DNA from: Candidatus Hydrogenedentota bacterium | Lineage (GTDB): Bacteria; Hydrogenedentota; Hydrogenedentia; Hydrogenedentales; JAEUWI01 | Assembly: GCA_034669905.1 (NCBI GenBank) | Contig: JAXMOL010000029.1 | Span: 26,010 to 90,009, forward strand | Length of the DNA stretch: 64,000 nt | Direction of reading: 5' to 3' | Shown: in pieces, positions 1 to 64,000 of the stretch | Layout: the number at the start of each line of letters is the position of its first letter | Position numbering within the stretch: the first letter of the stretch is position 1 | Notes under the pieces: model-generated | Database searches by the model: none | Told to the model about the DNA's origin: nothing | What the model saw: only the letters and a program-made list of their open reading frames with translations | Position numbers and translations under genes: made by a program

Positions 1-78
1 CTGGAATCCTTCAAGAATGTGGACCTGCGATTAATCGACAACCCGGACTATTTTAAAGCGATTTTCGACGAATCCTGA
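1..78 (+). CDS. 3' end of a CDS entering from the left edge (LESFKNVDLRLIDNPDYFKAIFDES*)
   Basis: Frame 1 is open to TGA at 76-78, just upstream of the tRNA promoter; product unknown. Confidence 0.45.
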   Translation: MESFKNVDLRLIDNPDYFKAIFDES

Positions 79-116
79 GAAATCGGGTATTCGAGCGAGA
101 TTTTGACGTGTGCGGC

Positions 117-146
117 TTGAAACAGGACCCCCTTTTTTGCTACTAT
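117..146 (+). promoter_or_regulatory. sigma70-type promoter of tRNA-fMet
   Basis: TTGAAA (117-122), 18 bp spacer, TGn-extended TACTAT (141-146), ~20 bp before the tRNA. Confidence 0.65.
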
Positions 147-165
147 AGGTCTTGTCAACAACTGA

Positions 166-242
<77 letters not shown>

Positions 243-252
243 ATTATAAATC

Positions 253-286
253 AAGGACTTACGACGATGTCGTAGGTCCTTTTTTT
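253..286 (+). terminator. intrinsic terminator after the tRNA
   Basis: AAGGACTTACGAC-gat-GTCGTAGGTCCTT hairpin followed by a T run. Confidence 0.85.
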
Positions 287-599
287 GTGTCTGGGTGGCC
301 CGAGCGCGCAGGTCCGCATCCGGGGGCTGCGGTCCCACCTTGCCCCGGGGTATGGGCCCCTGCCGTTCCACCGGATGGCCGGGCGGCTCCGTCGGTAATG
401 GGACACCGCCCGACTCCCCATCCATCCAATCACGCCGCCTCACGATAGCCACTTCGAACGATACCACCCCGCTGGTACGCGCGTATGTTGGCGTTCCTTC
501 GGGGGATGGGAAATATAGACGTATCAAAAGGTCAGCGGTTTGGGCCGGAGATTTCCCACCATCCCAATGCCGTCGCTTCGAAGTTGGCCCCGGTCGTCT

Positions 600-3476
600 T
601 TACTTCGCGAGTTTGATTTGTACCTGCTGGAGCACCGGATAGCGATCCCCGTTGTCTGAGCGGAAGGTGGCCCGGTATTGCATACACCGGTCATCGGGCG
701 ATAGGGTGCCGTGTTTCTCTTTCACCGGACGCCATGTCTGTTCTTTCAGCAGATCCGGATCGCTCGCGGTGCGTATTTCGAGGGTCAGGCCAGCGCCTTT
801 TGGCTCCTCTGCCTGGTAACTGATGTGGACTGAACGGGCGGCTGCGTCCCATTCGAATAGGGATGATTCGTAGCGCTGTTGGTAACTTCGGTCGTAGATG
901 TGTCCCGGGTCCTGGGTCCACAAGGTGTGTGCCCCCAATGTGGGCAACCGGAGTACCTCCGGGTTCGTGAATCGCTTGCCGTCGTTATAGAAGACTTTCG
1001 AGTCCACCTGATGATTCCCGAAGCTATTGTGGCATGCGACGGCAAGGTCAAGCAGGCCGTCTCCGTTGAAGTCCCCGGCCTGCGCGTCACTCGCAGAGTC
1101 GCAGAGGAGTACGGCCCGGTTCTTGAGGTTGAAGCCATCGGGTCCTCCCCAATACAGGAATGACGGCAAATCGCCGCGGTGAACTTCCCCGTGGTAATTG
1201 GGTACGAACAAATCCAGGTACCCATCCTGGTCAAAGTCCGCGATGGCCTGATACAAGGTGCAATAGCCGGGCAGCCATTGGGAGTCCCACTGGCGAAAGC
1301 CCTGCTCGCCGCCCCATAAGATGACATTGCCCAAGTCTCTGAAGTCATTAACCCGGTCGCGGTACCCCGAGCAAACCAGATCGAGCCAGCCGTCCCCGTT
1401 GAGGTCTGCTACTTCCGTGCCCATCGCCATTGGAAGGATAACCACGTGCTGGCGTTCCTCATCAAAGCCCTTCTCGCTGCCCCAGAAGATCCGAAGTCGG
1501 CAGGTTTCGCGGCTTGTTACGGTAATATCGAGCCAGCCGTCTTTGTTGAAGTCCGCGATGATGGGGCCATTACTCCTCCCCTCCGAGCGGAGAATGATCT
1601 TATCCGCCATTTCAAATCCGTTTGCCGAACCGTAGTACACGGCCACCTGGGCGGCCGTATCTGCTGCGTCGGAATACCATTGCTCCCAACCGCCGAGGAC
1701 AATATCGAGATAGCCATCCTGATTGAGGTCGGCCGTGGCGCTTGTGTCCATATAGGGCTCAGGCAGAATGGTTCGAGGGCCGTCCAAATCGAATCCTTTA
1801 GAACTGCCCCACAGGATGTTCGTTCCGATGATGGGGTTTTTCAACGCTCCGGGTCCACCATGGGCGGTAAAGGTGAGCAAAAGATCCACGAAGCCGTCGG
1901 TATTGAAATCCGCCGCGGTGGCATCGTGGCCGCTTTGCCCGGGAATCACCCAGCGATTGGACGGCTCAAAGCCTGCGGGTGCGCCCCAATACACATAATT
2001 GGGAACCCGTTCATAGAGCGTTCCCCCCAGACGGTTCGCGAAAACGGAGCGGCCGGGTAAGCCGCCCTCCGGTGGCACGATGCAGGCATCGGTGGCGCCG
2101 GATGTACTCGCTTCTTTTGCCGCCCTCACGAAACTTCGTTTGCCCTGTCCGAAGTAGATGAGGGACTTGGAATCAAATCGTTTGTCTTCCAGCCCCTGGT
2201 ACACCGCTATCGCGATGTCCTTCTGTCCGTCGCCATCCACGTCGCCCACGGCGGTTGCGGTACCAAACCACGCTTCAATGGTGGTCGTCTCATCCAGTGA
2301 AAACCCCTGGGCGCTACCCCACATCACCCGCACCGGACTGAGCCGGGACGTATCCACATCGCCGACCTCACCGCCCGCGGTCGCATAGCGTCCCGTAACG
2401 GAAACGTTGGTGAAGAGGAGTTCGTCGTAGCCATCCCCATCCACATCACCGGCTGAGAGCTGGGAGCTGGGGAAGAACTGCCGCGACGTGACCTTATTCC
2501 CATCTCGCCCCGTGCCGCCTTCGACCAGGTAAAGGGTGTCGGTGCCCGTACCGATGGCCAGTGATTGCGGGCCATTCTCCGTGGCGTTTACGATCGCCAT
2601 ACACGTTCCGCCACCATTCGGCAACGACACGTCCGTCTGCTCAAATTGCACTTCGTAGTTCTCGCCTCCGGACCTCTCAGGCACTTTTCCATCGCGCAAC
2701 TTATGAATCTGCTCCACATCGGTACGAGAACCCCAAAAAATCCGGACCCGATCGGCCGCGAGCACCATCAAATCAGCTACACCATCTTTGTCCAGGTCCG
2801 CCGCCTCCAGTGCGATGGCGTCAGCGAGTCCGAGATCCTGGTATTGATAGAGCAAGAATCCCGTGTCACTCCCCCAGTAGATGCGAATGTTCCTTTCCGC
2901 AGTGAACGGGCCGCTCGGGCTGTTCAGCACGGTAATATCTGGCCAGCCATCGCCGTTCAAGTCATCGACCTCAACGCTCAGTGGGCCATTGGTGGGAAGT
3001 ACCCCCAGGCGGGCTACGGTCCAGCCATCCTCTCCACCATAGAGGATTCGCAGGAACTCCCGTTGGGTCTGCAGTCCCGACCGTTCAAGGGTGAAGACCA
3101 GATCCGTCCAACCATCGCGGTTCAGGTCCCCCGACTTAACGCGATTTGCACCGATTACCGGCAGGCTGGATGAACTCAGCAACCGATCCTCCGACACGCT
3201 GGCCAGTGTGGGTGGAACCTTGTGAATCAAATCGTGTGTATTGCCGAAGAAGAGGTCGAGGTAGCCGTCCTCATTCAGGTCATACCGCTGGATAACCTGT
3301 ATTTTTCCGTCCTGGCTGACGTAAATGTTCTGGCCGGAGGCATCTAGGGTCCCGTCGACGAAGTCCTCGAAAGTATCTTCTGTCCAAACGAGCGTGTTCT
3401 CTTGGGCGAGCGCACCACCTCCGCTGAAAAGCAGGGCAAGGCATGACCAGTGAACCAGGAGGTTGAGGGGCTTCAT
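600..3476 (-). CDS. secreted FG-GAP/VCBS repeat beta-propeller protein, 958 aa
   Basis: Signal peptide (..GGALA-QE); many DxNxDGxxD repeats (DLNEDGYLD, DLNRDGWTD, DVDGDGYDE, DFNKDGWLD). Confidence 0.9.
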   Translation of the reverse strand: MKPLNLLVHWSCLALLFSGGGALAQENTLVWTEDTFEDFVDGTLDASGQNIYVSQDGKIQVIQRYDLNEDGYLDLFFGNTHDLIHKVPPTLASVSEDRLLSSSSLPVIGANRVKSGDLNRDGWTDLVFTLERSGLQTQREFLRILYGGEDGWTVARLGVLPTNGPLSVEVDDLNGDGWPDITVLNSPSGPFTAERNIRIYWGSDTGFLLYQYQDLGLADAIALEAADLDKDGVADLMVLAADRVRIFWGSRTDVEQIHKLRDGKVPERSGGENYEVQFEQTDVSLPNGGGTCMAIVNATENGPQSLAIGTGTDTLYLVEGGTGRDGNKVTSRQFFPSSQLSAGDVDGDGYDELLFTNVSVTGRYATAGGEVGDVDTSRLSPVRVMWGSAQGFSLDETTTIEAWFGTATAVGDVDGDGQKDIAIAVYQGLEDKRFDSKSLIYFGQGKRSFVRAAKEASTSGATDACIVPPEGGLPGRSVFANRLGGTLYERVPNYVYWGAPAGFEPSNRWVIPGQSGHDATAADFNTDGFVDLLLTFTAHGGPGALKNPIIGTNILWGSSKGFDLDGPRTILPEPYMDTSATADLNQDGYLDIVLGGWEQWYSDAADTAAQVAVYYGSANGFEMADKIILRSEGRSNGPIIADFNKDGWLDITVTSRETCRLRIFWGSEKGFDEERQHVVILPMAMGTEVADLNGDGWLDLVCSGYRDRVNDFRDLGNVILWGGEQGFRQWDSQWLPGYCTLYQAIADFDQDGYLDLFVPNYHGEVHRGDLPSFLYWGGPDGFNLKNRAVLLCDSASDAQAGDFNGDGLLDLAVACHNSFGNHQVDSKVFYNDGKRFTNPEVLRLPTLGAHTLWTQDPGHIYDRSYQQRYESSLFEWDAAARSVHISYQAEEPKGAGLTLEIRTASDPDLLKEQTWRPVKEKHGTLSPDDRCMQYRATFRSDNGDRYPVLQQVQIKLAK

Positions 3477-3561
3477 ACACGTTTACCTTTCGGGTGTCGC
3501 CGACGTGAGGGTGTGGGACTATGGATGTCGACGCGGTGTGGTGATGTGGGGTGGTATTACA

Positions 3562-3597
3562 TTGATTTAAGCAGAAGGCCGTGGGTGAGTCAAGGAC
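3562..3597 (-). promoter_or_regulatory. conserved promoter/operator (GTCCTTGACTC-N11-TCTGCTTAAATCAA)
   Basis: -35 TTGACT, 17 bp, TGn-TTAAAT; the same 11+14 nt blocks with the same spacing occur at 46568-46603. Confidence 0.6.
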
Positions 3598-3707
3598 ATT
3601 GCCTGGAGCGAGGCATGACGTAGCTGATGAATGGGCGCATGTGGGCTGCAGCATTCAGCGGGGTACCATTCGCCTGAGGGGCTGTCAACGTGAGGCTGCG
3701 TGTCTGC

Positions 3708-4913
3708 CTAAACGAAGCCCGCGTCTATGCGTGCATAGCCATGGGCCATGACGAGATGGCGTTCGCCCGAACCTTCACAAACCCGAGACCAACTGTCGAC
3801 AATGAGTTGGGGCGATTCGCCCGCCCGACGCAGTTCAATGCGAAATCCCCCATACATGCCAGGAATGGGAAACCAGATCATGGGGGACTCCCGCTCCAAT
3901 AGGAGGCAGAGCGGTGGAAATTCGATTTGATTTTGCTCGACGAGGTCGTCCGTACGGCCAAGAACTACGTTCCGGAGTTGGGCTTCCAGTTTGGCGATTT
4001 GTACTTCACTAACCTGGTGTACAGGTGCTGGTTGGAGGACTTCCAGCAGGTGTCTAGAGGTTGCCCGCCTTGCCGTTTCCAGCGGCGTTTCGTCACGCGC
4101 GTTGCGAACCATACGAGAGGCACCGAGACGTATGAGTTGTTCAGCGACTTCGACGGAAGCGCCGTTTCTCGCGGCCTGATGGAGGGGGGTATACCGTGCT
4201 TTCCCTTGGATTCCAGGCTGATTTATCTGGCCTGGTTTTTCGCGGAAGATTCGAAGGAGTTTGTCCCATTGCCCTGCTTTCGCGGCATCTGCAATCGCAT
4301 TGTTTTCTTCAAGAAACCAGCCCGCGAGTGACTCTGTATTGCGGGAACCATACCACTCGGCGCCTTGCTCACCATCAATCGAGATCCGGTCTGGCTCAAA
4401 CCACTCCGAAACGTAACGTGATTGCTCCTGTGTTTCGGGGGAATTGGGTCTCTTGGAAGACTTCGGGCAAGACGCCCAAAGCTTCTTGAGTGTCTCTAAT
4501 GGCGGGCTGAAACCGGAATGTCTGCTAAGCCAACAACCGACCACCGTCCCTGTACGGCCGACTCCTCCCCAACAATGCACATAAACGTTTCGGTCCGCGC
4601 ACAACGCTTCATCGATGTGGTCAAGAATCGCGACCATGTCTTGACGGGACCTGGGTATTGAGACATCACGAATGGGATGGGAAAAACGCTGCGCCTTACC
4701 GTTGCTGACCTCGCCGAGGATTGATTCATAGGATTCCAGTCCATCCCGGAGTTCGGTGAGATCGATGAAGCTGGAGATGCCGGAATCGACCATGTCAGTC
4801 AGCCGTCGTCGCGAAGAATCTTCGTCGAGCGTGCGCGGATACTCTCCCGCAAGAAAGCGCTGCGGGACAACCCAATAGCTATTCAGGAGTGGCTTTCGGA
4901 TATTATCATCCAT
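3708..4913 (-). CDS. dual-specificity/tyrosine phosphatase - ankyrin repeat fusion protein, ~401 aa
   Basis: HCWGGVGRT (CX5R) catalytic loop; ankyrin motifs YTPLHQAA and ETPLETA; C-terminal WFPIPGMYGGF region; start set at MDDNIRK because the longer ORF start lies in a MITE fragment. Confidence 0.8.
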   Translation of the reverse strand: MDDNIRKPLLNSYWVVPQRFLAGEYPRTLDEDSSRRRLTDMVDSGISSFIDLTELRDGLESYESILGEVSNGKAQRFSHPIRDVSIPRSRQDMVAILDHIDEALCADRNVYVHCWGGVGRTGTVVGCWLSRHSGFSPPLETLKKLWASCPKSSKRPNSPETQEQSRYVSEWFEPDRISIDGEQGAEWYGSRNTESLAGWFLEENNAIADAAKAGQWDKLLRIFREKPGQINQPGIQGKARYTPLHQAARNGASVEVAEQLIRLGASRMVRNARDETPLETARRATSRHLLEVLQPAPVHQVSEVQIAKLEAQLRNVVLGRTDDLVEQNQIEFPPLCLLLERESPMIWFPIPGMYGGFRIELRRAGESPQLIVDSWSRVCEGSGERHLVMAHGYARIDAGFV

Positions 4914-5025
4914 TCTTGCCGACGCGGAAAGATAGCCGAACTTTTCACTGCATGATTGACAGTCTGGTATGGGAGTACGGTAGCCGGTCGTGGCAGGAAG
5001 AGTCAATTGTGGAACGCGGTGCCCA

Positions 5026-5113
5026 AAAAACTGCGTGCCTTCGGCCCGAGGCAGGCGGGCCGCCAGCGCTCCCAAATGTCAAAGACTTCTTTAATCAATA
5101 AGGGCCAAATCGA
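5026..5113 (+). repeat. internal fragment of the ~280 bp MITE family
   Basis: AAAAACTGCGTGCCTTCGGCCCGAGGCAGGCGGGCCG..CGCTCCCAAATGTCAAAGACTTCTTTAATCAATA closely matches the middle of the copies at 44874 and 63643. Confidence 0.85.
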
Positions 5114-5206
5114 GCGGAGCCTATCTCTCCGGCACGAATAAGCCTTCCCGATAGTGCGCGTATTCTGGGTACGAGACGGCGACAACCAATTGCCCACCGT
5201 CGTCTT

Positions 5207-5225
5207 TTCGAATCCGGCCCCGCTA
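5207..5225 (+). repeat. duplicate of the tRNA-fMet 3' end (attR-like)
   Basis: TTCGAATCCGGCCCCGCTA equals tRNA 220-239 (TTCGAATCCGGCCCCCGCTA) minus one C. Confidence 0.7.
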
Positions 5226-5254
5226 GAGACACCCCCGTCGTGGAGATGACGGCG

Positions 5255-7153
5255 TTAGTCCCACTCGAGTTCAAGGACTAGCGTGTCGGGTGTTTCGAAA
5301 GGGTGGGTGAAGGTGGCGGTGTTTTCTGCGAGGCGTTCTCCCGTCAGGGCGTTGGTTACGCGCCGGGCGGGTCGGGGCAGGGTGATCTGCTTGGGGCCAC
5401 CGGTCTTGCTGTGGACTACCACCAAGCGGTCGTTGGCGTAGACCGGGGTGGTCTCGTCGACGTAGTGGTGTACCCCTGCCGCTTGCTGAATACCGCGCAA
5501 GGCCTCGGGGCTCATGGTGCCGTATTCCCAGGAATAGATGGAGGTCCAGCCGTCCATAGCGACGGTGGTAGGGCCCTTGATACCGTAGTCGGTACCGGTC
5601 CATGCCTTCACCCGGTTTGTGTCAAGGGAGTGGCCATCGGAGATGCCGGGGGCGTAGTTCCAGATGATGGTGCGGTTGTTGTTGAGCACCTTCTCCCGGA
5701 GCAGGGCGGCCCGTTCGGGGGTGATGAGGAGCGTGGCGGGCAGGCAGAGGACCTTGTAGGGGGAAAGGTCGATGACGGCGAGGTCGTTGAAGGAATAGAG
5801 GTCGAAAGGCGCGCCGGTCTTGCTGAGGCGCTCGCGGAATTTGCGCGTCATGGCCGCGGCGTGGGGCGCTTTGTCGTTCACGTAGACCGCGCTCTGGGGG
5901 TCGGCCACCAGGAGGGTCTCGGCCACACTGGTAGACGGCCTATCGATGTGGCGGAGGGCGAAGGCGTGCAAGCGGCGGATGAGATCCCGGGTGGGCTCGG
6001 CCTCATACCAGCCCCCCAGCATGTCGAACCACCAATAGGAGGCGTCGTTGACCACCGCGAAGGCGGCCTCCCGCGTCAGGCCCGCTTCGTCTTCCTGCTG
6101 GGTCTTCCACTGGTTGCCCTGGGGGAGCACGTGGGTGCGGTGATCGATTTCGTGAAGGTAGCGCTTACCGTAGCGCTGCACCGTGCCCCGGACCAGTTGG
6201 GGTCCACTGCCGCCGCCCGTTGCCCGGTCATTGTAGGTGCCGGGACTGATGAAGAAATCGATGTCGGGGCTGGCAAAAACCCGCTCGTAATCCAGGTGGC
6301 CGAAGGAGACCAGCTTCTGGTCGCTCACGAGGTAGTAGCCGTAGAAAACGCCCACTTCCTTGCGGTCATCGAGCGTGGCCCGTGCCGTTTTTGCGAAATG
6401 GAGAATGGCCTCGGCGACGATGTGGTTGTGGAAGCGCCAATACTGGATCTTGTCCATCTCGGTGGCCGGGTCGTAAATGACATTGTCGTGGGCGGCCTCG
6501 CGCAGGGTGCTCTCGCCGGGCACATCCGGCCCGAGGTCCAAGCCTTCCGCCGCGCTCCATGCCCGCCAGGCCGTGCTCTTCACCCGGCTGCTACGGCCCC
6601 GGTCATACTCATACCATTCCGACGTGCCGCCACCGGACAGGATGTAGGCGTCGATGCGGTCACCGTAGTGTTCTTCTGAGTAGGCGATGAAGTCCTTCAG
6701 CCACGTGGTCGTGTACTCCAGCCACTTCGGGTCCGACGCGGCATGGGAAATGGCGTCGAAACTATCCACCGCGAGTTTACGGGACAGCCAGGGGGGCGTA
6801 TTCAGATCGATCATGCAGAGGAAGCGCGCGTTGGGATTCGCCGTGACGAGGTCCTTTACCTGCTGGTCATAGGCGTCAAAGTCGTAGCGTCCGATGCCCA
6901 GCCAGATGGGCGGATACTTGCAGTATTCGAAGCCCATCGAATTGATCGTGTTTGCGGCGAAGAAGCATCGGGTGTTGATACCCATTTCCCCAAAGGTGCC
7001 CGTCATTTCCAGTTCGGGCCAGAACGAACGATAGGCGATGTAGGAGTTCGGTGCGGCCTCGGGCGGTGCCCCGTCGGGCGCTGCCGCTCCGCCAACCGAA
7101 CATGGACCCAACACAGCGAGGGCCAGAAGTCCCCAAGATAACCACTTCAACAT
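5255..7153 (-). CDS. secreted glycoside hydrolase-like protein (GH42/beta-galactosidase-like), 632 aa
   Basis: Signal peptide; motifs W..G.YDF, GGGTSEW, ISPGTY, YLHEIDHRT, YWWFDM; C-terminal region resembles a trimerisation domain; family uncertain. Confidence 0.6.
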   Translation of the reverse strand: MLKWLSWGLLALAVLGPCSVGGAAAPDGAPPEAAPNSYIAYRSFWPELEMTGTFGEMGINTRCFFAANTINSMGFEYCKYPPIWLGIGRYDFDAYDQQVKDLVTANPNARFLCMIDLNTPPWLSRKLAVDSFDAISHAASDPKWLEYTTTWLKDFIAYSEEHYGDRIDAYILSGGGTSEWYEYDRGRSSRVKSTAWRAWSAAEGLDLGPDVPGESTLREAAHDNVIYDPATEMDKIQYWRFHNHIVAEAILHFAKTARATLDDRKEVGVFYGYYLVSDQKLVSFGHLDYERVFASPDIDFFISPGTYNDRATGGGSGPQLVRGTVQRYGKRYLHEIDHRTHVLPQGNQWKTQQEDEAGLTREAAFAVVNDASYWWFDMLGGWYEAEPTRDLIRRLHAFALRHIDRPSTSVAETLLVADPQSAVYVNDKAPHAAAMTRKFRERLSKTGAPFDLYSFNDLAVIDLSPYKVLCLPATLLITPERAALLREKVLNNNRTIIWNYAPGISDGHSLDTNRVKAWTGTDYGIKGPTTVAMDGWTSIYSWEYGTMSPEALRGIQQAAGVHHYVDETTPVYANDRLVVVHSKTGGPKQITLPRPARRVTNALTGERLAENTATFTHPFETPDTLVLELEWD

Positions 7154-7544
7154 AAACTACCTTTCCCCATGGGACTCCATTCGGCCCCCTCAAGTTGAAC
7201 TGTTCATGATACCGGCTGCCTGGCGGAGCATCAAGCTATCGCGAGCAGGGTAATCGCATTAAAACTCAGTCACTCCCAAACAATAGAGGCCTGGTCGTGC
7301 GCGTGGGGCCTACCGGAGAGTAAACATCTGTCAGCGACCTGCACGAGCGTCCGACCTTCTCGCCAAGGGGGACGACTACCCACGCCACTCCTGCGCACGA
7401 ACTTCACCATACTCGTTTAGACTCGTAGGTTGAAGATCGCGCGGCACGACCGAGGGAATCTTTTTTGAGACCGGTGACTTTTCATGCGATTGCCCTGCTA
7501 TCGCAAGAAATCGGCCTGGCGGCGCTGTCCGCCCCGGAATGGCC

Positions 7545-8672
7545 TCAGGTCAGTGGATAGCCACAGGCCTGCAGAAGGCACTCTTGAACCAGTAACTCGT
7601 GTTCCAAGGGGTAGGGGTTTTCGATTTCGCCGCGGATGATTTGGGCCAGCTCCAACAGTTGGAGATCGTAGCGGGCGGGGACGTCGGGGAAGCTTACTTC
7701 CTGGTAACCGGCCTTGTAGGCACCGCGGGCCTTGGCGAGGGCCATCTGAAGGGAAAGTGGGCGGGATGTCTTGAATTGGTAGGTCTCCAGGGGGCGGATG
7801 TCGATGGTCCCTTCGTCGCCGACCACGACGAGTTGGCGCCGCCGGAACCCTTCGACTTCGAGGGAGGTGGTGCGGATGGTGGCGGTGGTTTTGGGATACT
7901 CGAAGACGACGAGTCCGTTATCGCACATCCCCCCGGCGTCGGAGCGCGTCTGGCGCATGAAGGGGACAATCCGGTCGGGCTTGCCCAGGAGGCCGACCAC
8001 GAGATCGATGAGGTGGCAGGAATAGATAAACATCGTGCCGCCCTTAAACTGGGAGAGGTACTTTCGGTAGCGGGTGTCGGAGAACTTGCTCATGACGGCG
8101 TGGACTTCGAAGACCTGTCCGAGCCAGCCCTCCTGGACGGCCTGGCGGCAGAACTGGACCGCCAGGTTATTTCGGTACATGTAGCCCACTTGTACCGTCA
8201 GATTGCGCCGGCCGGCCTCGTCTAAGACGGCTTTGAATTTGGGGAAGGACTCCCCCCCTGGCTTATCGAGGTGGATGTGCATGCCAGCGTTGATGCAGCG
8301 CCCGGCGATGTTCATTACGTGCGGGTCGTCCGAATCCACCTCCACGGCCACGGCCTGCAGGCCCTTGGTGTTGAGCAATTGCTCCTCGGTCATCCAGGGC
8401 AGACCTTTGTAGATGGCGCTGTTTTCGTATTTCTTCCGTAGTGCGGGGTCGGGCTCGACGATGCCGACGACCTCGTAGTGCTCGCTGAGTTTCCGAAAGG
8501 TCTTCATTTTTTCCGAGGCGTGCTCGTGCCCCGTGCCAATCTGTCCGATCTTAATCCGCGGGGTGGGCGGCGTGGCGGCGAAGAGGTTGGGCGCCAGGCC
8601 CTGGGCGGCGACCACGGCGGCTCCTGCGCGGGCGGCGGTGGTTAAGAGTGTGCGACGGCCAATTTGAGTCAT
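7545..8672 (-). CDS. Gfo/Idh/MocA family oxidoreductase, Tat-exported
   Basis: GRRTLL twin-arginine signal, IGQIGTG Rossmann motif, HLDKP, VGYMYR. Confidence 0.9.
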   Translation of the reverse strand: MTQIGRRTLLTTAARAGAAVVAAQGLAPNLFAATPPTPRIKIGQIGTGHEHASEKMKTFRKLSEHYEVVGIVEPDPALRKKYENSAIYKGLPWMTEEQLLNTKGLQAVAVEVDSDDPHVMNIAGRCINAGMHIHLDKPGGESFPKFKAVLDEAGRRNLTVQVGYMYRNNLAVQFCRQAVQEGWLGQVFEVHAVMSKFSDTRYRKYLSQFKGGTMFIYSCHLIDLVVGLLGKPDRIVPFMRQTRSDAGGMCDNGLVVFEYPKTTATIRTTSLEVEGFRRRQLVVVGDEGTIDIRPLETYQFKTSRPLSLQMALAKARGAYKAGYQEVSFPDVPARYDLQLLELAQIIRGEIENPYPLEHELLVQECLLQACGYPLT

Positions 8673-8722
8673 GGGGGGCTCCCTGTTTTTTTTCAAATTC
8701 GTGAATCGTATTCTCAACAACG

Positions 8723-8806
8723 GTCATCTCCACGAAGGCGAAGATCCCGTAACGCAAGTACCGAAACCGGTGCTACCCGCTGGATTCCCGCCTGCGCGGG
8801 AATGAC
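8723..8806. repeat. inverted pair of ATTCCC-N8-GGGAAT-type palindromic repeats
   Basis: TGGATTCCCGCCTGCGCGGGAATGAC at 8781-8806 with a degenerate inverted partner GTCATCTCCACGAAGGCGAAGATCC at 8723-8747. Confidence 0.6.
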
Positions 8807-8960
8807 GTGCTAACATCACTTGCTTGTGGCCAAAGGCTGCGCCAAACCACTATCCACCATTGTCCTTTTTTTAAACAGGACAACTCTCGTACGAGCGCGT
8901 ATCCCAATCTCATTCTCTCGGTTAGAATCGCGGATCCTGGTTGGAGAAATTTCTAATTTT

Positions 8961-9110
8961 GACCACGGATAAATCGGAAGCCACGGATGAAACAAAACAA
9001 AATACAAATAAGATTGCCAATCAGGATCTCGTCGGCACGAATAATTCAAGGGGCAATGTTCGATAGTTTCGCGTTCCCTGTCATCCGGGTCATCCGATTT
9101 ATCCGTAATC
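8961..9110. repeat. 150 bp element bounded by 30 bp imperfect inverted repeats with a 9-nt period
   Basis: 8961-8990 matches the reverse complement of 9081-9110 at 25/30; core ACGGATAAATCGG is exact. Confidence 0.7.
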
Positions 9111-9213
9111 AATAATTTGTTTGGGGCCGATACTTTTCGTGTAAATTGGTGTTCATTCGTGGTTCAACGTTTCTCACTGCGGCATGCTCACTGCCCGCTG
9201 TAATTTTTCTCTG

Positions 9214-10656
<1,443 letters not shown>

Positions 10657-10814
10657 AGCTTCCCCTTTGCTTTGATTTTGATACGCGGTGAATGTTTCAT
10701 GGTAGGTAGTCTAATAGCAATCACGCAAGTTTTGCCTGGGCGTTTGTGTTGGTGGTGTGGCCGGGGATGGAAAACCCAGGGGCGGCCTCCTGTTCTTGGT
10801 GGTAACTCAAGGCG

Positions 10815-10863
10815 CGAAGTGGCGCTTTGGTGACTGCATTTCCAAGTGGCGCTTGGCAACGAG
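10815..10863. repeat. degenerate REP-like palindromic element
   Basis: AAGTGGCGCTT occurs twice (10817, 10844); the second lies in the palindrome CCAAG-TGGCG-CTTGG followed by CAACGAG. Confidence 0.4.
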
Positions 10864-11033
10864 GGTGGCAGGGACGTTCTGCCGCCGCAAGGTGATGGGG
10901 TGGGATGTTTGCCGGCAGCCTTTTTGTAGGAGCTGGTGTCGCCGGAGTGTCCTTCGGGCGGCTGCACGTCCCGGTGGGGCGTTGCAGAGGTGGCGGCTTT
11001 TCGGGATGGGGCTTGTGAGGGAGTCGTGGGGCG

Positions 11034-11475
11034 TCGAGCCTACGGCCACCGGGACAGGAACGCGCGTTAGCGTGGTGGCGGTGATGCAATGGGTGCGGGT
11101 TGGCGCGACGCGACCGCGACTCCGCAGGGCTCTTGGGCGCGATACCGTCCCTTTGGTGCGCTTTCGGGTGGGAAGGGGTCGCCCCTATGGAGCGCCGACG
11201 GCCTGTCGGCATGGGTGCCAATGGCACCTCATCGGAGTCCGCTCTTGGAGCCGTTGGGACCCCTTCGACCTTTTTGACATTGCTAATAAGTCATAGGGAT
11301 ACTATAGAAGTAATTCGGTCATGGGCAGGGTTGAGTGATATAGCGGCGAGCGACAAAGGCCTGGTTAAAACGGCAGGAGCGATACCATGTGGGGTACGAA
11401 TATCTGGGGTGCTTGGACTGATGGCTGTAATCCATATAGAAGAAGAGGGATAAGGGTGACGGTCTCTGGTTGTTT
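11034..11475 (+). repeat. ~440 bp direct repeat, copy 1
   Basis: Colinear with 14662-15102; near-identical over the first ~280 bp, more diverged afterwards. Confidence 0.95.
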
Positions 11476-11585
11476 CAACTTCCTCGACCAGTTGGACGGG
11501 CTGTCGGACCGTGTGCTACGCCCTAAAAAGCCGGGCCGCCCCAAGAAGCGTGCGGGGGAAAGGGTAGAATTACGTAGTCTGTCCC
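11468..11585 (+). pseudogene. probable 3' remnant and right end of an HUH/Y1 (IS200-like/RAYT-like) transposase
   Basis: Translates FLDQLDGLSDRVLRPKKPGRPKK, resembling Y1 transposase C-termini from memory; followed by AATTACGTAGTCTGTCCC. Confidence 0.5.
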
Positions 11586-11590
11586 TTGGT

Positions 11591-13246
11591 TCTTTGAATT
11601 ATCAACATACAGATTCCAGCCGAGTGGTCGTGTCGGTGGCGGGCGGCGATGCGCCCCTGGAATTGAACCGGGGGACGAGTTCGCCCACCAGACGCTATAT
11701 TACGGTGCGGGGAGGGACGGCCTTGTCGCTGACGGCCGAGTCGAACAATCCAAGTGGTACCGGCTTGCGGGTCTATGGCGAGTATTCGCAAGCGTCGACC
11801 AACGCCCTGTCGAGTTCTTCCGTGATGACCATTGCGGCACCTTATGTGGCGATCAGTGGTGGCGCGGCACCCTACGGCACGGGCACGGTAATGGGTACGA
11901 TGGCGAACGGCCAGGCGGTGGTGGCCATGGGGGATTTGGAAATTCCCATTACGATGGACCGCCTCGTCTACCCGCTGCCGAACCCGACCACGGCGCCCTG
12001 GACGAAATGGACCGAATTCCAGTGGCTTCCTGACCCGGGGTTCTACGTCTATTCGGTAACCAGTCCCGATGCCACCGACCAAAACCCCAATCCGACCGGC
12101 AGCGCCGAAACGCGGCCCATGAAAATCCTGACCTTGAATGACGCGGAGTGTCTGGATGATTGTGATCTGAACGAACACGGAAACGCCAAGCTCATCAACG
12201 CCAAGCGCTACTACATGGGGCCCCGAGCGAATAACCCCAATGGGGAGTTGGTGGGCTTACGCCCGGTGACACACCCGGGCCATGTCTTCAAGGGCTTTGA
12301 CATCTCCGGTACGGACAATGTCTGGCTCGCCGAAGATGAGGAGGTGGACGATTTCTACAGTCTGTCCGATATAACTGGTCCGGCCACAAAGAACGGGGAT
12401 GGACTGTACATGTGCGAGGAAACGGAGCCCCTGTATATTGAGATGTCTGAGAGTGTTAGTGTGACGCCGGTGTTTGAGGGGCCACCAGAGCTTTACTGGT
12501 TTTGCAGGGCGCTGTGTTTGCCACAGAAACGAACTACCATTGGAATTGGTGAAGAAGTTTCCGTTCATGCACTCGGCAGCGATGGTCAGATCTACGGACA
12601 GTCTGTACGGTGGGATATTGAGGGCATCGGTGCCAAGTCGATCTCGCCGTCTTACGGTAAGAATGCAATTTTTACGGCGGCAAAAGTTGTCGGTCCAGCA
12701 TCGGCAACCGTTTTCGCCTATGATGGTGATTGCGTTGTTGCTGAATTGCATTTTACGGTGCTCAGCCCGACAGGAGAAGCAACCGTACATGATTCCGATG
12801 ACAGCCCATGGCAGAGTGGGAGTGAGGCTCTCAGTGCGAGGACCATATTCGAAGTGACGGTTCTTCCCAATACGGTATGTTTCGGGAATATCCAAATTGA
12901 TGAAGAAGATGATGAGGTCTCTAGTCCTTGGCCCAATGAAGGCATGGGTGATTGGTCTACGTCGTCTGGCTCAACGTTTGATGTAGAGTGCGACAACACG
13001 TTCTTGGACTATTTCACAGAAGACTTGGCGCTCAAGTGGAATTTCTTTATAGATGATACTGACAGTTATGTGGATTTCAATGCCCTATTCAGTTTTCGCA
13101 ATAGATTTCCAACTGATTCCGGTACTTGGGTCTACTACGCGGACGTCGAAACTTGGGTAGAATATAAACCTAGTTTTTACTTCATGACCCGACACAAACG
13201 AAACGGTGTTTCAGGAGATTGGGTGGGGCCATGGCGTTATTGGTGA
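11591..13246 (+). pseudogene. start-less C-terminal module of a large extracellular (polymorphic toxin-like) protein
   Basis: The 11387 ORF begins in repeat/transposase DNA; coding-like sequence starts right after the end motif; no signal peptide; beta-repeat-like segments (HPGHVFKGF, MSESVSVTPVF), then RTTIGIGEEV and a more AT-rich acidic tail. Confidence 0.6.
11594..11752 (+). repeat. 159 bp coding repeat, copy A
   Basis: 154/159 identical to 14439-14597; encodes LNYQHTDS.RVVVSVAGGDAPLELNRGTSSPTRRYITVRGGTALSLTAESNNP. Confidence 0.95.
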
Positions 13247-13310
13247 TAGGATCTAATAATGAAAACCAAGGGGCGCGCGCAAGTGACAAGCCGCGAAGAA
13301 AGGTGTTGCT

Positions 13311-14168
13311 GTGAAATATAATTCGATGCTCCTCGTTAGAGTGTTCATTTTGGTTGGGGTGATGCCAAGCTTGGCGTTTGCTGATGCACTCCAAGATGAG
13401 CTGGATGCGTTGCATACAGAGATCGTTCAGCACGAGGGAGCCGTCGGCGAAGGGGAGCTGAAATATCTTGAGTTGGTAAAGGAATACAATAAGCCGGAAC
13501 AAGTCGGTCGTATATACGCCGGGTTGGCAGATATGTTTTTCGATTTAGGGTCGGCCGATACGGATTCCGTAAAAAAATACGCTCGATTGGCTTTGACTTA
13601 TCCGTTGGATCCATTAATATCAATGAAAATGTATTTAATTCTTGGCGAAGTGTTGGGTCGTCACGATGAAGGCCGGAATATGCCTGCGGGTGCGTTGACC
13701 AATAGTACTATTGCCTACATGAAGGGGCTCAGGGTCGGGATAGACCAAAAACTGCCCGATGACCTTCGCGAACCTTTAAAGACCTTCGCACTCCGCGGGA
13801 GCGGGCCTGACTACGAGCGGCTACAACGGGAAAACGAGGAGCGGCGAGAGGCTCGAAGAGAATGGTCCCGAATCAAGGAGTTATTGGATATGCGGGACAC
13901 GTTAGAGAGGCGACTATTTTTTTCTTATTGTGAAACTGAGCGATCGGAGAGGGAGTTGAAGGAGTTGGCGATTCAGTATCTGGCGGACGAATTTGCAACA
14001 ACAAGACTTCTTGCCCGATTCAAGAAAGCAAAGGATGAACTTGCCGGCATAGCGATTGAGGGCCCGTCTGTGCTGTATCCGCACGCGCCTGCCGATTTTC
14101 GTGAGAGAATGGGCCTGGGCCCCGTCTTGGAGTCGACCAAGAGCGAGGTAGTCCGCCAGAAAGAGTGA
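13311..14168 (+). CDS. secreted helical hypothetical protein (candidate partner/immunity), 285 aa
   Basis: GTG start with upstream AAGGTG; signal peptide (..PSLAFA-DA); directly follows the module ORF; stop abuts a left-end motif. Confidence 0.75.
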   Translation: MKYNSMLLVRVFILVGVMPSLAFADALQDELDALHTEIVQHEGAVGEGELKYLELVKEYNKPEQVGRIYAGLADMFFDLGSADTDSVKKYARLALTYPLDPLISMKMYLILGEVLGRHDEGRNMPAGALTNSTIAYMKGLRVGIDQKLPDDLREPLKTFALRGSGPDYERLQRENEERREARREWSRIKELLDMRDTLERRLFFSYCETERSERELKELAIQYLADEFATTRLLARFKKAKDELAGIAIEGPSVLYPHAPADFRERMGLGPVLESTKSEVVRQKE

Positions 14169-14172
14169 CGGT

Positions 14173-14229
14173 AAACCCAGGAACACCCAGGGACGGACTA
14201 CTATTTTGACAGCGATTGAGTGTGCGAGT
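14173..14229 (+). repeat. left-end motif L1 (AACACCCAGGGACGGACTAC..GACAGCGATTGAG)
   Basis: Related to 14599-14660 and 16328-16378; inverted relative to GTAGTCTGTCCCTTGG at 11574-11589 (14/16). Confidence 0.75.
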
Positions 14230-14231
14230 CG

Positions 14232-14597
14232 GTAGGCGATGTTCATTACTGGCATGACCTTGTGGTAAAGGCCTCATTTCCGGTGGGTACGGAGGTGCAT
14301 GTGAAGGCGACGGATGAGGACTGGTTTTTGAGTTGGATGGCGAAGGGTTCGCTGCTCCATGGGAGTCCCGTTGCCGAGGATAGTTTCATGCTGACGCAGG
14401 ATACCACGGTGATTGGCCTGGCGAAGGGTGCTCAGAGCTTGAATTATCAACATACGGATTCCAATCGGGTGGTCGTGTCGGTGGCGGGCGGCGATGCGCC
14501 CCTGGAGTTGAACCGGGGGACGAGTTCGCCCACCAGACGCTATATTACGGTGCGGGGAGGGACGGCCTTGTCGCTGACGGCCGAGTCGAACAATCCA
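14232..14597 (+). pseudogene. internal fragment of the same large protein gene, ending in repeat copy B
   Basis: Open frame (..FPVGTEVHVKATDEDWFLSW..SLNYQHTD..SNNP) without a credible start, truncated at left-end motif L2. Confidence 0.7.
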
Positions 14598-14598
14598 G

Positions 14599-14786
14599 AA
14601 AACTTAGAGAAAACTTAGGGACGGACTACCGTTTCTTGGCAGCGACTGAGGGTGTGAGGCCTCGAGCCTACGGCCACCGGGACAGGAACGCGCGTCGGCG
14701 TGGCGGAGGTGATGCGACGGGTGCGGGTTGGCGCGACGCGACCGCGACTACCCAGGGCATTTGGGCGCGATACCGTCCCTTGGGTG
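14599..14786. mobile_element. short non-autonomous element bounded by GGGACGG.. / ..CCGTCCC ends
   Basis: GAAAACTTAGGGACGGACTAC ... GCGATACCGTCCCTTGGGTG; a sister element lies at 16328-16477. Confidence 0.55.
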
Positions 14787-15102
14787 CGCTTTCGGGTGGG
14801 TAGGAGTCACCCCTATGGAGCGCCGACGGCCCGTCGGCATGGGTGCCAATGGCACCTCATCGGAGTCCGCTCTTGGAGCCGTTGGGACCCCTTCGACCTT
14901 TTTGACATGGGTAATAAGTCATAGGGATACTATAGAAGTAATTCACGGGCGACGGCGCTCGTGTTGCATTGCGGCAAGCGACAGAGGCTTTGGGGAAACG
15001 GCAGGAGCAAATCCATGTGGGCTTCGAGTGCCAGGGGTGCCTGGACTGATGGCGCTACTCCATGCAGGAAAGAGGGGTTTTGGTGACTGTCTCTAGTCGG
15101 TT
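14662..15102 (+). repeat. ~440 bp direct repeat, copy 2
   Basis: Colinear with 11034-11475; ends ~27 bp before the ATG at 15129. Confidence 0.95.
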
Positions 15103-15128
15103 CCTGAGTATCGAGAGAGGAAATCAAC

Positions 15129-16247
15129 ATGAAAAGAGTGCCTATCACAAGACTTCTTATTCTCTTGGTGTTTACCACTCCGGCATTTGGAGTTGCCGAC
15201 TCTGTCGGCACGGAAGAGGAGCACGTCTATGTGGTTTCCGCCCAAGATTATAATGGTCCACTCTATCGTCTAAAGATGGCCCTCGATGCAAAATTGGAAC
15301 CTGTGGGTCACTTTCCACCGCTTCAGTATTCTCGGTCCTCAATAGCCTTCAGGCCTGGTCACGACGAGGTGTACGAATTCAAAGGCAATCGAATCGGTGT
15401 ACTCAATTTGAATTCGGGGCGTACGCGGGAAGTCGTTGTTGACGCTGTTAAATACTTCGGAAGAGCTACCGTTTTTTCTGAAGAGGGCGACTACCTTTAC
15501 ACCAATGCAATCGAGCCTGACGGGAAGGGGTATGTCGGTGTAGTCATCGACCCAGAGAAGGGTACGGTACTAAAGCGGATTCAAGAAACTAGAAATTTCT
15601 TTGATACGGCTTGTTTTCTTGTTGGCGAACAATCGCTTCTCTACGGAAGCCGTCGCGGTTTGGTAAATGTGCCTATCACAGGTGACCGTGGTGAGTCGGT
15701 TATTTCTTACTTCACCACCACCAGCAATTTCATACCCTCGGATATTTCTATTCGCGGCGGTACTGTCTACGTTCTTGCTCACGGGCAGAAGGAGAATGCA
15801 GGGTATACCGAGCTGTTGAGAAGAACTGAAAACGAACTGGAGTTCTTGGGTAAGATGCGTGGCGAACCCTTCGGAAACAACGGTGTGAAGGGGGATTGGT
15901 ATTCCTTCGAATGGGAAACCGATACGGTGAACTGTCTCGGGGACGTGAAACCTTCTTACAGAGCCTCGTTGATGGAGCAATTGGGGAAAGAGCGGTTCAA
16001 GAAGTATACAGGCGATGAGAAGACTGGGTACAAGTATGTACTTGACGATCAGTACGTGTACTTGGATGATATCCATTTTACGGATGCCCATCTCGCACCA
16101 AGTGGTAATTTCAGTGTTTTCGTTCACGATGGCGGAGAACGGCGCCCAAGCTTTGTCGTTCTGAGAGACAACAAGAACGGGAAGTGGGGCAGAATCCAAT
16201 GTCTTTCAAAGATTGGTCCAGGAATGACGAACATCGTTTTCGATTAG
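15129..16247 (+). CDS. secreted beta-rich hypothetical protein (orphan partner/immunity candidate), 372 aa
   Basis: GAGAGG RBS; signal peptide (..TTPAFG-VA); beta-propeller-like composition; more AT-rich than the flanks by eye. Confidence 0.8.
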   Translation: MKRVPITRLLILLVFTTPAFGVADSVGTEEEHVYVVSAQDYNGPLYRLKMALDAKLEPVGHFPPLQYSRSSIAFRPGHDEVYEFKGNRIGVLNLNSGRTREVVVDAVKYFGRATVFSEEGDYLYTNAIEPDGKGYVGVVIDPEKGTVLKRIQETRNFFDTACFLVGEQSLLYGSRRGLVNVPITGDRGESVISYFTTTSNFIPSDISIRGGTVYVLAHGQKENAGYTELLRRTENELEFLGKMRGEPFGNNGVKGDWYSFEWETDTVNCLGDVKPSYRASLMEQLGKERFKKYTGDEKTGYKYVLDDQYVYLDDIHFTDAHLAPSGNFSVFVHDGGERRPSFVVLRDNKNGKWGRIQCLSKIGPGMTNIVFD

Positions 16248-16264
16248 GGGGAAGGGAAGGAAAA

Positions 16265-16327
16265 GGCGGCGATGCGCCCCTGGAGCTGAACCGGGGATAG
16301 GTTCGTTGACCAGACGCTATATCACGG
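16265..16327 (+). repeat. degenerate third copy (C) of the coding repeat
   Basis: GGCGGCGATGCGCCCCTGGAGCTGAACCGGGG..ACCAGACGCTATATCACGG matches 11642-11705 with substitutions and a 1 bp deletion. Confidence 0.85.
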
Positions 16328-16477
16328 AAAACCCAGGGGCGGACTGCTGTTTCTTGGCAGCGACTGAATCCGCGAGGTGGCGTATTGCAATGGGCTACGA
16401 TATCTACGCTTCCCAAACGATCTCCCAGAGGGCCTATGGAGCTCGGACGCCCGACGCGATACTGTCCCTTGGGTGTT
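16328..16477. mobile_element. short non-autonomous element, sister of 14599-14786
   Basis: AAAACCCAGGGGCGGACTGCTGTTTCTTGGCAGCGACTGA ... GCGATACTGTCCCTTGGGTGTT. Confidence 0.55.
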
Positions 16478-16610
16478 GAAGCAGCTGCACGTGTGCCTTT
16501 CTTTGATGGCGCTCAAGGCGGCGCGTTTTCCAAAGCGGCATGGCGGGGGGGAGGTAGGCCTGCGCGGAACATTGCCGTTCGCGCGCTTCGAGGCCCGCAA
16601 GTTCACCTCC

Positions 16611-17795
16611 TCAACGGCTGTGAGTTTTGCCGTTGTGATGCTGCTCGTAGTGCTGCCGCAGTAAGTCCTTGCCGTAGTCATTGCCATTGGGCGTTCGGAC
16701 CACGGCGTGGATGTGGTCTCGGGATGGTTCGCGGGAGCGGAAGGGGGCCACGCGATTCTGGTGGTCGAATTCGATGAGGATGACCGGGCTATGAATGCGA
16801 TAGTAAAAGACGCTGTCTTCCCGGGTACTTCCAACCCACGCGAAATAGGTGCGATCGAGGTGCTGCTTCACTTCCTCCATTTTAATGGCGGCGTGCCCCT
16901 CCTTCATGTTGCCGACATATAGGGCGATGACGTCGAGCAGGCGTTGCGTTTGCGCTTCGTCGAGATTGGCGCATTCCAGGCCGGTGTAGTCGAGATCCAG
17001 GTTGTCCTCGTAGGCCTGGGCGAGTGCGTTGTTGCCTGCTTTCACTTCCGAAATGGTCGCCTGTTTCTGTTGGTCTTCGTTGAGGGACTGCATAAACTGC
17101 AAGCCCTTGTTCTGTTCATCTTGCAGGATAATCGTGCCCTTGAATTTCCCCGACGTGGCATGGACCGGTTCGCTGCCGACGAAGACGGGCGACATGACGA
17201 CCTGATCGCCCAGCACGAAGTAGTTGATGACAAGGTGATGGCCGTCGAGCTGCCAGCCCCAGGGTTCGGTGGGTGATGGTTCCCCCATGATCGTGATCCA
17301 ATACAACCATTCGCCATACTCATCGTATTTCTCGGTCAGTTCGGCCAGGGTGCCGTTGAGTTTCATGATGTCCTGCGTGAGCTTGAGCCCTTTTGCGCTC
17401 AGGCTGGCACGGAGCAGCCCAAAGGCGCGTCCCCGTTGTTGTTCATCCATTTCGTCAAACCCAACGCCCTGGCGTTTGGGGCGGTGACGATTGTCCCACT
17501 TCCTCCACTCGGAATCATCCACCGGAAAGATGGTCTGCTCCCGCTGGGATTCCTTCAATCCCGCAAGAAAATCCTCGGCCGCGCTGACCACGGGCGCGGT
17601 AGTCACCCCCGTGGATTTGATTCTAAACAAGCCGGTTTCGATTTTTCCGTCGGCCGCCACGCCACGGAACGGTTGTTGCAGGGAATCATCGCCCCCGCCA
17701 CGGGGTCCCCGTTGGGGTGGTTGGGAAACGGCGGTGATGCCAATCAACAAAACAGCGGCCAATCCCGCACAAAGGGCTACATGTTTTCTTTTCAT
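16611..17795 (-). CDS. DUF3500 family secreted protein
   Basis: Signal peptide from [48 protein letters not shown] motifs. Confidence 0.88.
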
Positions 17796-17898
17796 TGGAA
17801 AATCCGTTCTCCGGTGTTTTTCTTGGTAAGTAGGGTTTTCGCCGTCATAACATGGGGCCTGAAAGCGGCGTATGGAGGCGCAACAGAAAACCATTTCT

Positions 17899-17971
17899 AT
17901 GTGCTCTTTGCGTTCTTTGAGGTTACAAACAAGGAGCTTTTCAACCACAAAGAACGCAAAGAACACAAAGA
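17899..17971. repeat. outward-facing pair of 9-nt-period repeats
   Basis: GTGCTCTTTGCGTTCTTTGAGGTT and AACCACAAAGAACGCAAAGAACACAAAG are near reverse complements. Confidence 0.65.
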
Positions 17972-18027
17972 TGGGCTGCCGTGTGGTCTTAAAAAGCGGG
18001 TCTGCAAAATAGAGACCGCCCACAATT

Positions 18028-19398
18028 CTATTCCTCGGTGGGCACCTTGGATGCCAGTTGTCGGTGTACCTCGTTCACGATTTTTTCTTCCAGTCCCGGT
18101 GCCCAGTGTGCGGGACGTCCCTGGTAGACCATGGCTTTGCCGCCTTCGTAGCCCCCTTCGGCGAGGACCCGTTCGGAAGGGATGTAGGCACAGAGGTCGT
18201 TGGCGTAGGTGGCGACCCAGGTGTTTTCTTTGCCGAGTTCTTTCTTGAATCGCAGGGAATAGTCGACCACGGCTTCGCCGCCGAGGAAGATGGCGTTCAG
18301 TGAATCGCCAATCTGGAGTGTTTGAATCGGCACGGGGTAGTTCGGCGCAATCGGGATGCCCTTGTCCAGCTGCTCCAGCAGGATTTTGGCGCGCCGCTGA
18401 TGGTATACGTCATCCCCTTTCAAATCCGCCTGCAGGGTTTCGCGCGTGGGAAGGGTGTCGAAGTCCAGGCTAATCCGTTCTAACTGGGGGTTGATGGGGC
18501 CGGAGAGAGGGCGCATGGGGGTCTTCAGGACGTCCTCCACGGCGTCGGCCAGGCGCTTGCCATACTCACGGGCCAATCGAAGTTCACGCCGCGGCAGGGG
18601 GTTGATATCACCTCCGCACCCGGTGACGAAGAGCGCGGTGGCGTCGGGATGCATCGCTTCGAGTTCCGCTTGCGCAAAACCCGGATAGTCACCGGACCAC
18701 TGGTATAACTCCACGGTGGTGGCATGACAGGCGTACCCGAAGGCCACGGCCGTCAGCTTGCCATCGGGGTCGGTCACCCGCAAGACCGGCACATCGTGAT
18801 CCACCGGACCCTGGGCCACAAAACCCGGCTTCCCGACCTCGGACTCTTTGTTGTTTCGCCGGTTCACCCCAAAGCCCGCGGTGCCGTTACCGAAGGCCAG
18901 ATGGGCCGGTTGGAGGTCTTCCATCAATTCTGCGGTCAGGGAGAGAATCTTCCCTTCCAGCACCTCGCTATACCGCTTCAGCGCCGCCACCTGAGTGTCA
19001 TCAATGGGATAAATGATCCTGTCTTCGATGGCGTGTAACGGCGGTCCACAATGGGTGTGGGTACATATCAGGGTGATCTGTTCTCGCGTCAGTCCGTGGG
19101 CTTCGCTGATACGCTTCGTGACCGATTCGACAAAGGGTGCCGGCAAGGTGATTACCTCGAGGGATATCAGCAGGAATCGCCGGTCCTGATCGTCTTCCAG
19201 CAGCAAGCCTTTGGCATGGAGGTCGTGTACTTTCTCGGAGACGGGTTTCGTGCGGGACGCATAGCCCCCCGCCCACAACGGTCCTTCCGGCGTGATGACG
19301 ACCGCGCCCGATGCAGCCCGGTATTCGGCCCCCTGAACCAGTGATGTGACCGCGAAGGCCAGGGCGACGCAGAGGCGTAGTGTCCATGTGTAATGCAT
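18028..19398 (-). CDS. neutral/alkaline ceramidase N-terminal-domain family hydrolase (PVC type)
   Basis: Signal peptide; [44 protein letters not shown] motifs. Confidence 0.85.
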
Positions 19399-19545
19399 AC
19401 GTTACTATCCTTCCCTGCGTCCGCAGGGAGTTGTAGAAGTTGTCCCGACTTACGCGCTGCGCATCCGCATGACCATTCAAGTTTTACCGGCCATAGACAC
19501 GAGCGCAGCGTTCAAGAAGCGAAAAATCATTATGCGTGCAGAGGG

Positions 19546-19557
19546 TACTTAAATCAA
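19546..19557. promoter_or_regulatory. third copy of the TGCTTAAATCAA operator-like motif
   Basis: TACTTAAATCAA (11/12) in the divergent intergenic region 19399-19731. Confidence 0.35.
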
Positions 19558-19731
19558 TGGTCAGGGGTACAAACGTATAGGAGGTGTCCATCGCGAACGT
19601 TGGGGGCGAAGTCCCGCCGCTTCCATTGCGATTGGTGTGTGGTCTTGCTATTCTCAGCTACTCCCATCGACGCATTTTTTCGGGCCGTTGCTGGGTTGCC
19701 GTTTTTTACACCCGATTGAAGAGGAGTATTC

Positions 19732-20787
19732 ATGAAGACTTCCCCGAACGCACGCGTCCACCTGTTGCTGGCGAGCACCTTGCTGCTGTCCTTATCCGCA
19801 TTCGCCCAGGAATCCACTCCCACGCCGGATGGGAAGGGGACCGCATCACAGACCGGTAGCCGCCATGACCTGACGGTCCGCGCCAGCGCGATTAACCCGC
19901 AGGCGAAAGAATACCCGGCAATCGACTACGTCTTCGCGGACGAAAAGGGCAATCCCAAGGACCAGCAGCACGCGGTGGTCGACCCCGAGGTGCCGTCCCG
20001 GGGCGAGTTGGTCATCTGGTTGATGGGCCATAATCAGCGCTTCTTCGAACACCTGGCCAGTTACGGACTGCACGCGATTCAGCCCCACTATGCGAACCGT
20101 TGGTTCTCCAAAATTGATGGGAAGAAACGGGATGACGGCACCAGCTTGGGCAAGGTGCGTCTCGAAGCGGCGACGGGTGAAGATCACAGCCCCCTGATAC
20201 ACCTTGCGAAACCCGATGGCCTCGCGCAGCGCTCAATTCAGATGGTGAAATGGCTGGCGGAAAGCCATCCGGAAGGCAAGTGGGGGCAGTTTCTAACGGA
20301 CGATGGTTCCGACCTGCGCTGGGACAAGGTGATCCTGTCCGGCATCTCCCACGGTTCGACGACGTCCGCGCGCTTTGCCAAACATCAGAAGGTGGCGCGG
20401 GTGGTCATGTTTTCGGGGCCCCGCGACCAGTTTGAAACCTGGCACGGCTTTCCTTCCGCCACACCGACGAATCGTTACTTCGGTTTTACCCACGTCCTCG
20501 ACGCGGGTTGGGTCGGCGACCACTATTGCCGCTCCTGGCAAATGCTGGGGCTGGCCGAGTTTGGGCCCCTGGTCAACGTGGACGGGGCAAGCGCCCCCTA
20601 CGGGAATTCGCGTCGGCTGATTACCAACAGCGACGTGGACAACGACAGTGGCCGCGCCCACGGCGTGGTGATTTCGGGTGCCGCCTGGCCGGGAGTATGG
20701 CGTTACCTGTTCACCCATCCGGTGGAAGAAACCGGGGACCCGGTGCCCTTCGATGAGGACTGCAGGATGGACCTGCGCGCCAAGTGA
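19732..20787 (+). CDS. secreted hydrolase-like protein (BPSS1187-like family)
   Basis: GAGGAG RBS, signal peptide, GISHG nucleophile-elbow-like motif, VMFSGPRD, SATP..R.FGF.H. Confidence 0.7.
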   Translation: MKTSPNARVHLLLASTLLLSLSAFAQESTPTPDGKGTASQTGSRHDLTVRASAINPQAKEYPAIDYVFADEKGNPKDQQHAVVDPEVPSRGELVIWLMGHNQRFFEHLASYGLHAIQPHYANRWFSKIDGKKRDDGTSLGKVRLEAATGEDHSPLIHLAKPDGLAQRSIQMVKWLAESHPEGKWGQFLTDDGSDLRWDKVILSGISHGSTTSARFAKHQKVARVVMFSGPRDQFETWHGFPSATPTNRYFGFTHVLDAGWVGDHYCRSWQMLGLAEFGPLVNVDGASAPYGNSRRLITNSDVDNDSGRAHGVVISGAAWPGVWRYLFTHPVEETGDPVPFDEDCRMDLRAK

Positions 20788-20881
20788 GCACATGCACCAC
20801 ACGGACTGGCTGGTTGAAGTTTCGGGCCAATTGAGTCCGGGTTCGGTTCGTGGCCGTGGGCACGACAAAAATCAAGGAGCT

Positions 20882-22513
20882 ATGATGGTACGCGCGAATT
20901 CAGTAGATAGAGCAAAGGGCGTTGCGCCCACGGGGTTACTCCTTTTATGGCTGACGCTATTGGCTACGAGTGTCACCAGCTTCGGGGCGGACATTTCTGC
21001 CCCGGCGCACGCTGCAGGCGAAGCAAATTCAGATAACGGGGACGCCCCGATCTGTTTGGGTGCCAATGACCTGTCTATTGCAACGGGCACCCCTTCGCTC
21101 GTAACCATGTCGAGCGGCTCGACCCACATCCCCGTGTGGTCCCTCTCCGGCGGCACGGAAGGACAGTCCGTCGCCGGTGTGGTGGGCGGGTTGCCCGCCG
21201 GGTGCGCCGCGGTCAAGGTGGAGATTGTGGTCACCACGGAGGATGGGGCAACGAGCGCCGACTTTGAAGATGTCTACCGGGTCCATCTGTCCCAGTTGGT
21301 GGAGGATGGCGCTTTCACGGACGGCTATCTCTTGGGTACGCCGGTACGGACCGCCCTTCCGCCTGCGCCATTTCATACGCGCACGATTGTCCTTGAGTCT
21401 TACTACCCCGTGGACCCGAAAGCCCCCCTGTGGGTTCGTATTCAACGGGAGCCCGGCGACCCTGCCGACACCTTCACGCGACCCACGGGGCTGGCGATGG
21501 TTAAGGTGACGCCCCTGGAGGCGCCCGCGAAGGCGCACGTTGTTCAGGATGTGCCCGGCTACAATTCGTGGCCCATGATTCAGGCCATTGGTGAAAGGCT
21601 GGTTTGCGTGTATAGCCGCGGCACGAAGCACACCATTAATGAAGATGCCCGGGTGGTGTATTCGCGTACCTTGTCGGACCACGGAAAGACGTGGACGAAG
21701 GAAACCGTCGTCGCCAACACGCCGGAGTATGGCGAGGTCGCCGTGGGGAAAGGGTTGGATTCAACGGGCGCGATGTTTCTCTGGGTGCGGCGTGTCGGGA
21801 AGGTGTGGCACCATGATCTCTATCGCACGACGGATGGGGTGACCTTCTCGCTCATCGCGACGCCGGAACTCGCGGTGACACCGGTGCAGATCACCGACGT
21901 ATTTGCGGTACCCGAAGTGGGACTCATGGCGCTGTGGTTCGCCGGGAGCTACGGTGAGGGCACGAACAATTCGTGGGGCACGTTGACCAGCGACGACGAT
22001 GGTGCAACGTGGACCCAGACCCCCGTCGAGACCGGGCTGAGCAAAGGCGCATGGCCCACGGAGCCGTCCGCCGTCTATCTGGGGGACGGCCGGATTCTCG
22101 CCATCGGGCGAACAGAGCAGGGGGGACCGACCACGGCGCGGTCCCAGTTCCAGTTGGTCTCCACCGACTACGGTGCGACCTGGACGCGCCATCAAACAAA
22201 TATCGGCGAAGTTACTATCTCTACACCCAGTCTGATCCTTGATACCGAAACCGATCTGCTTAGCAACTACTATTACGAACGTGGACGGGGAATCCTCCGG
22301 CGTCGCGTCGTCGATCCCGATTATATATTTGATAATCCCCTCCACTGGCCCGACTCCGAGGCAGTGGCTGTCGGCAGCCGGGTCGGGGTTGATTCGGGCA
22401 ACGTGAACGCCACCGCAATCGGGAGTACGCACTATCTCTCGTTCTACTCGGGCAAGGCTCCCGACACGGCGGTCCTGGTATCTGCCGTACCGGCGCCCAC
22501 CACCGGGCCATAA
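20882..22513 (+). CDS. sialidase-family (BNR/Asp-box) protein
   Basis: AAGGAG RBS before ATG 20882; Asp boxes SDHGKTW, TTDGVTF, SDDDGATW, STDYGATW. Confidence 0.8.
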   Translation: MMVRANSVDRAKGVAPTGLLLLWLTLLATSVTSFGADISAPAHAAGEANSDNGDAPICLGANDLSIATGTPSLVTMSSGSTHIPVWSLSGGTEGQSVAGVVGGLPAGCAAVKVEIVVTTEDGATSADFEDVYRVHLSQLVEDGAFTDGYLLGTPVRTALPPAPFHTRTIVLESYYPVDPKAPLWVRIQREPGDPADTFTRPTGLAMVKVTPLEAPAKAHVVQDVPGYNSWPMIQAIGERLVCVYSRGTKHTINEDARVVYSRTLSDHGKTWTKETVVANTPEYGEVAVGKGLDSTGAMFLWVRRVGKVWHHDLYRTTDGVTFSLIATPELAVTPVQITDVFAVPEVGLMALWFAGSYGEGTNNSWGTLTSDDDGATWTQTPVETGLSKGAWPTEPSAVYLGDGRILAIGRTEQGGPTTARSQFQLVSTDYGATWTRHQTNIGEVTISTPSLILDTETDLLSNYYYERGRGILRRRVVDPDYIFDNPLHWPDSEAVAVGSRVGVDSGNVNATAIGSTHYLSFYSGKAPDTAVLVSAVPAPTTGP

Positions 22514-22643
22514 CAGCCCACCGTGCCCGCGGCATGATGTTCATGCGTGCGGTATTCTGCTTGGGACTTTACTGCGTTGGTAGCGGATAACTCCGCCCCC
22601 GTCTTTGTCATAACCAACACGTGGGATAGAAACGGGCTCGTGG

Positions 22644-24149
22644 TTAGTTCGTGCTGGCGGACTCCGCTATCGATTTTATGCGTTGCTTCAACATCCCATC
22701 TAACTCACGAATCGCGGCTTGAATTTCCAGTCGGGAATCGTTGATGAGGTTTTGTGATTCGTCCGGGTCGTTTTTCAGGTCGAAGAATTCATCACGCCCC
22801 TCATTGTGGATGTCACGAATCAGCTTGTACTTCGGGGTGCGGATACAGCGCATGTCGGCGGTGACGTAATTGATCATATGGTATTCCGCATAGAACGTCT
22901 CGGGCCAGTCTTCGGGATTTTCTCCCCCCAGTAACGGCACCAGGCTCCGTCCGCGCAGGGGCAGCTTCGGGGGTAATTCGGCACCGGCTATCTCGACGAT
23001 GGTGGGGAAGAAGTCCAGCGCACTGGTGGTTTCGTCAATGACCGTGCCTGGCTTGACGCGGCCCGGCCATCGGATGACGGTGGGGACTTTCAGTGAATTG
23101 TCGTACATGTTGGGCCGGTACTTGTCGGAAATAACACGGGTGCCCTGGTGTGTGGGACCGGGCGGCTTGGTCACCGTGGCCCATATGCCATTGCCTTTGT
23201 GCCATATGCCATTGTGCCCCATGTTATAGCCATGATCGGAGGAGTAGATGACGATGGTGTCTTCGGTTAATCCGAGTTGGTCGAGGCGGTCGAGCAGGCG
23301 GCCCAGATTTCGGTCGACGCCCGTGGCGCTTGCCAGGTATTCGCGCATCCTGCTTTTCGTTTTCTTCACGTCGAGGCCCGGGTACGCGGGGATGGCGGGA
23401 TCCATGTCTTCGTAGGGGGCCCAATCCTCCGGGGCGACGGGCAGCCACGCCCCGTGGGGTGCGCGGGTATTGAGGCAGAGCAAAAAGGGCTCTTCTTGGT
23501 GTTTTTCGATGAACGCGAGGGCGCGGTCGGTGAGAATGTCGGTGGTCAGCCCCTCGAAAGTCCGCATCTCACCGTCCTCTTCCAATTCGGGGTCCTTGGT
23601 GGGACAGCCCCCGTGGGCCAGGCCCATGAAATAGTCGAAGCCGTGATTGGTTGGGTGCCGTCGTGGATCGCCCGTTGCCGTCCAGTCGCCGAGATGCCAC
23701 TTTCCCACGAGCCCCGTCGCATAGCCATGATCCTGTAAGACTTCCGCAAAGGTGACACTCTGGTCGGGGTCGAGTGCGACCTGCTGCCCGGGGTCATATA
23801 GTTTGTGGCCGGGATGGGGGATAAAATCGAGGATGCCAAACTCGCTCGCGTAGCGTCCGGTCATAAGGGCCGCGCGTGCGGGACTGCACACGGGCGTCGC
23901 ACAGAAGGAATTGGTGAGAAAGGCCCCTTCCCGGGCGAGGCGATCGAGATTCGGCGTGCTGGCGACCGGTACATCCCGATAGAAGCCCTGTTCGACTGCT
24001 GCGCCCATCGTCCAGGGTGCCTGGTCGTCGGTGTAGATAAAGAGGATGTTGGGTCGTGGGTTGGGTGCCGCGTGGGCCTGGGAAAGCAGGCCTGTTCCCA
24101 GGAGTGCGCACAGAGACATCATCAACAGGGTGAGCTTGCTTCGGGTCAT
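22644..24149 (-). CDS. arylsulfatase family protein
   Basis: Signal peptide from MTRSKL; PNILFIYTDD, CSPARAALMTG, GKWHLG, SDHG. Confidence 0.93.
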   Translation of the reverse strand: MTRSKLTLLMMSLCALLGTGLLSQAHAAPNPRPNILFIYTDDQAPWTMGAAVEQGFYRDVPVASTPNLDRLAREGAFLTNSFCATPVCSPARAALMTGRYASEFGILDFIPHPGHKLYDPGQQVALDPDQSVTFAEVLQDHGYATGLVGKWHLGDWTATGDPRRHPTNHGFDYFMGLAHGGCPTKDPELEEDGEMRTFEGLTTDILTDRALAFIEKHQEEPFLLCLNTRAPHGAWLPVAPEDWAPYEDMDPAIPAYPGLDVKKTKSRMREYLASATGVDRNLGRLLDRLDQLGLTEDTIVIYSSDHGYNMGHNGIWHKGNGIWATVTKPPGPTHQGTRVISDKYRPNMYDNSLKVPTVIRWPGRVKPGTVIDETTSALDFFPTIVEIAGAELPPKLPLRGRSLVPLLGGENPEDWPETFYAEYHMINYVTADMRCIRTPKYKLIRDIHNEGRDEFFDLKNDPDESQNLINDSRLEIQAAIRELDGMLKQRIKSIAESASTN

Positions 24150-24183
24150 TTCTTGTTGTTCTCCATCGTGGGCAACGGGACCT

Positions 24184-25578
24184 TTACCATTTTCGGGGGC
24201 GACTGTTTCGTAAGGTGGCGGCGGCTTCCTCCAAGGCGCGTCGGGCGCTATCGGCGGCGGGGCTGCTGCCCACTTCAACGGGATGCTTTTCGAGGAAATC
24301 CTGCGACAGGTCGTAGAGCGTGCCGTTGCTATACCGTTTCCACCGTTCATTGCGGACCACATCCAGCAGGGCGTCGGGGTGGCTGGCAGGAGCCTTATAC
24401 TTGCTCGAATTGTTTTCGAAGTTTCCCCAGGTGTAGACGAAGGGCTTGCCCCCATCCGGTTCTCCGAATAATAAGGGGGCAATGTTTCGACCGTCCAGGG
24501 GGTAATTTGCTGGCACATCGACGTCGGCCAAAGCGCACAGGGTCGGCAGGATATCGGTAAAGTCCATAAGGCCCTCCTGTGTGTGACCGGCCGGAATGCG
24601 CTTGGGCCATCGTGCGATGAACGGCACATTGGCACCGAGTTCGGTAGGGAAGTACTTGCCGCCGCGAACTGTTTCCCCCATGAACTGGCTGCGGATCGTC
24701 TTGGCGTCGCTGACGTTGTCGGTGCCGTTGTCTGCGGTGACGATCACGAGCGTGTCGTCGGCGAGTTCGAGTTCATCCAGCACCGCAAGCACTTTCGCAA
24801 TCGTGCGATCCGCGTAGCGCAGCATGGGGGCGAAGTTATCCGGGTGGCCCTTGTTGGTCAACCAGGCGTCGGGTGGTGCCTCACCTTGCCTGGGTGCTCC
24901 CTCGGAGTCGGGGGTGGGCTGGAAGGGGCGATGCATGAGGGTCATCGCGTAGTACACGAAAAAGGGTTCGTTGCGGTGGCGGCGTATGAAGTCCGTCAGA
25001 AAGTCGCTATAGACGTCGGGCCCGTAACGATCGAGCTTTTTCTTGGTGCCATTGACTACGATGTTCCCGCCCCAATAGCGGTTTCCCTGACCGCGTTTGG
25101 CCTGTTCGCCCATGGCCCGGCTGTCGTAGGAGCAGAATTCATCGAAGCCCGCCAGACGCGGCGGCAGGGGAGCCTTGTCCCAGTGGCCAAAGGGATGCCA
25201 TTTCCCTGCCATGGCCGTTGCATAGCCTCCGTCTTTGAGAAGTTGGGCAACGGTTTTCTGGGAGGTGTCGAATTCTTCCCAGGCGGTGTAGTTTCGAAAG
25301 CTGTAGCGGCCGGTCAGCAGTTCGACGCGGCTGGGGGCGCACATGGGCGTTGCATAGCAGGTGTTGAATTGCATGCCTTGTTGTGCGAAGCGATCAAGGG
25401 TGGGGGTTTCATAGCTTTCGCCGCCATAGCTTGAGAGGAGTTCCCGTCCGAGGTCATCTGCCAGAATGACCACAACATTGGGCCGACGGGACTCATCCGC
25501 AACAGTCGTCTCGCCGCCCAGAAGGAGGGCGCCGATAGTGACGGCAATCGCAGGGCGCGACAGGCTTCGCATGGTCAT
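24184..25578 (-). CDS. sulfatase family protein
   Basis: [29 protein letters not shown]. Confidence 0.93.
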
Positions 25579-28500
25579 CTCCGGGCCGATGTGATTTTGG
25601 TGCCTGCACCGGGTGGGCAGGTTTTCGCTAATTGCAGGGCCAATGTATGGATGGTTTTGGTGTGCTCTGCGCGGTTTGCCAGGTTGACGTTTTCGCCAGC
25701 GTCGCTTTGGTGGTCGTAGAGTTCCCGTGCGATTACTTCGCCATCAGAGAAATTGCGCCATTCGGTGTATCGGTAGCGGTCGGTGCGCATGGAATAGCCC
25801 ATGGCGTCTGGGTCACTCCCACGAGGCGGATAGGCGGGACGGGGATGCCAGTTGAAGGCCGCTTCTTTGACGATGGCCGAGGGGTCCTCCAGGAGGGGGC
25901 GAAGACTTACGCCTTCCAGGTCTGTGGGTACGGAGAAACCGCTGAGGTCGAGGAGGGTCGGGTAGAGATCCACCAGCTCCACCAGGGCCCGGGTGCGTTG
26001 GCCACCGGGATGATCCGGCGTGGCGATGATCATGGGCACATGGGCGTCCAGTTCGAAATTACTGGTCTTTGCCCACAGGCGATGCTCGCCGAGATGGAAT
26101 CCGTGGTCTGACCAGAACACGATGAGGGTATTGTCGGCCAATCCGGATTGGTCGAGTGCGTCGATGACCTTGCCAATTTGCGCGTCGGCGTAGCTGATTG
26201 ACGCGTAGTAGCCGTGTCGAAGTTCCCGGGTCTGTTCCGGGCTGGGGTGTTTCATATCCAACGCGCGCAGCAGTTCACGGGAGTTGTGCAGGGCGATTTC
26301 GGGCACGTCCCGGGGCGGTTCCGGATTGTCGGGCATGGGGATTTCCGCGCGGTCGTACAGGTCCCAATATTTCTTGGGCGGGTTGAAGTCGAGATGGGGT
26401 TTCCAAAGGCCAACGCCCAGAAACCAGGGCCCATCCGATTGTTTCAACTCGGTGAGCGCCTCCACCGCCAGTTGGGCAATGCGCCCATCAAAATAGGCCT
26501 CATCGGGCACGTCCCGTTGTTCACATCGGGGCGTCATCGCCAGGTCCGGGGGGAGCTCGCCTTCCACTTCGGGGGTGTCGGCGCCGTGGGTGTTGTAGTG
26601 GAGCACCGACGGTACGGACCAGGAGGGTGCGTCGCCCTGATGGTCGGCCTGGTGCCAGTTGTGAAACATTTTTCCGATATTCTTGGTGAAGTAGCCCTGT
26701 TGCTTGAAGTACTGCGGCAGGGTGACCACATCGGGCATGGTGTCGCGGAAGTGGGTTCTCAGGTCAAAGACGCCCAGCGTCCAGGGACGTCGCCCGGTCA
26801 TGAGCGAAGCGCGCGAGGGGTTGCATACCGCCTGCTGACAGTAGGCGCGTTCGAAGAGGGTGCCCCGTTCCGCCAGTCGGTCCAGGTGGGGTGTTTTGGC
26901 GAGGGTGTCGCCATAGCATCCCAGCTCTACCCGCATATCATCGACTGCGATGAATAACACGTTGGGCCGGGCAGTTTTGGATTGAGTGGCCGCGGGGTCA
27001 CCTGATAGGGCCGAGAGGGGTTCGACGGACTCGGCGCTGGCTGGGGAGGTCGGTCCTTCGGGCCGAAAGGGGTTGGCCATATAGTAGAGAAAGCCATCCT
27101 CGGCACCGACGATAATGTCTCGCCAGCCATCCCCGTCAAAATCCACGGTGGTGGGACTGGTGGTGTGTCCGGCAAGGATGCGGTCACCGAGGGTGCGTTT
27201 GCTGTCAAAGCGCCACGGGGGGCCTTCTCCTGCGGTGATGTTACGAAGGAGGTCAACATTTGGTTTGCTGTTGACGAGGAGGTCTCGCTTGCCGTCGTTG
27301 TCGATATCCACGATAGCAAGCTTACGGCGGCCGCTCTTGCCTGCGGAATCCATATTCAAGCGCAGTGACCCATCCCCTTCTACCTCCGTGCCCCTGCGGT
27401 CGTACGCACCACCATCAAACACCCGTTGGCCTGGTTTGAGCACCAGTTTGCCGTCCTGGCGCGCCCGTGGGAACCACGTGAGGTAGCCCTCGTGATCGAG
27501 GGTGACCAGGTCATTCAGGCCGTCCTCATCCCAGTCGACCACGACGGGGGTAGTCCGCCATTGCGTGACCAGTTCCTTGTCGTTCGGATTCCACCAGTTC
27601 CAGGCAGGCTTGGGAGGCGTTGCGTCCCATTCAACCACGATGGGCGCGGCGGCGGCCAATTCGGGTTTCTGACGGGTGCCCGTGTTTCGGTACCACAGCA
27701 CCTTGCCCCAGATAGAATTGACCACCAGATCGGGCAGGCCGTCGTGGTCCCAATCTGCGACGCTGAGCGTGGTGTAGCCCCATTTGGCTTCGGCGGGGCC
27801 TTGAATGGAACCATTGGGCCCGGCCAGAATGCGCAGGGTCTCGCCACCTGCTTCCAGGCGTTTCGGCTTGTCCCAACGGGGTGTGGCGTGTCCGGGCGCA
27901 GTGCCCAGGTTTTCGATAAATCCGACATAGCCCGCCGTGTTGCCTGCGATGAGGTCTTCATCCCCGTCGCCGTCCCAGTCGAAGCCCACGGGCGTCACCA
28001 GGGCACCGAACTTCACGTCGTCGGCTTCCTGTTGAAAGTACTGGGGCTGCACGAAGACGGGCATGCCCCCGGCAGTACGCCCCGTATGTTCAATCAGTGC
28101 TACCCGGCCGTCTTCATCGCCGCAGACCAGATCGACATCGCCATCCTTATCCCAATCGATTGCGGTCGGCGTAATCATCTGGAGGTCCATCACCACCGGG
28201 TGCCCCGCCGTGTCCACCAGGCGCTGCCCTGCGGCATAGCGGGGTTGGGTGCGACTTCCCTCGTTTTCAAACCAGGTGAATCCGTCGAGGAACTCGCCAC
28301 AGATCAGGTCGAGATCACCGTCGCCGTCAAAGTCTGCAAACTGGGGGCTGGGCATGCCGAACACGTCAACCGGCTTTCCGTCGGCCAGGACCTGACGGGG
28401 CTCCTCATACTGCGGCGCGGCGTTGGTGCCCCCGTTGTGGAGGAGGAAGACGTGGCCATGCAAGGGGCCGCGGGTCCACGCGCCCGTTTCGTTGAAGGCA

Positions 28501-29027
28501 TTGTCCCAGCCGTAGTCTCCCCAGAAACCGTGACCGACCACGAGGTCCAGCACGTCGTCGCCGTCGTAGTCGACATAGGTCCACTGGTTGGCTCGAACGC
28601 GGCCCTCTTCCATGAACTTGGTCGTGGGATAAAGTTTTTTCCGGGCTTCGAAATCGCCCTGGCCAATCTGGGTCAGTTCAACCCCCGGGACGAGTATCCG
28701 GGGTTTTCCGCCTGGATAGGAGATGCTGATATTTCTGTGGCCTGCCGCAATGCGTCGGGCGGGTTTGAATACGGGAAACTTCGCATTGTCCGGCCCCGGA
28801 TTCTCAAAGAGATAAATCCCGTTGTAGGGTACGTCGGAGCAGGATACGACCAGGTCGAGATCGCCATCGCCGTCGTAGTCCATGGGCAAGGGCCAGGCCC
28901 ACAGGCCCACGCCCAAATCGACGACGAGGTCTGGATTGTTGTAGGGCAAGCGCTGTAGCACATCGGGCTGGGCCTCCAGGGCAAACACGGTCAACAGGGC
29001 GAAGATGCCCAAAGATAGGCGTCGCAT
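25575..29027 (-). CDS. FG-GAP/VCBS repeat - sulfatase (iduronate-2-sulfatase-like) fusion
   Basis: Signal peptide from MRRLSLG; N-terminal DxDGDGDxD repeats; C-terminal [34 protein letters not shown]. Confidence 0.9.
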
Positions 29028-29491
29028 TATTGGCTTCTCCTGAGTTGCAAGGTCATTGGGCCACCGCTCGGTACGGAGTTTCCGCAACGGAAGCATAAGG
29101 AGACCTGGTTTCGATGTCTCTCCAAGCTGGGGTGTATGACGGCGGTAGCTATGGCGGTGCCGGATTGGCGCGTAATGCCGGGATAGCGCCGCATAATCTG
29201 GTGAACTCACATTTTCCCACGTTGACCCCAGCCTGCTGACCACGACAAAAGCTCTGGAAAGCCTAACAAACCGCAAGGGGGAATGCCATCTTGCCAACGG
29301 CGCTCACGATGGATGTTTTCGGGCTGACTAAGGCCGTGAGTTTTTCGTGCTGCACCCGTGTCGTGTTCGATTGTGAACTTTTCGTAATCTCTTTGGCCCC
29401 TTCCTGTTTATCTTCGGCGGGTATCATCGCAAGAGCGATAGAACAGGGCCCGGGAGATGAACTCCTGCTTCCCCTACTGGAGGACGACGAA

Positions 29492-30934
29492 ATGGAGCGC
29501 ACGAATTGGAAGAGCGGGTCGTGGTGTTTGGCTGCGATCGCGATGCTCTTTTGGAATACCAGTTGCTCTCGGGAAACCGGGACAGATACTACCCCTGCGG
29601 ATGGCACGTCTTCCCCACGTGCCTGGACGGTGGAGAGGGACGGTGATTCGGCGGTATTGACGATGGGTGTCACCACCGACGAAGGCACGGGGGACGCAAC
29701 GGGCTGGACGCGCTATCGGGGCCCCAATGGGTCGGGTAGGGCGGCGGCTTCCCCGGTGTCACCGCCTACGCGGTGGAGCGAAACGGAAAACATGAAGTGG
29801 ATGACCACCCTTCCGGGGCCGGGCTCCTCGAGTCCCATCGTCTCGGGCGACAGCGTGTTCGTCACCTGCTATTCCGGCTATGGTGTTGATAAGCAAGACA
29901 CCGGCGAATACAGCGCGCTCAGACGTCATCTCCTCCGGATCAACCGTGAGGACGGTTCGGTTGTCTGGGATAAGACCGTCGCGGCAGCGTCGCAGGAAGA
30001 CGGGTACCGTGGTTTCCTGACCGAGCACGGATATGCCAGCCATACTCCGGTGACAGATGGAGAGCGGGTTTATGCGTTCTTCGGTAAATCCGGTGTGGTG
30101 GCCTATGACCTGGATGGCAATGCGATCTGGCGAAAGAACGTGGGCAATCTTTCCAGTCGAAAACACTGGGGATCGGCGGCGAGCCCGATTCTGTATAAGA
30201 ATCTGCTGATTGTGAATGCGTCGGACGAAAGCCGGACGCTGTTCGCCTTTGACAAGATGACGGGTGAGGAAATCTGGAAGGTTGAGAGCGACAAGCTCGA
30301 GTATTCTTACGCCACGCCTGCGCTGGCTGTCCTGCCCGACGGGCGCCAGGAACTAATCGTTGCCGTGCCTTATGAGGTGTGGGGCTTTGACCCGGGCACC
30401 GGCGTGTGTCACTGGTGGTCCGTAAACGAATTGGGCAACAACGTGGCGCCAAGTGTGTTGGTGGAGGGTGATGTGGCCTATCTGAATGGCGGCTATCCGC
30501 GGATTGGCAGCATCGCTGTGCGCGCCGGGGGGAGCGAGGACACGACGGACACCCACCTGCTCTGGGAGGGCGAGCTTGGTTCTTATATTCCCACGCCGGT
30601 GGCATTTGAAGGCCACCTGTATGGCGTGACCGAACGAGGGCTTGCCTATGGGGTAGACGCCCAGACCGGCCAGGCCATTTTTGAGGAAGAACTTCCGGTT
30701 CGCGGTGCCAAGGCGTTCTACGCCAGCGTTGTTCTGGTCGACAAAAAGATTCTGGCGGTCAGTCGCCAGGCGGGGACCTTCGTCTTTGAGGCCGCGCCAG
30801 GTTTCAGGCAATTGCAGCTGAATGTCATCGCGGGCGATGAATCCGACTTTAATGCCACACCCGCGGTCGCGGGCGGCGCGATCTATCTTCGTTCAAACAA
30901 AGTACTTTATTGCATAGCCGGGGTGGAGGGATGA
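29492..30934 (+). CDS. PQQ-binding-like (BamB-type) beta-propeller lipoprotein
   Basis: GGAGGA RBS; lipobox-like NTSC; W..YRGPNG.G, LPGPGSSSP, ASHTPVTDG, WGSAASP. Confidence 0.85.
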   Translation: MERTNWKSGSWCLAAIAMLFWNTSCSRETGTDTTPADGTSSPRAWTVERDGDSAVLTMGVTTDEGTGDATGWTRYRGPNGSGRAAASPVSPPTRWSETENMKWMTTLPGPGSSSPIVSGDSVFVTCYSGYGVDKQDTGEYSALRRHLLRINREDGSVVWDKTVAAASQEDGYRGFLTEHGYASHTPVTDGERVYAFFGKSGVVAYDLDGNAIWRKNVGNLSSRKHWGSAASPILYKNLLIVNASDESRTLFAFDKMTGEEIWKVESDKLEYSYATPALAVLPDGRQELIVAVPYEVWGFDPGTGVCHWWSVNELGNNVAPSVLVEGDVAYLNGGYPRIGSIAVRAGGSEDTTDTHLLWEGELGSYIPTPVAFEGHLYGVTERGLAYGVDAQTGQAIFEEELPVRGAKAFYASVVLVDKKILAVSRQAGTFVFEAAPGFRQLQLNVIAGDESDFNATPAVAGGAIYLRSNKVLYCIAGVEG

Positions 30935-31029
30935 GCAAGGTGCCCAATCGGCCAGCCATCCGGTCAACCGACCGGCGCTAACATTCGTTTCCCATGATGT
31001 ACGGGATAACGATGTACGGAGTAGCAGTT

Positions 31030-33267
31030 ATGAAAACGGTACGAACGACTGATATTTCTGAGTTGGTGACAAGTGTAAACAATGTTCCGCGATGCACAAC
31101 GGCGATTGGTTCTCGTTATCGAACACGATACTCCCTGCCGGGCCTTCTCTTGTGCATGATGGGCGTCACCCTTTCTGTCGCGGAGGCCCAATCCCGACCG
31201 GTTGTGCGAGACCATGCCGGCCGCGTCATCAGCCCAAACGATGTTCCACGTCGCGTGGAAGACGCGGTGCCGGACAACACGGAAAAAGCACCCACTCCGG
31301 CAGCGAGTGACGCCGGCCAGGTGGCCGATACAGCGAGCTCACCAGAGGACCCACCTTTCCTGCAGTTCGATGAATTCCGAAGTATCGACGGCTACAACAA
31401 CAACATCGAGAATCCCGAATGGGGTCAGGCGGGATTGCCCTTTATGCGGCTGAGCACGCCGGCCTATGCCGACGGTGCGAGTACGCCTTCTGGCGAAGCG
31501 CGCCCGAATGTGCGGGAAATCAGCAATATCGTGGTTGATCAGTCCACATCCATTCTGAGCGCGGATTCTATTTCCGACTTCGTGTGGCAATGGGGCCAGT
31601 TTATCGATCACGATATCGACTTGACGCCCACTTCCGAGCCGACCGATCCATTCGATATTGCCGTTCCCCCGGGCGATCCCTACTTTGATCCCGATTCCAC
31701 CGGTACGCAGACGATTCCCCTGAACCGATCGCTGCCGCTGTTTGTGAACGGTGTGCGGGAACAGATCAATCTCCTGACGTCGTACATTGATGCATCGAAC
31801 GTATATGGTTCGGACGAAGCGCACGCGCTGCGCCTGCGAACGCTGGACGGCACGGGGCGTCTTAAGTCGAGCGATGGGGATTTATTGCCGCTGAATCTCG
31901 AAGGCGACCCGAACGTGCCCGAGGAAGGATTCGCCCAGTTTTACGCGGGAGACGAACGTGCGAATGAGCAGGTCGGACTTACTGTGATGCACACGCTGTT
32001 CATGCGTGAGCATAACTATTGGGCCGATCGTATTCGCGAGGCCGTACCGGAACTGTATGGTGAGGGCATTTACCAGCGGGCGCGCGCCATGGTGGCTGCG
32101 GAAATCCAGTGCATCACGTACAACGAGTTTCTCCCGATACTCTTGGGCGAAGACGCCTTCGAGGCGTATGAAGGCTACCAGCCCGAATTGAATGCGACGA
32201 TCAGCAACGAGTTTGCTGTGGCGGCCTACCGGATCGGGCACACGATGCTGTCTCCCCAGTTGATCCGCCTGGATGCCGAACTGAGCCCCATCGACGCCGG
32301 CCCCTTGCCGCTCCGAAACGCGTTCTTCAACCCCGCCGAGGTGATTGACTACGGTATTGAGCCATACCTCCGGGGACTGGCCAGTCAGACCGCCCAGGAG
32401 ATCGACAATTACGTCGTCGACGATGTGCGGAATTTCTTGTTCGGCGCGCCGGGTGAGGGGGGCTTTGACCTTCCTTCCCTCAATCTTCAGCGCGGACGAG
32501 ATCACGGCTTGCCGAGTTACAACGACGTGCGTGCGGTCTACGGGTTGCCGGCCATCTCGGATTTTGACGACGTGTCTTCGGACCCGGATGTCCAGGCGCG
32601 GTTGCAAGCGGCGTATGGCACCGTGGACGACATGGACCTTTGGGTCGTTGGTCTGAGCGAAGAGCATGTGCCAGGCGCGCTCGTGGGGGAGACGGTCTGG
32701 ACGATTCTTCAGGATCAATTCAGTGCCTTGCGCGACGGCGATCGGTTCTGGTACCAGCGTTACTTGCCGAGTGCGTTACAGCGTGAAGTAGAGCGCCGCG
32801 ACCTGTTGACTATTATTCGGCAGAACACGGACATTGGGGCCGAGATCTCAGGGAATATTTTTCTCGTCGACGAGGCAAAAGGCAGCGGTACACTGAGCGT
32901 GCGACTCGTCCCTTCCGCGGCCGTGAACGGTGGTGCGATGTGGCGTGTAGATGGGGGTGCCTGGAATGAATCGGGCGCCGAATTGAACGACCTGGACGCC
33001 GGTGTGTACACCGTGGAATTTTCGGATGTTGCAGGTTTCGTTACGCCGTCGAATGAAACAGTCACCATCGGCGTCGGTGAGAAATCTACCATGACAAAAA
33101 CGTACCTGCCGTTACAGCCGCCCGCGGGATGCAATGGCGGTACGATTAACAGTGCTTCGATGATGCCGCTGGCGGAGTTTCTGATGCTGTTTGCCGTCGT
33201 GGCGCTATTCGTGCTTACCGGTGAGCTGAGCAGGAAACGGGACCTTGCGGAGGAAGGCCATCGATGA
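31030..33267 (+). CDS. peroxidase-cyclooxygenase superfamily (animal-type) heme peroxidase with C-terminal membrane anchor
   Basis: WGQFIDHD, LTSYIDASNVYG, GDERANEQ, REHN, YRIGH, QRGRDHG, LRDGDRFWY; start uncertain (30994-31030). Confidence 0.92.
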   Translation: MKTVRTTDISELVTSVNNVPRCTTAIGSRYRTRYSLPGLLLCMMGVTLSVAEAQSRPVVRDHAGRVISPNDVPRRVEDAVPDNTEKAPTPAASDAGQVADTASSPEDPPFLQFDEFRSIDGYNNNIENPEWGQAGLPFMRLSTPAYADGASTPSGEARPNVREISNIVVDQSTSILSADSISDFVWQWGQFIDHDIDLTPTSEPTDPFDIAVPPGDPYFDPDSTGTQTIPLNRSLPLFVNGVREQINLLTSYIDASNVYGSDEAHALRLRTLDGTGRLKSSDGDLLPLNLEGDPNVPEEGFAQFYAGDERANEQVGLTVMHTLFMREHNYWADRIREAVPELYGEGIYQRARAMVAAEIQCITYNEFLPILLGEDAFEAYEGYQPELNATISNEFAVAAYRIGHTMLSPQLIRLDAELSPIDAGPLPLRNAFFNPAEVIDYGIEPYLRGLASQTAQEIDNYVVDDVRNFLFGAPGEGGFDLPSLNLQRGRDHGLPSYNDVRAVYGLPAISDFDDVSSDPDVQARLQAAYGTVDDMDLWVVGLSEEHVPGALVGETVWTILQDQFSALRDGDRFWYQRYLPSALQREVERRDLLTIIRQNTDIGAEISGNIFLVDEAKGSGTLSVRLVPSAAVNGGAMWRVDGGAWNESGAELNDLDAGVYTVEFSDVAGFVTPSNETVTIGVGEKSTMTKTYLPLQPPAGCNGGTINSASMMPLAEFLMLFAVVALFVLTGELSRKRDLAEEGHR

Positions 33268-33487
33268 TGACTTCCCGGTCTTGACCACGAGACCCAAGTG
33301 GTGCAGGATACAGGAAGCCCGCAGTGATATCGGAGTGTGTATCGGGTGAGTGTCGTCGTAGAGATATGCGACGCTCACCCGCTTTCGTACGCCAAACGGT
33401 GGCATCCTATCCCATTGGACTGTTCTCCGCCGAGAATTCCCCAGCGAGAAGCCGCAGAATCCGTAACCTGTTAAAGGGAACGAATCA

Positions 33488-34468
33488 ATGAAGGATACGA
33501 AAATGCCAAGATGCTTTGCCGCGATAGCCGTTGCGGGGCTCGCGCTGTTCAATCTGTCGTGCTTTGTGGACGAGGCGACCAAGCGGGCGGCGGAGGAGGC
33601 CAGGAGTCATGTCGTGCCTGTGGACCCGTCGCATTTTGTGCCCGAGGCGCTGCTCGGCGAGATCGTGAAAGAGGAACGCAGCCTGTCGAATGGCACGAAC
33701 GCCTTGTGCTATGTGATCCGCAGCTACTCCGAACCCCATGAACACGAGATGGGCCCCTGGTCACCCAAGACGATCACCGACGACGCCGGTGCGGGGGGTA
33801 TCTGGTTCCGCGACGGTCAGGTGTATGACGTCGATGGTCCGTTCGTCAAGAACCTGGCCGAGTTCTATGATGATCCGGCGTGGAAACTCTATCGCGACGA
33901 CGGGACGGTGCGGGTTACCGATACGAAGGAAGCTTTCGAAGCGGCGGCCCGGCCCGATGTCGATCCGCGGTACCACAATCATGTGGTGGAGGGTCGGCCG
34001 GAATGGGTCGGTCGCCGTGAAAATGTTTACGTGATACCGGTGGAGCCGGTGTATCAATTGCGGCCGACGCGCCTGGGTCATGGCGGGGCGGCTGTCGCAT
34101 TTAACGGGGTGAAATACGATCCCCCCGCGCCGCTCCATGCTATCCTCAAAGCCCATACCATCGCCCCTTTTGATGATGCCGGCGGTCACCTGAATCCCTT
34201 TGAAGGGTACCACTACCATGCGGCGACCGGCCAGACCAAAGAGGTTGCCCAGTCGGACGGCCATGCACCGATGATCGGGTATGCCCTGGACGGGTTTGGC
34301 CTGTATGCCCATCTGGACGAGGCAGGCCAGGCGTCCACGGATTTGGATGAGTGTGGTGGTCATTTTGACGGGGTGCGGGGGTATCACTACCACGCGGGCG
34401 CGCCTGGCAGCAACCAGGTCATCGGTGCGTTTCGTGGTACCCCCGGAACAATGACGGTCGCCCATTGA
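33488..34468 (+). CDS. YHYH domain lipoprotein
   Basis: Lipobox NLSC; GYHYH twice; IGYALDGFG, LDECGGH. Confidence 0.9.
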   Translation: MKDTKMPRCFAAIAVAGLALFNLSCFVDEATKRAAEEARSHVVPVDPSHFVPEALLGEIVKEERSLSNGTNALCYVIRSYSEPHEHEMGPWSPKTITDDAGAGGIWFRDGQVYDVDGPFVKNLAEFYDDPAWKLYRDDGTVRVTDTKEAFEAAARPDVDPRYHNHVVEGRPEWVGRRENVYVIPVEPVYQLRPTRLGHGGAAVAFNGVKYDPPAPLHAILKAHTIAPFDDAGGHLNPFEGYHYHAATGQTKEVAQSDGHAPMIGYALDGFGLYAHLDEAGQASTDLDECGGHFDGVRGYHYHAGAPGSNQVIGAFRGTPGTMTVAH

Positions 34469-34573
34469 TCCGGACTTTGTAAGCATCGCAGCGGGGGGCT
34501 CGTGCGGCGGAAGGACGTCCCCCGCGGGCCGTGGCATGAACCGATTCTGGCCCGCGGGGGCTCTGACAAGGGG

Positions 34574-35974
34574 CTAGTTGTTCAAGTAGCTTTCCGCGGC
34601 AGCCGAACGGCTGCTCGCATGGACGTTGAGTTCTGTGAGGGCCGCATAGAACGCTGCGCTGCTGTCCAGGAAGGTGTAGCCGGTTCTTTCCGCGACGGCG
34701 TAGGGGGCGATCAAGGTGGCGTAGTACGCGTAAACCTGCTGGATATAGTTCGCCTCAAAGGGGCCTTCTACGGTCTCTTGTACATACGAATCGTATTTTG
34801 CCCGATAAACCGCATCGCTATACAGATACTCAATAAGGGGCCAGGCGCCGCTTTCTATATTGGAGAAGTCCAAGGCCAGGGCTCCGCCCAGTTTTCCCTC
34901 CTGGAGTGCCTCATTGTTATCCCAGGGAATCCAGGTAAGCCGTCCGCTGTCCGGGTCGTTGTACAGGTAGTAATTCTGAGTCATTTTCCCATAGGAGTCC
35001 CAATTCTGGATGACGGTATTCACCGCCAGCCACTTGAGAAACACGTCGGTATCCAGCGCGTCCTCCAGCGCTGCACGCCAGGTCTCTGAGGCTGTCGTTC
35101 TCGCTTCACTATGTAACGCGGTGAAGAGGGTCTGAATATCGGACCAATCCGCCTCATCTTCATTGGTCTTCTTTTCGAAGTCGATCTCATTGAAGGTGCC
35201 GTCTACGAAACTCGCGCCGGCATCTTCGGGCTTGTACAAGTTGCCACTATCATCGGAGAACTGGGTATCGATGACCGTGTCATCCACCTCTTCGACGAGG
35301 GTATACAGTCCGAAATATTCGGGTCCGCTGCCATGGTCCACATAGACTTCGTAGAAGGCGGTATGGGAAACCGCCAGGCCCGCTTCCGCCAGGATATCCG
35401 ATGCCACTTTCTCTCTCAAGAAGGATTGGTCATCGTAGTTGTTTTTCAGGCTGAGCTTCTTGAACCCATAGAATCGCTGGTTGTCGATTTGCGGGTAGTC
35501 GTCTTCAAACTCATCAAAATCCAGCTTGAAGGGTAGTTTCAGTATCCCACGTTCCCAACTGCTTTGGAGACTGGAGTTTCCCTTGAAACGGACGCCCACC
35601 CGATACCATTCGATGCCGTTGTAGAAAACTTCTGCGGGCACGAAAACGGGATCGTCCGTATCGAGCAACACTCCACCAGGCCCCGAAGGGGCACCAAAAG
35701 CGCCATAGAGATTCGTCATGTCGTCCAGCATGCTCTGCCAGCGCTCAGACGAGATAACGAGGTCAAGTCGCTTGACCTGCGTGTCGTCGAAAACCTCCTC
35801 GAAATTGGGCTCCCCATCCTTACTATGGGTTTCTTCGGTCCAATCGGTCGTCTCAAAGTCCGTGTCGTCAAGGGAGATTGTAATTTCGGTGGCGATAGGA
35901 CAGCCGGTGGCCAGGGCAAGCACCGCTATCAGGGCCAGCCACGTTTTCGTGTTACGCAACGCGTTACTCCTCAT
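34574..35974 (-). CDS. CotH kinase family lipoprotein
   Basis: GGAGGG RBS; lipobox ATGC; VGVRFKGNSS, FKLDFD, YFGLYTLVE, NWDSY..NYYLY, IPWDNN. Confidence 0.9.
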   Translation of the reverse strand: MRSNALRNTKTWLALIAVLALATGCPIATEITISLDDTDFETTDWTEETHSKDGEPNFEEVFDDTQVKRLDLVISSERWQSMLDDMTNLYGAFGAPSGPGGVLLDTDDPVFVPAEVFYNGIEWYRVGVRFKGNSSLQSSWERGILKLPFKLDFDEFEDDYPQIDNQRFYGFKKLSLKNNYDDQSFLREKVASDILAEAGLAVSHTAFYEVYVDHGSGPEYFGLYTLVEEVDDTVIDTQFSDDSGNLYKPEDAGASFVDGTFNEIDFEKKTNEDEADWSDIQTLFTALHSEARTTASETWRAALEDALDTDVFLKWLAVNTVIQNWDSYGKMTQNYYLYNDPDSGRLTWIPWDNNEALQEGKLGGALALDFSNIESGAWPLIEYLYSDAVYRAKYDSYVQETVEGPFEANYIQQVYAYYATLIAPYAVAERTGYTFLDSSAAFYAALTELNVHASSRSAAAESYLNN

Positions 35975-36119
35975 GGTATATCCCTCCAGCGCCATGTTCG
36001 GCGCGCATTGGTTTGCCGTGTGTTTTCCGCGGCGACAGTGATGTGCAGACCGGATTCGTGCAGGCCGGTCACCTGCATTGCCGACGTGTGCGCGGCAGCC
36101 GGTGCACGCCGTTGCTTAA

Positions 36120-36713
36120 CTACTGCCAGGCCTGTTGTGCACCTGGAGGGGGGCCCTGGCCGCGGGGGGGACGTTGACCCTGTGGGCCCCCTTCTCCCTG
36201 TGGGCCACCGTGTCCGCCCGGCCGACGCTGGCCCCGGGGTGGGCCTTGTCCACCGGGTGGTCCATCGGGAATCTCGCTCTCGGTGAGATAGCCGTCCCCG
36301 TCTGTATCGAATTGGGAAAAGTGTTCTGCCGGGCCGTCAAACTCACTTTCGGAGATCTTCCCGTCGCCATCCTGGTCGAGTCGCGTCAGCAGGTCGGTCG
36401 CGGAGGGCGGTGGGTTCATGCCAGGTCCATTCTGAACATTTCCTTCCGGGGGAGGCGGTGGTTGGTCGCCGGCGGGTTCAATTTCGATACCCACCGGTGG
36501 CAGAGAAGGGGGCTGGCCCCGTTCGGGTCGGTCTTCCATACCACGTGTGACGGGCGGGGGAGCGTGCTGTGGACTTTGATCGGGGGACGCCTTAAGGCCC
36601 GGCGAAGCGTTCTCGTTCACTGCGGGTCCACACCCCAGGCCAACGAGGGCCAGCATTCCAGGGGCCACGACATAGGTCCAGAGACCTCGTTTCGGGTTCG
36701 CGCTTTCCGTCAT
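36120..36713 (-). CDS. EF-hand, Pro/Gly-rich lipoprotein
   Basis: GGAGG RBS; lipobox GLGC; DQDGDGKISESE and DTDGDGYLTESE loops; GPP/GQ-rich tail. Confidence 0.85.
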   Translation of the reverse strand: MTESANPKRGLWTYVVAPGMLALVGLGCGPAVNENASPGLKASPDQSPQHAPPPVTRGMEDRPERGQPPSLPPVGIEIEPAGDQPPPPPEGNVQNGPGMNPPPSATDLLTRLDQDGDGKISESEFDGPAEHFSQFDTDGDGYLTESEIPDGPPGGQGPPRGQRRPGGHGGPQGEGGPQGQRPPRGQGPPPGAQQAWQ

Positions 36714-36820
36714 GATTGTTACCTCCTTTAGGGCCTTCGGCCGGTCTGTTCAGTCAGGGGTTTTCCCAGTGCCCTGACCCAATCGTAGCAACCGCGCATG
36801 AAGGGAAACGGTCCAGAATG

Positions 36821-36836
36821 ATTACAATGTTGTAAC
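36821..36836. promoter_or_regulatory. CusR/CopR-like response-regulator box
   Basis: Perfect palindrome TTACAA-tg-TTGTAA in the divergent region between the EF-hand gene and the response regulator. Confidence 0.6.
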
Positions 36837-36883
36837 CCTGCCCATCGGGTTCCCCGCTGGGCGTGTGCTATACTCACGGGCCT

Positions 36884-37555
36884 ATGAACGTGCTTGTTGT
36901 GGAAGATGAAAAACAGGTGGCCGGACTGGTCCGCAAAGGGCTGGAAGAGCAAGGCTATCAGGTCGAGGTCTGTCATGACGGAACCGAAGCCTATGCCCTG
37001 GCCACGTCGCGGCAGTACGACGCCATCGTGCTGGATATCATGCTTCCGGGCCGGGATGGTTTGAGCATTCTCAGAAACCTGAGAAAGCAGAAGAACACGG
37101 TCCCGGTGATGCTGCTTACGGCGCGTAGCGAGCTGGATGAACGGGTGGAGGGCTTGGATCTCGGGGCGGATGACTATCTGACCAAGCCGTTCTACGTGGA
37201 AGAGTTGGTGTCTCGGGTCCACGCCCTTTTGCGCCGTACGGCGGGCGAGCAGTTGACCATCCTGCAGGTGGCCGATTTGACGGTGAACCTCATCACACGG
37301 GAGGTCAAGAGGGGCGATCTGGAAATCCGGCTGACGGCGCGCGAGTTCGGATTGCTGGAATATCTCATGCGTTCGCCGGGCCGCGTATACACCCGTACGC
37401 AAATCATTGAGCATGTGTGGGGGTATCACTTCGATCCCAGCACTAAGCTTATCGATGTCTACATTCAACGCCTGCGCAAAAAACTACGCAACGAATCCGG
37501 TGACGACCTCATCGAAACAGAGCGGGGTGTGGGCTACAAGTTTGCGAAGCCATGA
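36884..37555 (+). CDS. OmpR-family response regulator (CusR/CzcR-like)
   Basis: VLVVEDE, LDIMLPGRDG, LLTAR, GADDYLTKPF, winged helix with IETERGVGY. Confidence 0.95.
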   Translation: MNVLVVEDEKQVAGLVRKGLEEQGYQVEVCHDGTEAYALATSRQYDAIVLDIMLPGRDGLSILRNLRKQKNTVPVMLLTARSELDERVEGLDLGADDYLTKPFYVEELVSRVHALLRRTAGEQLTILQVADLTVNLITREVKRGDLEIRLTAREFGLLEYLMRSPGRVYTRTQIIEHVWGYHFDPSTKLIDVYIQRLRKKLRNESGDDLIETERGVGYKFAKP

Positions 37556-39069
37556 GACTCAGGGGATTGACACGGTTCCGGTCCTTCGGGCTACGTATCG
37601 CGGTCCTTTCCTGCTTTGTCTCCGGCGTGGCGCTGGCGTTTTTCGGAGGGCTCACCTTTGCGGCCATGCAGCGCCTCAGCCTGCGTCGCATGGATCAGCA
37701 GATCAAGGAGTTCGCTCACCGCCCCCTCGTGGAACACCAGGACTCCCTGGAGTGGGAGCGGGTTGGAAGTGCGCTCCGCTTCTTTCTGGAAGGGGACGAC
37801 GAAAACACATTCATCCTCCTGGTTAAGGGCCCCGAGGGCACGATTCAATTCCAGTCCCCGAATTGGCCATCAGACCTGCCTGCCACCGCAATTCCTGCAC
37901 CCGACGCATGGGGGGAATATCCGCCCGGCATGCCTCCCGGTACCCCGTCAATTTTTCCGCCGGACGAAAACGTTGTGAGTCAGCGCGCGGGTGGCCCCGG
38001 CCCTCCCTCGGGGCGGCAGGTGCCACCGGTCCGACTGAAGACACCCGAGTTTTCCACGCGCGGCGCTGGGGGTGCGGCGTGGCGCATCGGTTTGATGGGG
38101 ACGTCGGACGTGACGGTGGCCCTGGGGCTGAACATGGAGCGGTTGAACGCAGAAATGGTTCCGATCCGGCGCGTTTGGTTGACCGTACTCCCCATCGCCC
38201 TGTTGCTTGTGGCGCTGGGTGCGTGGTGGCTCTCGCAGCGGGCATTGAAGCCGATACAGGCCGTCACCGACACCATACAACGGGTCAAGGCCCGTGGACT
38301 TAACCAGCGTATTTCCGTTCAGGAGGGAGACCGGGAATTTTTTGAGCTTATCACCGTCTTCAACGAAATGATGGACTGGCTGGAGAAGAGTTTCCACCAG
38401 GCGACGCGATTCAGCGCGGATGCGTCCCATGAACTCAGGACCCCGTTGACGGTGCTTCAGGCGCAGTTGGAGCAGGCCGTACAGGAGGCCGCGCCCGACT
38501 CCGATGAACGGCGTCGTTATGTAGCCTTTGGGAAAGAGCTTCAGCGCCTCAAGAGCATTACCCAAAAACTCCTGCTCCTGGCGCGGATCGACGCCGGAGA
38601 GCTGAGGCTGAATCTGCGTCCGCTGGACCTGAGTGAATTGGTGGAAGGGGCCGTCGAGGACACCGAGACGCTGGCCCCCCAACTCCGCGTGGAACATAAC
38701 GTAACCCCCGACCTGTCCGTCATGGGGGATGATGTACTTATGAAGCAGGTTATCCAGAATCTCGCTTCCAATGCCGTCAAGTTTAACCGCGAGGGCGGAT
38801 TTATACGATTCGATCTGGAAGGCGACGGCGGGAACGTCCGGCTGGTGGTGACCAATTCCGGCCCGGGAATACCACCAGAGAGTTACGAGGACGTATTTAC
38901 CCGATTTTATCGCGGCGACAAGGCCCACAGCCGACGCATTGGCGGGGCAGGGCTCGGTCTGAGTCTCGCCCGCGAAATCGTCCGGGCGCACAACGGCGCG
39001 CTGCTGCTGGAAGAGAGCTCGGGCGACACCACGGCCTTCTCGGTGCAACTTCCCGGGGCAAGGGCCTAG
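37552..39069 (+). CDS. sensor histidine kinase (heavy-metal sensor type, HAMP)
   Basis: Two TM segments, HAMP, FSADASHELRTPL H-box, NAVKF, GAGLGLS; ATGA overlap with the regulator. Confidence 0.95.
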   Translation: MRLRGLTRFRSFGLRIAVLSCFVSGVALAFFGGLTFAAMQRLSLRRMDQQIKEFAHRPLVEHQDSLEWERVGSALRFFLEGDDENTFILLVKGPEGTIQFQSPNWPSDLPATAIPAPDAWGEYPPGMPPGTPSIFPPDENVVSQRAGGPGPPSGRQVPPVRLKTPEFSTRGAGGAAWRIGLMGTSDVTVALGLNMERLNAEMVPIRRVWLTVLPIALLLVALGAWWLSQRALKPIQAVTDTIQRVKARGLNQRISVQEGDREFFELITVFNEMMDWLEKSFHQATRFSADASHELRTPLTVLQAQLEQAVQEAAPDSDERRRYVAFGKELQRLKSITQKLLLLARIDAGELRLNLRPLDLSELVEGAVEDTETLAPQLRVEHNVTPDLSVMGDDVLMKQVIQNLASNAVKFNREGGFIRFDLEGDGGNVRLVVTNSGPGIPPESYEDVFTRFYRGDKAHSRRIGGAGLGLSLAREIVRAHNGALLLEESSGDTTAFSVQLPGARA

Positions 39070-39235
39070 TCGGGCCGTCTCCGCTACGGCGGACCCACCC
39101 ATTCAAACCTGCGCCATCCTTTTGCGGCTTTGCGACCCCACCAACGTTAGTGCAGCCTGCTGGTCCGCCCTGCCCGGCCGATGCCCGTGATTTCGCACCC
39201 CGCCCCCATGTCGTCCGGGAGCCCTGCAGGCCTTC

Positions 39236-39252
39236 GTAACAGAACTGTAATC
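39236..39252. promoter_or_regulatory. CopR-like box upstream of the STAS-efflux operon
   Basis: GTAACAGAACTGTAATC, an imperfect palindrome of the same geometry as 36821; TGn-TACGCT lies ~30 bp downstream. Confidence 0.5.
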
Positions 39253-39358
39253 ATTCCTTCCCCCTTCCAGTTATTTTCTCCTGCTACGCTTCCTGTGTCA
39301 TCAAGAGTGGGAGACCGCGCGACGAAACGGGGTGGTCTCCACGAAGGAGGAATGCGCC

Positions 39359-39697
39359 ATGAACGCACAACCGATAGTGGAATTTGGAGCGGGTACGAAA
39401 GACGTGCTTGCAACGGTGACCATGGAAAATATTGCCGAGGACAACGCCATTCGCGCGTTTCAGCGGGCACTTGGCGACTACGTGGTGACCCATCCGGGGA
39501 CCACCCTTCACCTGGATCTATCCCATGTGCATTTGTTCTCGTGTGCCGTGTTGACCGACTTGATTGGGATTCAAAAGGAACTTAATCAACGTAAAGGCGC
39601 ACTGCGGCTCCGGGGGGTTCACGGTAATGTTCGGGATATCATGAAGCTGACAGGGATGGATAAGGAATTCACCCTGGAGCACCGGCATGCGCGCTAG
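39359..39697 (+). CDS. STAS domain protein (anti-sigma antagonist-like)
   Basis: AAGGAGG RBS; LDLSHVHLFS..L, LRLRGV..NVRDIMKLTGMD. Confidence 0.8.
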   Translation: MNAQPIVEFGAGTKDVLATVTMENIAEDNAIRAFQRALGDYVVTHPGTTLHLDLSHVHLFSCAVLTDLIGIQKELNQRKGALRLRGVHGNVRDIMKLTGMDKEFTLEHRHAR

Positions 39698-41420
39698 CTA
39701 CGACGTGAATTCCGCGGTCTCGCTGTCCCGGCGTTGGGCCCTCATACTCCTCTTGATGGGGAGCTTCGCGGGTTGTGCGACCTACGAAGCCCAGTGGACT
39801 CCGGAAAACACCCAGCCACCTCCATCTCTTCCGGAAGCGCTGGTGGACCCGACGTCCTTTGTGCCGCCGCCGGTGGCGGAAGTCGACGATGAAGTCTATG
39901 GGGACTTAAGTCTGGACCACGCCCTGCGCACGGCCTTCGAACGAAACCGTAGCCTCGCGGTCCGGCAGTATTCACCTGACATTACGCGTCAGGCGATTGC
40001 GGAGGCCCAGGCGAGTTTCGATCCCAACATCACCGCGACAGTGGAATACCACGAGCAGGCCCGTCCTGGCACGTCATCCAGCGCTGTGGCTACCCAAGTG
40101 GGCACGACGGGCGATGAATCACTGGATGAAGCCATTGCGGCCATCAGTGGGCTGGCGGAAACTACCCGAACGATCCGGGCGCTGGTCTCGGGGGTCGAGA
40201 CGACGGTGACAACGTCGGATGGACTTGGTGCCTCGGTAACGACGAGCCAGACGGCGTCGACGGGCACGACGTTTGCCCTGACCGGTGACTACCTTCGCAG
40301 CGGTGGCGATGATCTTGACAGCGAATACACGGGCACGTGGGATCTCCGTGTCACGCAGTCGCTGCTCCGGGGGTTTGGGCCGGATGTAAATCTGGTGTCC
40401 GTGCGCCAGGCACGAAATGATGCGGCCATCAGCGAGCAGGCCTTCCGCGACTATGCGCTCACACTCGCGGAATCGGTAGAACTTGCCTATTGGGAGCTGG
40501 CGCTGGCCCAGGAAACGTTGCGCATCCGTGAGTTTTCACAAGCGCTGGCCGCCGAACAGCTCAAGCTCAACGAAGCGCTCATCGCTGTGGGCAAACTGTC
40601 CGGCAGTGACCGGGTCTCCGCCGAGGCCGAGCTTGCCGCCCAGGAAGCGGCCCTGGTGAATGCAAAGGCGGACCTTCAGGAGCGGGCCATCGAACTGTGG
40701 CAATGGATGAATCCCGAAAGCCAGACGCCCTCGGAAATCCGAATGAGCCCGGTGCCGTTGCCGGACATCCCTGAAATTCCCTTTGCCGTGGAAGGTTCCC
40801 TGGCGCTCGGGATGCAATTTCGGCCCGACCTTGCCCAGGCCCATCTCGATGTGGAGAACGGAACCCTGTCGGTGGTCGCCACGAGGAACGGTCTCCTGCC
40901 CCGGCTGGATGCGTTCGTATCCTATGGCACCTACAGCAGCGGGAGTACGTCGGGTGCGTGGAACGACGGGTTGAGCGATTCGACCTACGACCAGTTCTCC
41001 GCAGGACTGACCTTCAGCATGGCGCTGGGAAATCGCGCGGAGAAGGCACGCTACCGCCGGGCGTTGTTCCAGGCGGATCAGGCGCGTGCGGCGGTGCACA
41101 ACCTGGAGCAGCAAGTGGAAACGGATATACGAAAAGCGGTCGTTGAGTTGGAGCGGCAGCAGGCCCAAATCACGGCATCCCAGCAGGAGCTGGCCATGCG
41201 CGAAAAGGAACTGGAAGTGGAGACAGAACAATTTCGGCTGGGACGGTCGACCAACCTGGATGTGATGCAGGTGCGCCGTGAGCTGGTACAGGCAAAGGTG
41301 AGCGAAGCGACGGCGCGGGTGCGCTATTTGCAGGGCGTGGCCACGCTCTATGCCACGGAAGGTACCCTGTTGACCCGGCGCGGTATCACGGTGGAAAGCG
41401 GCGAGGAATGGAACACATGA
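39687..41420 (+). CDS. TolC family outer membrane efflux lipoprotein
   Basis: Lipobox FAGC; LSLDHALRTA, QSLLRGFG, RPDL, LLPRLD, GRSTNLDV. Confidence 0.9.
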   Translation: MRASYDVNSAVSLSRRWALILLLMGSFAGCATYEAQWTPENTQPPPSLPEALVDPTSFVPPPVAEVDDEVYGDLSLDHALRTAFERNRSLAVRQYSPDITRQAIAEAQASFDPNITATVEYHEQARPGTSSSAVATQVGTTGDESLDEAIAAISGLAETTRTIRALVSGVETTVTTSDGLGASVTTSQTASTGTTFALTGDYLRSGGDDLDSEYTGTWDLRVTQSLLRGFGPDVNLVSVRQARNDAAISEQAFRDYALTLAESVELAYWELALAQETLRIREFSQALAAEQLKLNEALIAVGKLSGSDRVSAEAELAAQEAALVNAKADLQERAIELWQWMNPESQTPSEIRMSPVPLPDIPEIPFAVEGSLALGMQFRPDLAQAHLDVENGTLSVVATRNGLLPRLDAFVSYGTYSSGSTSGAWNDGLSDSTYDQFSAGLTFSMALGNRAEKARYRRALFQADQARAAVHNLEQQVETDIRKAVVELERQQAQITASQQELAMREKELEVETEQFRLGRSTNLDVMQVRRELVQAKVSEATARVRYLQGVATLYATEGTLLTRRGITVESGEEWNT

Positions 41421-42766
41421 AAAAGTGGATAGCAATCGCAATCGTGATACTCGTGGCGGGTGGTGCCTTCGCCCTCGTCGTCCGAATGCGCGCGAATGGT
41501 GGGCCGGGCCCGAATGGCACGGCGGACGCCTATCGTTATGCCGTGGTGACACGGGGTTCCATCAGCGAAAAAGTCTCCTGCTCCGGCTACGTGGAATCCA
41601 ACCTGGACGTGGAGATTAAGTGCAAGGCAAGTGGCACCATCTCGGAACTGCCCTTCGACATCAGCGATCCCGTCGAGAAAGGGGCGCTGTTACTCCAGCT
41701 GGACCCGGTGGATGAAAACCGGAATGTGCAGCAGGCGGAGGTCGCCCTGGCCGGCACCGAAGCGAAGCTCGCGAAGGCTCGGCAGGACCTCGTGGTGGCG
41801 GAAATGGATATTAAGAATAGTCGTGCCGATGCCCGGGCCACCCTCGAATCGGCCCTGGCGTCTGCAAAGGACCTCCGGGCAAAGGCCAAACGGATGGCGG
41901 CCCTGCGCGAAAAGGACTATGCCAGCGCCGAGGATGTAGACAGCGCCGAAGCCACGGCCGTCATGGCGGAGAGCGACGCCCAGAAGGCCCGGGTGGGTTT
42001 GGTGAAGATCAGTGCGGACGAGGCCCGGCTTGAACTCCTCCGTCAGGAAATCAAGCTGGCCGAGTCCGATATGGAACAGGCCGGCATCACCCTCGACCAG
42101 GCCCGCCAGCGCCTGAGTGAAACCCATGTATATGCCCCTATTTCGGGTGTCATTTCCAGTCGGCTCGTGCAGATTGGACAGATCATCGCCTCCTCTACGT
42201 CGAACGTGAGCGGTGGTACGTCTCTCATGGAACTCTCCGACCTGTCGCGCATCTTTGTGACCGCCTCGGTGGATGAAAGTGATGTGGGCCAGGTGCGCCC
42301 CGGCCAGACGGGGACCGTGACGGTGGATGCGTTTCCCGACGAGCAATTCCGTGGTGAGGTGGTGCGGGTGGCGACGCGGGGCGAGAACGTATCCAACGTG
42401 GTCACCTTCGATGTGAAGATTGAGATACTGGACGAAAGCAAATCCAAGCTTCGGCCCGAGATGACGGCGGACGTGGAGATTCTTGTGGCGGAGAAGATGG
42501 ACGCGCTCCTGGTTCCCGCCGAAGCCGTGCGCGGCAATGGTCCTCAGAAGACGGTACTGACTCCTGCCTCGGCCCCGGGCGGCGACCCGGAACCGGTGGT
42601 GGTCGTGACCGGGCTTTCCGACGACACGAATACGGAAATCGTCTCAGGTCTCGAAGCCAACGCGGATATCGTCATTGCCCCGGACACCGGCAGCTCGTCG
42701 TGGCAGCGGGGCACAGATTCCGGCGGCCCGCCGCCCATGATGGGTTTTGGCGGGCCACCCCGGTGA
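41417..42766 (+). CDS. MacA-like periplasmic adaptor (membrane fusion protein)
   Basis: N-terminal TM, lipoyl half-motifs, long coiled coil, APISGVI, VDESDVGQV, LRPEMTA. Confidence 0.92.
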   Translation: MKKWIAIAIVILVAGGAFALVVRMRANGGPGPNGTADAYRYAVVTRGSISEKVSCSGYVESNLDVEIKCKASGTISELPFDISDPVEKGALLLQLDPVDENRNVQQAEVALAGTEAKLAKARQDLVVAEMDIKNSRADARATLESALASAKDLRAKAKRMAALREKDYASAEDVDSAEATAVMAESDAQKARVGLVKISADEARLELLRQEIKLAESDMEQAGITLDQARQRLSETHVYAPISGVISSRLVQIGQIIASSTSNVSGGTSLMELSDLSRIFVTASVDESDVGQVRPGQTGTVTVDAFPDEQFRGEVVRVATRGENVSNVVTFDVKIEILDESKSKLRPEMTADVEILVAEKMDALLVPAEAVRGNGPQKTVLTPASAPGGDPEPVVVVTGLSDDTNTEIVSGLEANADIVIAPDTGSSSWQRGTDSGGPPPMMGFGGPPR

Positions 42767-42777
42767 GGAAGCTGAGG

Positions 42778-43545
42778 ATGACCGGAGATATGATCGACAC
42801 GGATACTGCAGCGCCGGGTGAAGTGCCTTACGATGGCGAAGCGCACACGGCGGTGGCCCCCGTTATCGAGGCCAGTAACTTGGTGAAGTCCTATGTGCTC
42901 GGGGATACGGAAGTGCGGGCCCTGGATGGCGTCTCGCTGGCAATCGGGCGTGGTGAGAAGGTTTCCATCACGGGCCCGTCTGGCAGCGGCAAATCGACCC
43001 TCATGAATATCCTGGGGTGCCTGGGCCCGCCGGACTCGGGTTCGTACATTCTGGCGGGGGAGGCGGTGGCCCATCTCTCCGGTAACCGCCTGGCTGAGAT
43101 CCGCAACCGCTACATCGGCTTTGTATTTCAGACCTTTAATCTGTTGCCCCGAATGAGCGCCCTGGAAAACGTGGAATTGCCGTTGCTCTATGGCGGTGCG
43201 CGCGATGCCCGTGCACGGGCGGCTGAGGCCCTCAAGGCGGTCGGCCTGGCGGACCGGATGAATCATGAGTCCAACCAGCTCTCGGGGGGGCAGCGCCAGC
43301 GCGTAGCCATTGCGCGGGCCATCGCCACCGATCCCTCCGTGCTGTTGGCAGACGAGCCGACGGGTAACCTCGACACACGCACCGGCGAGGAGATTATGGA
43401 ATTCTTCGATTCGCTCCATGCCCAGGGGCGGACCATCATCATGGTTACCCATGACCCGGAGGTGGCGCGGCAATGTGACCGGCAAATTCACATACGCGAC
43501 GGACAGATCGTTCCGGGCGAATCCTATGCCCCGGAAGGAGGCTGA
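42778..43545 (+). CDS. ABC transporter ATP-binding protein (MacB/LolD type)
   Basis: GPSGSGKST, LSGGQRQRVAIAR, ADEPTGNLD, VTHD. Confidence 0.95.
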   Translation: MTGDMIDTDTAAPGEVPYDGEAHTAVAPVIEASNLVKSYVLGDTEVRALDGVSLAIGRGEKVSITGPSGSGKSTLMNILGCLGPPDSGSYILAGEAVAHLSGNRLAEIRNRYIGFVFQTFNLLPRMSALENVELPLLYGGARDARARAAEALKAVGLADRMNHESNQLSGGQRQRVAIARAIATDPSVLLADEPTGNLDTRTGEEIMEFFDSLHAQGRTIIMVTHDPEVARQCDRQIHIRDGQIVPGESYAPEGG

Positions 43546-43547
43546 AC

Positions 43548-44759
43548 ATGCTTTTCTGGACGACGCTCAAGGTTTCGTTGCGCAGCCTTCTGGCTAATAA
43601 GCTTCGCACCATCCTCTCCATGCTTGGCATTATTATCGGCGTGGGCGCCGTGATTGCCATGCTCGCGGTGGGCGCGGGCGCGCAGAAAATGGTGCTTTCT
43701 CAGGTAACGGCGCTGGGCTCCAATCTCATCATGATCATGCCGGGCCAGTTCAGGCACGGCGGTGTGCGAAGCGACCCTGTGCAGACCCTGATACTGGACG
43801 ACGCTCGCGCTATTATGGCGGGCGTACCCGAGGTTGTATTGGCCTCTCCGATGGTGCGGGGCTCGGTGCAATTCAAGTACTACGGCGAAAACAAGCAAGC
43901 TACCGTTATGGGCGTGGCTTCGACCTACTTGAAGATTCGTAATTTCGAGCTGGCGGACGGACGCATGTTCACCGAGGGTGAAATAGCACGTCGCGGAAAG
44001 GTGGCTGTGCTGGGTGCGGACCTCGCCACCGATCTCTATGGCGAGGACAACTCCCCCGTGAATACGGAGGTGCGGATGAATGGCGTGGTTTTTACCGTTG
44101 TGGGCGTACTTGAACAAAAAGGTACCCAAGGCCCCTTCAGTTTCGATGACCAGGCACTGGTGCCCTATACCACCGCGATGAATCGGATTCTGGGAAAGGA
44201 CTACCTCGACGAAATCGATTTGAAGATAGATGAGAATGCTGATCAGGAAGCGGTTCAAGATCACATTGAGACCCTTCTGCGGCGCCGCCACGCACTACGG
44301 ACCGACCAGGAAAATGACTACCGGGTGGCCAATATGGCGGAGATGGTTTCGGCCGCCTCCTCCGTAACGAGTACCTTCACGCTGCTCTTGAGTGCGGTTG
44401 CCGGGATTTCCCTGCTGGTGGGGGGCATCGGGATCATGAATATCATGCTCGTTACCGTGACTGAACGGACGCGGGAGATCGGCATCCGGAAGGCCATCGG
44501 CGCGAAGGACCGGGACATCCTCGTGCAGTTCCTGCTGGAAGCCATCGTATTGAGCACGTTGGGTGGACTGGTCGGTATCGGCGCAGGTGTTGGGGTTGCC
44601 AAGGCGGCCACCCTGGTGAGTGGCTTTCCCACCATCATTAACACGGCCTACATGATCGTGGCCCTGTCCTTTTCTGTGGGCGTGGGCGTATTTTTCGGAT
44701 TCTACCCCGCCCGCCGTGCGGCGGCACTCGACCCCATCGAGGCCCTGAGCTATGAATAA
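43548..44759 (+). CDS. ABC transporter permease (MacB type)
   Basis: NKLRTILSMLGIIIGV, GGIGIMNIMLVTVTERTREIGIRKAIGA, PARRAA.LDPIEAL. Confidence 0.95.
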   Translation: MLFWTTLKVSLRSLLANKLRTILSMLGIIIGVGAVIAMLAVGAGAQKMVLSQVTALGSNLIMIMPGQFRHGGVRSDPVQTLILDDARAIMAGVPEVVLASPMVRGSVQFKYYGENKQATVMGVASTYLKIRNFELADGRMFTEGEIARRGKVAVLGADLATDLYGEDNSPVNTEVRMNGVVFTVVGVLEQKGTQGPFSFDDQALVPYTTAMNRILGKDYLDEIDLKIDENADQEAVQDHIETLLRRRHALRTDQENDYRVANMAEMVSAASSVTSTFTLLLSAVAGISLLVGGIGIMNIMLVTVTERTREIGIRKAIGAKDRDILVQFLLEAIVLSTLGGLVGIGAGVGVAKAATLVSGFPTIINTAYMIVALSFSVGVGVFFGFYPARRAAALDPIEALSYE

Positions 44760-44873
44760 AAGGGGGCGGTGGCGAACAAGGGCGCCCTGGCGTAATTCCG
44801 CTGACGAAACCTGAAACACACGGACCCTGACGTAGGTCACGTGCGCGTCTTGCTTGTCGTCGCGGGGGGGCAC

Positions 44874-45155
44874 TAAACAGGCGAAGATTCATCTCGGACA
44901 TTTTCCAAGTCATTCGGTTGCCATCTTAAAGATTTGGGTCTTGGGAGCGCAGGCGGCTCGCCTGCATTACGTCGAAGATGTAAAAACTACGTGCCTTCGG
45001 CCCGTGGCAGGCGGGCCGTCTGCGCTCCCAAATGTCAAAGACTTCTTTTAATCAATAGTGGCCAAGCCGAACGTCCGTTGGCCTCTTGCAGGCGCTTGCC
45101 TACGCTGTCATAACGAACGAGTTGGATTTGATCGAGGTCTCCCTTCGCTTATCTA
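44874..45155. mobile_element. ~280 bp MITE with TA target duplication and nested REP doublet
   Basis: TA-AACAGGCGAAG...CTTCGCTTATC-TA imperfect TIRs; highly similar to 63643-63923. Confidence 0.85.
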
Positions 45156-46484
45156 GACCTCCCAACTGCGCTCGGGGCGGGTGCGCAGGCTGTTGGCTTC
45201 GTCATCGTTAAGGAAGGTTTCGGTTTTCGGATCGAGTTTCAGGGGGCGGTTCAAGAGCCAGGCCAGGGCAGCGGCGTGGCAGGCGATGTGAGAGTGGCGC
45301 ATGACCTTGGGGTTGGTCACGGTGGGTTGGCGGGATTTGACGCAGTCGATGAAGTTTCGGGCATGGGCGACCACGTCGAGGCCGGGCTGGTCATTGACCT
45401 GATCGGCGGTCCGGGGTTGGGGCAGTTCGGGGAGGGCGCTTTGGAGGGTTTCGGGACCGGCTACAATGCCCCCCGTGTCGCCGGTCTCCACCCAACCTGC
45501 CTCACCGACAAAGCGCACGGGGCAGGTGCCGAGTTCTTGAACCCAGCCCGGCCGTTCGGCGAAGGGTGTGTCGAGGAAATCCAGGATGAGCTCGACGCCA
45601 TTTTCGTAGCGCGCCGTGATATTTTTCTCACCGGGAACGTATTCCACCGGCATGGTGTCGTCGGCGTTGATGGCCCATTGGCACAAGTCGACGGTGTGGG
45701 CGCCCCAGTCCAGGAGGCGTGCACCCGAGTCTAATTCATAGTGTCCACGCCAGCCGCCCCGCGCGTATTTGCTGTTGTAGATGCGCCACGGCGCGGGTCC
45801 CAGCCACAGGTTCCAGTCCACGTCATCTTTCGCGGGCGTGGGCTCGGCGGGCAGCCACTCGGTTACGTAGCTTGGCCGATAGATGGATGCGTAGAGGGAC
45901 TTTATTTTACCGAGTTTCCCCGATTGGGCGAACTCCACCGCCTGGCGGAAGTTGGGCACACTGCGTCGTTGGGTACCCGCCTGGAAGATCCGGCCGGTAC
46001 GCTCGAAGGTGTCGGACAAACGTTGGCAGAGGTCGATGGTGATGGCGCAGGGTTTTTCGCAGTAGACATCTTTTCCCGCTTCGGCGGCTATCATGGCGGC
46101 ATGGGCGTGCCAGCGGTCGCCCGTGGCGATGAGGACGGCATCGATATCGTCGCGGGCGAGGAGTTCGCGGAAGTCGCTATAGACCACGCAATCGGTATTG
46201 CCATTGAGCTCATCAATAAGCGCTTTGCCCGCATCGCGACGGCTGCGTTGCACGTCGGCCACGGCGACGCACTGCACATCGGGCAATTTAAGCATGCCAC
46301 CGAGGACGTAGCGGCAGCGGGGGCCGCAGCCGATGACGCCCAGGGTAATCTTCTCGCTGGGCGCTACGGGGGCATTCTGCCCCAATGCGTGGGTAGGCAC
46401 CATCAACGGAATGGAGAGGCCCGTCGTGGAGGCCAGGGTGCTTTGCATAAATTGTCGGCGCGTGGGCTGGTGGGTACGTTTCAT
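45153..46484 (-). CDS. Gfo/Idh/MocA family oxidoreductase, Tat-exported
   Basis: TRRQFM signal; GVIGCG, ATGDRWHA, DVYCEKP, QAGTQRRS, WLGPAP. Confidence 0.93.
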   Translation of the reverse strand: MKRTHQPTRRQFMQSTLASTTGLSIPLMVPTHALGQNAPVAPSEKITLGVIGCGPRCRYVLGGMLKLPDVQCVAVADVQRSRRDAGKALIDELNGNTDCVVYSDFRELLARDDIDAVLIATGDRWHAHAAMIAAEAGKDVYCEKPCAITIDLCQRLSDTFERTGRIFQAGTQRRSVPNFRQAVEFAQSGKLGKIKSLYASIYRPSYVTEWLPAEPTPAKDDVDWNLWLGPAPWRIYNSKYARGGWRGHYELDSGARLLDWGAHTVDLCQWAINADDTMPVEYVPGEKNITARYENGVELILDFLDTPFAERPGWVQELGTCPVRFVGEAGWVETGDTGGIVAGPETLQSALPELPQPRTADQVNDQPGLDVVAHARNFIDCVKSRQPTVTNPKVMRHSHIACHAAALAWLLNRPLKLDPKTETFLNDDEANSLRTRPERSWEV

Positions 46485-46567
46485 GACCGTTGGGGCTCCT
46501 TGGGATTGATGCCGCGGAATAGGGTGACAGCGAGGCCTTCCCCCCTGCCTGGGAGGCGTCCATCCTG

Positions 46568-46603
46568 TTGATTTAAGCAGACGGGCCCGAGGGAGTCAAG
46601 GAC
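46568..46603 (-). promoter_or_regulatory. conserved promoter/operator, twin of 3562-3597
   Basis: TTGATTTAAGCAGA-N11-GAGTCAAGGAC on the + strand, ~85 bp upstream of the oxidoreductase start. Confidence 0.6.
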
Positions 46604-46752
46604 CGGGTTTGTGCCGAGCGGTCTTGGGAGGATAGGATTGGGGTGGGCATGCTGGAGTTGCAGTCGAAGCAGGCCGGGTGTTTTATCTCCTTGATGGGCA
46701 TCTGGCGTGAACAGTCTCCCCTGTAGAACACAGGAAGCAAAAGGAACGCCCC

Positions 46753-48912
46753 ATGCCTCATCGCCCTCTATCTATCTTAATCGCCATTTTCCTGGCCCCC
46801 GCCGCGCTCGCGACATCGGAAGGCGCCGCGGAACTGCCATTGGAGGTAGGCCCCTATGGGCAGCCGGTCCACGTGCCCTATGACAACGGGAATGGCCTTC
46901 CCGCCGAAGGCGTCGCTCGAGTGGCGGTGGACAGGGACGGGGCGGTATATGCCACGACAGCTTCGGAGGCACGCTATCGGCTGAGCGACGGCACCTGGTC
47001 GCGTGGGGCAGCGGATGGGACAGCCGACGGACTCTTTCCGTCGTTACCGACCTATGATAGCCTGAATTCCGTGGGAGTGACTTCGGATGCGGTGCGGGAC
47101 GTCGCGATGCATGAAGGAGAGATTGCCATCGCAGCGGCGTCGGGGCTGTATCTGGGGGATGGCGAGCGCTGGTCTCTTGGTCTTCCGGTGTCGGGTACCG
47201 AGCGTTGGGCACCGGTCGATGTGCGTGCCGTGGCCTATGACAACCAGGGGCGACTGTGGTTTGCCGCGCCCCAGGGTGTGGGCTATCGTGAGTCCGCAAC
47301 GGCGTGGAAACTGTTCACCGGTGACGAGGGGCTTCCCTTCAACGACTTTACCTGTATGGCCGCCGGTCCGGAGAGTGTCTGGTTTGGCACGACGAATGGG
47401 GCCATCCAGTATCGGGACGGGCAATGGCATTTTCGCCAGGGGCGGCGGTGGTTGTTGGACAACCATGTGCTGGATATCGCCGTCGACAGAGAGGGCACGG
47501 CATGGATCGCGACCTCGGGTGGGGTGTCTGCCATCCAGAACACGCCGATGACCCTGGCGGAGAAAGCGAAGTTTTTCGAAGAAGAAGTCGAAAGGTACCA
47601 CCGTCGCACAACGTTTGGCTATGTGAATCCGGCGACCCTGGCGGTGCCGGGGGATAAATCGACGGCGAAAGCCCGCTTTTCGGACAATGACGGTTTTAAT
47701 ACGGGGCTTTATCTTGGCGCCATGAGCTTCGCCTGGGCCACGACGGGAGAGGAAAAGTATCGGGGCTATGCCCATGACGCCTTTCGCGCCCTGGCCTTCT
47801 TGAGCGAAGTCACGCAGGGGGGACCCTATGGCGGTCCCGAGGGACTCATTGCCCGCAACGTGGTGCCCACGACGGAACCGGATCCAGGGGCGGTTTATGA
47901 CAAGGACTATGATGTTCGCCGCAACGAACGGGACTCCCTCTGGAAGATTATGGAGCGGCGGGTGCCGGTGGATAAGACAGGGGATTGGTATTGGAAGACC
48001 GATGCGAGTTCCGATGAACTCGATGGCCACTTCTTTGGCGCGGCGATTTACTTCGATCGGGTGTGCGCCACGGAAGCGGAGCGGGACCGGGTGCGCGTGG
48101 TGGTGCGGCGGATCATGGACCACCTGATCACCCACAACTACAACCTGGTGGACTACGATGGCAAGCCCACGCGCTGGGGGCGTTTCTCGCCGGACGATTT
48201 GAATCGGGACCCCGCGTGGCATGCGGAGCGGGGTCTGAACTGCTACAGCATTCTGACCTATCTCTCCATCGCACACCATGTGCTGGGTGATGAGAAGTAT
48301 CGTGAGGAATACCTGAAGCTCGCCTATGAGGAGGCCTATGGAATGAATGGCATGTCGCAGCCGAAAGATGTGTCCGGTCCCCATGACCCCGGCCATCAGC
48401 CGGATGACAACATGGCCTTTATGAACTACTACCACCTGATTCGCTACGAGACCGACCCGAAATTGCTCAGCATGTATCAGTTTGCGATTCGGGAGCACTG
48501 GGAATATGAGCGACTCGACCGCAACTCCTTTTCCAACTTTGTGTATGGGGCCTGCGCCCGGGGCAAGAGCCGAACGGACCAATGGCGCACGACGGAGCTT
48601 TCACCGCCGGCGTCGTGCTATGAAGATGCGGTGGACACGTTGAAACGATATCCGCTGGATTTGGTCGAGTGGTCCATGTCGAATGCCCATCGCATTGATA
48701 TGACGCCGGTAGCCCACCATGGCGATGGGCCGACCACCATGGGGGGGGATGCACAGGGCTATGCCTATCCCATTGATGAGCGGTTGGAATCGTATTGGGA
48801 CTGGAACTACTGGAAGCTTTCCTACAAGGGGGACGGCACGACCCTCCGTCCGCCCCATCACTATCTGCTGGCCTACTACCTGGGCCGCTATCACGGATTT
48901 ATTGCGGACTGA
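46753..48912 (+). CDS. secreted protein: N-terminal beta-propeller repeats plus a helical C-terminal domain
   Basis: Signal peptide; GLP...V..VAVD.DG and GRLWF/WFGT/WIAT repeats; C-terminal SDNDG..T, WKTDASSDE, TRWG; function unknown. Confidence 0.75.
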   Translation: MPHRPLSILIAIFLAPAALATSEGAAELPLEVGPYGQPVHVPYDNGNGLPAEGVARVAVDRDGAVYATTASEARYRLSDGTWSRGAADGTADGLFPSLPTYDSLNSVGVTSDAVRDVAMHEGEIAIAAASGLYLGDGERWSLGLPVSGTERWAPVDVRAVAYDNQGRLWFAAPQGVGYRESATAWKLFTGDEGLPFNDFTCMAAGPESVWFGTTNGAIQYRDGQWHFRQGRRWLLDNHVLDIAVDREGTAWIATSGGVSAIQNTPMTLAEKAKFFEEEVERYHRRTTFGYVNPATLAVPGDKSTAKARFSDNDGFNTGLYLGAMSFAWATTGEEKYRGYAHDAFRALAFLSEVTQGGPYGGPEGLIARNVVPTTEPDPGAVYDKDYDVRRNERDSLWKIMERRVPVDKTGDWYWKTDASSDELDGHFFGAAIYFDRVCATEAERDRVRVVVRRIMDHLITHNYNLVDYDGKPTRWGRFSPDDLNRDPAWHAERGLNCYSILTYLSIAHHVLGDEKYREEYLKLAYEEAYGMNGMSQPKDVSGPHDPGHQPDDNMAFMNYYHLIRYETDPKLLSMYQFAIREHWEYERLDRNSFSNFVYGACARGKSRTDQWRTTELSPPASCYEDAVDTLKRYPLDLVEWSMSNAHRIDMTPVAHHGDGPTTMGGDAQGYAYPIDERLESYWDWNYWKLSYKGDGTTLRPPHHYLLAYYLGRYHGFIAD

Positions 48913-48934
48913 AAGTTCGACACGGAGTAACAAG

Positions 48935-48974
48935 AAAAAACGGGAGCGCCGTCGTGGCGCTCCCGTTCTGTTTT
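48935..48974. terminator. bidirectional intrinsic terminator between convergent genes
   Basis: 12 bp stem AACGGGAGCGCC / GGCGCTCCCGTT, flanked by A and T runs. Confidence 0.8.
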
Positions 48975-48996
48975 CCAGTGGGTTGGCGATGGCTAC

Positions 48997-50517
48997 TTAG
49001 GGCAGCATGATGTAGGAGACGTGGGTCGTGCCGCTGTTGTCTCCGTTCTTGAACGCGACCGTCTTGTTGAAGATGTCGACGTTCGAGCCACGGGTGCCGT
49101 AGTTGTCATCGATGCAGGTCACACACGGAACGTGGGTGAAGACGCCCCCTGCGCTTACCTGCAGGTATTCGCCGGAGCCGACGGTGTCGTAGCCCGAAAG
49201 GAAAATCAGGCTGCCATCGTCGGTAATCGCGGCATACTGACCCCAACCGAAGACACCGTTGTTGGTCGTGCTGCCGTCGATGAAGTTATTGCCTGCAGCG
49301 TCCCCTGCGGCCAGGAAGGTTGCCAGGTCGGCCTCGGTGGCAATGCTGCCGATGGCCGAGCGCTGATCACCCCCGTTGCTGTCGTTGGCATCCCGATCAA
49401 GGAAGAAGAGGAACTTGCCGCCGTTGAGGGCGACCAATCCCGTGGCTTCTTCACCGGCGAGGAACATGCCGTCCGTGTAGTTGAGGGCAGTGACATTGTG
49501 CTCTGAGGTGTCATCGAGGAAGAGCACCAGATTGCCGTGAATCTTAAACAGGCTATCGAGGTCAATGCCGTCTGCGTGGGTGAAGACCGTCGGCTCGGTT
49601 TCGGGGTTGTCGATATCCCAGATGAGGAAGGCGTCCATGCCACCGACCGATGCGGCACCGACGACGACACGGGCTTCGGCATCGACCACGGCGTGGTCGA
49701 CGCGGTTGATTTCATTGTCACCCGTGGGGCTGGCGAGTCCAATTACAACGGGGGTTTCTCCACTGACATCGATGACAGCGATGTGGTTGCCGGTGTCGCC
49801 GTCTTCATTGCGGACGACAACGAGGTTGCCATCGGATTGAAGGGTGCCTGGGGAATCCTGGCCCGATGGCGAGTTAATGGGGCGGACATCTGTTTCGGGG
49901 ATTTCCGTCAGCGTGTTGTTTTCGGTGTCGTAGATTGAAACGACCAGGTTGTTGACGAGGGCAATTTTCTTACCCGCGACAGCAAAGTTACCGGCCTGGA
50001 AGCCCGAAAGGGCATCGATTCCGAGGCCCGTGTCACCGGCCGTGAATTCGGACGGGATGATGTAGCCCACCCCACTGAAACCACCATAGCCGTAGACCAC
50101 GAGGTCATCACCGGCACGGATCATACCCTGCTGGTGCATTTCGATTTTGGTGCTGACGGCCGTGAGATTGATCTCACCTTCTCCCTCGCCTTCACCCTCG
50201 CCTTCTCCTTCTCCTTCTCCTTCACCTTCGCCTTCACCCTCACCACCCGCAGGTGCGACCGCTTCCAATTCTGCCAGCGTCAAAAATCCGTCGGCATTGG
50301 CGTCGATACTGTTGAAGTTGGCTTCTGTCAGGTTGGAGTTGGCCGCCTGGGCCTCGGCCAACGTCAGCTGACCGTCACTGTCGCCGTCTGCGGTGTCAAA
50401 GTTGTCTCTCAGGTCTGCCGCAATCGTCGCGACGGTTGGTGGCTGGCATCCGCTGAACACAGCGGCGACCAACGCAATCATTAATACGGGTGTCAGTTGT
50501 CGAAATGGTGTCATCAC
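48997..50517 (-). CDS. lipoprotein with EF-hand pair, (GE)12 linker and acidic beta-rich domain
   Basis: Lipobox FSGC; DGDSDGQLTLAE and DANADGFLTLAE loops; GE repeat. Confidence 0.85.
   Translation of the reverse strand: MMTPFRQLTPVLMIALVAAVFSGCQPPTVATIAADLRDNFDTADGDSDGQLTLAEAQAANSNLTEANFNSIDANADGFLTLAELEAVAPAGGEGEGEGEGEGEGEGEGEGEGEGEINLTAVSTKIEMHQQGMIRAGDDLVVYGYGGFSGVGYIIPSEFTAGDTGLGIDALSGFQAGNFAVAGKKIALVNNLVVSIYDTENNTLTEIPETDVRPINSPSGQDSPGTLQSDGNLVVVRNEDGDTGNHIAVIDVSGETPVVIGLASPTGDNEINRVDHAVVDAEARVVVGAASVGGMDAFLIWDIDNPETEPTVFTHADGIDLDSLFKIHGNLVLFLDDTSEHNVTALNYTDGMFLAGEEATGLVALNGGKFLFFLDRDANDSNGGDQRSAIGSIATEADLATFLAAGDAAGNNFIDGSTTNNGVFGWGQYAAITDDGSLIFLSGYDTVGSGEYLQVSAGGVFTHVPCVTCIDDNYGTRGSNVDIFNKTVAFKNGDNSGTTHVSYIMLP
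50173..50244 (-). repeat. (Gly-Glu)12 coding hexamer repeat
   Basis: 12 hexamers of pattern YTCNCC on the + strand with synonymous variation. Confidence 0.95.
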
Positions 50518-50582
50518 AGCTCTTCCTTTTTTTGAATGGGTCCCATACCCCTCTCCGAAATGGCATTAGAGGTTCGGTAATA

Positions 50583-50611
50583 ACCGTATCGCACTTTTCC
50601 AGTTTAGTCAA
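50583..50611 (-). promoter_or_regulatory. sigma70-type promoter for the GE-linker gene
   Basis: TTGACT-N17-TACGGT on the minus strand. Confidence 0.45.
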
Positions 50612-50833
50612 GAATCTACCCAAAAAACCGGTAAATGGCGGGTTTTTTTAGAGAGAATAGCCGGGCCTGGACATCGTTCTGAAGCGCACGGGGCAGGATA
50701 GGAGAAGGGGTGGGAAGTATGCTACCGATAACATTTTCCCCTGTTCTGGTGTTTCCATGGGACGCCACAACGCAGGAAACGGCCCATGGGACTTTACCCA
50801 TGGGCCGTGCGGTGGTGGGGGGAGGGCGGTGAC

Positions 50834-52495
50834 CTATTCAGGCAGGTAGATGACCAGGTTTTCCAGGAACGCGAGGAGCGCGGCCTGTTCCTCGGGCGTG
50901 CTGCGCTCAAAGGCGTTTCGGGATTCCAGGCCCTCGCCATAGTGCCAGAGGATGGCCTCGGTGAGGGTGGAGGCGCGGCCATCGTGGAGGTAGGGCGGGG
51001 TGACGCCGACGCCCCAGAGGTTTTCGGTCAGGAAGACGGAGGCGCCGGTGTCTGCTTCATCGATAGATTCGGCGAGTTCATCGCCCATATCGTGGCGTTT
51101 CATGTCGCCGTAGGCCCGCACGATGGCACCGCCAGCGCCATTGCTTTCCAGGGCCCCGATGTGGCGGAGGAAATTTCCGGCCGTGTCGTAGACCTTGTTG
51201 TCTGGTTGATCGGCGGTGAGGTCGAAGGTGAGTGGGGCCTCGGGATCGAGCCCGAGTGCCACGGGATCCTGGCCACCGGGCAGGATCGCGTCGCGATAAT
51301 GCTCGTTGGTGCTGGGTTCACTGAAGATGGGGATGTCGATGGTGAGCTCGGGCACGTGGCATACCGCGCAGCCGATGGCATGGAAGACTGCTTCGCCGGC
51401 GTTGATGCGCGCGATTTCCTCGTCGCTAACCACGGGGCCGCGGGCATTTTCGCCGAGTTCGATCCGGGTGGTCGGACGGGGCTGGGCTGCCATGTAGAGG
51501 GTCAGGGCGGTCATGTCACCGATGGTGGCCTCGGTGTGCACACCGTCTCCATCGCCGTCGAGGCCATCGGCCAGGATCTCCCGTGGCTGGACGCCAAGCT
51601 CGTTGTGCATGGCATCGAGATTGAAGGAGCGCACGGTGGGGAAGGTGCCTTTCCACTGGAATGGCTTCACGACGAGGTCTTCGTCGATGCCTTCCAGGTT
51701 GCGGTAGTCGATTTCGACATCGCTTCGGGCCGGGCTTCCGTGGTCATGATTTCCCATGGGGCGGGACATTCTTCCATAACTCTTGCCACGGCTTTTCTGG
51801 GTGTGTTTACGTCGGTTTCCCGACGTGGCCTGGATGGTGATCTCACCGAAAGAGATGCCCTTGGCCTCGAGGGCTACGGTGATCGGGCCAGCACGCCGTT
51901 GGCCTTTCGCCAGGTCGATTGCTTCGTCGCGCTGGGTGTGGAGGGCTTCCGTCATCTCCTCGGCGAGGCGCTGGATGGCGCCCATGCCATGGAGATGGGG
52001 GGTATTGCGATGAATCATCTGGGCGATGTTGCCCGTGTGGAAGGGGTCCCGGTGCACGTCTGCGGCGGTGGCACCGGCACCATCGGCCACGGGCAGACTG
52101 TGGCAGGAAGCACAGCTGGAGGCGTTGGGTCCCGTTGCGCGTGCGGGGAAATGGTTGGCCCACTCTCCCCTGCCGTCGAGGTCGGCCCGGGGTATGCGCG
52201 TCGTGCGCTCTCCATTGCCGACGTTGGCGCCGCCGCCGTCAACGCTGGTGAAGTCCACCTCGAAAAACTCATCCCCCAGGTCAAAGGCAAAGAGAAAAGC
52301 GTCTAGCGGGTCGGTTGCGAACCGGGCGTTTAACGCGTCCTGGGTAATGTGTTCCACATGGGAGGGGTGGTTTTGTTCGATGATATCCAGGTCGTCTGAG
52401 CGTGCGGCGGGGTTCCACAGCAACAGGGCCAGGGCTGATGCATACACGAATATTCGAGGGTTCATGGGGGCATTCTGCAACAGAGCGTGTTTCAT
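50834..52495 (-). CDS. di-heme oxidoreductase (DHOR) family c-type cytochrome
   Basis: Signal peptide; CASCH and CAVCH; RNTPHLHG, HDMG, LWGV..TPPYLHDGRA.TL.EAILWH. Confidence 0.85.
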   Translation of the reverse strand: MKHALLQNAPMNPRIFVYASALALLLWNPAARSDDLDIIEQNHPSHVEHITQDALNARFATDPLDAFLFAFDLGDEFFEVDFTSVDGGGANVGNGERTTRIPRADLDGRGEWANHFPARATGPNASSCASCHSLPVADGAGATAADVHRDPFHTGNIAQMIHRNTPHLHGMGAIQRLAEEMTEALHTQRDEAIDLAKGQRRAGPITVALEAKGISFGEITIQATSGNRRKHTQKSRGKSYGRMSRPMGNHDHGSPARSDVEIDYRNLEGIDEDLVVKPFQWKGTFPTVRSFNLDAMHNELGVQPREILADGLDGDGDGVHTEATIGDMTALTLYMAAQPRPTTRIELGENARGPVVSDEEIARINAGEAVFHAIGCAVCHVPELTIDIPIFSEPSTNEHYRDAILPGGQDPVALGLDPEAPLTFDLTADQPDNKVYDTAGNFLRHIGALESNGAGGAIVRAYGDMKRHDMGDELAESIDEADTGASVFLTENLWGVGVTPPYLHDGRASTLTEAILWHYGEGLESRNAFERSTPEEQAALLAFLENLVIYLPE

Positions 52496-52577
52496 ATCGT
52501 TCTCCTTAGGGGTGTTTTGCCGGCGGTTGTACGTACGAAACGTGCCACCTGAAGATGAAGAGAACTACCTTAAATAG

Positions 52578-52677
52578 ATGACAGAATCGTCATGTGGCGG
52601 GAAGCCCTTGGATTGGACCAGGTGTTTTGGCGAGATGTCGCGCAGGGAAGTCGCAGTGAGATGACGAAATTGTCATC
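52578..52677. promoter_or_regulatory. two CusR-like ATGAC-N6-GTCAT boxes
   Basis: ATGACagaatcGTCAT (52578-52593) and ATGACgaaattGTCAT (52661-52676) in a divergent intergenic region. Confidence 0.6.
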
Positions 52678-52781
52678 ACGCTACGGCGGGAATCGTCATG
52701 TTGTCGTGTTTCAATGAGCGTATGACTGAAACGGTCCAAGCGCTTCGCGCGGCGACCAACGACTGAAAGCGAGGTAGGTAG

Positions 52782-53225
52782 ATGAACCCTATTCAATCTG
52801 TGCCGGGGAATACACCCCCATCGAGACCTGCTGTAAACACACCCCTGACCGAAGGGCAGATCACGCAGGCGGTGTCTATTCTGTCCCAATACGATCCGAA
52901 TTCCTTGTCGGAAGAAGACACGGCGACCATCCGCCAGGCCTTTCGCAATGCCGATATTACACCCAGTAAGGAGCTGCGTCAGGTCATTGAAGCGGCGGGT
53001 TTTGATGCCGAGCGGCTGCGTGGTGCGGAAGGGCGTGAAGGTGGGGGCCCGCCACCTCCGCCACCATCGGCGGAACAGTCCTTGAGTGCCCTCAGGCAAC
53101 TGAAGGATATTCTGTCGCAATACGACCTTTCCCATCTGGATTCAGAGCGTCAGGCGGCGCTCCTTGGAGAGCTGGAGGAGACGGGATTGCTCCAACCGGG
53201 GCTGTATGTCAACGTTTCGATTTGA
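52782..53225 (+). CDS. hypothetical helical protein with poly-Pro linker
   Basis: GAGGT RBS; internal duplication ILSQYD twice, separated by GGGPPPPPP. Confidence 0.7.
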   Translation: MNPIQSVPGNTPPSRPAVNTPLTEGQITQAVSILSQYDPNSLSEEDTATIRQAFRNADITPSKELRQVIEAAGFDAERLRGAEGREGGGPPPPPPSAEQSLSALRQLKDILSQYDLSHLDSERQAALLGELEETGLLQPGLYVNVSI

Positions 53226-53274
53226 CGGCGATGGCGCTGGCGGTAGTCCCATGGGGGCCCCGTAGGATGGAGAG

Positions 53275-54447
53275 CTATTGCTCCTTGGCGGGGCGCTCGA
53301 GGCGCTTGGGGATGGTGCCGGTATAGGTGTTTCCATCGGTGTGCACCTCCTCAATGCCGTCGTCGATCAAGATGAAGGCGCTTTGATGACCGCTGGCGTA
53401 GAAGATGTTGTCTTTGATGTGCACGTCGCCGGTTTCTGTGACATAGGCATCGGAGTTGTCGAGGCGAATTTCGCAATCTCTATCGGTGTCGTCTTTGCGC
53501 CCGTTCTCCTGGAAGACGTTGTTGCTGACCAGGAGATGACGTATTTCCGGTGCCCACAATCCTTCGCGGCCACTGTGGCGTATGATGTTGTTGGTGAGGG
53601 TGCAGAAGAGGCTGTTGCGTTCGATGGTTACCCCCCGGGAGCCGTTGTCGTTGATGATATTTCCGGCGGCCAACACGTAGGTGCATTCTTCCAGGAAGTA
53701 GCCGCCCATGGTGCTGTGGGAGACTTCGTTGTTGGTAAAGCGACCGTTGTGGCTGGCATAGAAATGGGTGCCATCGGACTTTGATCCGGTGAAGCGACAT
53801 CCGTCTACGACCCAGCCGTCCACATGGTAGAAGGCGACGCCGCCCTGGTCTTCGCGCTGGCTACCGGGTGCGGGTCCCTTGTGGTCGGTCAGGTAGTCGG
53901 CATAGACATTGCAGCAATTAATGGTGGTGACGTAGGAGAGGGTGATATTGCGAATGGGTTTTGCGTTGCTCTCGCCAAAGACGCCAATGCCGTTGGAACT
54001 AAGCTCGCGGCAGGTGAGGGATTCGATGTGCACGTTCTCGACGTCCCCGACGATGCGAATGCCCGCGATGTTTACGCCCGGATCCCACACGTCGCGACGG
54101 CCGACGATCTCTCCTCCTTTGATGGTGATATTCGAGACGTCTTTAATCAGGAAGGCTTCCCCGTCTTTGTCGAGGGCTTCCGCGCAAAGGAATGTCGCGC
54201 CCTCCATGTAAATAGTCGCGCCGTCTGGAAGTGTGATTCCCTCGGCGCTGCGGAGGTGGTAGGTGCCCGGTGCGAACCGGAAGACGGTGGGGGTATCGCC
54301 CTGGGAGGTTAAGACGTCTTGTATCCACGCCTGATGTTTTTCGGCGTCCGCCCCGTCGTAGGGACCGATGGTGACCTGGGCTTGGGCCGCTTGGTGGGCC
54401 ATGAAGATAAGGCCCAGCATTAAAATCGTTTTGAGCATCGTGCGCAT
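53275..54447 (-). CDS. right-handed parallel beta-helix (pectin lyase fold) protein
   Basis: Signal peptide; FAPGTY; repeated NN.I/GN.I..N/DG beta-helix rungs. Confidence 0.85.
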   Translation of the reverse strand: MRTMLKTILMLGLIFMAHQAAQAQVTIGPYDGADAEKHQAWIQDVLTSQGDTPTVFRFAPGTYHLRSAEGITLPDGATIYMEGATFLCAEALDKDGEAFLIKDVSNITIKGGEIVGRRDVWDPGVNIAGIRIVGDVENVHIESLTCRELSSNGIGVFGESNAKPIRNITLSYVTTINCCNVYADYLTDHKGPAPGSQREDQGGVAFYHVDGWVVDGCRFTGSKSDGTHFYASHNGRFTNNEVSHSTMGGYFLEECTYVLAAGNIINDNGSRGVTIERNSLFCTLTNNIIRHSGREGLWAPEIRHLLVSNNVFQENGRKDDTDRDCEIRLDNSDAYVTETGDVHIKDNIFYASGHQSAFILIDDGIEEVHTDGNTYTGTIPKRLERPAKEQ

Positions 54448-54485
54448 CGGGTACGGATTCCTTTTCTAACAGGGGCGTCGGGTGC

Positions 54486-55313
54486 CTACTTCATTGCCGC
54501 TTCGAAGAACGCCATAGTCTGGGCCTGGAAGGACTCCATGACGTCGTCCTTGTGGGCCTGATTCTCTACGGTGTGAAATTCAACGACGTAATTCTTTTCC
54601 TGCAACAACCGGGCGAGTCGTTGGCTGTTTTCGTAAAGCACGGTGGGGTCGGCGTTACCGTGGATGAGCATGACGGGAATCTTCGCGAAGGCGTCGACAT
54701 TCTTAATCGCGGAATTGCGGTCATAGGCCTCGGGCACTTCTTCATAGGTGCCGCCGTAGGCGCTTGCGACCGAGTCGTGGTACCGGGGATTCTCGACGAC
54801 CCAGGTGGCGAAATCGGTCATGGGCATGACGGCGCATACCGACTGAATGAGATCGGGCCGGTGGATGGCGTAGGCGAGAGAAGAGCCAGCCCCCATGCTG
54901 GTGCCCATGACGTGGACCCGCGTGGCCGGAATCTGTTGCTGTTCCAGGACTTGGGCGACGATACCATCGAGGGTCGCCTTTGCGCGGTCATTCATGAAGT
55001 GCTTTTTCCCCAGTTCGGGGACGATCATGTAGTAGCCCCGCGCCGCCAGTTGGGCGCGCAGCTGGGCGTAGGGTGGGCGTTTGACGTTGTAGTTTTCGAT
55101 GGAACCACCGGCACCGTAGAGAAAAATGAGCAGGGACCGTTGGGCAGGCGGGGTCGCAGCCGGGCTGTAGAGCAGATAGGGTGCCGTGGTCTTGGTGTTG
55201 GGGTCCTGGTATTCCTGTCGGGTGATGTTTTCTACCGGGGCGGGCGCCTGCCCATAGCTGAGGGGGCAAAGGGCGAAAACAAGCAGGAGCAGAACGGGAA
55301 TAGGGTGTTTCAT
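54486..55313 (-). CDS. secreted alpha/beta hydrolase (esterase/peptidase S9-like)
   Basis: GTSMG nucleophile elbow, IHGNADPTV, C-terminal His. Confidence 0.85.
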   Translation of the reverse strand: MKHPIPVLLLLVFALCPLSYGQAPAPVENITRQEYQDPNTKTTAPYLLYSPAATPPAQRSLLIFLYGAGGSIENYNVKRPPYAQLRAQLAARGYYMIVPELGKKHFMNDRAKATLDGIVAQVLEQQQIPATRVHVMGTSMGAGSSLAYAIHRPDLIQSVCAVMPMTDFATWVVENPRYHDSVASAYGGTYEEVPEAYDRNSAIKNVDAFAKIPVMLIHGNADPTVLYENSQRLARLLQEKNYVVEFHTVENQAHKDDVMESFQAQTMAFFEAAMK

Positions 55314-55501
55314 AGAAACCTCGGAGTTGTTGGGACGGTCGGTTGATGCTGCTCCGAGTGTAAGTGCCGTTGCGGGTTGATTGCAACGGATGGCGGATGA
55401 CAGCGACGGCGTCCGACGGGGTGGGTCTATGGGTGCTCCGAACGCGCTTGCTCGCGGCGTTGGGTGGGGGGCGCTGGGTTCGGGAGCAAGCTCCCTCGGT
55501 A

Positions 55502-55528
55502 AAAGCGGCGGCGAGCCACCGCAGTCCA
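55502..55528. repeat. REP-like palindrome
   Basis: AAAGCGGCGGCGAGCCACCGCAGTCCA hairpin (GCGGCGGC/GCCACCGC) in intergenic DNA. Confidence 0.4.
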
Positions 55529-55602
55529 GAGGGGGAATGAAAACGCACCGCCACGGTGTCCGTAGCGGTGCGGGGGGATGGATAGTTTACAGGGTGTGCG
55601 TT

Positions 55603-58332
55603 CTAACCTGTAGTACGCTCTCCACTGGCGATGGCGTTGACGGAAAGAAGCAGCGAGGGCATGAGGGCGTCGGCCTCCTTGTTACGTCGCTTGGCCCGCA
55701 GGTCACGCCACTCGCGGAGAAGTGCGATCTGAATGGCGTGAAGACGACGGAGTCCTTCGGCGCGCATGGCGAGGGTCCGGGTGAGTCGGGGACGGCGTGC
55801 GGCACGGGGGGCCCCGAAGAAATCTTCGAGCATCTGCTCAGTCCGGTCGAATTCGCCCTTAATGCGGGCAAACTGGGCCTTGCGCAGGGCGGCATCGGGA
55901 ACGAGGTCGGCGTATTGCTTCATGATATCCAGGTCGGCTGAGGCGAGGCTGGTTTCCGCGTTGTAGAGTACATAGCGGACGAAGGACCATTTCTTCGAGG
56001 CCTTCTTCAGGAAGCGATAGTCTGCAGGGTGTTCTTCCCGGAGGCGCTCCAGGGCAGAGCCGACACCAAACCAACCCGGCAGATAGTAGCGGGCCTGGGT
56101 CCAGCTGAATACCCAGGGAATGGCCCGGAGATCTTCGATGGAGCGCTTGCCACTGCGTCGGGAGGGCCGGGAGCCGATAAAACTCCGCTCCAGGGCATCG
56201 ATGGGCGTGGCGGCCGACCAGAATTTAATGAAGCCGGGGGACTCAAGCTGTTCCTGATAGGCTTCCTGGCTGTACTGGCTGATGCGCTCGCCGATATCAT
56301 GCAAGCGGGGTGTGACGGACTCGGCGCGGCTGTTTTTCAGGGTGGCCACGGTGACGCCGGCGGTGAGCAATTCCAGGTTGTAGACGGCGGTGGGCAGGTT
56401 GCCGAATTTCTGGCCAATGACTTCGCCCTGTTCCGTCAGACGGACGCGGCCGTCGAGGGAGCCCGCAGGGAGGGCTTCCAGAAATCGGTTGGTGGGGCCG
56501 GCACCGCGGCTGAACGTACCGCCGCGGCCATGGAAGAAATAGCACGAGCGGCCGTGGGCACGGCAGACCGCGGAGAGTTCACGCTGGGCCTTGTTGAGGG
56601 CCCATTGGCTGGCCAACATGCCCGCACTCTTGTTGCTGTCGCTGTACCCCACCATAACCTGCTGGGGCAGGGTGCCATAGCGTTTGGTAATGGGGTGGGC
56701 CACGAAGTCTTCGAGGATGGCCCCACTGCCGGTGAGATCATCCAGGGTTTCAAAGAGGGGCACGACTTCGAGTGCGCAGCGGATGCCTGCTTCGTCCCGT
56801 TGCATGAGGCCCACTTCCCGGGCGAAGAGGTAAATGGCGAGGAGGTCGGTGACGTCGCGGGTCATGCTGACGATGAACCCGCCAATGCCTGCGGGGCCGT
56901 AGTTTTCTATATGCTCTGCGATGACGCCATAGACATCGAGGACGGCGGTGGCTTCAAGGCCCAGGTGTCCGCGCCGTGGGGCGATGGGCCGGAGTGACTT
57001 GAGTTCGCGGTTCAGGAATTTCAGTCGCTTCTCGTAGTCCCACTGAACGTAATCCCAATCTTCAAAGCCGGCGGCCTGCAGCAATTGTGCGAGGGCCTTG
57101 GCGTGGAAATCGCTGTTCTGTCGGATGTCGAGGGCGGCCATGTGAAAGCCGAAGGTTTCCAGGTGGAGGAGTACGGGCTCTACTTCCGCCTTGGCAAGGC
57201 GGGTTGCGCCCACAGTCTCGAGGGAAGCGACCAGGATTTCCAGATCGTCGCGGAGGGCTTCCGGGTGGGTGTAGGGGCTGTCGATCCGGGTCCGGGCATC
57301 ATCGAGGAGCAGGCGCATGATCTGAACAAATTCGCGCCAGGGCTCGTGGGCGAGGGGGGCCAGGGTTTCGAGGGCAGCGGGTGCCAACTGGGCCTTTCGG
57401 GTGTTCATGGCATCTTTCAATGCCACGGGCACGAGCTGGAAGAGATCGGAAAGGGTAAGGTTGTCGGCGAGCACATTCAGCAGGCCGCGCACCCGATCAA
57501 TGGCTTCATTGCGCAATCGCGCGAGGGCCTCTCGGGTCAATTCGGCGGTGACCAGGGGGTGTCCATCGCGATCGCCGCCAACCCAGTTGCCGAAGAGGAG
57601 GCGGGGTTTGCGGGCGCTCTTGCGAAGGGCTTCGGCATCAAGGCCCGCTTCTTTCCAGGCATTCCGGAAGCGCTGGCGTACCTGCAACACGGCTTCGGGA
57701 AAGACGACGCCGAGGTAATCCCGCATATCGTCGAGTTCGGTGAGTACGTCGGGTTTCTTGAGATACATTTCACCGGTGCGCCAGAGGCGTTCGAGATGGG
57801 CCTTAATGCGATCACGGATGGCATCCCGCTCCTGCTCGGTCCAATCGGTTCGTTCCAGGCGGGCGCAGGCTTCGTAGAGGGCACGGTGTTGGCGCAGGAC
57901 CACCGGGCGCTTTGCCTCGGTGGGGTGGGCCGTTAAGACGACCTCCACCTGGACGCGGTCAAGAGCGTCCAGGATTTCGTCCTGGGTAAATCCGTCTTTC
58001 AGAAGTTCCTGAAGACCGCGTCCCCAGAGGCCGGGTTCATGGAGAAGACCAAGATGGCGTTCCCGTTCGCGGCGGCCCAGGGCTGCGGCATTTTCCTCTA
58101 CGATATTCAAAAGGTGGTAGGCGATAGAAACGACCTGGAGCTGCCGATTGACCCGCTCTATGTCCACGCCTTTTCGGGCGCGGCGGGTGGCTTTGGTGGT
58201 GCGCCAGGGCAAGAATTCCACCAGCCGCGTTTCGTCGAGTTCTTCGAGAACTTCGGCGAAGCACTGGGTGAGGAAGTCGCGGTCCTGCTCTACCTTTTCG
58301 GACCACTCTGGCATCAATTCTCTTTTCGGCAT
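55603..58332 (-). CDS. ppc: phosphoenolpyruvate carboxylase
   Basis: VLTAHPTE, WVGGDRDGHP, DIRQNS, VPLFET, QVMVGYSDS, FHGRGG, TEQGE, LRAIPWVFSWTQ. Confidence 0.97.
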   Translation of the reverse strand: MPKRELMPEWSEKVEQDRDFLTQCFAEVLEELDETRLVEFLPWRTTKATRRARKGVDIERVNRQLQVVSIAYHLLNIVEENAAALGRRERERHLGLLHEPGLWGRGLQELLKDGFTQDEILDALDRVQVEVVLTAHPTEAKRPVVLRQHRALYEACARLERTDWTEQERDAIRDRIKAHLERLWRTGEMYLKKPDVLTELDDMRDYLGVVFPEAVLQVRQRFRNAWKEAGLDAEALRKSARKPRLLFGNWVGGDRDGHPLVTAELTREALARLRNEAIDRVRGLLNVLADNLTLSDLFQLVPVALKDAMNTRKAQLAPAALETLAPLAHEPWREFVQIMRLLLDDARTRIDSPYTHPEALRDDLEILVASLETVGATRLAKAEVEPVLLHLETFGFHMAALDIRQNSDFHAKALAQLLQAAGFEDWDYVQWDYEKRLKFLNRELKSLRPIAPRRGHLGLEATAVLDVYGVIAEHIENYGPAGIGGFIVSMTRDVTDLLAIYLFAREVGLMQRDEAGIRCALEVVPLFETLDDLTGSGAILEDFVAHPITKRYGTLPQQVMVGYSDSNKSAGMLASQWALNKAQRELSAVCRAHGRSCYFFHGRGGTFSRGAGPTNRFLEALPAGSLDGRVRLTEQGEVIGQKFGNLPTAVYNLELLTAGVTVATLKNSRAESVTPRLHDIGERISQYSQEAYQEQLESPGFIKFWSAATPIDALERSFIGSRPSRRSGKRSIEDLRAIPWVFSWTQARYYLPGWFGVGSALERLREEHPADYRFLKKASKKWSFVRYVLYNAETSLASADLDIMKQYADLVPDAALRKAQFARIKGEFDRTEQMLEDFFGAPRAARRPRLTRTLAMRAEGLRRLHAIQIALLREWRDLRAKRRNKEADALMPSLLLSVNAIASGERTTG

Positions 58333-58503
58333 GCTATACCCTCTTGCGTAAAGTTGCGGGTTGTGGGCCGGGGGGGAGTGGGTCAGCCCAGGAAGTTGCC
58401 CGACAATTTTTCCGCAATTCTAACAAATAGTGCCCCCTCACGGCCTGTTTTTGCAGGAATCAGGCCGCGGGGGGCACGGGAGCATCCCGGCGTGTTCCGT
58501 CTC

Positions 58504-61500
58504 CTAGGGGGCAGGAAGGAGTTGCAGGGCGCGCACGTCAGCGAGTTCTTTTTTCAGGGGGCCATCGGGGCGCAACAGGATTCGGTTGGTGCCGGCACGG
58601 AGTGTGAGGGTGCCACTGGGTTGGGGGTGGAAGCGGTCGTAGCCTCCCGTGTCGGGCACTTCGCCCCGGGTTCGGCTGTTTTCCGTTTCGATGACATAGG
58701 CATCCCCTGCTGACTCCCCGTCGGCGGCGAGGGTGACCGTCACGTCGTAGGTCCCGGCCTTCTTTACGTCGACCTGCCATTCGACCATATCCTCGGCCAC
58801 GACCCAGGGGGCCAGCACGTCGAGGGTGGGGCGGTAGGCAAGGCGCTGTCCGAATACGGTGGCCTTGCTCGCGGGGAGGTGGATGGTGCCGTCGGCTTCG
58901 GGCGCAATGGCCATCAGGGTGTTGGCGTCGTGGCCCACCTGCAGCAACTCTTCGGCCCGCCAGGGGAGATAGCGGTCGGCGGCTTCCTGGCGCACTTCCG
59001 CTACGAGATCCGGAGCGACCGGGTCGGCCACATTGCCCCAGGCGCGCCGGATGTAGCTGAGCAGGCCTGCGATCTGTTCGTCGTCGTAGACGCCGAAGGA
59101 GGGCATGCTGAGATTCCAGGTCTGGCCATTGACTTCGATGGGGCCGTAGAGTCCGTGGAGGAGGACCCGGGCAATGCGTTCGGGCGGGCCATTGACCCAC
59201 TCGCTGCCGACGAGGGGTGGGGCCACCCCGGGCACGCCACCCCCGTGGGGTTGGTGACAGGCGACACAGGCGACGGTATAGAGTTCTTGTCCGGCCACCA
59301 CGCGGGCCTGTTCTTCGAGGGCCAGGGGCGCTGCGTTCTGCGTGAGGGTGTCGGGCATGGTGGCGCCCGGCCAGGTGAAGTGGTTGAGGGCCCGGAAGAC
59401 TTTCTCGCGGGTCGCGAAGTCCGCGGTCCGCATCAATCCGGTCAGGGCTTTGGGCTCTTCGGCGAGGGCGAAGGGGTGGGCGTAGCGGATGCGGGCGAAG
59501 GCCTGTAAGAAGGCATCCCGTTGCCCAATCCGGTCTTCGGGGGTGCTCTCGAAGAGGGCGAAGAGGGCCGCCACCCGAGGGGGATTCGCTTCTTCGAGGA
59601 CACACTGGGCGAGTAGGGAGACGACGGTGGGATTCTGGATATCTCGCTCGGTCCAGGCCTGGAGGAACTCCAGCTCACGTCCCTGGAGCCCGGAGACAAC
59701 GGCGCTGAGGAAGAGGGGATGGCTCTCGGTGGCGAGTATGTCGGCAAGGCGGGCAGCGGCCTCGGGGGTGTCGAAGGTGCCCAGGCTCAGGGCCCGTTGG
59801 AGGCGTGCGCGCTCACTGGGATCGCTGGCGTGGGAAGCGAGGGCGGGATACATGTCACCTTCCCCTTCGGAGAGGCGGATGGCCGCGGCACGGACGCGCT
59901 CATCGGGACTCTTCAAGGCGTGCTGGCGGGTTGCGGTATCGAGCGCACCGAGTCCATGGAGGGTCCAGAGGGCATGGAGTTGGGCCAGGGGGGCGCCCTC
60001 CGTTACCAACTTTCGAAGACCGGGCACGGCGTCGGGGTCGGCCTGTTCCAGGAGAAGTCGCTGGGCGGTGAGGCGGTGCCAGCCATTGGGATGGCCGAGG
60101 GTTTCTACCAGTTTGGGGGTGGATGCCTCCGCGAGTTTCGGGGAGTGGCGGTCAATGGGTTGATCTTCGGCGACGATGCGCCAGATACGGCCGAGGTCGT
60201 TGCCCTGGCTGAGGTCACGCTCTTCGATTTGCTTGGTGAGCCAGGGCACCATGAAGATGACGTGCTCGATGATGCCGTGGTACATATCGGCCACATAGAG
60301 GGCACCGTCGGGGCCGACACGGGCGTTGACGGGGCGGAAGCGCTCGTCCGTGGAGGCGAGGAACTCCTGCTCGGCGGGGTAGAAGCGGGTGGCCTGGGGG
60401 GCGATGCCGTCGTTGAGTTTCAGGCGTCCCACCAGGTGGCCGCCCGATTCGGGCACGAAGACATTGCGGTGGGCGTCGGCGGGGAACTGGTGGCCGTCAT
60501 AGAAGGTGGTGCCACTGGCGATGGTGTAGGTCTCCAGACGGCCATCATCGCGAAGCTCCAGGGCGCCCAGGGTCACGGCGGGGGTCACGCGGATGGGGAA
60601 AACTTCTTGCCCCTGGGGCGCGACGTCGACGTTCACCCCGAAGGCGCTGCGGTCGATGCCGCCTCGTTGAAAGACCGTGTGAAGGTGGGGATTGCGGAGA
60701 ATGTATTCGGCGGGAATGTAGTCGCCAAAGAGGGCCCGGTTTTCGTAGCAGGTCATGAAGCGCCCGGTCTCGTCGAAGGTGACACCAAACTGACCCCGCT
60801 TGATGGTTTCCTCTTCGATGAGTTGTCCGTCCTGCCAGCGATAGCGCTTTGTCCAGTCCGCGCAGTGGAGCCAGTTGTCGATGCCATAGCGGAGGCCGTT
60901 GGCCGTGTGTTGGGGATTGCCCGCCTTGCCCATTTCGCCCACTTCGGTGCGTCGGTCGGCCCGAAGATCGCCATCCGTATCTTCGCAAAACCAGAGGGTG
61001 GGCGGTTCCTGGAGGAGGAGGCCTCCCTTCACGAAGGCGAAGGAGCGGGGCATGACGAGTTCGTCCATAAACACGGTGCTCGTGTCGGCCTTGCCGTCGG
61101 CGTCTGTGTCTTCGAGGACCACGACGCGGCAGATGGGTTCGTCTTCGCCCGTGCCGTAGACATCGCGCATGTAGCCCTGGTATTCGACGACCCAGATACG
61201 TCCGTCGGGGTCAAACTCGAAGAAGATGGGATTGTGCACGAGGGGCTCTGCGGCGACGAGTTCGACGCGGTAGCCCGGGGCCACCTGGAAGGTCTTCTGT
61301 TCCTCCTCCGCGGTGAGCACGGGCGCAGGGGGCACGTCGATACGTTCCAGCAGGGCTTCGCCTTTTTCCCAGTCGGCCCACCCGGTGAGGGCGGAAGGGG
61401 GACGTACCCGGGGGCGATCCTTCGGGACGGCATCTTGCGCGGGCGCATTCGCAGAAAAGACCAAGAGGGCCATCAGGGCGGCGAGGCAACCACGAATGGA

Positions 61501-61551
61501 CACGAATGAACACGAACAGAAGGGCTGGCGATATTGTTGGTTTACATTCAT
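58504..61551 (-). CDS. PVC-type membrane-bound dehydrogenase / heme-binding CxxCH protein with C-terminal carbohydrate-binding-like domain
   Basis: LVAAEP propeller, EDTDADGKAD, FRPVNARVGPDGALY, HEAT-like repeats, CVACH; start could alternatively be at 61473. Confidence 0.88.
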   Translation of the reverse strand: MNVNQQYRQPFCSCSFVSIRGCLAALMALLVFSANAPAQDAVPKDRPRVRPPSALTGWADWEKGEALLERIDVPPAPVLTAEEEQKTFQVAPGYRVELVAAEPLVHNPIFFEFDPDGRIWVVEYQGYMRDVYGTGEDEPICRVVVLEDTDADGKADTSTVFMDELVMPRSFAFVKGGLLLQEPPTLWFCEDTDGDLRADRRTEVGEMGKAGNPQHTANGLRYGIDNWLHCADWTKRYRWQDGQLIEEETIKRGQFGVTFDETGRFMTCYENRALFGDYIPAEYILRNPHLHTVFQRGGIDRSAFGVNVDVAPQGQEVFPIRVTPAVTLGALELRDDGRLETYTIASGTTFYDGHQFPADAHRNVFVPESGGHLVGRLKLNDGIAPQATRFYPAEQEFLASTDERFRPVNARVGPDGALYVADMYHGIIEHVIFMVPWLTKQIEERDLSQGNDLGRIWRIVAEDQPIDRHSPKLAEASTPKLVETLGHPNGWHRLTAQRLLLEQADPDAVPGLRKLVTEGAPLAQLHALWTLHGLGALDTATRQHALKSPDERVRAAAIRLSEGEGDMYPALASHASDPSERARLQRALSLGTFDTPEAAARLADILATESHPLFLSAVVSGLQGRELEFLQAWTERDIQNPTVVSLLAQCVLEEANPPRVAALFALFESTPEDRIGQRDAFLQAFARIRYAHPFALAEEPKALTGLMRTADFATREKVFRALNHFTWPGATMPDTLTQNAAPLALEEQARVVAGQELYTVACVACHQPHGGGVPGVAPPLVGSEWVNGPPERIARVLLHGLYGPIEVNGQTWNLSMPSFGVYDDEQIAGLLSYIRRAWGNVADPVAPDLVAEVRQEAADRYLPWRAEELLQVGHDANTLMAIAPEADGTIHLPASKATVFGQRLAYRPTLDVLAPWVVAEDMVEWQVDVKKAGTYDVTVTLAADGESAGDAYVIETENSRTRGEVPDTGGYDRFHPQPSGTLTLRAGTNRILLRPDGPLKKELADVRALQLLPAP

Positions 61552-61919
61552 TGCGTTTTCATTCCTGTCAATTTCCCGCGTTAGTTGAGAACAATATTGG
61601 CCGTGTGATCTCGGAAGATGTAAGGCAGCCGTAAAAACAGGACGTGTCCAACAGGGGGTTGACCATTCCTGGTCGACATAAAGCCCACGTCAGGTTTTGC
61701 AAGGTGCGGGATGTGGTTGCGGTGTCGCAACGTTCTAATATCCTTTCTTCGGCACTTCCGTCCTTTCGTCTTGGACGGCGGGGCGAAACGGAAGTCTCAC
61801 TCTATACACCCGATTCCGCAGGAGCGGAATGGTATGCATTGCTACGGCGGACCGTAGCAACGAGTCTCCTGTTTCTATCTCCAACAACGCTTCGTGCCCT
61901 TCATTCGTTTGTGGTTGCC
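61485..61919. repeat. inward-facing pair of 9-nt-period repeats
   Basis: GGCAACCACGAATGGACACGAATGAACACGAA (61485) versus TTCGTGCCCTTCATTCGTTTGTGGTTGCC (61891-61919). Confidence 0.55.
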
Positions 61920-61938
61920 CATTGAGCGGAGGTCCCAA

Positions 61939-63381
61939 TTATTTCGACAAGCGATTGAGGATGTTCTTCGTGATGATCTCCACTTCGGGGTCGCCACCGC
62001 GGAGGCCGTGGGCCCAGTCCGTGGTGCCGGAGGTGAAGACAGTGCCGCCGCTGGGCTTGGTGTAGACGCCGAGGCAGGCCGCACCGACCCGGCCCTTCTC
62101 CCATTTCTCGTACCACTCGCTGTCGCCGGGGTGCCAACTGGCCGGGGCAGTACCCAACACGGTGAAAGTCTCGGGCGTGCCATCGCGGTAGGTGGGGAAG
62201 GGCAGGCCGTCGCGCCATTCCAATTCGCAGCCATCGCACTCATAGCCCACGACGGTGTTATTGCCACCGAAGCTGTCATCCCGCTTCAGTTCCGTGCCTT
62301 CGAAAATCCAGTGTTCGGGACGGTGCACGGTAAACGCACCGCTGCCATCCATGAACTGGTCGTGACTTTTGTGAAAACCGCCCTGCAAGAAACCGACGCC
62401 CGTCAGTTCGTTTTCGGGTCGCTTGATAAGGTGATGACTCCAGAGCGAGGTGAGCAGGGTGTAGTCCCCCGTGGCGTATACGGGGTCCTTGAAGTAGTTT
62501 TCTTTCCAGCAGGTCAAGGCCCGTCCTTCGTCTTCACTGCGCACCTGCCAGCAGACCGAGTTGCCGCTGAAGAAGGCCACATTGCCGCCCTTGGCAATGA
62601 ATTGCTCCAGGTGGTCCCGCATGGGGGCGGACCAGTATTCATCGTGGCCCACACTCAATACGAGGCGGTAGTGGTCCAGCAATTCCGGGCGAAACTCGAG
62701 GTCGGAGTTCACGGCGTAGTCGAATTCATAGCCGTTTTTCTCGGCCCATTGGATAAAAGGGCGTTCCCAGTTGTTGAACTGACTCGAAGGGGGCCGGTCA
62801 AAGGAGACGCGGTGACCCTGGACGCCCGCCCGGCCGTGGTAGGCGTAGAGACTGGTGCCGCCCCAGTTGTTGTAGGCGTTGTAGGTGTTGGTCGTGAGTT
62901 GGAGCAAGACCTTGGAGTTTTTGCCGGGCTCGGCAGGGCGAACGACAAAGAAGCAGGACGCCTCGGCGGTCCGCCGGCCCCGGTGCACGAACTTGCCCCC
63001 GCCGTCGACGGCGCGGAGTGCGACATGGTAATAGCCGCTCTTCCATTCGGCGGGAATGGTCACACGAAAAGATTCGGGCCATTGGCAGCCGTGGGAGGAG
63101 GCGTTCTCGGGGATGGCGTGGGCCTGTCCGGGAATGTCTTTCCGGGTCCAGACCGATTCATCGGTAGCGCCGAGCCGGGTGATTTCAGCGCTAAAGCGAG
63201 ATGCTCCCGTCGATACGTGGAAGGTGACGTCTTCGCCCGGTGCCACACTAAGTTGTCCTGCGTAGCCTTCGATAAAGAGGGGCGGCGCGGATTCGGCCCG
63301 GGCGTGGGGGGCGAATAGGGCCGTCACCGTGAGGAGAAGGAGGGGCAGTTGAAGGAAAGAAAAGACGGGACGTTGTCGCAT
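61939..63381 (-). CDS. N,N-dimethylformamidase beta-subunit-like (DUF6605-type) secreted protein
   Basis: Signal peptide from MRQRP; IEGYA, WKSGYY, TYNAYNNWGG.SLY, VSFDRP, SVGHDEYWS, GYECD. Confidence 0.85.
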   Translation of the reverse strand: MRQRPVFSFLQLPLLLLTVTALFAPHARAESAPPLFIEGYAGQLSVAPGEDVTFHVSTGASRFSAEITRLGATDESVWTRKDIPGQAHAIPENASSHGCQWPESFRVTIPAEWKSGYYHVALRAVDGGGKFVHRGRRTAEASCFFVVRPAEPGKNSKVLLQLTTNTYNAYNNWGGTSLYAYHGRAGVQGHRVSFDRPPSSQFNNWERPFIQWAEKNGYEFDYAVNSDLEFRPELLDHYRLVLSVGHDEYWSAPMRDHLEQFIAKGGNVAFFSGNSVCWQVRSEDEGRALTCWKENYFKDPVYATGDYTLLTSLWSHHLIKRPENELTGVGFLQGGFHKSHDQFMDGSGAFTVHRPEHWIFEGTELKRDDSFGGNNTVVGYECDGCELEWRDGLPFPTYRDGTPETFTVLGTAPASWHPGDSEWYEKWEKGRVGAACLGVYTKPSGGTVFTSGTTDWAHGLRGGDPEVEIITKNILNRLSK

Positions 63382-63642
63382 AGTGGTGGTTTCCGTTGCG
63401 TAAGAGCTGAGGGCGTGACACGGCACGGGGTGTCGTTTTCGGCCCTGATTTTGTGGTCTCGTTAATAGTCTGATATTGAGGTCAGTTAATCAGAATGTGG
63501 CCGGGGAATCAAGGAGAGGGACGGGCCGTGGTCTACAGAAGTCATTCTCCGTGGCACCCGACGACCTTCTTCGTTTCGCAACGGCCATTGGTGAGGTTGA
63601 CCACACGTATGTTCCATGCGCACGAACTCCACCAAACTCGTC

Positions 63643-63923
63643 TAAATAGGCGAAGATTCATCTCGGACAATTTCCAAGTCATTCGGTTGCCATCTTAGAG
63701 ATTTGGGGCTTGGGAGCGCAGGCGGCTCGCCTGCATTACGTCGAAGACGTAAAAACTACGTGCCTTCGGCCCGAGGCAGGCGGGCCGCCTTCGCTCCCAA
63801 ATGTCAAAGACTTCTTTAATCAATAGTGGCCAAGCCGAACGTCCGCCGGCCTTTTGCAGGCGCTTGCATGCGCTGTCGTAACGAACGAGTTGGATTTGAT
63901 CGAGGTCTACCTTCGCATATCTA
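63643..63923. mobile_element. ~280 bp MITE, full copy
   Basis: TA-AATAGGCGAAG...CTTCGCATATC-TA; highly similar to 44874-45155. Confidence 0.88.
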
Positions 63924-64000
63924 AATAGGCGAAGATTCATCTCGGACATTTTCCAAGTCATTCGGTTGCCATCTTAAAGATTTGGGGCTTGGGAGCGCAG
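63922..64000. mobile_element. tandem MITE copy truncated by the window end
   Basis: Restarts TAAATAGGCGAAGATTCATCTCGG with a 279 bp period, sharing a single TA with the previous copy. Confidence 0.88.

Follow-up and report, generated by a model that had tools for sequence, protein, structure and literature searches.

A strain-variable array of giant-protein fragments and secreted partner genes joined at TIRYT terminal inverted repeats in a Hydrogenedentota genome

Pieces of a secreted, polymorphic giant protein and secreted partner genes make up a strain-variable array within a 64,000-nucleotide stretch of a Candidatus Hydrogenedentota genome (GCA_034669905.1, contig JAXMOL010000029.1; the window), where they are joined at the outer edges of TIRYT transposase ends. 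The array combines such ends, sharp junctions, a conserved stalk with swappable tips, cognate pairing of tip and partner, and cargo that differs between strains. On balance we are inclined to read it as a reserve in which orphan immunity genes are kept together with spare predicted toxin tips, with joints probably made by a TIRYT (HUH/Y1) enzyme acting in trans; such an enzyme likely assembles predicted antibacterial toxin tips and immunity genes into an exchangeable library. The strain-variable stretch, all of whose parts lie on the plus strand, is set between a Gfo/Idh/MocA oxidoreductase gene (9214–10656) and a DUF3500 gene, both on the minus strand. A preliminary description of the locus had enumerated these parts correctly, in place and on the plus strand. 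It was also right about the strand of the flanking genes, but its label of catabolic is unsupported for the DUF3500 gene, and its starting point of 11020 is too far inwards, a degenerate left end being present already at 10769.

On sequence grounds the GGGAC ends are the terminal inverted repeats of the TIRYT class (subclass 2.1) of HUH/Y1 transposases, a class with predicted activity. In the available text of the sources, TIRYTs or TIRtrons (PMC3733652) correspond to TnpA-Y1 subclass 2.1 (PMC6006769); they have terminal inverted repeats with a GGGGWSAS-like core and a Y1 gene for a protein of ∼238 aa with HUH, W[EQ], Y-x-E-x-NP and SS motifs and a C-terminal HTH-like extension (PMC3733652, PMC6006769), and they form the second-largest Y1 transposase class, in ∼15% of species sampled (PMC6006769). 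Likewise, the core AGGGACAG, which agrees with GGGGWSAS at seven of eight positions, flanks a Y1 HUH gene on both sides at contig C11 of the genome that holds the window (G000) and at C23 and C429 of genome G005, and solo and clustered repeats occur elsewhere in the genome. The intact G005 protein (229 aa) carries NHIH, WQ, YVEMNP and SS motifs and a C-terminal extension, Pfam giving Y1_Tnp only (E=8e-13); the Y---Q motif and short core-only protein of IS200/IS605 (subclass 1.1) do not fit it, given YVEMNP and its length. Of a type-1 TIRYT gene, which has intact relatives in G005, the locus itself retains no more than the 3′ tail (11477–11572, plus strand); 11477–11591 matches the 3′ end and right end of the transposase at G000:C11 (136334–136448; 77% identity, E=6e-16). 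An intact Y1 transposase with the same ends, which the preliminary description had anticipated, stands beside such cassettes in G005, and one with the second end type in G003, but the type-1 gene of G000 is interrupted by an insertion of ∼85 bp; the intact TIRYT at G000:C30 belongs to the other (type-2) end class and is 51% identical to the intact G005 type-1 enzyme.

The variable region begins, on the plus strand, with the degenerate type-1 left end and its inner conserved stretch (10769–10824; PWM 14.5), which aligns with the other left ends and is 81% identical to that at 16326. A dispersed palindromic repeat follows (10849–11228), whose homologue flanks the intact type-2 TIRYT of C30 on its 3′ side and which has blastn matches on C30, C22 and many other contigs. 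The first copy of a mini-element of ∼450 bp (11026–11476, plus) comprises the dispersed repeat, a promoter-like site and a type-2 right end (11455–11476). After the transposase tail comes a type-1 right end (11573–11593, minus; PWM 36.2), the outer edge of which adjoins the orphan module. The remaining parts all read on the plus strand: a conserved stalk (11594–12478) starting with a 159-bp repeat (11594–11752), a variable C-terminal tip (12479–13246) and secreted gene 1 (13311–14168); then, 1 nt past the stop of gene 1, a type-1 left end with one outer iteration and the inner stretch (14170–14228; PWM 27.6). Next is a stalk fragment (14229–14597) that in the parent gene lies upstream of the module and ends in a second 159-bp copy, cut at another left end with one outer iteration (14598–14653; PWM 26.2). 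The second mini-element (14654–15104; promoter-like site 14902–14931, type-2 right end 15082–15104) precedes secreted gene 2, an orphan 24 nt past the type-2 end (15129–16247). A third, shorter stalk remnant (16265–16327) is again cut at a left end, which with a repeat remnant forms the right border of the array (16326–16480; PWM 21.1) and is conserved at the orthologous site of genome G007. The two full 159-bp copies (11594–11752 and 14439–14597) are 97% identical and the third piece (16265–16327) 84–86%; the ∼450-bp copies (11026–11476 and 14654–15103) are 85% identical. As had been judged by eye, the tip and both secreted genes are poorer in GC (GC/GC3 of 0.48/0.47, 0.51/0.55 and 0.48/0.52, respectively) than the flanks (0.62/0.78 and 0.57/0.63), whereas the stalk (0.58/0.71) is not AT-rich. 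A search of Rfam gave no match, and no RNA holder was among those listed.

Junctions 11593/4, 14597/8 and 16327 coincide exactly with end motifs. The proposal of end-delimited cassettes thus stands for three of the four stalk-repeat junctions at cassette edges, which fall precisely at a TIRYT end, but not for the left edge of the third fragment (16265), which has no end motif, and two end families are involved rather than one, the true right ends of the ∼450-bp elements being type 2. The 5′ edge of the 14229 fragment is not at an outer end. Genome-wide, the motif GGGACRGACTA occurs 17 times in 7.44 Mb, three times at the locus, and ends with PWM ≥20 number 21 copies in eight loci against none in the reversed control; a match at C2:141263 falls within an unrelated tandem repeat and was scored as a miss. 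Seven of the eight loci in G000 carry toxin-tip or immunity-like genes as judged by eye, and all three Rhs loci (TIGR03696) have a TIRYT end within ∼1.5 kb, about 0.85% of the genome being ≤3 kb from such an end. Across the phylum the class lies mostly between ordinary genes: when the 30 best TIRYT loci were inspected by eye, just 3 had an end immediately next to a toxin-like tip and ∼3 more adjoined an orphan secreted gene, the remainder lying by ordinary genes or contig ends. Moreover, TIRYT is present in only one of 24 tip-family loci, and four related arrays (G003:C2, G025, G008 and G015) have neither type-1 nor type-2 ends.

The mini-element carries a predicted sigma70-like promoter (11274–11303, plus; TTGACA-18-GATACT, 10 of 12 positions) that points toward the cassette. 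Both promoter-like hexamers are retained in four aligned copies, with a variable spacer. The number of promoters counted (6 versus 3.4±1.8) does not exceed chance.

Alignments with P0002, P0003, G008 and G015 resolve the ∼550-aa module into a conserved stalk and a swappable tip, stalk homology stopping at a VTPVFE motif. The five stalk homologues bear at least three unrelated tip types, namely the window type, one with MepA-like motifs (P0002 and G015) and a third in P0003 and G008; a Peptidase_M74 tip connects to the MepA-like ones with E values of 5e-3 and 1e-15. The same stalks and arrays carry enzyme-like, envelope-aimed tips (Peptidase_M74, polysaccharide deacetylase), each with its own secreted partner, and further enzyme-like motifs (HEXXH, GHSHGG, transglutaminase-like) were recognized by eye. 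The 14229–14597 fragment aligns to P0003 upstream of the repeat and matches giant proteins of G003, G015 and G025. These data agree with the suggestion of a giant-protein family with variable C termini that is neither Rhs nor CdiA: module and tip matched no Pfam or NCBIfam toxin family and contain no RHS core or CdiA/VENN region, and the TIGR03696 matches sit on other G000 contigs. The module had also been called start-less, which is not strictly so: an ATG at 11387, preceded by AGGAG at a distance of 7 nt, opens a frame that runs uninterrupted across the transposase tail into the module, though no signal peptide is present.

The tip consists of a Big_2-type Ig domain and an all-beta domain of ∼155 aa, toxin activity being predicted from context. 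It was modelled with AF2 at a pLDDT of 93.8, yet no known toxin or catalytic fold was recognized (best Z 7.8, Ig domain only); Foldseek of the tip against PDB and BFVD, with the second domain searched within the whole-tip model, gave Ig-level matches only among those listed, and PDB sequence searches returned nothing significant. Weak structural matches are to adhesins and S-layer proteins. A tip search yielded 91 matches, nearly all C-terminal, and conservation analysis identified a near-invariant Glu and Asp in the all-beta domain. Among 135 phylum genomes the family occurs in one, G000 itself; Atlas matches for the tip and gene 1 are below 0.9 and serve as leads only.

By neighbourhood and homology, secreted gene 1 is the cognate partner, and predicted immunity gene, of the tip. 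Its product is helical or TPR-like with a signal peptide recognized by eye, the single-sequence structure model being poor (pLDDT 55.7). In 21 of 24 loci a member of the partner family comes after the tip, and a profile built without gene 1 recovers it at E=2.7e-31 as the sole match in G000; a word-indexed search with gene 1 found only itself, the family surfacing solely through gene neighbourhood. Partners in G008 and G003:C28 are 64% identical behind related tips, and the family is retained without a tip in G003. At locus L102 three tandem tip genes have one partner. Gene 2 has two distant stand-alone homologues (24–26% identical), no Pfam family over cut-off and no NCBIfam match, and a search for its cognate tip found none.

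Comparison with the closest relative, G007, supports the proposed strain variability. At its orthologous site (C458; G007:C2 was rejected as the orthologue on account of other flanks) the flank is 93% identical and two other secreted genes lie between the same ends, one of them homologous (E=1.4e-28) to the partner behind a G003 giant-protein module. The same transposase tail with an identical end precedes three different cargos, at the locus, G007:C2 and G007:C306. A transposase or right end, then a signal-less tip, a secreted partner and a left end stand in this order also at G000:C11 and C18, at G005:C23 and C429, at G007:C2 and at G003:C28; the transposase is intact in the G005 and G003 instances. 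In contigs of run X4 the stalk has a depth of 14.7 and the window-type tip 6–8, and a joint departing from the stalk at 12448 has a depth of 8.

Relatives do have giant parents that are full-length, bear a signal and are accompanied by cassette arrays, distant full-length ones lying in G003 and G025, and stand-alone tip cassettes occur in the window module and in arrays of G003:C2, G005:C23 and G025. The parent that had been anticipated is thus found in relatives but not in G000, where blastn, tblastn, phmmer and HMM searches of the 95.7% complete, 102-contig assembly returned only the locus itself; no full-length Rhs was found in this assembly either. A candidate at C7:61979–65821 was rejected: it is distantly paralogous to the stalk, carries a C-terminal anchor and lacks cassettes. 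Longer homologues numbered none among 4549 candidates, which is weak evidence, and collection scans with the stalk alignment gave no locus. As no parent was found in the assembly, the array in G000 gives the impression of an immunity store rather than of a loaded arsenal.

In the mechanism we envisage, the transposase would nick single-stranded DNA right at an end's outer edge and join it to unrelated DNA, by one-ended capture or adjacent deletion, so that toxin genes would be trimmed to signal-less tips and the partner gene left whole. The mini-element would provide an outward promoter, selection for protection would keep the partners, and the retained stalk would allow homologous recombination to swap tips or to reload them onto a full-length gene. 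A stronger version appears doubtful to us: that TIRYTs act as the recombinases by which interbacterial toxin/immunity cassettes are captured in an HUH-driven, integron-like manner, whereby the mini-element promoter expresses the captured immunity gene, stalks reload tips onto undescribed giant Ig/InlB-B-repeat envelope toxins, and one tip represents a new toxin domain of all-beta fold, served by a TPR-like immunity family of its own. Against a dedicated system of this kind stand the 3 of 30 phylum loci with an adjoining toxin-like tip, the four arrays without ends and an all-beta tip without a known toxin fold.

The phylum survey and the arrays without ends would also suit an ordinary graveyard of polymorphic-toxin cassettes, shuffled by homologous recombination, in which TIRYTs are selfish passengers that accumulate in expendable DNA, trim it by adjacent deletions and have no role in capture. 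Tip divergence begins at the stalk protein motif rather than at an end, and CDI orphan modules are often interrupted by IS or transposon genes according to the available text of PMC3150448. However, ends adjoin cargo in a recurring orientation with partner genes left whole, one identical end has three different cargos, seven of the eight loci with ends in G000 look toxin- or immunity-like, an end is present at all three Rhs loci, and the mini-element retains its promoter-like site pointing at cargo, and we regard this account as rather unlikely. Alternatively, the tip may serve variable adhesion or self-recognition, with gene 1 as its chaperone or receptor, such that the array would store recognition modules rather than immunity genes. 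The Ig and all-beta make-up of the tip, its weak matches to adhesins and S-layer proteins, the lack of a Pfam or NCBIfam toxin family match, the single partner shared by three tips at L102 and the VARTIG precedent (PMC8416519, available text) fit this idea; envelope-aimed, enzyme-like tips on the same stalks and arrays, each with a secreted partner, the retention of partners as orphans and the near-invariant Glu and Asp do not, and make it improbable.

We give very little credence to the notion that misassembly of a metagenome bin produced the repeats and fragments. Contigs of X1 and X2 span, with zero mismatch, the joints from end to module, from tip to gene 1, from gene 1 through end to fragment and from gene 2 through fragment to end (the last, at the third stalk remnant, by X1 contig record 7), repeat copies differ by point changes, and the same architecture recurs in G003, G005 and G007; the check for misassembly thus gave no sign of one at junctions bridged by the listed contigs. 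On the other side, the 14597/14598 joint is absent among the contig pieces listed, none of which covers the full stretch, and X1 and X2 may be source data.

The reading we prefer, a TIRYT-joined store of immunity genes and tips, touches several known systems. The available texts of PMC3733652 and PMC6006769 describe no demonstrated substrate or role for TIRYT, cleavage and joining at the repeats being proposed future work in PMC3733652, and contain no link of ends to cargo (Rhs is absent from both, and toxin occurs zero times and once, respectively). Here, in contrast, outer edges adjoin truncated toxin-like tips or partner genes, and mini-elements bear a promoter-like site; the exact junctions, intact enzymes and before/after strain pairs make the question of TIRYT substrate and role directly testable. 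No publication tying TIRYT to toxin/immunity cassettes was found among full texts, a set drawn largely from outside subscription journals; supplementary files of PMC3482391 and PMC3733652 may contain these domains or loci. As in the orphan CT/immunity modules of Rhs and CDI systems (PMC3482391 and PMC3150448, available text), there is a stalk, a sharp breakpoint, variable tips, a tip-then-partner order, signal-less modules of varied stalk length and whole partner genes. The carrier here is an Ig/InlB-B-repeat/LRR giant protein rather than Rhs or CdiA, with secreted partners, envelope-directed enzyme-like tips, cassette edges at transposase ends and no parent at the locus; neither the giant-protein family with such tips nor the tip/partner pair had a match in Pfam or NCBIfam. 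VARTIG of Thermococcales shares a large Ig-domain protein, a hypervariable C-terminal beta domain and variable downstream genes but is archaeal, and the available text of PMC8416519 mentions neither transposase ends nor enzyme tips.

TnpA-REP at prochlorosin loci (bioRxiv 10.1101/2020.03.09.984088) is likewise subclass 2.1, with full-length copies and 3′ fragments among a diversifying gene family; there, however, the genes are oriented toward the transposase, inverted repeats were not found and the causal claim was withdrawn by its authors, whereas at the present locus the joints are marked by inverted repeats and the cargo is directed away from the right end. An HUH route would join homologous recombination and the XerD-linked rAID arrays as an origin of orphan toxin/immunity modules. 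Like rAID-1 arrays of Bacteroidales (bioRxiv 10.1101/471110), the locus has co-directional low-GC genes, repeated intergenic motifs, strain differences and a predicted recombination function nearby. Unlike them, it has no XerD-type recombinase 5′ (upstream of the array are only the Gfo/Idh/MocA gene and repeats, with no tyrosine recombinase gene at its head), its repeats are TIRYT ends, toxin remnants are kept and immunity is predicted. Its genes are below host GC but above the 41% cut-off used for Bacteroidales.

The window is positions 26010–90009 of contig C29 in a 7.44-Mb source genome (G000; 102 contigs, 95.7% complete, 59% GC). In it the array is flanked by minus-strand Gfo/Idh/MocA and DUF3500 genes, and all the parts listed in the preliminary description, namely the repeats, the transposase tail and two secreted genes, were recovered. 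Copies A (11594–11752) and B (14439–14597) of the 159-bp repeat are 97% identical, with a shorter third piece, copy C (16265–16327), at 84–86%; copies of the ~450-bp repeat share 85% identity. Copy A opens the conserved stalk (11594–12478) of a module ending in a variable tip (12479–13246), behind which come secreted gene 1 (13311–14168; the tip's partner, with a predicted immunity role), a stalk fragment (14229–14597) and secreted gene 2 (15129–16247). The module had been described as start-less; there is in fact an ATG at 11387 from which its frame stays open, though it does lack a signal peptide. The AT-richness noted by eye holds for both secreted genes and, within the supposed module tail, for the tip, all of which fall below the flanks in GC and GC3; stalk and fragment look native in composition. 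A 34-bp inverted repeat (85%) at 17896–17971 belongs to a separate dispersed family, with tandem units also at 141000–142200 of contig C2.

The tail at 11477–11591 matches a Y1 transposase on contig C11, one of 15 Y1_Tnp matches in the genome. This is a type-1 TIRYT, an HUH/Y1 transposase bounded by terminal inverted repeats (ends), interrupted at 135980–136070 by an insert of ~85 bp bearing its own GGGACAGAC-like end; left ends at G005:C23 and G005:C429 contain similar inserts. The intact transposase with the same ends that had been anticipated is present in comparison genome G005 (93% identical to the N-terminal half of the C11 copy), and its motifs and length fit Y1 subclass 2.1 (PMC6006769), which that paper equates with the TIRYT of PMC3733652. 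A strict end pattern was found in 9 of 135 phylum genomes, with two matches for its reversed control. With a weight matrix derived from 19 ends, all from other genomes, we detected 21 sites scoring at least 20 in eight loci of the source genome, and none with the reversed matrix. The type-2 end, that of an intact TIRYT on contig C30, closes both 450-bp elements of the window and on contig C18 lies upstream of another signal-less module and partner. Oriented toward the cargo in each 450-bp element is a TTGACA-18-GATACT site, which four copies retain while the spacer varies; across the region, such sites are no more numerous than expected by chance. Tandem 8–11-bp end iterations are frequent at outer edges (L064:752–820, L066:5900–6020, window 14170–14179 and 14598–14608), reaching about five in G005, a pattern that suggests repeated cleavage and rejoining. 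Some TIRtrons (L135, L137, L138) abut or overlap the start or stop of an adjacent housekeeping gene.

The repeat copies serve as controls for one another, which fixes the joints to one or two bases. Copy A starts at a right end's outer edge, and copies B and C terminate at that of a left end; no end motif was found at the left edge of copy C. Behind the same transposase tail and right end lie three sequences unrelated to each other, one each in the window, at G007:C2 and at G007:C306. Cassettes also vary between strains, as had been proposed: the orthologous G007 site (flank 93% identical) holds two different secreted genes between the same ends, one of which is a homologue of the partner that follows a giant-protein module in G003.

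Stalk homologues P0002 and P0003 and frames in G008 and G015 have the stalk in common up to a VTPVFE-like motif and diverge beyond it, and P0003 shows that the 14229–14597 fragment is an upstream part of the same parent as the module. A stalk profile matched 11 of 135 phylum genomes, mostly via a single Ig-like domain. The full-length, signal-bearing parent that had been expected exists in relatives, but none was found in the 95.7% complete source genome: at G003:C2 and in G025, giant genes with Ig, InlB-B and LRR domains (about 2000 and 3200 codons) have a Peptidase_M74 or polysaccharide deacetylase domain at their end, and secreted partners and more signal-less modules come after them. MepA-like His motifs occur in the tips of P0002 and G015, both of which match the M74 tip. 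In G025 (L029:9346–20000) and G003 (L028:14667–16967), interchangeable C-terminal tips with secreted partners behind them are formed by polysaccharide deacetylase domains, an unusual candidate toxin type.

The family to which the window tip belongs has 91 representatives, almost all C-terminal. The window tip has a confident predicted fold of an Ig and an all-beta domain, for which fold searches returned no clear structural relative except for the Ig domain. A metagenome scan gave 28 tip-family loci, or 24 after removal of four duplicates, and the genes downstream are homologous to one another and to secreted gene 1. A profile built from 17 of them, leaving the window out, matched at 21 of the 24 loci (four outside the training set, one of these weakly); of the other three, two stop at a contig edge and one has no gene. 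Its sole match among 79,921 reading frames of the source genome is secreted gene 1 (E=2.7e-31). The pairing of tip and gene 1 is cognate. The partner family occurs without a tip in G003. Two distant homologues, both stand-alone, were found for secreted gene 2, and no tip was identified for it.

HUH enzymes of the IS200/IS605 and IS91 types nick a single strand and rejoin it. From this established chemistry we infer that TIRYT acting in trans would link an end's outer edge to unrelated DNA, and that joining there would truncate toxin genes and spare partner genes. In CDI, orphan immunity genes are expressed and orphan tips function once reloaded (PMC3150448); by this precedent, partner genes may protect the cell carrying them and stalk remnants may permit tip exchange. 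We lean modestly towards this combined mechanism. In its working the array resembles Rhs/CDI orphan arrays (PMC3482391) and rAID-1 (bioRxiv 10.1101/471110), without the defining domain of the former or the defining recombinase of the latter. Among transposases, the closest precedent is the prochlorosin association, for which the authors themselves withdrew a causal claim (bioRxiv 10.1101/2020.03.09.984088). A full-text literature search, with subscription journals largely outside its reach, found no TIRYT–toxin link.

In the source genome seven of eight end loci carry toxin-tip or immunity-like genes (C11, C30 and C91 judged by eye), and all three Rhs loci have an end within about 1.5 kb, with ~0.85% of the genome lying ≤3 kb from one, although these loci need not be independent. 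Intact TIRYTs stand directly upstream of a truncated tip and whole partner at G005:C23, G005:C429 and G003:C28, the last having the tip type found on a window-type stalk in P0003 and G008. Among the best 30 of 106 listed phylum TIRYT matches (one per genome, 1.5-kb flanks, by eye), in three an end carried a tip or Rhs piece and in about three an orphan secreted gene was seen, the remainder adjoining ordinary genes or contig ends. TIRYT is present at 1 of 24 tip-family loci, and searches of the G003:C2, G025, G008 and G015 arrays found neither type-1 nor type-2 ends. Ends are therefore neither required for arrays of this kind nor confined to them. We regard passive accumulation of the array as unlikely.

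That tip and partner form a non-toxin recognition module, on the model of VARTIG (PMC8416519), seems improbable to us. Misassembly, a concern of the preliminary description, is very improbable. Contigs were checked from 4 of 20 listed sequencing runs, and those of X1 and X2, which may be source data, span four of the five internal joints examined without mismatch or other sign of error; the 14597/14598 joint was absent from the contig pieces listed. One X9 contig is ordered left end, fragment, module, and an X4 joint departs from the stalk at 12448, ~10 codons ahead of the protein breakpoint; mixed strains or repeat collapse are possible in both.

Elsewhere, an unrelated contig (L101:5496–7885) has the same tip/partner pair and, after it, a TIRYT-like gene whose end sequence differs and is iterated, plus an AT-rich orphan secreted gene. 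A ~130-bp intergenic element is common to arrays of three genomes (L028:13805–13940, L064:6574–6710, G000:C3:164630–164746), one of them without TIRs. The source assembly yielded no full-length Rhs gene; its four Rhs-core matches (C3, C24, C31) are all short frames (462–676 aa), those of C24 and C31 having a 5′ patch in common. In G008 the 5′ part of an unrelated gene is joined in frame to a stalk and tip module (L011:9513–11177), and the joint carries no end motif; that gene, which we take to be SWIM-type, has a homologue at G000:C1:96171–97520. A full-length giant-stalk paralogue at G000:C7:61979–65821 has a PKD-like region, Gly-Glu repeats and a C-terminal anchor in place of the variable tip. 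At L102:2492–7556 one extended partner gene lies behind three tandem full-length, signal-bearing tip-family genes, and in three other genomes (L153, L155, L156) the gene 1 partner domain sits inside longer secreted frames (455–1147 aa), possibly poly-immunity proteins.

Follow-up and report, generated by a model that had tools for sequence, protein, structure and literature searches.

The inverted motifs that recur between positions 10769 and 16475 of the window, i.e., the whole 64,000-nt stretch of DNA that was analysed, are very probably the terminal inverted repeats (TIRs) of small elements of the TIRtron/TIRYT kind, which fall into two related families centred on a RAYT-like Y1/HUH transposase. 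The 5.7-kb region would be a transposase-less remnant cluster that separates low-GC orphan genes, and the enzyme is predicted to nick single-stranded DNA at the outer repeat edge and to join it again.

Two families of terminal inverted repeats

The original prediction had described three left and four right ends, and all seven motifs were found where it had placed them, far above chance. Using a degenerate 16-mer of the left-end core with up to two mismatches, we obtained six matches in the window against a mean of 1.04 in 100 shuffles (largest value 3). Five of these fall within 10775-16347; the sixth, at 43421 with two mismatches, is probably a chance match. The right-end 20-mer gave three matches in the window versus 0.02 expected. 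The claim that all motifs lie within 5.4 kb held inside the window and failed genome-wide, both motif classes occurring elsewhere: the exact class-1 core 13 times on five contigs (reversed-pattern control, 0) and the class-2 13-mer 33 times. Matches to the class-1 core were present in 15 of the 41 genomes searched, with at most 18 per genome and 0-1 per strand for the control.

The left and right ends had been taken as one pair system, which had to be abandoned, three of the four right ends belonging to a second mini-element family. Class 1 comprises the three left ends and the right end at 11574, which are one repeat of about 21 nt in opposite orientations; its inner 13 nt, AGGGACRGACTAC, form a conserved core, whereas the outer 8 nt or so vary more. 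Two left-type copies had been missed, at 10769-10794 (degenerate) and 13260-13285 (weak); together with those at 14173, 14598 and 16326 they make five left-oriented copies, all on the + strand. The remaining three right ends (GCGATACYGTCCC) define class 2, the right TIR of a separate mini element of about 105 nt, with left partners at 11050-11066 and 14678-14694. This element shares the GGGACRG core and is present in the window as two full copies and one half copy; by eye, 25 of 47 genomic matches to its right TIR have a left partner about 90 nt upstream, and in copy A the ends pair when folded. The region, next to an oxidoreductase ORF (9214-10656), contains the following features.

10769-10794, + strand: degenerate class-1 TIR of left type, opening mini-element #1; core with 2 mismatches; reference copy of repeat family D3 (16326-16351 is 92% identical to it)
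11026-11316, +: repeat D1 copy A, containing a class-2 mini element and downstream hairpin-rich modules; identity 93% to 14654-14944, and 69-71% to C22 and to sequence flanking the C30 Y1 gene on its 3′ side
11050-11151, +: class-2 mini element copy A; left TIR 11050-11066, right TIR 11139-11151 (the predicted 11139 end)
11340-11476, +: repeat D4 copy A, ending in a TIR-like internal site (11458-11476); 78% identical to 14968-15063; probably a degenerate 3′ portion of the Y1 gene, from a weak frame similarity, by eye, to the Y1 C-terminus
11465-11557, +: 3′ remnant (last ~31 codons) of a Y1 (TIRYT-like) transposase gene, found by tblastn, adjoining the 11574 repeat
11574-11592, -: class-1 TIR with exact core match, right end of the Y1-gene remnant (the predicted 11574 end)
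11594-13246, +: cargo gene 1 (ORF list; ORF open from 11387 onward), its own 5′ part missing, beginning with repeat D2 copy A (11594-11752)
13311-14168, +: cargo gene 2 (ORF list), 285 aa, signal-peptide-like N-terminus by eye
14173-14219, +: class-1 TIR (core match) whose outer part is tandemly duplicated over ~10 nt, plus a short inner stub
14220-14618, +: ORF containing the missing 5′ part of a gene-1-type gene and D2 copy B (14439-14597), cut off by the next TIR
14598-15104, +: mini-element #2, made of TIR, inner module, D1 copy B, D4 copy B and TIR-like internal end
14598-14629, +: class-1 TIR of mini-element #2, with an 11-nt tandem duplication
14678-14779: class-2 mini element within D1 copy B (the predicted right end at 14767)
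15085-15104: TIR-like internal end of mini-element #2
15129-16247, +: cargo gene 3 (ORF list), 372 aa, signal-peptide-like N-terminus by eye
16265-16327, +: partial D2 copy C; truncated piece of a gene that ends at the TIR outer edge (families D5 and D6)
16326-16475, +: terminal unit adjoining a DUF3500 gene; degenerate class-1 TIR (16326-16347), inner module, class-2 right TIR (16456-16475)

The predicted proximity of the ends to truncation points was borne out, three left-type copies of the window lying directly beside the stop of a gene or a truncated piece of one. D2 copy A begins immediately after the motif at 11574-11592, copy B and partial copy C terminate at the outer edge of the motifs at 14598 and 16326, so that gene fragments end exactly at a TIR outer edge, and the stop codon of gene 13311-14168 lies 4 nt ahead of the 14173 motif. 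D2 copy B is 97% identical at the DNA level, and the ORF that holds it matches residues 69-122 of gene 1 with 98% identity over 54 aa. The tandem duplications of about 10-11 nt were confirmed at 14173-14192 and 14598-14619, and duplication outside GGGAC was seen again at the ends of other elements, both here and in related genomes; it may be due to repeated cleavage or insertion, as had been proposed.

The cognate Y1 transposase element

The class-1 repeat is the TIR of an element of about 790 bp with a single RAYT-like Y1/HUH transposase gene. In complete copies the inverted repeats enclose a promoter-like leader and one Y1 gene of 229-232 aa, whose stop codon sits within the right repeat. 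All six inverted motif pairs about 745-910 bp apart, from five other genomes, enclose an intact ORF of 229-232 aa; these ORFs share 64-94% mutual identity, and the one scanned against Pfam matched Y1_Tnp with 45.8 bits (cut-off 23). One relative carries several near-identical copies of the gene, in an IS-like manner. The only near-full cognate Y1 gene of the genome under study, on C11, is flanked by inverted class-1 repeats but broken. The remnant in the window aligned in tblastn with the C-terminal part of the C11 gene (31 aa, 64.5% identity, E 4.6e-6), and the 11574 TIR occupies the position with respect to the gene that it has in C11 and the six intact copies. A genome-wide association with Y1 genes, whose absence would have counted as refutation according to the original prediction, was also found: tblastn placed a Y1-gene fragment no more than 50 nt from six of the 13 exact class-1 cores, and two further cores carry a Y1-gene remnant judged by eye. 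An inverted repeat with a score of at least 16 flanks 53 of 67 related loci from other phyla (scored without a shuffle control), and by eye all but two of the 53 show a GG(G/T)AC-type core.

The transposase motifs NHxH, WQ and YVExN(P) agree with those given for TnpAY1 subclass 2.1 (= TIRYT) in the available part of PMC6006769, and the signature is Y..NP versus the Y...Q of IS200 (Table 1 therein). Four resident Y1 paralogs are 45-54% identical to the cognate gene (tblastn), the C30 paralog reaching 72 bits with the NCBIfam RAYT model, below its 80-bit cut-off; because the cognate copy here is broken, any activity today would depend on one of these four. On folding, no stable local hairpin was detected in the class-1 repeats (z -0.4 to -1.1), so that the hairpin-recognition mode of REP/IS608 is not simply transferable; gene-less doublets of the repeat can pair as long hairpins. 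Target duplication was absent, by eye, at all five judgeable ends (L008, L009, L010 and two C31 mini elements), which fits an HUH rather than a DDE enzyme.

Deletion derivatives comprise mini elements of about 235 nt on C31 and of 100-350 nt in other genomes, and by eye the class-1 repeat adjoins no fewer than four kinds of inner module. The copies in left orientation, inner modules included, would be derivatives of this kind, movable in trans by a Y1 enzyme predicted to cleave at these ends. Where gene fragments end at the outer edge, and where the outer repeat shows stuttered partial duplications, cleavage and rejoining may have left their scars, or deletions may have begun at the element end. 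Within the window the elements follow one another as right repeat, D2, remainder of the gene, gene 2, TIR stub, 5′ part of a gene, D2 and TIR; such an order might stem from a circular copy integrated by recombination within D2 or from a tandem duplication followed by deletions from the repeats.

Cargo replacement and alternative explanations

The cargo has a GC content of 45-51% versus 59% for the genome. The Pfam cut-off was reached by none of the four cargo ORFs of the window and by none of nine cargo ORFs from four loci of this genome (G000) and relatives, and PADLOC gave no match for the window or the other scanned cargo ORFs. Genes 1 and 2 have no family in Pfam, NCBIfam or PADLOC, gene 1 having one relative besides itself among 8000 candidates scored. 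Gene 3 is possibly a beta-propeller, a lead from atlas feature matches to YncE/WD40-like clusters (scores 0.91-0.93); its PepSY match lay below the Pfam threshold. By GC content and lack of families, the cargo looks foreign.

Among close relatives, orthologous loci were present in the nearest one only, the sister species G007, whose assembly is fragmented at repeats. Its DUF3500 gene is 93% identical, and it keeps the terminal unit at the orthologous place (81%) and one inter-gene unit; a unit homologous to mini-element #2 lies there between different genes. The G007 slots carry genes of 453 and 371 aa, unrelated to those of the window (BLASTP E 3.0 and 0.86). At the C11 locus, the 91% homology between the two genomes begins exactly at the repeat and the outer side holds different genes. 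TIR units are thus retained at two orthologous sites with unrelated genes. The bracketing of orphan genes by remnants, differing between sister species, likely reflects cutting and rejoining at the ends, and the replacement between conserved units would proceed by recombination at these units, Y1-mediated or homologous. Homologous recombination between dispersed repeat copies would explain cargo replacement equally well, and we counted this against our explanation, as we did the broken cognate gene, the lack of a stable hairpin, the cargo kept in a related strain and the downstream mismatch in G005. The related strain, from another study, has retained these three cargo genes with about 97% identity, so the array is not in rapid flux; in G005, two intact element copies (88% nt identity) are followed by unrelated DNA, and gene and cargo therefore did not move there as a single unit. 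The sole candidate deletion joint between two left-type repeats (14206 to 16354) was seen on one contig at depth 3.6, with a shorter side of 27 nt, which falls short of the reliability guide of the tool.

It is possible, though less likely, that the repeats are passive relics of old Y1-element insertions, the substrate of no enzyme now, and that homologous or illegitimate recombination and replication slippage between copies produced the rearrangements. The broken cognate gene, the degenerate copies at 10769 and 16326, the unchanged cargo of the related strain and inter-gene units of 150-500 nt, sufficient for homologous recombination, are all consistent with this. However, the breakpoints of two independent gene fragments and the inter-genome homology lie at the outer edge and not inside the long units, stuttered partial copies of the outer repeat occur at many ends in three genomes, and the same genus has intact, recently duplicated copies, all of which speaks against passive repeats.

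We consider it unlikely that Y1-driven, integron-like cassettes are at work, in which direct left-oriented repeats would be nick-and-rejoin sites and the intervening DNA would form a single-stranded circle inserted beside a resident repeat, giving arrays at fixed slots. The five left-type copies of the window share one strand, orthologous resident repeats are conserved with differing cargo on their outer side, and a solo left-oriented repeat lies 1.6-2.6 kb downstream of the right repeat at five of five genus loci with a Y1 gene or 3′ remnant (G000 C11, the window, G007:C2, G005:C23 and G005:C429). This pattern is, however, trivially expected if elements cluster, no circles or junction reads were found, the conserved inter-gene units are whole mini elements for which homologous exchange suffices, arrays are short elsewhere, and the available parts of the cited TIRYT/TnpAY1 literature hold no enzymology for subclass 2.1.

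True terminal inverted repeats and many short derivatives would also suit MITEs of a DDE transposase, with the Y1 gene as passenger and the repeats as cut-and-paste ends, but this is highly improbable given the lack of target duplications at the five ends judged by eye, a ~790-bp unit with space for the Y1 gene alone, and same-core inverted repeats flanking homologous Y1 genes across phyla. The probability of a classical integron, or of an attC cluster without integrase, is next to nil: there are co-oriented genes, conserved units between them and imperfect inverted ends, but the integron-integrase model reached at best 86.7 bits against a cut-off of 265 in this 95.7%-complete genome, the Y1-associated repeats already account for the units, and the neighbour at 9214-10656 is the oxidoreductase gene.

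Comparison with known systems

Judged by sequence and by the available parts of the literature, the described system that comes nearest is TIRtron/TIRYT (Di Nocera et al., 2013, PMC3733652), with which TnpAY1 subclass 2.1 has been equated (Quentin et al., 2018, PMC6006769) and to which a bracketed mapping in Table 1 of the latter links the Group 1 RAYTs of Bertels (PMC5581495). Common to both, as far as these sources extend, are a RAYT-like Y1 gene encoding about 230 aa, a C-terminal tail included, flanking by TIRs instead of REP hairpins, moderately abundant repeats occurring as singles, pairs and clusters, and a patchy taxon distribution. The core here, AGGGACAG, agrees with the published GGGGWSAS at seven of eight positions. 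In contrast, the nearest named relatives of the host genomes here are Hydrogenedentota MAGs, and the frequent stuttered outer-repeat duplications, the single repeat with several inner modules and the units bounding slots with differing orphan genes are absent from the available portions of the published TIRtron and subclass 2.1 accounts.

REPtrons combine a RAYT with REP/REPIN sequences (Nunvar, 2010; Bertels and Rainey, 2011). From what is accessible of these accounts, they likewise have a Y1 gene between inverted cognate repeats, gene-less doublets able to form long hairpins and a repeat inner end reading GTAG, whereas the repeat here is non-palindromic, has 13 cores and not hundreds, and accompanies IS-like near-identical gene copies in one relative; the C30 paralog also scores below the RAYT cut-off (72 versus 80 bits). 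An IS200/IS605-like nature was rejected: the Y1/HUH catalytic core and the lack of target duplication are shared, but the protein has about 230 aa versus about 150, Y..NP in place of Y...Q and true TIRs in place of subterminal hairpins, with no stable local hairpin and no tnpB among the C11-locus ORFs. An integron identity was likewise rejected, the units being Y1-associated mini elements and an integron integrase missing, although cassette arrays resemble this locus in their co-oriented genes of no assigned function, in conserved units with inverted ends between them and in a fixed chromosomal place whose content varies between relatives.

In picocyanobacteria, TnpA_REP is co-located with expanded, variable arrays of prochlorosin genes, and a role in diversifying recombination has been proposed from genome structure alone, according to the available text (bioRxiv 10.1101/2020.03.09.984088). 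Although the Y1 subclass and the repeats described there are others, both cases place a RAYT-family gene beside an expanded and variable gene set.

Two families of terminal repeats

All seven end motifs of the original prediction were present on reading 10800-16800. The left-end core, searched as a degenerate 16-mer with up to two mismatches, occurred at six sites in the 64-kb window, five of them within 10775-16347, against a mean of 1.04 and a maximum of 3 in 100 dinucleotide-preserving shuffles, and the right-end 20-mer was found at three sites against 0.02 expected. The repeat finder added two left-type copies that had been overlooked, a degenerate one at 10769 and a weak one at 13260; all five left-type copies (10769, 13260, 14173, 14598, 16326) lie on the plus strand. 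It also bore out the predicted fit of the other repeats to the motifs: copy A of the repeat family D2 (11594-11752) directly follows the 11574-11592 motif, and copy B (14439-14597) and partial copy C (16265-16327) end at the starts of the 14598 and 16326 motifs. Gene 13311-14168 does stop 4 nt short of the 14173 motif, and the tandem duplications (~10-11 nt) outside GGGAC at 14173 and 14598 are real. Two further repeat families were returned, D1 (11026-11316 and 14654-14944, 93% identity) and D4.

What did not hold was the reading of left and right ends as one pair system. Reverse-complementing the right end at 11574 yields the three left ends; these four motifs are copies of one repeat, class 1 (inner core AGGGACRGACTAC), the ~21-nt terminal inverted repeat (TIR) of a ~790-bp element carrying a Y1 transposase gene. 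The three remaining right ends (GCGATACYGTCCC) are distinct from these and form class 2, the right TIR of a separate ~105-nt mini element. Since the two classes are different families with a common core, GGGACRG, the predicted left-right pairs mix ends of both. The attribution of the motifs to a Y1 transposase was of the right kind, with the details mistaken: the motifs fall into two families, with true inverted repeats of the TIRtron type (a RAYT-like Y1 gene with TIRs) and not IS200/IS605 ends. The parts were read in the following order.

Order of parts between the two bounding genes
9214-10656, minus strand: GFO/IDH/MocA oxidoreductase gene, bounding the motif stretch on one side
10769-11592: first mini-element, with a degenerate left repeat, D1 containing a class-2 mini element, D4, a gene remnant and the right repeat
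Cargo A: gene 1 (11594-13246) without its 5′ part, then gene 2 (13311-14168)
14173-14219: left repeat and short stub
Cargo B: the 5′ part, absent from gene 1, of a gene-1-type gene, and D2
14598-15104: second mini-element, with left repeat, inner module, D1 and D4, and a TIR-like internal site at its end
Cargo C: gene 3 (15129-16247) and a D2 scrap
16326-16475: terminal unit, adjoining the DUF3500 gene
16611-18023, minus strand: DUF3500 gene, bounding the stretch on the other side

The end of D4 resembles the right repeat and, as judged by eye, the equivalent place in the intact gene encodes a conserved T-G-R-P-C-G stretch; this internal pseudo-end may have acted as an alternative right end. 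The middle of the region reads right repeat, D2, rest of gene 1, gene 2, stub, 5′ part of the gene, D2, left repeat. Such an order could have arisen if a circle with the whole two-gene unit had integrated via recombination inside a resident D2 scrap, or by tandem duplication followed by trimming through deletions that start at repeats, and the present evidence does not tell the two origins apart.

In the genome, the exact class-2 13-mer occurs 33 times, and the 16-mer with one mismatch allowed gave 47 sites with full flanks, 25 of which have, by eye, an inverted partner ~90 nt upstream. The ends of the resulting ~105-nt mini element pair, and the folding of these elements is no better than that of shuffles. 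Two of the window copies have their partners at 11050-11066 and 14678-14694, and the copy at 16456 lacks one. Same-strand arrays of class 2, spaced by 330-630 bp, were seen on contigs C12 (32985, 33349), C15 (61365, 61698), C22 (44263, 44640, 45209), C30 (96, 731, 1195) and C91 (2779, 3358). Each arrayed mini element leads into a conserved two-hairpin module, beyond which the sequence varies, and what is repeated may be small cassettes in an array or a non-coding unit.

Rfam gave no family for the motif region at the gathering threshold or at E up to 5, and three weak matches there, to eukaryotic or archaeal families, were taken as chance. A short GC hairpin with GGACGTT in its loop lies at 10867-10883, and the same motif follows the stop codon of an intact paralogous Y1 gene on C30, the 3′ flank of which shows 69% identity to 10867-11229 (query 108-469). 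Elsewhere in the window, we observed a tRNA gene at 166-239 (Rfam, 61.6 bits) and, at 17896-17971, a 34-nt inverted repeat (85% complementary, 8-nt loop) overlapping the 5′ end of the DUF3500 ORF. Contigs from all four public runs break or diverge at 17925/17943, which suggests another dispersed repeat.

Class-1 repeats terminate a Y1-gene element and derivatives of it

The 13-nt class-1 core was searched in 41 genomes, this one and 40 relatives, with the reversed pattern as control. It was present in 15 of them, in up to 18 copies, versus 0-1 per strand for the control, and its distribution within the genus is patchy (two of the eight other members). Six inverted core pairs ~745-910 bp apart were fetched from five genomes, and every one encloses an intact ORF of 229-232 aa that is preceded by a promoter-like leader and has its stop codon TAG inside the right repeat. 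The six proteins show 64-94% identity to the first of the set, and the only one scanned, from locus L006, matched Pfam Y1_Tnp at 45.8 bits (cut-off 23). All six complete copies agree in the inner 13 nt of the repeat; the outer ~8 nt vary among genomes and are inverted-repeated within each element. No target duplication was seen by eye at the five ends that could be judged. In the genus member G005, two complete copies share 88% nucleotide identity over 818 nt and their homology stops at the repeats, so the ~790-bp unit behaves as an insertion sequence.

The genome under study contains 15 Y1_Tnp matches. One, C11:135715-135987, starts 44 nt after a class-1 repeat, and the gene to which it belongs ends 13 nt before an inverted class-1 repeat. 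This cognate gene is broken: the stretch between W-Q-G and the Y motif has been swapped for ~86 nt, giving a stop. The segment responsible for the break (2485-2571 of the fetched locus L001, C11:135984-136070) is bounded by inverted ends of its own, with a GGGAC-type core, and is a further mini-element family; a piece in G005:C514 matches it at 91% identity, and similar pieces come after solo repeats in G005. In the window, translation of 11465-11557 gave the last ~31 codons of such a gene, reading into the 11574 repeat (tblastn against the C11 gene, 64.5% identity, E 4.6e-6). Another remnant, on C3, retains the first 30 codons, and on C31 the inverted repeats of two elements of ~235 nt enclose what is left of the gene, its first ~18 and last ~26 codons. 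Of 13 exact class-1 cores in the genome, six lie within 50 nt of a Y1-gene fragment detected by tblastn and two more carry a remnant by eye; the other five are solo and joined to other inner sequences. The ends of the C31 mini element pair (z -2.3), as those of any inverted repeat must. The repeats are the ends of the Y1-gene element and of its derivatives; junctions with unrelated DNA sit at the outer edge of the repeat, and partial copies of the outer repeat accumulate at many ends.

Four ~150-aa IS200-type Y1 genes of a separate subclass were also seen (C23:18846-19298, C23:578-1108, C34 and C37); the GC-rich palindromes on their flanks are different ones and are found repeatedly in the genome.

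Scanning one genome per species for the pattern gave 597 encoded relatives, of which the best 80 were taken (79 loci); the closest two among these show 67-71% identity and come from MAGs labelled Hydrogenedentes/Hydrogenedentota. Leaving out 11 loci with the match too near the locus end, 68 of the 79 entered a flank survey and 67 were scored for an ungapped inverted repeat between 250 nt upstream and ~200 nt downstream of the gene. As a raw count, 53 of 67 loci, also from other phyla, had a repeat scoring at least 16, and all but two of the 53 show a GG(G/T)AC or GGACAG core by eye. A chance exact 16-nt match between windows of this size is very unlikely.

Cargo genes and their replacement between the repeats

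The cargo has a GC content of 45-51% compared to 59% for the genome. None of its four ORFs in the window reached a Pfam cut-off or belonged to an NCBIfam or PADLOC family, and none of nine cargo ORFs from other loci reached a Pfam cut-off or matched PADLOC. Two sub-threshold PepSY matches were set aside, and for the protein of gene 3 (372 aa) the Atlas hints at a beta-propeller, no more than a lead. Among 8000 candidates scored, gene 1 had one relative, P0002, with 70% identity over residues 78-295, a coverage that gives no N-terminal test of the idea of a split gene.

Compared with 11594-13243, P0002 is near-identical over ~117 residues and then wholly divergent in its C-terminal half, a mosaic pattern in which the N-part is conserved and the C-part varies. 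ORFs beside other class-1 repeat clusters (C31:54597-55913, C3:166206-168212 and C24:99306-100436) form a paralogous family with common N-terminal parts (43-87% identity) and differing remainders.

The DUF3500 gene has an ortholog (E up to 1e-60) in G007 alone among the eight other genus genomes, with 93% DNA and 94% protein identity, so that the cargo comparison rests on one relative. G007 keeps the terminal unit at 81% and has a second left repeat upstream of it, with the same inner module and a D4-like end. The genes between the two units (453 aa and 371 aa) differ from those of the window, with no DNA similarity and BLASTP E values of 0.86 and 3.0. At the C11 locus, the 91% homology between this genome and G007 starts exactly at a left-oriented repeat; on the outer side this genome has two minus-strand genes and G007 one 464-aa plus-strand gene, and the G007 repeat shows a stuttered duplication. 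The repeat is absent from three more distant genus members (G008, G005 and G003), whose neighbouring genes differ too, so an exact empty site is not definable there. Five loci of the genus contain a Y1 gene or the 3′ remnant of one, and every one of them has a solo left-oriented repeat 1.6-2.6 kb downstream of the right repeat.

The junctions point to breakage at the outer edge of the repeat. The Y1 enzyme would recognize the conserved core and nick single-stranded DNA at or near that edge, and direct or inverted repeat copies would then permit excision, deletion and rejoining. As an alternative, homologous recombination between units of 150-500 nt would suffice to replace the cargo, and active participation of the enzyme in gene exchange is a hypothesis. 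We consider improbable a further form of the enzymatic reading, an integrase-free, integron-like system in which direct solo TIRs would be Y1/HUH nick-and-rejoin sites, inter-repeat DNA would be captured as a single-stranded circle and deposited beside resident repeats, and orphan secreted-protein genes would be swapped at fixed chromosomal slots.

Activity of the element in this genome at present is disfavoured by the broken cognate gene, by two degenerate repeats and by the retained cargo of a related strain from another study, which has the same three cargo genes at ~97% identity (e.g., 46 differences in a 1479-nt contig). Contigs of four public runs were compared with the window. Further D1 copies are the simplest explanation of the joints 11065-11133, 14696-14811 and 11074-14812. 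A joint going back from 16394 to 14663 was rejected as a circle junction because it reproduces the longer inner module of G007, and support for a 14206 to 16354 joint, a candidate deletion between two left repeats, was too weak to count.

The locus and its relatives supply a compact system: a sister genome encodes the enzyme intact (229 aa), the 21-nt repeat is defined and deletion derivatives occur naturally. The cargo slots, stuttered ends and module swapping make the element family a variant worth testing. If the enzyme cuts at the outer edge, the family would be a route for single-strand transposases to capture and exchange host genes, and the clustering of orphan genes in islands of this kind would be accounted for; otherwise, this is an ordinary graveyard of small elements.

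Comparison with known systems

The integron integrase model TIGR02249 scored at best 86.7 bits in the genome (cut-off 265; none of nine matches above it). IS200/IS605 elements, with a short TnpA, a Y...Q motif, subterminal hairpins, no TIRs and often tnpB, differ from the element described here, which encodes 229-232 aa with a Y..NP motif and has TIRs but no local hairpin.

The repeats of REP/REPIN-RAYT systems are short palindromes. The single repeats here are no palindromes and gain no stability over shuffles when folded (-2.7 to -3.8 kcal/mol, z -1.1 to +0.6), and the lack of a stable hairpin in single class-1 repeats argues against applying the REP or IS608 model directly. The GT[AG]G foot found at the 5′ of REPs has its counterpart, GTAG, at the inner end of the repeat. 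Against the NCBIfam model for REP-associated tyrosine transposases, the C30 paralog scored 72 bits, below the cut-off of 80, and the two halves of the broken C11 copy 34 and 24.5 bits.

TIRtrons or TIRYTs were described as RAYT-like genes with long terminal inverted repeats, whose families are moderately abundant, occur as singles, dimers or clusters and have the common motif GGGGWSAS (Di Nocera et al., 2013; PMC3733652). Quentin et al. (2018; PMC6006769) placed 20 of 26 TIRYTs in TnpAY1 subclass 2.1, characterized by NHVH, W[EQ] and YIELNP motifs, a median length of 238 aa and a tail resembling an HTH, and their account of this subclass states that REP hairpins were not found for it. Table 1 of that study makes TIRtrons/TIRYTs the second-largest TnpAY1 subclass (14.9% of strains) and maps subclass 2.1 to Group 1 of Bertels et al. 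(2017; PMC5581495), which has the widest distribution of the groups and modest counts of flanking 16-mers. The sections of this literature on TIRtrons and TIRYTs report no enzymology of subclass 2.1, and neither these sections nor literature searches on RAYTs and TIRtrons gave an account of cargo slots lying between repeats of this type; a related idea is the association of TnpA_REP with prochlorosin (bioRxiv 10.1101/2020.03.09.984088).

In an alignment of seven proteins, N59, H60, H62, W99, Q100, Y119, V120, E121 and N123 are invariant, and the motifs NHIH, WQ and YVE(M/L/N)N(P) fit those listed for subclass 2.1 in Table 1 of PMC6006769. The expected HTH-like tail (Bac_DnaA_C, HTH_23, HTH_28) was not detected; a ~100-aa tail is present, in which Pfam at E up to 0.01 gave nothing besides Y1_Tnp, and the tail of this subgroup may be of the heterogeneous kind known from 2.1.2. 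As in TIRtrons, terminal inverted repeats flank the gene in all six complete copies of relatives and in the C11 copy, and the right repeat of the window adjoins a 3′ remnant of the gene. The class-1 core, AGGGACAG or AGGGACGG, agrees with GGGG[AT][CG]A[CG] at 7 or 6 of 8 positions, and GGGGAC was seen at many related loci. The element family belongs to the TIRtron type, which is known but little studied.
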